From positions 1-9,812 of the forward strand of contig CBFFRP010000508.1 in assembly GCA_965644295.1 (NCBI GenBank): a stretch of 9,812 nucleotides of DNA, written 5' to 3'. Below are positions 1 through 9,812 of the stretch, piece after piece. A model generated the notes under the pieces. It worked only from the letters and a program-made list of their open reading frames with translations, had not been told where the DNA came from and ran no database searches. Numbering within the stretch: position 1 is the stretch's first letter; the number at the start of each line of letters is the position of its first letter. The stretch is from Paraphysomonas bandaiensis. Its lineage: Eukaryota > Protista > Chrysophyceae. The position numbers and the translations under genes are program-made.

Positions 1-39
1 ATCATCAGCAAAGGAGCAGATATCACTATAGGAGACAGA
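1..39 (+). CDS. ANK exon 1 (partial) IISKGADITIGDR
   Basis: Followed by GTAAGT at 40-45; same 3' end as exon 10. Confidence 0.85.
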
Positions 40-3000
40 GTAAGTAACCCCCCTATACATACATATACAGTGATATACATACATATACAGTGATATACAT
101 GCATATACAGTGATATACATACATATACAATGATATACATACATATACAGTGATATACATACATATACAGTGATATACATACATATACAGTGATATACGT
201 ACATATACAGTGATATACATACATATACAGTGCTAAGAGGGCTCATGTGATGTCATTGTTATTGTTTTATAGGATGGTTGGACAGCTCTTCACTATGCTG
301 CTCGTAAAGGTCACAGAGATACATGTGAATATCTCATCAGCAAAGGAGCAGATATCACTATAAGAGACACTGTAAGTAACCCCCCTATACATACATATAC
401 AGTGATATACATGCATATACAGTGATATACATACATATACAGTGATATACATACATATACAGTGATATACATACATACATACATATACAGTGATATACAT
501 GCATATACAGTGCTAAGAGGGCTCATGTGATGTCATTGTTGTTGGTTTATAGAGGGGTTCTACAGCTCTTCTCTTGGCTGCCTCTGGAGGTCACAGAGAT
601 ACATGTGAATACCTCATCAGCAAAGGAGCAGATATCACTATAGGAGGCAGAGTAAGTAACCCCCTATACATACATATACAGTGATATACATACATATACA
701 GTGATATACATACATATACAGTGATATACATACATATACAGTGCTAAGAGGGCTCATGTGATGTCATTGTTGTTGGTTTATAGAGGGGTTCTACAGCTCT
801 TCACTTGGCTGCCTCTGGAGGTCACAGAGATACATGTGAATATCTCATCAGCAAAGGAGCAGATATCACTATAGGAGGCAGAGTAAGTAACCCCCCTATA
901 CATACATATACAGTGATATACATACATATACAGTGATATACATACATATACAGTGATATACATGCATATACAGTGCTAAGAGGGCTCATGTGATGTCATT
1001 GTTATTGTTTTATAGGATGGTTGGACAGCTCTTCACTATGCTGCTCGTAAAGGTCACAGAGATACATGTGAATATCTCATCAGCGAAGGAGCAGATATCA
1101 CTATAAGAGGCAGAGTAAGTAACCCCCCTATACATACATATACAGTGATATACATGCATATACAGTGATATACATACATATACAGTGATATACATGCATA
1201 TACAGTGATATACATACATATACAGTGATATACATACATATACAGTGATATACATACATATACAGTGATATACGTACATATACAGTGATATACATACATA
1301 TACAGTGCTAAGATATTTTTTATAGGATGGTTCTACAGCTCTTCACGAGGCTGCCTCTGGAGGTCACAGAGATACATGTGAATATCTCATCAGCGAAGGA
1401 GCAGATATCACTATAAGAGACGATGTAAGTAACCCCTCTATACATACATATACAGTGATATACATACATATACAGTGATATACATACATATACAGTGATA
1501 TACATGCATATACAGTGATATACATACATATACAGTGATATACATACATATACAGTGATATACATACATATACAGTGATATACGTACATATACAGTGATA
1601 TACATACATATACAGTGCTAAGAGGGCTCATGTGATGTCATTGTTATTGTTTTATAGGATGGTTGGACAGCTCTTCACTATGCTGCTCGTAAAGGTCACA
1701 GAGATACATGTGAATATCTCATCAGCAAAGGAGCAGATATCACTATAAGAGACACTGTAAGTAACCCCCCTATACATACATATACAGTGATATACATACA
1801 TATACAGTGCTAAGATATTTTTTATAGGATGGTTCTACAGCTCTTCACGAGGCTGCCTCTGGAGGTCACAGAGATACATGTGAATATCTCATCAGCGAAG
1901 GAGCAGATATCACTATAAGAGACGATGTAAGTAACCCCTCCATACATACATATACAGTGATATACATACATATACAGTGATATACATACATATACAGTGA
2001 TATACATGCATATACAGTGATATACATACATATACAGTGCTAAGATATTTTTTATAGGATGGTTCTACAGCTCTTCACTATGCTGCCTCTGGAGGTCACA
2101 GAGATACATGTGAATATCTCATCAGCGAAGGAGCAGATATCACTATAAGAACCAATGTAAGTAACCCCCCTATACATACATATACAGTGATATACATGCA
2201 TATACAGTGCTAAGAGGGCTCATGTGATGTTATTGTTGTTGTTTTATAGGATGGTTCTACAGCTCTTCACAAGGCTGCCTCTGGAGGTCACAGAGATACA
2301 TGTGAATATCTCATCAGCAAAGGAGCAGATATCACTATAGGAGACAGAGTAAGTAACCCCCCTATACATACATATACAGTGATATACATACATATACAGT
2401 GATATACATGCATATACAGTGATATACATACATATACAATGATATACATACATATACAGTGATATACATACATATACAGTGATATACATACATATACAGT
2501 GATATACGTACATATACAGTGATATACATACATATACAGTGCTAAGAGGGCTCATGTGATGTCATTGTTATTGTTTTATAGGATGGTTGGACAGCTCTTC
2601 ACTATGCTGCTCGTAAAGGTCACAGAGATACATGTGAATATCTCATCAGCAAAGGAGCAGATATCACTATAAGAGACACTGTAAGTAACCCCCCTATACA
2701 TACATATACAGTGATATACATGCATATACAGTGATATACATACATATACAGTGATATACATACATATACAGTGATATACATACATACATACATATACAGT
2801 GATATACATGCATATACAGTGCTAAGAGGGCTCATGTGATGTCATTGTTGTTGGTTTATAGAGGGGTTCTACAGCTCTTCTCTTGGCTGCCTCTGGAGGT
2901 CACAGAGATACATGTGAATACCTCATCAGCAAAGGAGCAGATATCACTATAGGAGGCAGAGTAAGTAACCCCCCTATACATACATATACAGTGATATACA

Positions 3001-6000
3001 TACATATACAGTGATATACATACATATACAGTGATATACATACATATACAGTGCTAAGAGGGCTCATGTGATGTCATTGTTGTTGGTTTATAGAGGGGTT
3101 CTACAGCTCTTCACTTGGCTGCCTCTGGAGGTCACAGAGATACATGTGAATATCTCATCAGCAAAGGAGCAGATATCACTATAGGAGGCAGAGTAAGTAA
3201 CCCCCCTATACATACATATACAGTGATATACATACATATACAGTGATATACATACATATACAGTGATATACATGCATATACAGTGCTAAGAGGGCTCATG
3301 TGATGTCATTGTTATTGTTTTATAGGATGGTTGGACAGCTCTTCACTATGCTGCTCGTAAAGGTCACAGAGATACATGTGAATATCTCATCAGCGAAGGA
3401 GCAGATATCACTATAAGAGGCAGAGTAAGTAACCCCCCTATACATACATATACAGTGATATACATGCATATACAGTGATATACATACATATACAGTGATA
3501 TACATGCATATACAGTGATATACATACATATACAGTGATATACATACATATACAGTGATATACATACATATACAGTGATATACATACATATACAGTGCTA
3601 AGATATTTTTTATAGGATGGTTCTACAGGTCTTCACGAGGCTGCCTCTGGAGGTCACAGAGATACATGTGAATATCTCATCAGCGAAGGAGCAGATATCA
3701 CTATAAGAGACGATGTAAGTAACCCCTCTATACATACATATACAGTGATATACATACATATACAGTAATATACATACATATACAGTGATATACATGCATA
3801 TACAGTGATATACATACATATACAGTGCTAAGATATTTTTTATAGGATGGTTCTACAGCTCTTCACTATGCTGCCTCTGGAGGTCACAGAGATACATGTG
3901 AATATCTCATCAGCGAAGGAGCAGATATCACTATAAGAACCAATGTAAGTAACCCCCCTATACATACATATACAGTGATATACATGCATATACAGTGCTA
4001 AGAGGGCTCATGTGATGTTATTGTTGTTGTTTTATAGGATGGTTCTACAGCTCTTCACAAGGCTGCCTCTAATGGTCACAGAGATACATGTGAATATCTC
4101 ATCAGCGAAGGAGCAGATATCACTATAAGAGACGATGTAAGTAACCCCTCTATACATACATATACAGTGATATACATACATATACAGTGATATACGTACA
4201 TATACAGTGATATACATACATATACAGTGCTAAGAGGGCTCATGTGATGTCATTGTTATTGTTTTATAGGATGGTTGGACAGCTCTTCACTATGCTGCTC
4301 GTAAAGGTCACAGAGATACATGTGAATATCTCATCAGCAAAGGAGCAGATATCACTATAAGAGACACTGTAAGTAACCCCCCTATACGTACATATACAGT
4401 GATATACATACATATACAGTGATATACATACATATACAGTGATATACATACATATACAGTGATATACATACATATACAGTGATATACATACATATACAGT
4501 TATATACATACATATACAGTGCTAAGAAGGCTCATGTGATGTTATTGTTGTTGTTTTATAGGATGGTTCTACAGCTCTTCGCAAAGCTGCCTCTAATGGT
4601 CACAGAGATACATGTGAATATCTCATCAGCGAAGGAGCAGATATCACTATAGGAGACAATGTAAGTAACCCCCCTATACATGCATATACAGTGATATACA
4701 TACATATACAGTGATATACATACATATACAGTGATATACATGCATATACAGTGATATACATACATATACAGTGCTAAGATATTTTTTATAGGATGGTTCT
4801 ACAGGTCTTCACGAGGCTGCCTCTGGAGGTCACAGAGATACATGTGAATATCTCATCAGCGAAGGAGCAGATATCACTATAAGAGACGATGTAAGTAACC
4901 CCTCTATACATACATATACAGTGATATACATACATATACAGTGATATACATACATATACAGTAATATACATACATATACAGTGATATACATGCATATACA
5001 GTGATATACATACATATACAGTGCTAAGATATTTTTTATAGGATGGTTCTACAGCTCTTCACTATGCTGCCTCTGGAGGTCACAGAGATACATGTGAATA
5101 TCTCATCAGCGAAGGAGCAGATATCACTATAAGAGACACTGTAAGTAACCCCCCTATACATACATATACAGTGATATACATACATATACAGTGATATACA
5201 TACATATACATTGATATACATACATATACAGTGATATACATACATATACAGTGATATACATACATATACAGTGATATACATACATATACAGTAATATACA
5301 TACATATACAGTGATATACATGCATATACAGTGATATACATACATATACAGTGCTAAGATATTTTTTATAGGATGGTTCTACAGCTCTTCACTATGCTGC
5401 CTCTGGAGGTCACAGAGATACATGTGAATATCTCATCAGCGAAGGAGCAGATATCACTATAAGAGACACTGTAAGTAACCCCCCTATACATACATATACA
5501 GTGATATACATACATATACAGTGATATACATACATATACATTGATATACATACATATACAGTGATATACATACATATACAGTGATATACATACATATACA
5601 GTGATATACATACATATACAGTGATATACATACATATACAGTGATATACGTACATATACAGTGATATACATACATATACAGTGCTAAGAGGGCTCATGTG
5701 ATGTCATTGTTATTGTTTTATAGGATGGTTCTACAGCTCTTCACGAGGCTGCCTCTAATGGTCACAGAGATACATGTGAATATCTCATCAGCGAAGGAGC
5801 AGATATCACTATAAGAGACGATGTAAGTAACCCCTCTATACATACATATACAGTGATATACATACATATACAGTGATATACATACATATACAGTGATATA
5901 CATGCATATACAGTGATATACATACATATACAATGATATACATACATATACAGTGATATACATACATATACAGTGATATACATACATATACAGTGATATA

Positions 6001-8298
6001 CGTACATATACAGTGATATACATACATATACAGTGCTAAGAGGGCTCATGTGATGTCATTGTTATTGTTTTATAGGATGGTTGGACAGCTCTTCACTATG
6101 CTGCTCGTAAAGGTCACAGAGATACATGTGAATATCTCATCAGCAAAGGAGCAGATATCACTATAAGAGACACTGTAAGTAACCCCCCTATACATACATA
6201 TACAGTGATATACATGCATATACAGTGATATACATGCATATACAGTGATATACATACATATACAGTGATATACATGCATATACAGTGATATACATACATA
6301 TACAGTGATATACATACATATACAGTGCTAAGAGGGCTCATGTGATGTTATTGTTGTTGTTTTATAGGATGGTTCTACAGCTCTTCGCAAGGCTGCCTCT
6401 AATGGTCACAGAGATACATGTGAATATCTCATCAGCGAAGGAGCAGATATCACTATAGGAGACAATGTAAGTAACCCCCCTATACATGCATATACAGTGA
6501 TATACATACATATACAGTGATATACATACATATACAGTGATATACGTACATATACAGTGATATACATACATATACAGTGCTAAGATATTTTTTATAGGAT
6601 GGTTCTACAGCTCTTCACGAGGCTGCCTCTGGAGGTCACAGAGATACATGTGAATATCTCATCAGCGAAGGAGCAGATATCACTATAGGAGACGATGTAA
6701 GTAACCCCTCTATACATACATATACAGTGATATACATGCATATACAGTGATATACATACATATACAGTGCTAAGATATTTTGTATAGGATGGTTCTACAG
6801 CTCTTCACTATGCTGCCTCTGGAGGTCACAGAGATACCTGTGAATATCTCATCAGCGAAGGAGCAGATATCACTATAAGAGACACTGTAAGTAACCCCCC
6901 TATACATACATATACAGTGATATACATACATATACAGTGCTCAGAGGGCTCATGTGATGTCATTGTTATTGTTTTATAGGATGGTTGGACAGCTCTTCAC
7001 TATGCTGCTCGTAAAGGTCACAGAGATACATGTGAATATCTCATCAGCAAAGGAGCAGATATCACTATAAGAGACACTGTAAGTAACCCCCCTATACATA
7101 CATATACAGTGATATACATACATATACAGTGCTAAGAGGGCTCATGTGATGTCATTGGTGTTGTTTTATAGGATGGTTCTACAGCTCTTCACTATGCTGC
7201 CTATAATGGTCACAGAGATACATGTGAATATCTCATCAGCGAAGGAGCAGATATCACTATAAGAGACACTGTAAGTAACCCCCCTATACATACATATACA
7301 GTGATATACATACTTATACAGTGATATACATACATATACAGTGATATACATACATATACAGTGATATACATACATATACAGTGCTAAGAGGGCTCATGTG
7401 ATGTCATTGTTGTTGTTTTATAGGATGGTTGGACAGCTCTTCACTATGCTGCTCGTAAAGGTCACAGAGATACATGTGAATATCTCATCAGCAAAGGAGC
7501 AGATATCACTATAAGAACCAATGTAAGTAACCCCCCTATACATACATATACAGTGATATACATACATATACAGTGCTAAGAGGGCTCATGTGATGTTATT
7601 GTTGTTGTTTTATAGGATGGTTCTACAGCTCTTCACTATGCTGCCTATAATGGTCACAGAGATACATGTGAATATCTCATCAGCGAAGGAGCAGATATCA
7701 CTATAAGAGGCAGAGTAAGTAACCCCCCTATACATACATATACAGTGATATACATACTTATACAGTGATATACATACATATACAGTGATATACATACATA
7801 TACAGTGATATACATACATATACAGTGATATACATACATATACAGTGATATACATACATATACAGTGCTAAGAGGGCTCATGTGATGTTATTGTTGTTGT
7901 TTTATAGGATGGTTGGACAGCTCTTCACAAGGCTGCCTCTGGAGGTCACAGAGATACATGTGAATATCTCATCAGCAAAGGAGCAGATCTCACTATAAGA
8001 AACAATGTAAGTAACCCCCCTATACATACATATACAGTGATATACATACATATACAGTGATATACATACATATACAGTGATATACATACATATACAGTGA
8101 TATACATACATATACAGTGATATACATACATATACAGTGATATACATACATATACAGTGCTAAGAGGGCTCATGTGATGTTATTGTTGTTGTTTTATAGG
8201 ATGGTTCTACAGCTCTTCACAAGGCTGCCTCTGGAGGTCACAGAGATACATGTGAATATCTCATCAGCAAAGGAGCAGATGTCACTATAAGAAACAAT
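1..8298 (+). CDS. Multi-exon ankyrin-repeat protein gene (partial, 5' end outside window; 33 exons, one ANK repeat per 99-bp exon; about 1069 aa visible)
   Basis: Every satellite unit holds a 99-bp segment between a T-rich TATAG acceptor and a GTAAGT donor. Manual translation gives G-x-TALH-x-AA-xx-GH...YLIS-x-GAD, the canonical ankyrin consensus (GxTPLHxAAxxGHxxxVxxLLxxGADxN). No stop or frameshift in any of the 32 complete exons, whereas intron lengths vary freely. Confidence 0.93.
273..371 (+). CDS. ANK exon 2 DGWTALHYAARKGHRDTCEYLISKGADITIRDT
   Basis: AG at 271-272, GTAAGT at 372; 99 bp. Confidence 0.9.
553..651 (+). CDS. ANK exon 3 RGSTALLLAASGGHRDTCEYLISKGADITIGGR
   Basis: AG/GT bounded, 99 bp. 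Confidence 0.9.
784..882 (+). CDS. ANK exon 4 RGSTALHLAASGGHRDTCEYLISKGADITIGGR
   Basis: AG/GT bounded, 99 bp. Confidence 0.9.
1016..1114 (+). CDS. ANK exon 5 DGWTALHYAARKGHRDTCEYLISEGADITIRGR
   Basis: AG/GT bounded, 99 bp. Confidence 0.9.
1326..1424 (+). CDS. ANK exon 6 DGSTALHEAASGGHRDTCEYLISEGADITIRDD
   Basis: AG/GT bounded, 99 bp. Confidence 0.9.
1658..1756 (+). CDS. ANK exon 7 DGWTALHYAARKGHRDTCEYLISKGADITIRDT
   Basis: AG/GT bounded, 99 bp. Confidence 0.9.
1828..1926 (+). CDS. ANK exon 8 DGSTALHEAASGGHRDTCEYLISEGADITIRDD
   Basis: AG/GT bounded, 99 bp. Confidence 0.9.
2058..2156 (+). CDS. ANK exon 9 DGSTALHYAASGGHRDTCEYLISEGADITIRTN
   Basis: AG/GT bounded, 99 bp. Confidence 0.9.
2250..2348 (+). 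CDS. ANK exon 10 DGSTALHKAASGGHRDTCEYLISKGADITIGDR
   Basis: AG/GT bounded, 99 bp. Confidence 0.9.
2582..2680 (+). CDS. ANK exon 11 DGWTALHYAARKGHRDTCEYLISKGADITIRDT
   Basis: AG/GT bounded, 99 bp. Confidence 0.9.
2862..2960 (+). CDS. ANK exon 12 RGSTALLLAASGGHRDTCEYLISKGADITIGGR
   Basis: AG/GT bounded, 99 bp. Confidence 0.9.
3094..3192 (+). CDS. ANK exon 13 RGSTALHLAASGGHRDTCEYLISKGADITIGGR
   Basis: AG/GT bounded, 99 bp. Confidence 0.9.
3326..3424 (+). CDS. ANK exon 14 DGWTALHYAARKGHRDTCEYLISEGADITIRGR
   Basis: AG/GT bounded, 99 bp. Confidence 0.9.
3616..3714 (+). CDS. ANK exon 15 DGSTGLHEAASGGHRDTCEYLISEGADITIRDD
   Basis: AG/GT bounded, 99 bp. Confidence 0.9.
3846..3944 (+). CDS. ANK exon 16 DGSTALHYAASGGHRDTCEYLISEGADITIRTN
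   Basis: AG/GT bounded, 99 bp. Confidence 0.9.
4038..4136 (+). CDS. ANK exon 17 DGSTALHKAASNGHRDTCEYLISEGADITIRDD
   Basis: AG/GT bounded, 99 bp. Confidence 0.9.
4270..4368 (+). CDS. ANK exon 18 DGWTALHYAARKGHRDTCEYLISKGADITIRDT
   Basis: AG/GT bounded, 99 bp. Confidence 0.9.
4562..4660 (+). CDS. ANK exon 19 DGSTALRKAASNGHRDTCEYLISEGADITIGDN
   Basis: AG/GT bounded, 99 bp. Confidence 0.9.
4792..4890 (+). CDS. ANK exon 20 DGSTGLHEAASGGHRDTCEYLISEGADITIRDD
   Basis: AG/GT bounded, 99 bp. Confidence 0.9.
5042..5140 (+). CDS. ANK exon 21 DGSTALHYAASGGHRDTCEYLISEGADITIRDT
   Basis: AG/GT bounded, 99 bp. Confidence 0.9.
5372..5470 (+). CDS. ANK exon 22 DGSTALHYAASGGHRDTCEYLISEGADITIRDT
   Basis: AG/GT bounded, 99 bp. 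Confidence 0.9.
5724..5822 (+). CDS. ANK exon 23 DGSTALHEAASNGHRDTCEYLISEGADITIRDD
   Basis: AG/GT bounded, 99 bp. Confidence 0.9.
6076..6174 (+). CDS. ANK exon 24 DGWTALHYAARKGHRDTCEYLISKGADITIRDT
   Basis: AG/GT bounded, 99 bp. Confidence 0.9.
6368..6466 (+). CDS. ANK exon 25 DGSTALRKAASNGHRDTCEYLISEGADITIGDN
   Basis: AG/GT bounded, 99 bp. Confidence 0.9.
6598..6696 (+). CDS. ANK exon 26 DGSTALHEAASGGHRDTCEYLISEGADITIGDD
   Basis: AG/GT bounded, 99 bp. Confidence 0.9.
6788..6886 (+). CDS. ANK exon 27 DGSTALHYAASGGHRDTCEYLISEGADITIRDT
   Basis: AG/GT bounded, 99 bp; synonymous ACA>ACC at codon 17; variant acceptor TTTTGTATAG. Confidence 0.9.
6980..7078 (+). CDS. ANK exon 28 DGWTALHYAARKGHRDTCEYLISKGADITIRDT
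   Basis: AG/GT bounded, 99 bp. Confidence 0.9.
7172..7270 (+). CDS. ANK exon 29 DGSTALHYAAYNGHRDTCEYLISEGADITIRDT
   Basis: AG/GT bounded, 99 bp. Confidence 0.9.
7424..7522 (+). CDS. ANK exon 30 DGWTALHYAARKGHRDTCEYLISKGADITIRTN
   Basis: AG/GT bounded, 99 bp. Confidence 0.9.
7616..7714 (+). CDS. ANK exon 31 DGSTALHYAAYNGHRDTCEYLISEGADITIRGR
   Basis: AG/GT bounded, 99 bp. Confidence 0.9.
7908..8006 (+). CDS. ANK exon 32 DGWTALHKAASGGHRDTCEYLISKGADLTIRNN
   Basis: AG/GT bounded, 99 bp. Confidence 0.9.
8200..8298 (+). CDS. ANK exon 33 (last visible) DGSTALHKAASGGHRDTCEYLISKGADVTIRNN
   Basis: AG/GT bounded, 99 bp; donor at 8299 has no recognisable downstream exon in the window. Confidence 0.88.
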
Positions 8299-8362
8299 GT
8301 AAGTAACCCCCCTATACATACATATACAGTGATATACATACATACATACATATACATACCAT

Positions 8363-8392
8363 CCTAACCCTAACTATTCGATTAGGGTTAGG
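8363..8392. repeat. Inverted telomeric junction CCTAACCCTAA-ctattcga-TTAGGGTTAGG (11-bp inverted repeat, 8-nt spacer)
   Basis: 8363-8373 is the reverse complement of 8382-8392. Confidence 0.85.
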
Positions 8393-9800
8393 GTTAGGGT
8401 TAGGGTTAGGGTTAGGGTTAGGGTTAGGGTTAGGGTTAGGGTTAGGGTTAGGGTTAGGGTTAGGGTTAGGGTTAGGGTTAGGGTTAGGGTTAGGGTTAGG
8501 GTTAGGGTTAGGGTTAGGGTTAGGGTTAGGGTTAGGGTTAGGGTTAGGGTTAGGGTTAGGGTTAGGGTTAGGGTTAGGGTTAGGGTTAGGGTTAGGGTTA
8601 GGGTTAGGGTTAGGGTTAGGGTTAGGGTTAGGGTTAGGGTTAGGGTTAGGGTTAGGGTTAGGGTTAGGGTTAGGGTTAGGGTTAGGGTTAGGGTTAGGGT
8701 TAGGGTTAGGGTTAGGGTTAGGGTTAGGGTTAGGGTTAGGGTTAGGGTTAGGGTTAGGGTTAGGGTTAGGGTTAGGGTTAGGGTTAGGGTTAGGGTTAGG
8801 GTTAGGGTTAGGGTTAGGGTTAGGGTTAGGGTTAGGGTTAGGGTTAGGGTTAGGGTTAGGGTTAGGGTTAGGGTTAGGGTTAGGGTTAGGGTTAGGGTTA
8901 GGGTTAGGGTTAGGGTTAGGGTTAGGGTTAGGGTTAGGGTTAGGGTTAGGGTTAGGGTTAGGGTTAGGGTTAGGGTTAGGGTTAGGGTTAGGGTTAGGGT
9001 TAGGGTTAGGGTTAGGGTTAGGGTTAGGGTTAGGGTTAGGGTTAGGGTTAGGGTTAGGGTTAGGGTTAGGGTTAGGGTTAGGGTTAGGGTTAGGGTTAGG
9101 GTTAGGGTTAGGGTTAGGGTTAGGGTTAGGGTTAGGGTTAGGGTTAGGGTTAGGGTTAGGGTTAGGGTTAGGGTTAGGGTTAGGGTTAGGGTTAGGGTTA
9201 GGGTTAGGGTTAGGGTTAGGGTTAGGGTTAGGGTTAGGGTTAGGGTTAGGGTTAGGGTTAGGGTTAGGGTTAGGGTTAGGGTTAGGGTTAGGGTTAGGGT
9301 TAGGGTTAGGGTTAGGGTTAGGGTTAGGGTTAGGGTTAGGGTTAGGGTTAGGGTTAGGGTTAGGGTTAGGGTTAGGGTTAGGGTTAGGGTTAGGGTTAGG
9401 GTTAGGGTTAGGGTTAGGGTTAGGGTTAGGGTTAGGGTTAGGGTTAGGGTTAGGGTTAGGGTTAGGGTTAGGGTTAGGGTTAGGGTTAGGGTTAGGGTTA
9501 GGGTTAGGGTTAGGGTTAGGGTTAGGGTTAGGGTTAGGGTTAGGGTTAGGGTTAGGGTTAGGGTTAGGGTTAGGGTTAGGGTTAGGGTTAGGGTTAGGGT
9601 TAGGGTTAGGGTTAGGGTTAGGGTTAGGGTTAGGGTTAGGGTTAGGGTTAGGGTTAGGGTTAGGGTTAGGGTTAGGGTTAGGGTTAGGGTTAGGGTTAGG
9701 GTTAGGGTTAGGGTTAGGGTTAGGGTTAGGGTTAGGGTTAGGGTTAGGGTTAGGGTTAGGGTTAGGGTTAGGGTTAGGGTTAGGGTTAGGGTTAGGGTTA
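8382..9800 (+). repeat. Telomeric repeat array (TTAGGG)236 plus TTA
   Basis: Uninterrupted TTAGGG from 8382 to 9797 (1416 bp = 236 units), G-rich strand running 5'->3' to the window end as expected for a right chromosome end. TTAGGG is the telomere motif of many metazoans, fungi and protists, so it does not identify the taxon. Confidence 0.97.
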
Positions 9801-9812
9801 AACAATACATAT

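What the first reader, a model, noticed from the sequence alone, without database searches (positions are those of the whole stretch)
1..8298. An apparent satellite is a hidden one-repeat-per-exon ankyrin gene: 33 interchangeable 99-bp phase-0 cassettes
Seen: 32 complete 99-bp segments, all flanked by TATAG and GTAAGT, all open and in the same phase, each encoding a 33-aa ankyrin repeat. Length variation is confined to the intervening sequence. Established: 33 aa with GxTxLHxAAxxGH...LLxxGAD is the ankyrin repeat, and symmetric phase-0 exons can be duplicated, deleted, reordered or skipped without frameshift. Inference: this is a modular recognition-protein locus, analogous to one-repeat-per-exon shuffled LRR/TPR genes of brown algae and the high-internal-identity repeat domains of fungal NLRs. 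ORF finders miss it and repeat maskers would hide it.
Basis: partly seen in the sequence, partly recalled or inferred. Interest (0 to 1): 0.92.

Follow-up and report, generated by a model that had tools for sequence, protein, structure and literature searches.

The report
Telomere-cut ankyrin exon-per-repeat array
What looks like a satellite is a run of at least 33 intact one-repeat-per-exon ankyrin cassettes from an expressed, fast-diversifying binder gene family of a marine protist, but this copy runs straight into the chromosome's telomere and has no gene end, so it is probably a recently cut or reservoir copy, not a complete gene.

Summary
There are 32 complete 99-base cassettes plus a partial one at 1-39. 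All sit between TATAG and GTAAGT, all are open and in phase 0, and all 32 match Pfam Ank. Length varies only in the introns, by copies of a 20-base minisatellite.

Selection has acted on the protein. Nine codons on the ankyrin binding face have piN 0.36. Silent framework sites and linked intron flanks have about 0.03-0.04, and framework piN is 0.009.

In four probable RNA runs, contigs cover the exons about 100 times deeper than the introns. Two runs join 7522 to 7616 exactly at GT..AG. The family is therefore spliced as predicted, but expression of this particular copy is not shown.

Blocks of 0.7-1.3 kb recur at 98-99.8% identity, and cassette heads and tails are reassorted, which points to unequal recombination.

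There is no terminal exon, no stop codon, and no 5' end in the window. A recognition role, NLR-type partner domains and exon skipping are all untested.

The scan already found this cassette family on other pieces of the same genome. I rate it a new variant of a known kind.

The parts
1..39 (+). partial cassette: last 13 codons (..ISKGADITIGDR), in phase, followed by a GTAAGT donor
   Evidence: Base 1 differs from its 99.8% twin at 2310, which hints that this is a contig start
40..8199 (+). 32 introns of 71-253 nt between the cassettes: GTAAGTAACCCC(C/T)C, then 2-10 copies of a 20-nt minisatellite, then CTAAG..TATAG (an 18- or 40-nt 3' part)
273..371 (+). cassette 1, head DWYRK, tail K-RDT
553..651 (+). 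cassette 2, RSLSG / K-GGR (H7L)
784..882 (+). cassette 3, RSLSG / K-GGR
1016..1114 (+). cassette 4, DWYRK / E-RGR
1326..1424 (+). cassette 5, DSESG / E-RDD
1658..1756 (+). cassette 6, DWYRK / K-RDT
1828..1926 (+). cassette 7, DSESG / E-RDD
2058..2156 (+). cassette 8, DSYSG / E-RTN
2250..2348 (+). cassette 9, DSKSG / K-GDR
2582..2680 (+). cassette 10, DWYRK / K-RDT
2862..2960 (+). cassette 11, RSLSG / K-GGR (H7L)
3094..3192 (+). cassette 12, RSLSG / K-GGR
3326..3424 (+). cassette 13, DWYRK / E-RGR
3616..3714 (+). cassette 14, DSESG / E-RDD (A5G)
3846..3944 (+). cassette 15, DSYSG / E-RTN
4038..4136 (+). cassette 16, DSKSN / E-RDD
4270..4368 (+). cassette 17, DWYRK / K-RDT
4562..4660 (+). cassette 18, DSKSN / E-GDN (H7R)
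4792..4890 (+). cassette 19, DSESG / E-RDD (A5G)
5042..5140 (+). cassette 20, DSYSG / E-RDT
5372..5470 (+). cassette 21, DSYSG / E-RDT
5724..5822 (+). cassette 22, DSESN / E-RDD
6076..6174 (+). cassette 23, DWYRK / K-RDT
6368..6466 (+). cassette 24, DSKSN / E-GDN (H7R)
6598..6696 (+). cassette 25, DSESG / E-GDD
6788..6886 (+). cassette 26, DSYSG / E-RDT; covered by RNA-run contigs
6980..7078 (+). cassette 27, DWYRK / K-RDT; covered by RNA-run contigs
7172..7270 (+). cassette 28, DSYYN / E-RDT; covered by RNA-run contigs
7424..7522 (+). cassette 29, DWYRK / K-RTN; its donor at 7522/7523 is joined to 7616 in runs X16 and X17
7523..7615 (+). 93-nt intron removed exactly (GT..AG) in contigs of two RNA-type runs
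   Evidence: table 5
7616..7714 (+). cassette 30, DSYYN / E-RGR
7908..8006 (+). cassette 31, DWKSG / K-RNN, with a unique framework change I28L; usable as a marker for this locus
8200..8298 (+). cassette 32, the last one: DSKSG / K-RNN, with a unique framework change I28V
8299..8362 (+). start of a 33rd intron (normal donor, then about 2.5 decaying minisatellite units) that never reaches an acceptor. If retained, the frame runs on 22 codons to a stop at 8365-8367
8363..8381 (+). junction piece: 11 nt of inverted (C-strand) telomere repeat, then CTATTCGA at 8374-8381
8382..9800 (+). telomere: 236.5 perfect copies of TTAGGG, G-strand running outward
2..1287 (+). 1.29-kb block (5 cassettes) repeated at 2311-3597 with 99.8% identity
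4151..4962 (+). 0.81-kb block repeated at 5957-6768 with 98.5% identity; also 1771-2438 repeated at 3559-4226 with 98.1%

Best explanation
The window holds the telomere-side part, and probably all that this contig holds, of one member of a large family of ankyrin-repeat genes in a marine protist. In this family every 33-residue repeat is its own 99-nt phase-0 exon.

Shown:
- The cassettes encode genuine ankyrin repeats.
- The scaffold codons are under purifying selection. Nine codons on the hairpin and inner-helix binding face differ by whole-codon swaps, about ten times more than silent sites or the linked intron flanks.
- Cassettes of this family are transcribed and spliced at exactly these borders.
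- The array has recently gained blocks of 3-5 cassettes, and cassette heads and tails occur in reassorted combinations.

Inferred:
- Unequal crossing-over or gene conversion, with breakpoints in the invariant exon core and in the intron minisatellite, changes repeat number and makes new combinations. Each exon junction lies in the loop between repeats, so a new neighbour makes a new hairpin.
- The encoded solenoid is a variable protein-binding surface, that is, a recognition or adaptor role.

Specific to this copy: the array ends inside an intron at a telomere, with no C-terminal cap exon, stop codon or 3' end. It is most likely a gene recently cut by a chromosome break that was healed with a new telomere, or a subtelomeric array in flux. 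It may still be transcribed, but it cannot make the normal capped protein.
For: - Ankyrin identity: 32 of 32 cassettes hit PF00023. The profile's best solved relatives are DARPins, ankyrin-R/B and a fungal 'Pfs, NACHT and Ankyrin' domain.
- Selection: framework piN 0.0088 against piS 0.0345. The nine hypervariable codons have piN 0.358. Intron flanks have pi 0.011-0.039.
- Position of the variation: 12 of 33 columns vary. They include all six positions that correspond to the DARPin library positions (P=8e-4), and nine columns hold 91% of the amino-acid diversity.
- Register: the alignments show DARPin repeats varying at query positions 3, 11, 12, 24 and 31.
- RNA: exon bins reach thousands of depth units, intron bins 0-400, in X16, X17, X19 and X20. 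The joint 7522>7616 skips 93 nt, GT..AG, in X16 and X17. Loose ends show other repeat tails abutting the exon starts.
- Dynamics: blocks at 99.8, 98.5 and 98.1% identity. There are 9 head types and 11 tail types in 16 combinations, with all four gametes present. Intron flank variants travel with the adjacent exon half.
- Truncation: telomere at 8382-9800, 83 nt after the last cassette.
Against: - No read or contig was tied to this locus. All RNA evidence could come from sister arrays, and the runs are only guessed to be RNA.
- The array-telomere junction was not checked against raw reads and could be an assembly join.
- The junction carries an odd 19-nt piece that plain telomerase healing does not predict.
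- The 5' end is unknown, so no start codon, cap exon or partner domain is seen.
- The hypervariable codons were partly chosen after looking at the data, and cassettes share ancestry, so the pi values are descriptive and not a formal test.
- The selection signature may have been inherited from functional parent arrays and not maintained here.
- No ligand or function has been tested.
Confidence: 0.6

Rival explanations
1. The locus is a complete working gene with an unconventional end. Transcripts stop in or before the telomere, the last intron is retained, and translation ends at the stop 22 codons after cassette 32. The product would be a long uncapped ankyrin solenoid.
For: An in-frame stop lies at 8365-8367 after a 22-residue tail. 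All cassettes are intact. The family is expressed. A little intron-containing RNA is seen (table 8, records 3-8 and 12-16).
Against: No poly-A signal or 3' end was observed. One loose end in X20 runs from a cassette into a different ..GKTPVDSAEE.. sequence. Ankyrin stacks without a C-cap are usually less stable (own knowledge).
Confidence: 0.12
2. The telomere junction is an assembly or read chimera. The real locus is an ordinary internal member of the family that continues to a cap exon and a stop.
For: The contig appears to be only 9.8 kb, made of near-identical repeats that are hard to assemble. Base 1 mismatches its twin. Non-telomeric bases follow the telomere tract at 9801-9812, and an odd inverted mini-tract plus CTATTCGA sits at the junction.
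Against: The tract is 236 perfect copies in the outward G-strand orientation expected of a true right end. The two cassettes nearest the end carry unique changes, as edge repeats of real arrays do. The same 8-mer is reported before other TTAGGG tracts of the genome (s1-455858, unchecked), which suggests a regular feature of ends.
Confidence: 0.15
3. It is a plain non-coding subtelomeric satellite that only resembles exons. The protein-like look is chance or a relic with no selection behind it.
For: The array is head-to-tail with higher-order blocks next to a telomere. That it is open is not statistically surprising for young copies.
Against: Variation is 10 to 40 times denser in binding-face codons than in scaffold codons, silent sites or intron flanks. 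There are no indels in 3168 exon bases, while the introns vary freely in length. Perfect splice signals are kept at all 32 borders. Spliced RNA of the same cassettes exists.
Confidence: 0.04
4. The cassettes are mixed at the RNA level: combinatorial exon skipping yields many binders from one locus.
For: All exons are symmetric phase 0-0 and of equal length, so any subset stays in frame. One search lists joints that skip 287-350 nt.
Against: Those joints carry 2-11 foreign letters at the junction, or end codons not present in this array. They are best read as contigs of paralogous junctions placed on look-alike exons (tables 5 and 5c). Contigs cannot show isoforms in a repeat.
Confidence: 0.05

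Closest known systems
Highly internally conserved (HIC) ANK, WD40 and TPR repeats of fungal NOD-like receptors (Dyrka et al. 2014, PMC4986451; Podospora het-d/het-e, PMC12222747)
   Same: Near-identical tandem repeats: here the mean column identity is 89% over 1056 residues, against their criterion of over 85% over 100 aa. A few hypervariable positions lie on the concave hairpin and inner-helix face. Repeat units are gained, lost and shuffled by recombination. The cassette profile also matches a solved fungal 'Pfs, NACHT and Ankyrin' domain (6ne1_B).
   Different: The exon-per-repeat layout with minisatellite introns seen here does not figure in the passages I read. No NACHT or NB-ARC domain is seen here, as the 5' end is missing. 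The host is a stramenopile-type protist, not a fungus. This copy is truncated by a telomere.
Exon-per-repeat LRR (ROCO) and TPR (NB-ARC) candidate receptor genes of Ectocarpus and other brown algae (Zambounis et al. 2012, PMC3341825; PMC11378527)
   Same: One repeat per equal-length phase-0 exon (72 nt per LRR there, 99 nt per ANK here). There are local duplications of exon blocks. Diversification of a ligand-binding solenoid is proposed in both.
   Different: The repeat type is ankyrin. Here there are no inactivated or reverse-strand cassettes in the introns, which were the hallmark of shuffling in Ectocarpus. Internal identity is far higher here. Partner domains are unknown.
Vertebrate ankyrin genes ANK1/2/3
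   Same: 99-nt exons, one ankyrin repeat each. Ankyrin-R/B chains are among the best solved matches.
   Different: Those repeats are old, mutually divergent and fixed in number. They show no hypervariable or invariant split and no concerted evolution.
Designed ankyrin repeat proteins (DARPins)
   Same: An identical scaffold in every repeat, with diversity confined to the same surface positions. DARPins are the top solved matches, and all six library positions vary here (the position list is from own knowledge, Binz et al. 2003).
   Different: DARPins are artificial, with 2-3 internal repeats between caps. The natural array here has at least 33 repeats and also varies at codons 8, 24 and 32.
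Subtelomeric contingency gene families (own knowledge: trypanosome VSG, Plasmodium var, yeast FLO/PAU)
   Same: A variable surface- or binding-protein family with a copy at a chromosome end, where ectopic recombination and breakage are frequent.
   Different: No evidence here of switching, silencing or donor use. Other family members are reported on non-telomeric pieces (earlier notes, unchecked).

Membership tests
Ankyrin repeat (Pfam PF00023, clan Ank) | 33-residue unit with the TxLHxAA..GH...LL..GAD signature that scores above the family's gathering cut-off | tested here: met
   32 of 32 cassettes match at E<=0.001. The six shown score 31.6-46.8 bits against a cut-off of 21.1.
Ankyrin repeat (Pfam PF00023, clan Ank) | Stacked helix-turn-helix solenoid fold | not tested
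   By sequence the best solved relatives are DARPins and ankyrin-R/B.
HIC repeat domains of fungal-type NLRs | Over 85% identity between repeats across at least 100 aa | tested here: met
   Mean column identity is 89% over 32 x 33 residues, and 21 of 33 columns are invariant.
HIC repeat domains of fungal-type NLRs | Hypervariable, positively selected sites on the binding face | tested here: met
   piN is 0.358 in nine codons, against piS 0.035 and intron pi 0.01-0.04. The codons map to DARPin-variable positions. This is descriptive; no codon-model test was run.
HIC repeat domains of fungal-type NLRs | Repeat domain attached to a NACHT or NB-ARC NOD module and an N-terminal effector domain | not testable with these tools
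   The 5' end lies outside the window. No genome is held and no encoding contig is on record.
HIC repeat domains of fungal-type NLRs | Repeat-number polymorphism between individuals | not testable with these tools
Only within-array block duplications were seen.
Brown-algal exon-shuffled LRR/TPR receptor genes | One repeat per equal-length phase-0 exon | tested here: met
   32 exons of 99 nt, all phase 0-0. One intron is confirmed removed in RNA contigs.
Brown-algal exon-shuffled LRR/TPR receptor genes | Inactivated or reverse-strand repeat exons left in the introns | tested here: not met
   Every donor pairs with an intact cassette (33 donors, 32 full cassettes and 1 partial). The introns are only flank plus minisatellite.
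Brown-algal exon-shuffled LRR/TPR receptor genes | ROC-COR or NB-ARC signalling domain | not testable with these tools
   The 5' end is absent from the window.
Complete protein-coding gene | Terminal exon with a stop codon and a 3' end | tested here: not met
   After cassette 32 come a donor, 64 nt of intron, a 19-nt junction piece and then the telomere.
Complete protein-coding gene | First exon with a start codon | tested here: not met
   The window starts inside a cassette. It may lie upstream, outside the window.
Complete protein-coding gene | Transcripts from this very locus | tested here: inconclusive
   Contigs from the RNA-type runs match at 99% or more (55, 46, 13 and 7 contigs), but the cassettes are shared with sister arrays.
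Non-coding subtelomeric satellite | Head-to-tail array with higher-order blocks next to a telomere | tested here: met
Non-coding subtelomeric satellite | No coding constraint | tested here: not met
   Framework piN/piS is 0.26. There are no exon indels, and splice signals are kept at all borders.

The most novel reading that the evidence does not exclude
The telomere-adjacent array is not just a broken gene. It would be a working archive and breeding ground of cassettes: break-prone subtelomeric DNA with recombination-prone minisatellite introns would keep producing new head-tail and neighbour combinations, and ectopic conversion would copy them into the expressed ankyrin binder and kinase genes elsewhere in the genome. 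That would be a germline diversity generator for a protist recognition system, comparable in logic to VSG or var archives.
Probability: 0.1. Interest if true: 0.8.

Novelty: new variant of a known kind. Interest (0 to 1): 0.55.

Why it matters
Two features previously described in separate systems occur together here in a free-living marine protist. One is the exon-per-repeat layout of brown-algal receptor candidates. The other is the pairing of near-identical repeats with hypervariable binding sites, known from fungal NLRs. The scaffold is the one protein engineers chose for DARPins.

If the family really binds variable targets such as prey, viruses or symbionts, it would be a new example of how unicellular eukaryotes generate recognition diversity. 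It would also be a natural test of which ankyrin positions tolerate diversification.

This copy adds a view of the process at a chromosome end: very recent block duplications, and a cut inside an intron capped by a telomere. There is a practical lesson too. Repeat masking and ORF-based calling both hide such genes, so ankyrin repertoires of protists are probably under-counted.

Tried and rejected
- Own-genome search to extend the contig leftwards: no genome is held.
- The look-up of encoding contigs with two mechanical minus-strand ORFs, hoping to fetch the public contig: nothing on record.
- phmmer of one cassette against 1.8 billion representatives: 165,552 hits, ranked by repeat number. The best window shares only 19 of 33 residues, and none carries the family's GHRDTCEYL core. 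This is uninformative about close relatives.
- Rfam on the array: no match.
- The minus-strand ORFs of 60-103 aa are read-through of the stop-free minisatellite. I rejected them as genes.
- Exon skipping: rejected as unsupported (see rival explanations).
- Literature: no paper in the library pairs 'ankyrin repeat' with 'one repeat per exon', and none describes ankyrin arrays in Paraphysomonas. No paper I opened lists the DARPin library positions, so that list is from my own knowledge.
- All searches were done exon by exon by reference.
- The telomere tract (8382-9812) was sent to no search or reads tool.

Full report
**What is in the sequence**

A pattern scan finds 32 segments of exactly 99 nt, each preceded by TATAG and followed by GTAAGT. 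The first is at 273-371 and the last at 8200-8298. A 33rd donor follows a 39-nt partial cassette at the window start.

All 32 translate in one phase into 33 residues without a stop. The majority consensus is DGSTALHYAASGGHRDTCEYLISEGADITIRDx. Scanned exon by exon, all 32 match Pfam Ank PF00023. The six shown in detail score 31.6-46.8 bits against a cut-off of 21.1 and cover the model from position 1 or 2 to position 30-33 of 33. The exon borders are therefore the repeat borders of the Pfam model.

The best solved relatives by sequence are DARPins, ankyrin-R/B, NOMPC, TRPA1 and a fungal 'Pfs, NACHT and Ankyrin' domain.

The introns are 71-253 nt long and have three parts:
- a fixed 14-nt start, GTAAGTAACCCC(C/T)C;
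- 2 to 10 copies of a 20-nt unit (171 units in all, with seven variants among those counted);
- an 18- or 40-nt end that begins CTAAG, a possible branch site, and finishes in a T-rich tract and TATAG.

All length variation lies in the introns. The 3168 exon bases contain no indel.

**Is it more than young copies that have not yet decayed?**

That the cassettes are open is weak evidence. Only 3.7% of single-base changes would create a stop. The informative signal is where the differences fall.

Twenty-six of 99 nucleotide columns vary, spread evenly over the three codon positions (9, 9 and 8). Twenty-one of them lie in nine codons (1, 3, 8, 11, 12, 24, 31, 32, 33), often as whole-codon swaps such as GAT/AGG, TGG/TCT or CGT-AAA/TCT-GGA.

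| Site class | Diversity |
|---|---|
| Nine hypervariable codons, piN | 0.358 |
| 24 framework codons, piN | 0.0088 |
| 24 framework codons, piS | 0.0345 |
| Intron 5' flank (14 nt), pi | 0.029 |
| Intron 3' flank, long form (40 nt), pi | 0.039 |
| Intron 3' flank, short form (18 nt), pi | 0.011 |

The scaffold changes about four times more slowly than silent sites. The nine codons differ about ten times more than silent or linked non-coding sites.

The alignments to DARPins fix the register. DARPin internal repeats differ from each other at my positions 3, 11, 12, 24 and 31. The six positions randomised in the classic DARPin library (2, 3, 5, 13, 14, 33; from my own knowledge of Binz et al. 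2003, as no paper I opened lists them) correspond to my codons 33, 1, 3, 11, 12 and 31. All six are polymorphic here (hypergeometric P = 8e-4). Together with codons 8, 24 and 32 they hold 91% of the amino-acid diversity.

This is the pattern that Dyrka et al. describe for highly internally conserved ANK repeats of fungal NLRs. There, variable and positively selected sites map to the inner helices and the hairpin or loop of the concave face (PMC4986451).

Two caveats apply. Cassettes share ancestry, and the nine codons were partly picked after looking at the data. The pi values are therefore descriptive, and no codon-model test was run.

**RNA**

One reads call was possible. These are X16 and X17 (organism C), X19 (organism A, the label of the likely source) and X20 (organism E).

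In all four runs the contigs cover the exons and almost nothing else. In X16 the exon bins reach 7,000-48,000 depth units and the intron bins 0-400. X17, X19 and X20 have mostly zero in the introns. A DNA library would cover the multi-copy minisatellite at least as deeply as the exons, so these behave as RNA.

X16 and X17 each hold a contig that joins 7522 to 7616, skipping exactly the 93-nt intron with GT..AG ends.

Many other joints run from a cassette end to a cassette start, but with a few foreign letters between. Loose ends show other repeat tails, such as GADINIQDK.. and GADINIRNN.., abutting the exon starts. One contig in X20 runs from a cassette into a different sequence, ..GKTPVDSAEE.. 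. These contigs come from paralogous arrays.

Conclusion: the cassette family is transcribed and spliced at the predicted borders in at least three organism labels. Nothing ties a transcript to this locus. The joints that seem to skip whole exons are mapping effects of paralogues, not evidence of exon skipping. Weak intron-containing contigs, about 1% of exon depth, could be pre-mRNA or trace DNA.

**How the array changes**

Self-comparison finds three recent block duplications:

| Block | Copy | Identity |
|---|---|---|
| 2-1287 | 2311-3597 | 99.8% (one mismatch, one gap) |
| 4151-4962 | 5957-6768 | 98.5% |
| 1771-2438 | 3559-4226 | 98.1% |

I split each cassette into a 'head' (codons 1, 3, 8, 11, 12) and a 'tail' (codons 24, 31-33). 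There are 9 head types and 11 tail types in 16 combinations, and several site pairs show all four gametes.

Intron variants travel with the adjacent exon half:
- The 3' flank form predicts the head. The ..ATTGTTTTATAG form precedes DWYRK, ..GGTTTATAG precedes RSLSG, and the short form precedes DSESG or DSYSG.
- The CCCCTC donor flank follows every ..DD tail.

The exchanged units therefore run from mid-exon to mid-exon or from minisatellite to minisatellite. This is what unequal crossing-over or conversion with breakpoints in the two homogeneous stretches would give (inference). The exon junction lies in the loop between repeats, so a new neighbour creates a new hairpin (inference from ankyrin structure).

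The two cassettes nearest the end carry unique changes: I28L, I28V, RNN tails and the head DWKSG. Edge repeats of tandem arrays typically diverge in this way.

**The end of the array**

TRF reports 236.5 perfect TTAGGG copies at 8382-9800. After cassette 32 come a normal donor, about 2.5 decaying minisatellite units, 11 nt of inverted telomere repeat (8363-8373) and the 8-mer CTATTCGA (8374-8381, unique in the window). The outward G-strand tract follows.

There is no acceptor, no further exon and no stop in spliced phase. If the last intron were retained, the frame would close after 22 codons, at 8365-8367.

The window also begins inside a cassette. Its first base mismatches its 99.8% twin, and twelve non-telomeric bases follow the tract. 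The window is probably a whole short contig (weak inference).

The locus as assembled is therefore not a complete gene. I could not check the junction against raw reads. I confirm only that it is present here.

**Context from the scan**

Earlier notes on the same genome call it a marine protist, possibly a Paraphysomonas-type colourless chrysophyte. I did not test that. They report the same kind of 99-nt ankyrin cassette arrays on several other pieces. Some are joined to a kinase, and some are ankyrin-only genes with fixed N- and C-cap exons (s1-442367, s1-443462, s1-445073, s1-445085, s1-443522).

So the scan has found this family before on other DNA. What this window adds is the longest run I know of (at least 33 cassettes), the very recent block duplications, and the telomere cut.

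One search shows parts of the stretch in runs of four organism labels and in marine metagenomes, across 16 studies.

**Comparison with known systems**

It works like the fungal HIC repeat domains (PMC4986451, PMC12222747). It is laid out like the Ectocarpus exon-per-repeat LRR/TPR genes (PMC3341825). Membership in either is not shown. The signalling domains that define them cannot be seen here, and the Ectocarpus hallmark of dead or inverted exons in introns is absent.

Single 99-nt ankyrin exons are ordinary in vertebrate ANK1-3 (own knowledge). I found no paper describing an ankyrin version of the exon-per-repeat hypervariable design. The library is incomplete, so this is not proof of absence.

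No Pfam, homology, fold or complex prediction was run on a spliced product. Every search used single exons by reference.

The telomere tract was sent to no search or reads tool.

Homology searches with a 33-aa query are dominated by generic giant ankyrin proteins. Two metagenome scans were blank.

**Verdict**

My best reading (0.6) is a telomere-truncated subtelomeric member of an expressed, diversifying one-exon-per-repeat ankyrin family. I rate it a new variant of a known kind, with moderate interest (0.55).

Noticed in passing
window 8363-8381: Between the cut intron and the telomere sit 11 nt of telomere repeat in the opposite (C-strand) orientation, followed by CTATTCGA. Simple telomerase healing of a break does not predict this piece.
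   Followed up: partly
window 9801-9812: Twelve non-telomeric, AT-rich bases follow 236 perfect TTAGGG copies at the very end of the window. They could be read-end junk, an adapter remnant, or the start of something beyond an interstitial tract.
   Followed up: no
window 40-8362 (introns): The introns are built almost wholly from a 20-nt minisatellite. Of 171 units, 104 are the main form, and variants with G at unit position 7, G at position 5 or A at position 17 recur in set orders. Copy number runs from 2 to 10, so intron length moves in steps of 20.
   Followed up: partly
window 553-651, 2862-2960, 4562-4660, 6368-6466: Four cassettes replace the conserved histidine of the T-x-L-H motif, with Leu in two and Arg in two. 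All four are copies within duplicated blocks, so these are only two events.
   Followed up: no
window 1: The first base (A) disagrees with the otherwise 99.8% identical twin block (C at 2310). This suggests that the window starts at a contig end and that the assembly broke inside the array.
   Followed up: partly
window 267-8173, minus strand: Forty ORFs of 60-103 aa exist on the minus strand only because the reverse complement of the minisatellite lacks stops in some frames. Gene callers may report them as spurious proteins.
   Followed up: yes
loose end behind 7272 in run X20: One contig of organism E continues from a cassette end into ..GKTPVDSAEE.., which looks like a distinct closing repeat. 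This may be the C-cap exon that this locus lacks.
   Followed up: no

Follow-up and report, generated by a model that had tools for sequence, protein, structure and literature searches.

An array of single-repeat ankyrin exons beside a telomeric tract in Paraphysomonas bandaiensis: a homogenised scaffold with variation on the predicted concave surface

Background

Why should exons that are otherwise nearly identical differ at a handful of codons, most of them predicted to line one face of the encoded protein? The question is raised by a stretch of 9,812 nucleotides from the chrysophyte Paraphysomonas bandaiensis (assembly GCA_965644295.1, contig CBFFRP010000508.1, forward strand; hereafter the window), in which short exons follow one another up to a telomeric tract. 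A preliminary description, made from the letters alone, likened their variation to a natural DARPin library. On the evidence presented below, the window probably contains part of the interior of a gene, or of a copy of one, belonging to a large and expressed family of binding proteins with ankyrin repeats in this marine protist.

Organization of the array

The window contains 33 donors GTAAGTAAC, 32 of them preceded by exactly 99 nt after an AG acceptor. The 32 complete exons (273-371 to 8200-8298, + strand; Table 1), which follow a partial exon at 1-39, are all 99 nt long, of phase 0 and open in frame 1, and their 3,168 bases contain neither a stop nor an indel. Splice signals are similarly regular, with GTAAGT at 33 of 33 donors, AG at 32 of 32 acceptors and CTAAG in 31 of 32 introns. 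Four different exons scored 31.6-46.8 bits against Pfam Ank (PF00023, gathering cutoff 21.1), with alignments covering profile positions 1-33 or 2-30; one exon is one full 33-residue Ank repeat. Since each repeat is a single 99-nt phase-0 exon, exons can be joined in any number and order without loss of frame. Judging from the 32 consecutive full-length repeats and their alignment to DARPin chains, the exons would stack into an ankyrin solenoid with a concave groove. No Rfam family was matched in 1-8380. Open reading frames on the minus strand were rejected as genes, being translations of the minisatellite and the telomeric tract.

Introns begin with a GTAAGTAACCCC head, continue with a 20-nt unit TATACATACATATACAGTGA in 2-10 copies and end in one of two tails, both of which start at CTAAG, the putative branch point, located 37 or 15 nt upstream of the acceptor. 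Neither a first nor a last exon is present in the window, as the array opens within an exon and closes in an intron at the TTAGGG tract, and the window holds no N- or C-terminal capping repeat.

Table 1. Features of the window, with positions counted from its first letter. Exons E01 to E20 are numbered in order of first appearance; selected residues are given in parentheses.
Feature	Position	Strand
3' part of ankyrin exon, cut by window start (IISKGADITIGDR)	1..39	+
32 introns between exons, 71-253 nt each	40..8199	+
E01, DGWTALHYAARKG..KGADITIRDT	273..371	+
E02 (R1, L7, L8; GGR end)	553..651	+
E03	784..882	+
E04	1016..1114	+
E05	1326..1424	+
E01 copy	1658..1756	+
E05 copy	1828..1926	+
E06	2058..2156	+
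E07	2250..2348	+
E01 copy; first exon of duplicated block E01-E02-E03-E04	2582..2680	+
E02 copy	2862..2960	+
E03 copy	3094..3192	+
E04 copy	3326..3424	+
E08 (G5)	3616..3714	+
E06 copy	3846..3944	+
E09	4038..4136	+
E01 copy	4270..4368	+
E10 (R7)	4562..4660	+
E08 copy	4792..4890	+
E11	5042..5140	+
E11 copy	5372..5470	+
E12	5724..5822	+
E01 copy	6076..6174	+
E13 (protein identical to E10)	6368..6466	+
E14	6598..6696	+
E15 (protein identical to E11)	6788..6886	+
E01 copy	6980..7078	+
E16 (Y11 N12)	7172..7270	+
E17	7424..7522	+
E18	7616..7714	+
E19 (L28)	7908..8006	+
E20 (V28), final exon of array	8200..8298	+
Last intron, interrupted within its minisatellite; no terminal exon after it	8299..8363	+
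Junction: short inverted telomeric piece CCTAACCCTAA, then CTATTCGA	8364..8381	.
(TTAGGG) x 236.5, then 12 non-telomeric bases up to window end	8382..9800	+

Only 20 nucleotide and 18 protein sequences are found among the 32 exons. The block 273-1114 recurs at 2582-3424, and E01 is present at six places (273, 1658, 2582, 4270, 6076 and 6980). Sites within the array also recombine: of 171 site pairs, 34 fail the four-gamete test, and exon halves are reassorted, with 12 N-half and 12 C-half haplotypes occurring in 18 combinations. The type of intron tail is linked to the N-half of the next exon downstream.

Location of the variable codons

Mean identity between exons is 90.6% in nucleotides, and repeats share on average 84.3% of their residues in pairwise comparison (1,056 residues in total); at the protein level, identity reaches 94.5% outside the concave positions, compared with 52% at them. 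As had been described, all 32 exons encode the same residues at codons 13-23 (GHRDTCEYLIS). The list of variable codons in the preliminary description likewise agreed exactly with our exon comparison, in which 12 of the 33 codons vary: 1 (D/R), 3 (S/W), 5 (A/G), 7 (H/L/R), 8 (Y/E/K/L), 11 (S/R/Y), 12 (G/K/N), 24 (K/E), 28 (I/L/V), 31 (R/G), 32 (D/G/T/N) and 33 (T/R/D/N). Variation is strong at codons 8 and 32 and rare at 5, 7 and 28, and the repertoire is small, with two to four alleles per position. Synonymous variants are limited to the four codons already named there, 8 (AAG/AAA), 10, 17 and 20.

Codons were assigned to surfaces by the position classification of natural ankyrins (PMC8415598) and by alignment to solved DARPins. 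HMMER alignment to the solved DARPin chains reproduced the register proposed earlier, placing codons 31, 33, 1, 3, 11 and 12 at x33, x2, x3, x5, x13 and x14, and codon 24 at z26. All six x positions are among the 12 variable codons (hypergeometric p = 8e-4; 1.9e-4 when z is included). The accompanying claim, that the x-aligned codons lie on the concave face, applies to codons 33, 1, 3, 11 and 12 but not to codon 31, which is basal; codon 24 is convex. Variation is nevertheless concentrated on the concave face and not scattered, as seven of the eight concave positions vary (1, 3, 8, 11, 12, 32 and 33) versus five of 25 elsewhere (Fisher p = 0.0012). Multi-nucleotide codon differences are confined to these seven codons.

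In a set of 7,407 natural repeats, the most diverse positions include 1, 3, 11, 12 and 33 (PMC8415598). As ankyrin families in general vary at these sites, the DARPin mapping proves nothing by itself, and the decisive test is that of rates.

Rates of replacement and silent change

Rates were expressed as minimum numbers of mutational steps, a tree-free measure insensitive to recombination. Only 20 of the 32 exons are independent, because multi-exon blocks have been duplicated. At the eight concave codons, we counted 1.16 replacement steps per replacement site, versus 0.23 synonymous steps per synonymous site over the whole exon, i.e. a ratio of 5.1 (p = 1.2e-4). Some multi-nucleotide differences, such as that between GCTCGTAAA and GCCTCTGGA at codons 10-12, may have arisen as single events, which would lower the step counts; this is already allowed for when each new amino-acid allele is taken as one event, and the concave ratio is then 3.5 (p = 0.007). 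Measured against synonymous plus non-minisatellite intron-flank sites, the ratios are 8.4 (steps) and 5.8 (allele events), the flanks being an imperfect neutral yardstick that splice signals may constrain. At non-concave codons, the ratio is 0.54.

In IQ-TREE, GY models put omega at 8.3 for concave codons, rejecting omega = 1 (p = 0.0045), and at 1.1 for the rest, in likelihood tests on a single tree, which recombination inflates. With its own tree, the C-terminal half of the exon showed an omega far above 1 (p = 0.007). The N-terminal half gave 3.1 (p = 0.08; its concave codons alone p = 0.41), a sub-partition that misses significance owing to the small size of the data set (20 unique exons, each with 33 codons) and to recombination. 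On dN/dS, the earlier expectation of an excess is borne out at the concave codons, with an omega of about 8 and ratios of 3.5-5 relative to synonymous changes. Taken together, the rate and location tests support the proposal of diversifying selection on what is probably a binding surface, over a homogenised scaffold.

Relaxed constraint would be one alternative: concave positions might simply be the least constrained ones of any ankyrin repeat, with differences elsewhere removed by concerted evolution and no need to invoke positive or diversity-maintaining selection. The diversity of the same positions in natural repeats makes the DARPin overlap expected, and part of the likelihood evidence is non-significant. 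We nevertheless regard this explanation as improbable, as relaxation cannot lift replacement above silent rates, and point estimates were 3.5-8 in every analysis. Moreover, gene-conversion tracts would need to skip single codons adjoining invariant splice-site bases, and the multi-nucleotide differences all fall within seven codons.

Selection for diversity in the groove is the cause we favour. As for its timing, a McDonald-Kreitman-style contrast counted 10 replacement and 3 synonymous changes in rare alleles, versus 12 and 1 in common alleles (p = 0.30). There is no replacement excess among the rare, young variants, so little or no ongoing selection is visible within the array.

Transcripts and related sequences

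Read runs were compared over 6590-7275 (686 nt, four introns). Two runs that we guess to be RNA, X17 and X20 (from organisms C and E), follow the exons and leave out the introns, the depth of X20 being zero in all four introns; in the DNA runs X6 and X3, introns are deeper than exons. Loose ends of the RNA-like contigs pass directly from exon to exon, and 58 of the 237 contigs in X17 are at least 99% alike. After 7270, one loose end leads into a cap-like last repeat in a contig of another organism, for which the window has no counterpart. Eight exon differences were found in the four runs, none of them synonymous: seven change an amino acid (codons 8, 23 twice, 28, 31, 32 and 33), and the remaining one, at codon 12, reads as a stop. 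The contigs, presumably derived from spliced RNA, support expression of the ankyrin family; as they carry other organism labels, this concerns the family and not this particular locus.

The RNA-like contigs also contain joins between non-adjacent exons, namely a GT..AG joint 6696 -> 7172, which skips two exons, and another join 6884 -> 7180. As every subset of exons is in frame, one might think of a splicing library, in which the phase-0 exons serve as alternative cassettes and one locus yields many binders, as in Dscam. This seems very improbable to us: the contigs belong to another organism, which has many paralogous arrays and in which a different exon order explains the joins equally well, joints between adjacent exons occur too, and nothing indicates a regulated choice of exons.

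Relatives were sought in sequence collections as well. The invariant 33-nt exon core had no match in metagenome or viral contigs, and no protein was matched by the 50-residue stop-free genomic frame at 273-422. When one exon was used as query in a full HMMER scan of 1.84 billion representatives, only generic giant ankyrin proteins were returned; the best single repeat in these matches was identical at no more than 20 of 33 residues, and the GHRDTCEYLIS core was in none of them. The TTAGGG tract was excluded from the searches of runs, RNA families and collections.

The condition of the array itself invites another explanation, i.e. that it is a dead remnant of a family member, broken, capped by telomeric repeats and amplified as a higher-order repeat, the surface variation of which is real but was inherited from functional relatives and is under no current selection. 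It starts within an exon at the window edge, lacks a terminal exon and breaks off in an intron, 18 nt short of 1.4 kb of TTAGGG; multi-exon blocks are duplicated, leaving 20 of 32 exons unique; among the rare young variants, replacement and silent changes are mixed in roughly neutral proportions; and the cap-like last repeat seen in transcripts of another organism is missing. On the other hand, stops, frameshifts and lost splice sites are absent from all 32 exons and from the introns, although a young remnant would match this too, and the contigs at least 99% alike in RNA-like runs (58 of 237 in X17) also speak against death. On balance, we consider a dead remnant unlikely, albeit a reading to be taken seriously, and continue with the array as an internal piece of a member of an expressed family. 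A copy without both ends, stopping at a telomeric tract, may still be a truncated or reservoir copy and not a working gene.

A model of array evolution

We propose the following model. With one 99-nt phase-0 exon per repeat, any change in the number or order of exons would keep the frame and yield one continuous ankyrin solenoid. Concerted evolution, through unequal crossing-over and gene conversion, would keep the scaffold near-identical among exons, that is, the core, convex and basal positions as well as the intron ends (donor, putative branch point and acceptor). Homology for the exchange could be provided by the 20-nt minisatellite in every intron, probably a substrate of recombination, and by the invariant 33-nt exon core. 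Despite homogenisation, amino-acid differences would persist or accumulate at residues of the concave groove, namely at codons 8, 11 and 12, on the side of helix 1 that is exposed, and at the beta-hairpin tips, which codons 32-33 and 1-3 would form together across each splice junction. Selection for diverse binding surfaces is the likely reason for this variation, with binding as the presumed function; the immune, allorecognition or host-parasite role proposed in the preliminary description would be a candidate. Duplication, deletion and re-pairing of exon halves could then create new surfaces from few cassettes.

In a different version, the array would not be a gene but a subtelomeric archive, which donates ankyrin exons to expressed members or exchanges them by ectopic recombination, possibly somatically. 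We hold this to be quite improbable, including the part that the minisatellite introns and invariant exon cores would have in enabling such exchange. If true, it would represent a contingency-gene system for binding proteins, similar to VSG/var archives but made of single-repeat exons.

Comparison with known systems

An internal piece of a family gene, as we prefer to see it, looks like part of a fast-diversifying binding protein, the design of which is already known from fungi and brown algae. In fungal proteins of the NLR type, internally conserved hypervariable repeat domains were described in 2014, with repeats about 85% identical or more, variable in number and subject to concerted evolution (PMC4986451). 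The class is defined by repeats that are more than 85% identical along 100 residues or more, by positive selection on a small number of binding-face codons, by a NOD (NACHT or NB-ARC) and an effector domain, and by repeat-number polymorphism (PMC4986451). In the present array, protein identity is 84%, at the threshold and not clearly above it, and 94.5% outside the concave codons, with seven of eight concave positions varying. Selection is similar, with concave replacement/silent ratios of 3.5-8 and one sub-partition non-significant. Unlike the fungal repeats, which lie in continuous coding sequence on NACHT or NB-ARC proteins, the repeats of this marine protist occupy one exon each, separated by minisatellite-filled introns, and no NOD domain lies within the window (the 5' end of the gene being outside).

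In gene structure, a close parallel is provided by the ROCO-LRR and NB-ARC-TPR genes of Ectocarpus, which devote a separate exon to each repeat (Zambounis et al. 2012, PMC3341825; for brown-algal ROCO genes also PMC11378527). Shared features are the phase-0 exon of fixed length for each repeat (here 99 nt in 32 of 32), exon shuffling and duplication within the repeat domain (here duplicated blocks, six occurrences of E01 and reassorted halves) and diversifying selection on that domain. However, the Ectocarpus repeats are LRR (72 nt) or TPR and not ANK, their introns contain inactivated or reverse-strand exons, of which none was seen here, and minisatellite introns and a telomeric end are undescribed for them.

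DARPin libraries likewise combine a constant scaffold with varied beta-turn and helix-1 surfaces, and all six x positions and z vary in our array. DARPins are, however, synthetic, with two or three internal repeats between fixed caps and about 17 residue types per randomised position, whereas the array has at least 32 repeats, two to four alleles per position and no caps in the window; positions 8 and 32, which the original DARPin design keeps constant, are hypervariable in the array. A more distant analogy is offered by TAL effector arrays, long series of near-identical repeats with DNA differences almost only at one or two specificity codons. These are bacterial and intron-less, their 34-residue helical repeats read DNA bases, and they are unrelated to ankyrins in fold and sequence.

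By itself, the window is one truncated example of an ankyrin family. Should the signal of selection hold, a unicellular marine eukaryote would have evolved the design of DARPin engineers, i.e. a constant ankyrin scaffold with surface-only variation, in a gene structure that lets single repeats be shuffled without loss of frame. The range of candidate fast-evolving recognition proteins would reach heterotrophic or mixotrophic protists, in which systems of defence and of prey or symbiont recognition are almost unknown, and natural repeat variants would become available for binder design. Ankyrin repeats would then join the exon-per-repeat class, in a design that was reported from nature earlier in the NLR repeats of fungi and in the LRR/TPR exons of brown algae.

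Organisation of the array

The array was strictly periodic. A search of the window found the donor GTAAGTAAC at 33 sites, 32 of which were preceded by exactly 99 nt following an AG acceptor; before the first donor stood a 39-nt partial exon, cut at the window edge. Each of the 32 complete units matched the Pfam Ank profile from end to end (31.6-46.8 bits in four different exons, cutoff 21.1 bits). The number of a codon in the exon is therefore also its position in Pfam and in the literature, T-A-L-H falling at 4-7. Protein-level analysis proceeded exon by exon. Twenty exons were unique by nucleotide and 18 by protein, the rest being copies that arose by duplication of multi-exon blocks. One block, E01-E02-E03-E04, was repeated, and exon E01 recurred six times. 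Nothing was found on the minus strand of the window, and an Rfam search of 1-8380 returned no family; collection, run and RNA-family searches all used sequence outside the TTAGGG tract.

Introns were 71-253 nt long and consisted of a constant head (GTAAGTAACCCC), a 20-nt minisatellite (TATACATACATATACAGTGA) in 2-10 copies, some of them variant units, and a tail of one of two types, both starting with CTAAG; in one type the distance from there to the acceptor was 37 nt, in the other 15 nt. CTAAG was found in 31 of 32 introns and is a plausible branch point. An intron's tail class co-segregated with the N-terminal half of the exon downstream of it. Variant minisatellite units beginning TATACATGCA.. 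and TATACGTACA.. reappeared at particular places. An in-frame TAG formed the last three bases upstream of every exon and the exon frame reached a stop 10-30 codons into each intron (17 in most). Coding potential therefore depends on splicing, and wherever an intron was retained, the protein would terminate behind the preceding repeat in a short VSNPPIHTYTVIY.. tail.

Positions of features in the window
Feature	Position	Detail
Block E01-E02-E03-E04, first copy	273-1114
Block E01-E02-E03-E04, second copy	2582-3424
Introns	40-8199	lengths vary by 20-nt multiples; minisatellite parts 39-199 nt
Sequence after the array	8299-9812
Sampled 31-mers	1-8300
Segment of run coverage	6590-7275	four exons
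GT..AG joint in run X17	6696 to 7172	last base of one exon to first base of another
Departure of X20 contig	7270-7272	exon end
Exon with TAA difference	6980-7078	codon 12 at 7013; small indel differences at 7007-7011
Exon with Arg difference	7172-7270	codon 23 at 7240

The array started in mid-exon at the window edge and broke off in the intron following exon 32, within its minisatellite. There followed CCTAACCCTAA, an inverted telomeric piece, then the 8-nt CTATTCGA, TTAGGG x 236.5 and 12 non-telomeric bases (AAACAATACATA plus T) up to the window end. Around CTATTCGA there is an 11-nt inverted repeat, made up of CCTAACCCTAA and the first TTAGGGTTAGG. The window contained neither a first nor a last exon, and no cap. 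Such ends would suit a dead, telomere-truncated remnant whose surface variation was inherited from functional relatives. All 32 units of the array were open in a single frame, with GTAAGT at 33/33 donors and AG at 32/32 acceptors. We consider it unlikely that this copy is such a remnant, a question which concerns the status of the copy and not the nature of the family.

Distribution of variation

The preliminary description had mapped the variation onto the positions randomised in DARPins, and its account held throughout: codons 13-23 showed no amino-acid change, the list of variable codons with their alleles was exact, four synonymous variants were present (codons 8, 10, 17 and 20), and the proposed register was reproduced by HMMER alignment of an exon to solved DARPin chains. 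All six randomised positions lay within the 12 variable codons (p = 8e-4; with the z position, p = 1.9e-4). Overlap of this kind is expected for any ankyrin family, because positions 1, 3, 11, 12 and 33 are generally the most diverse ones of ankyrin repeats (Utgés et al. 2021, PMC8415598), and taken alone it is no sign of selection.

From 7,407 natural repeats, the same study sorted repeat positions, numbered as here, into four classes: concave (1, 2, 3, 8, 11, 12, 32, 33), core (4-7, 9, 10, 17, 18, 21), convex (13-16, 19, 20, 22-24) and basal (25-31). Rather than being scattered over core and convex faces, variable residues were concentrated on the concave face: seven of eight concave positions varied, the exception being Gly2, compared with 5/25 elsewhere (Fisher p = 0.0012). 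Multi-nucleotide codon differences occurred at exactly the seven variable concave codons, and protein identity between repeats was 52% at concave positions versus 94.5% at the others. The remaining variable codons were 24 (K/E, convex), 31 (R/G, basal), 5 and 7 (core, rare variants; His7 is partly exposed to the groove, PMC8415598) and 28 (I/L/V, conservative singletons).

Probable selection on the concave surface

Rates were compared by a tree-free measure, undistorted by recombination, in which the minimum mutational steps connecting the observed codons were counted as replacement or silent per Nei-Gojobori site. In a second count each new amino-acid allele was taken as one event, which guards against multi-nucleotide events. 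Intron sites added to the silent sites (8 steps in 72 sites) lay outside the minisatellite. Codon models were of the Goldman-Yang type in IQ-TREE, with a test of omega = 1.

Rates and ratios of replacement and silent change in the exons
Codons	Basis	Value	p
Concave, replacement	21.8 steps / 18.8 sites	1.16 per site
Whole exon, synonymous	5.2 steps / 22.8 sites	0.23 per site
Concave replacement : synonymous	steps	5.1	1.2e-4
Concave replacement : synonymous	allele events	3.5	0.007
Same, intron sites added	steps	8.4
Same, intron sites added	allele events	5.8
Non-concave	ratio	0.54
Whole exon	omega, whole-exon tree	3.3	0.007
Concave	omega, whole-exon tree	8.3	0.0045
All other	omega, whole-exon tree	1.1	not significant
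C-terminal half	omega, own tree	upper bound	0.007
N-terminal half	omega, own tree	3.1	0.08
N-terminal half, concave alone	omega, own tree	3.1	0.41

Point estimates for concave codons always exceeded 1 and most tests were significant, as the idea of diversifying selection had implied for the variable codons; the data set is small, and the whole family is needed for firmness. Furthermore, the hypervariable codons 31-33 and 1-3 directly adjoin splice-site bases that are wholly constant. If old differences had merely survived gene conversion by neutrality, conversion tracts would have had to end at single codons; this arrangement points the same way as the rate tests. Within these limits, diversifying selection on a putative ligand-binding surface over a homogenised scaffold is supported.

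Recombination and age of the diversity

The four-gamete test was failed by 34 of 171 biallelic site pairs, and twelve N-half and twelve C-half haplotypes occurred in 18 combinations, a pattern that fits exchange inside the invariant exon core and inside the minisatellite. The ratio of replacement to synonymous variants was 10:3 among rare alleles versus 12:1 among common ones (p = 0.30). As this contrast revealed no replacement excess among young, rare variants, the surface diversity seems to predate the most recent block duplications, and this array seems to be reshuffling it rather than creating it anew.

Probable transcription and the wider family

Words of the window were present in marine metagenomes and in runs that carry the labels of five organisms. 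Of the 31-mers sampled, at least a third occurred in runs of four different organism codes, and a further 15-23% in several metagenomes of marine origin, including one from a hydrothermal vent. This would mean that the organism or its close relatives are widespread, or else that it is shared among cultures as a contaminant or prey. The family is large, since distinct contigs with at least 90% similarity numbered in the hundreds.

Coverage was examined in two DNA runs, in which introns were deeper than exons, and in two runs guessed to be RNA (X17 and X20), in which exons and nearly nothing else were covered. Depth in X20 was zero in all four introns, and intron depth in X17 was 50- to 100-fold lower. 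X17 also contained a GT..AG joint between two exons, and several loose ends ran directly from codon 33 of one exon to codon 1 of another. Since these runs are guessed RNA and carry other organism labels, they support transcription and splicing of the family rather than of this locus or organism. A contig of X20, from another organism, passed from an exon end into V-G-K-T-P-V-D-S-A-E.., which resembles an ankyrin repeat of the C-terminal capping kind. Complete family genes apparently carry a distinct last exon, absent in the window.

Eight exon differences were detected in the four runs (codons 8, 12, 23 (two), 28, 31, 32 and 33); seven changed the amino acid, one would give a stop and none was synonymous. 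At codon 12, T instead of A made up 27-68% of the spanning depth in all four runs, and taken alone it turns AAA (Lys) into TAA. Because of the adjacent indels, this may have arisen in the alignment from another haplotype at codons 10-12; alternatively, it could point to pseudo-exons or to TAA being read in an unusual way. At codon 23, contigs of other runs had AGA or AGG (Arg) for AGC (Ser), with loose ends reading ..AEYLIREGA..; the constancy of the core in the window thus does not extend to the wider family.

Comparison with known systems

Two precedents fit closely. Fungal NOD-like receptors carry ANK, TPR and WD repeats of high internal conservation, which are polymorphic in number, evolve in concert and show positive selection at a few concave-face codons (Dyrka et al. 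2014, PMC4986451); hypervariability of the ANK surface is what the array has in common with them. In the brown alga Ectocarpus, each repeat of the ROCO-LRR and NB-ARC-TPR genes is one phase-0 exon (Zambounis et al. 2012, PMC3341825; see also PMC11378527), these exons undergo shuffling and diversifying selection acts on the repeat domain (PMC3341825); here the exon-per-repeat gene structure is shared. The array unites the hypervariable ANK surface seen in the fungi with exon-per-repeat structure of the brown-algal type, a combination for which our literature search found no earlier description in ankyrin repeats.
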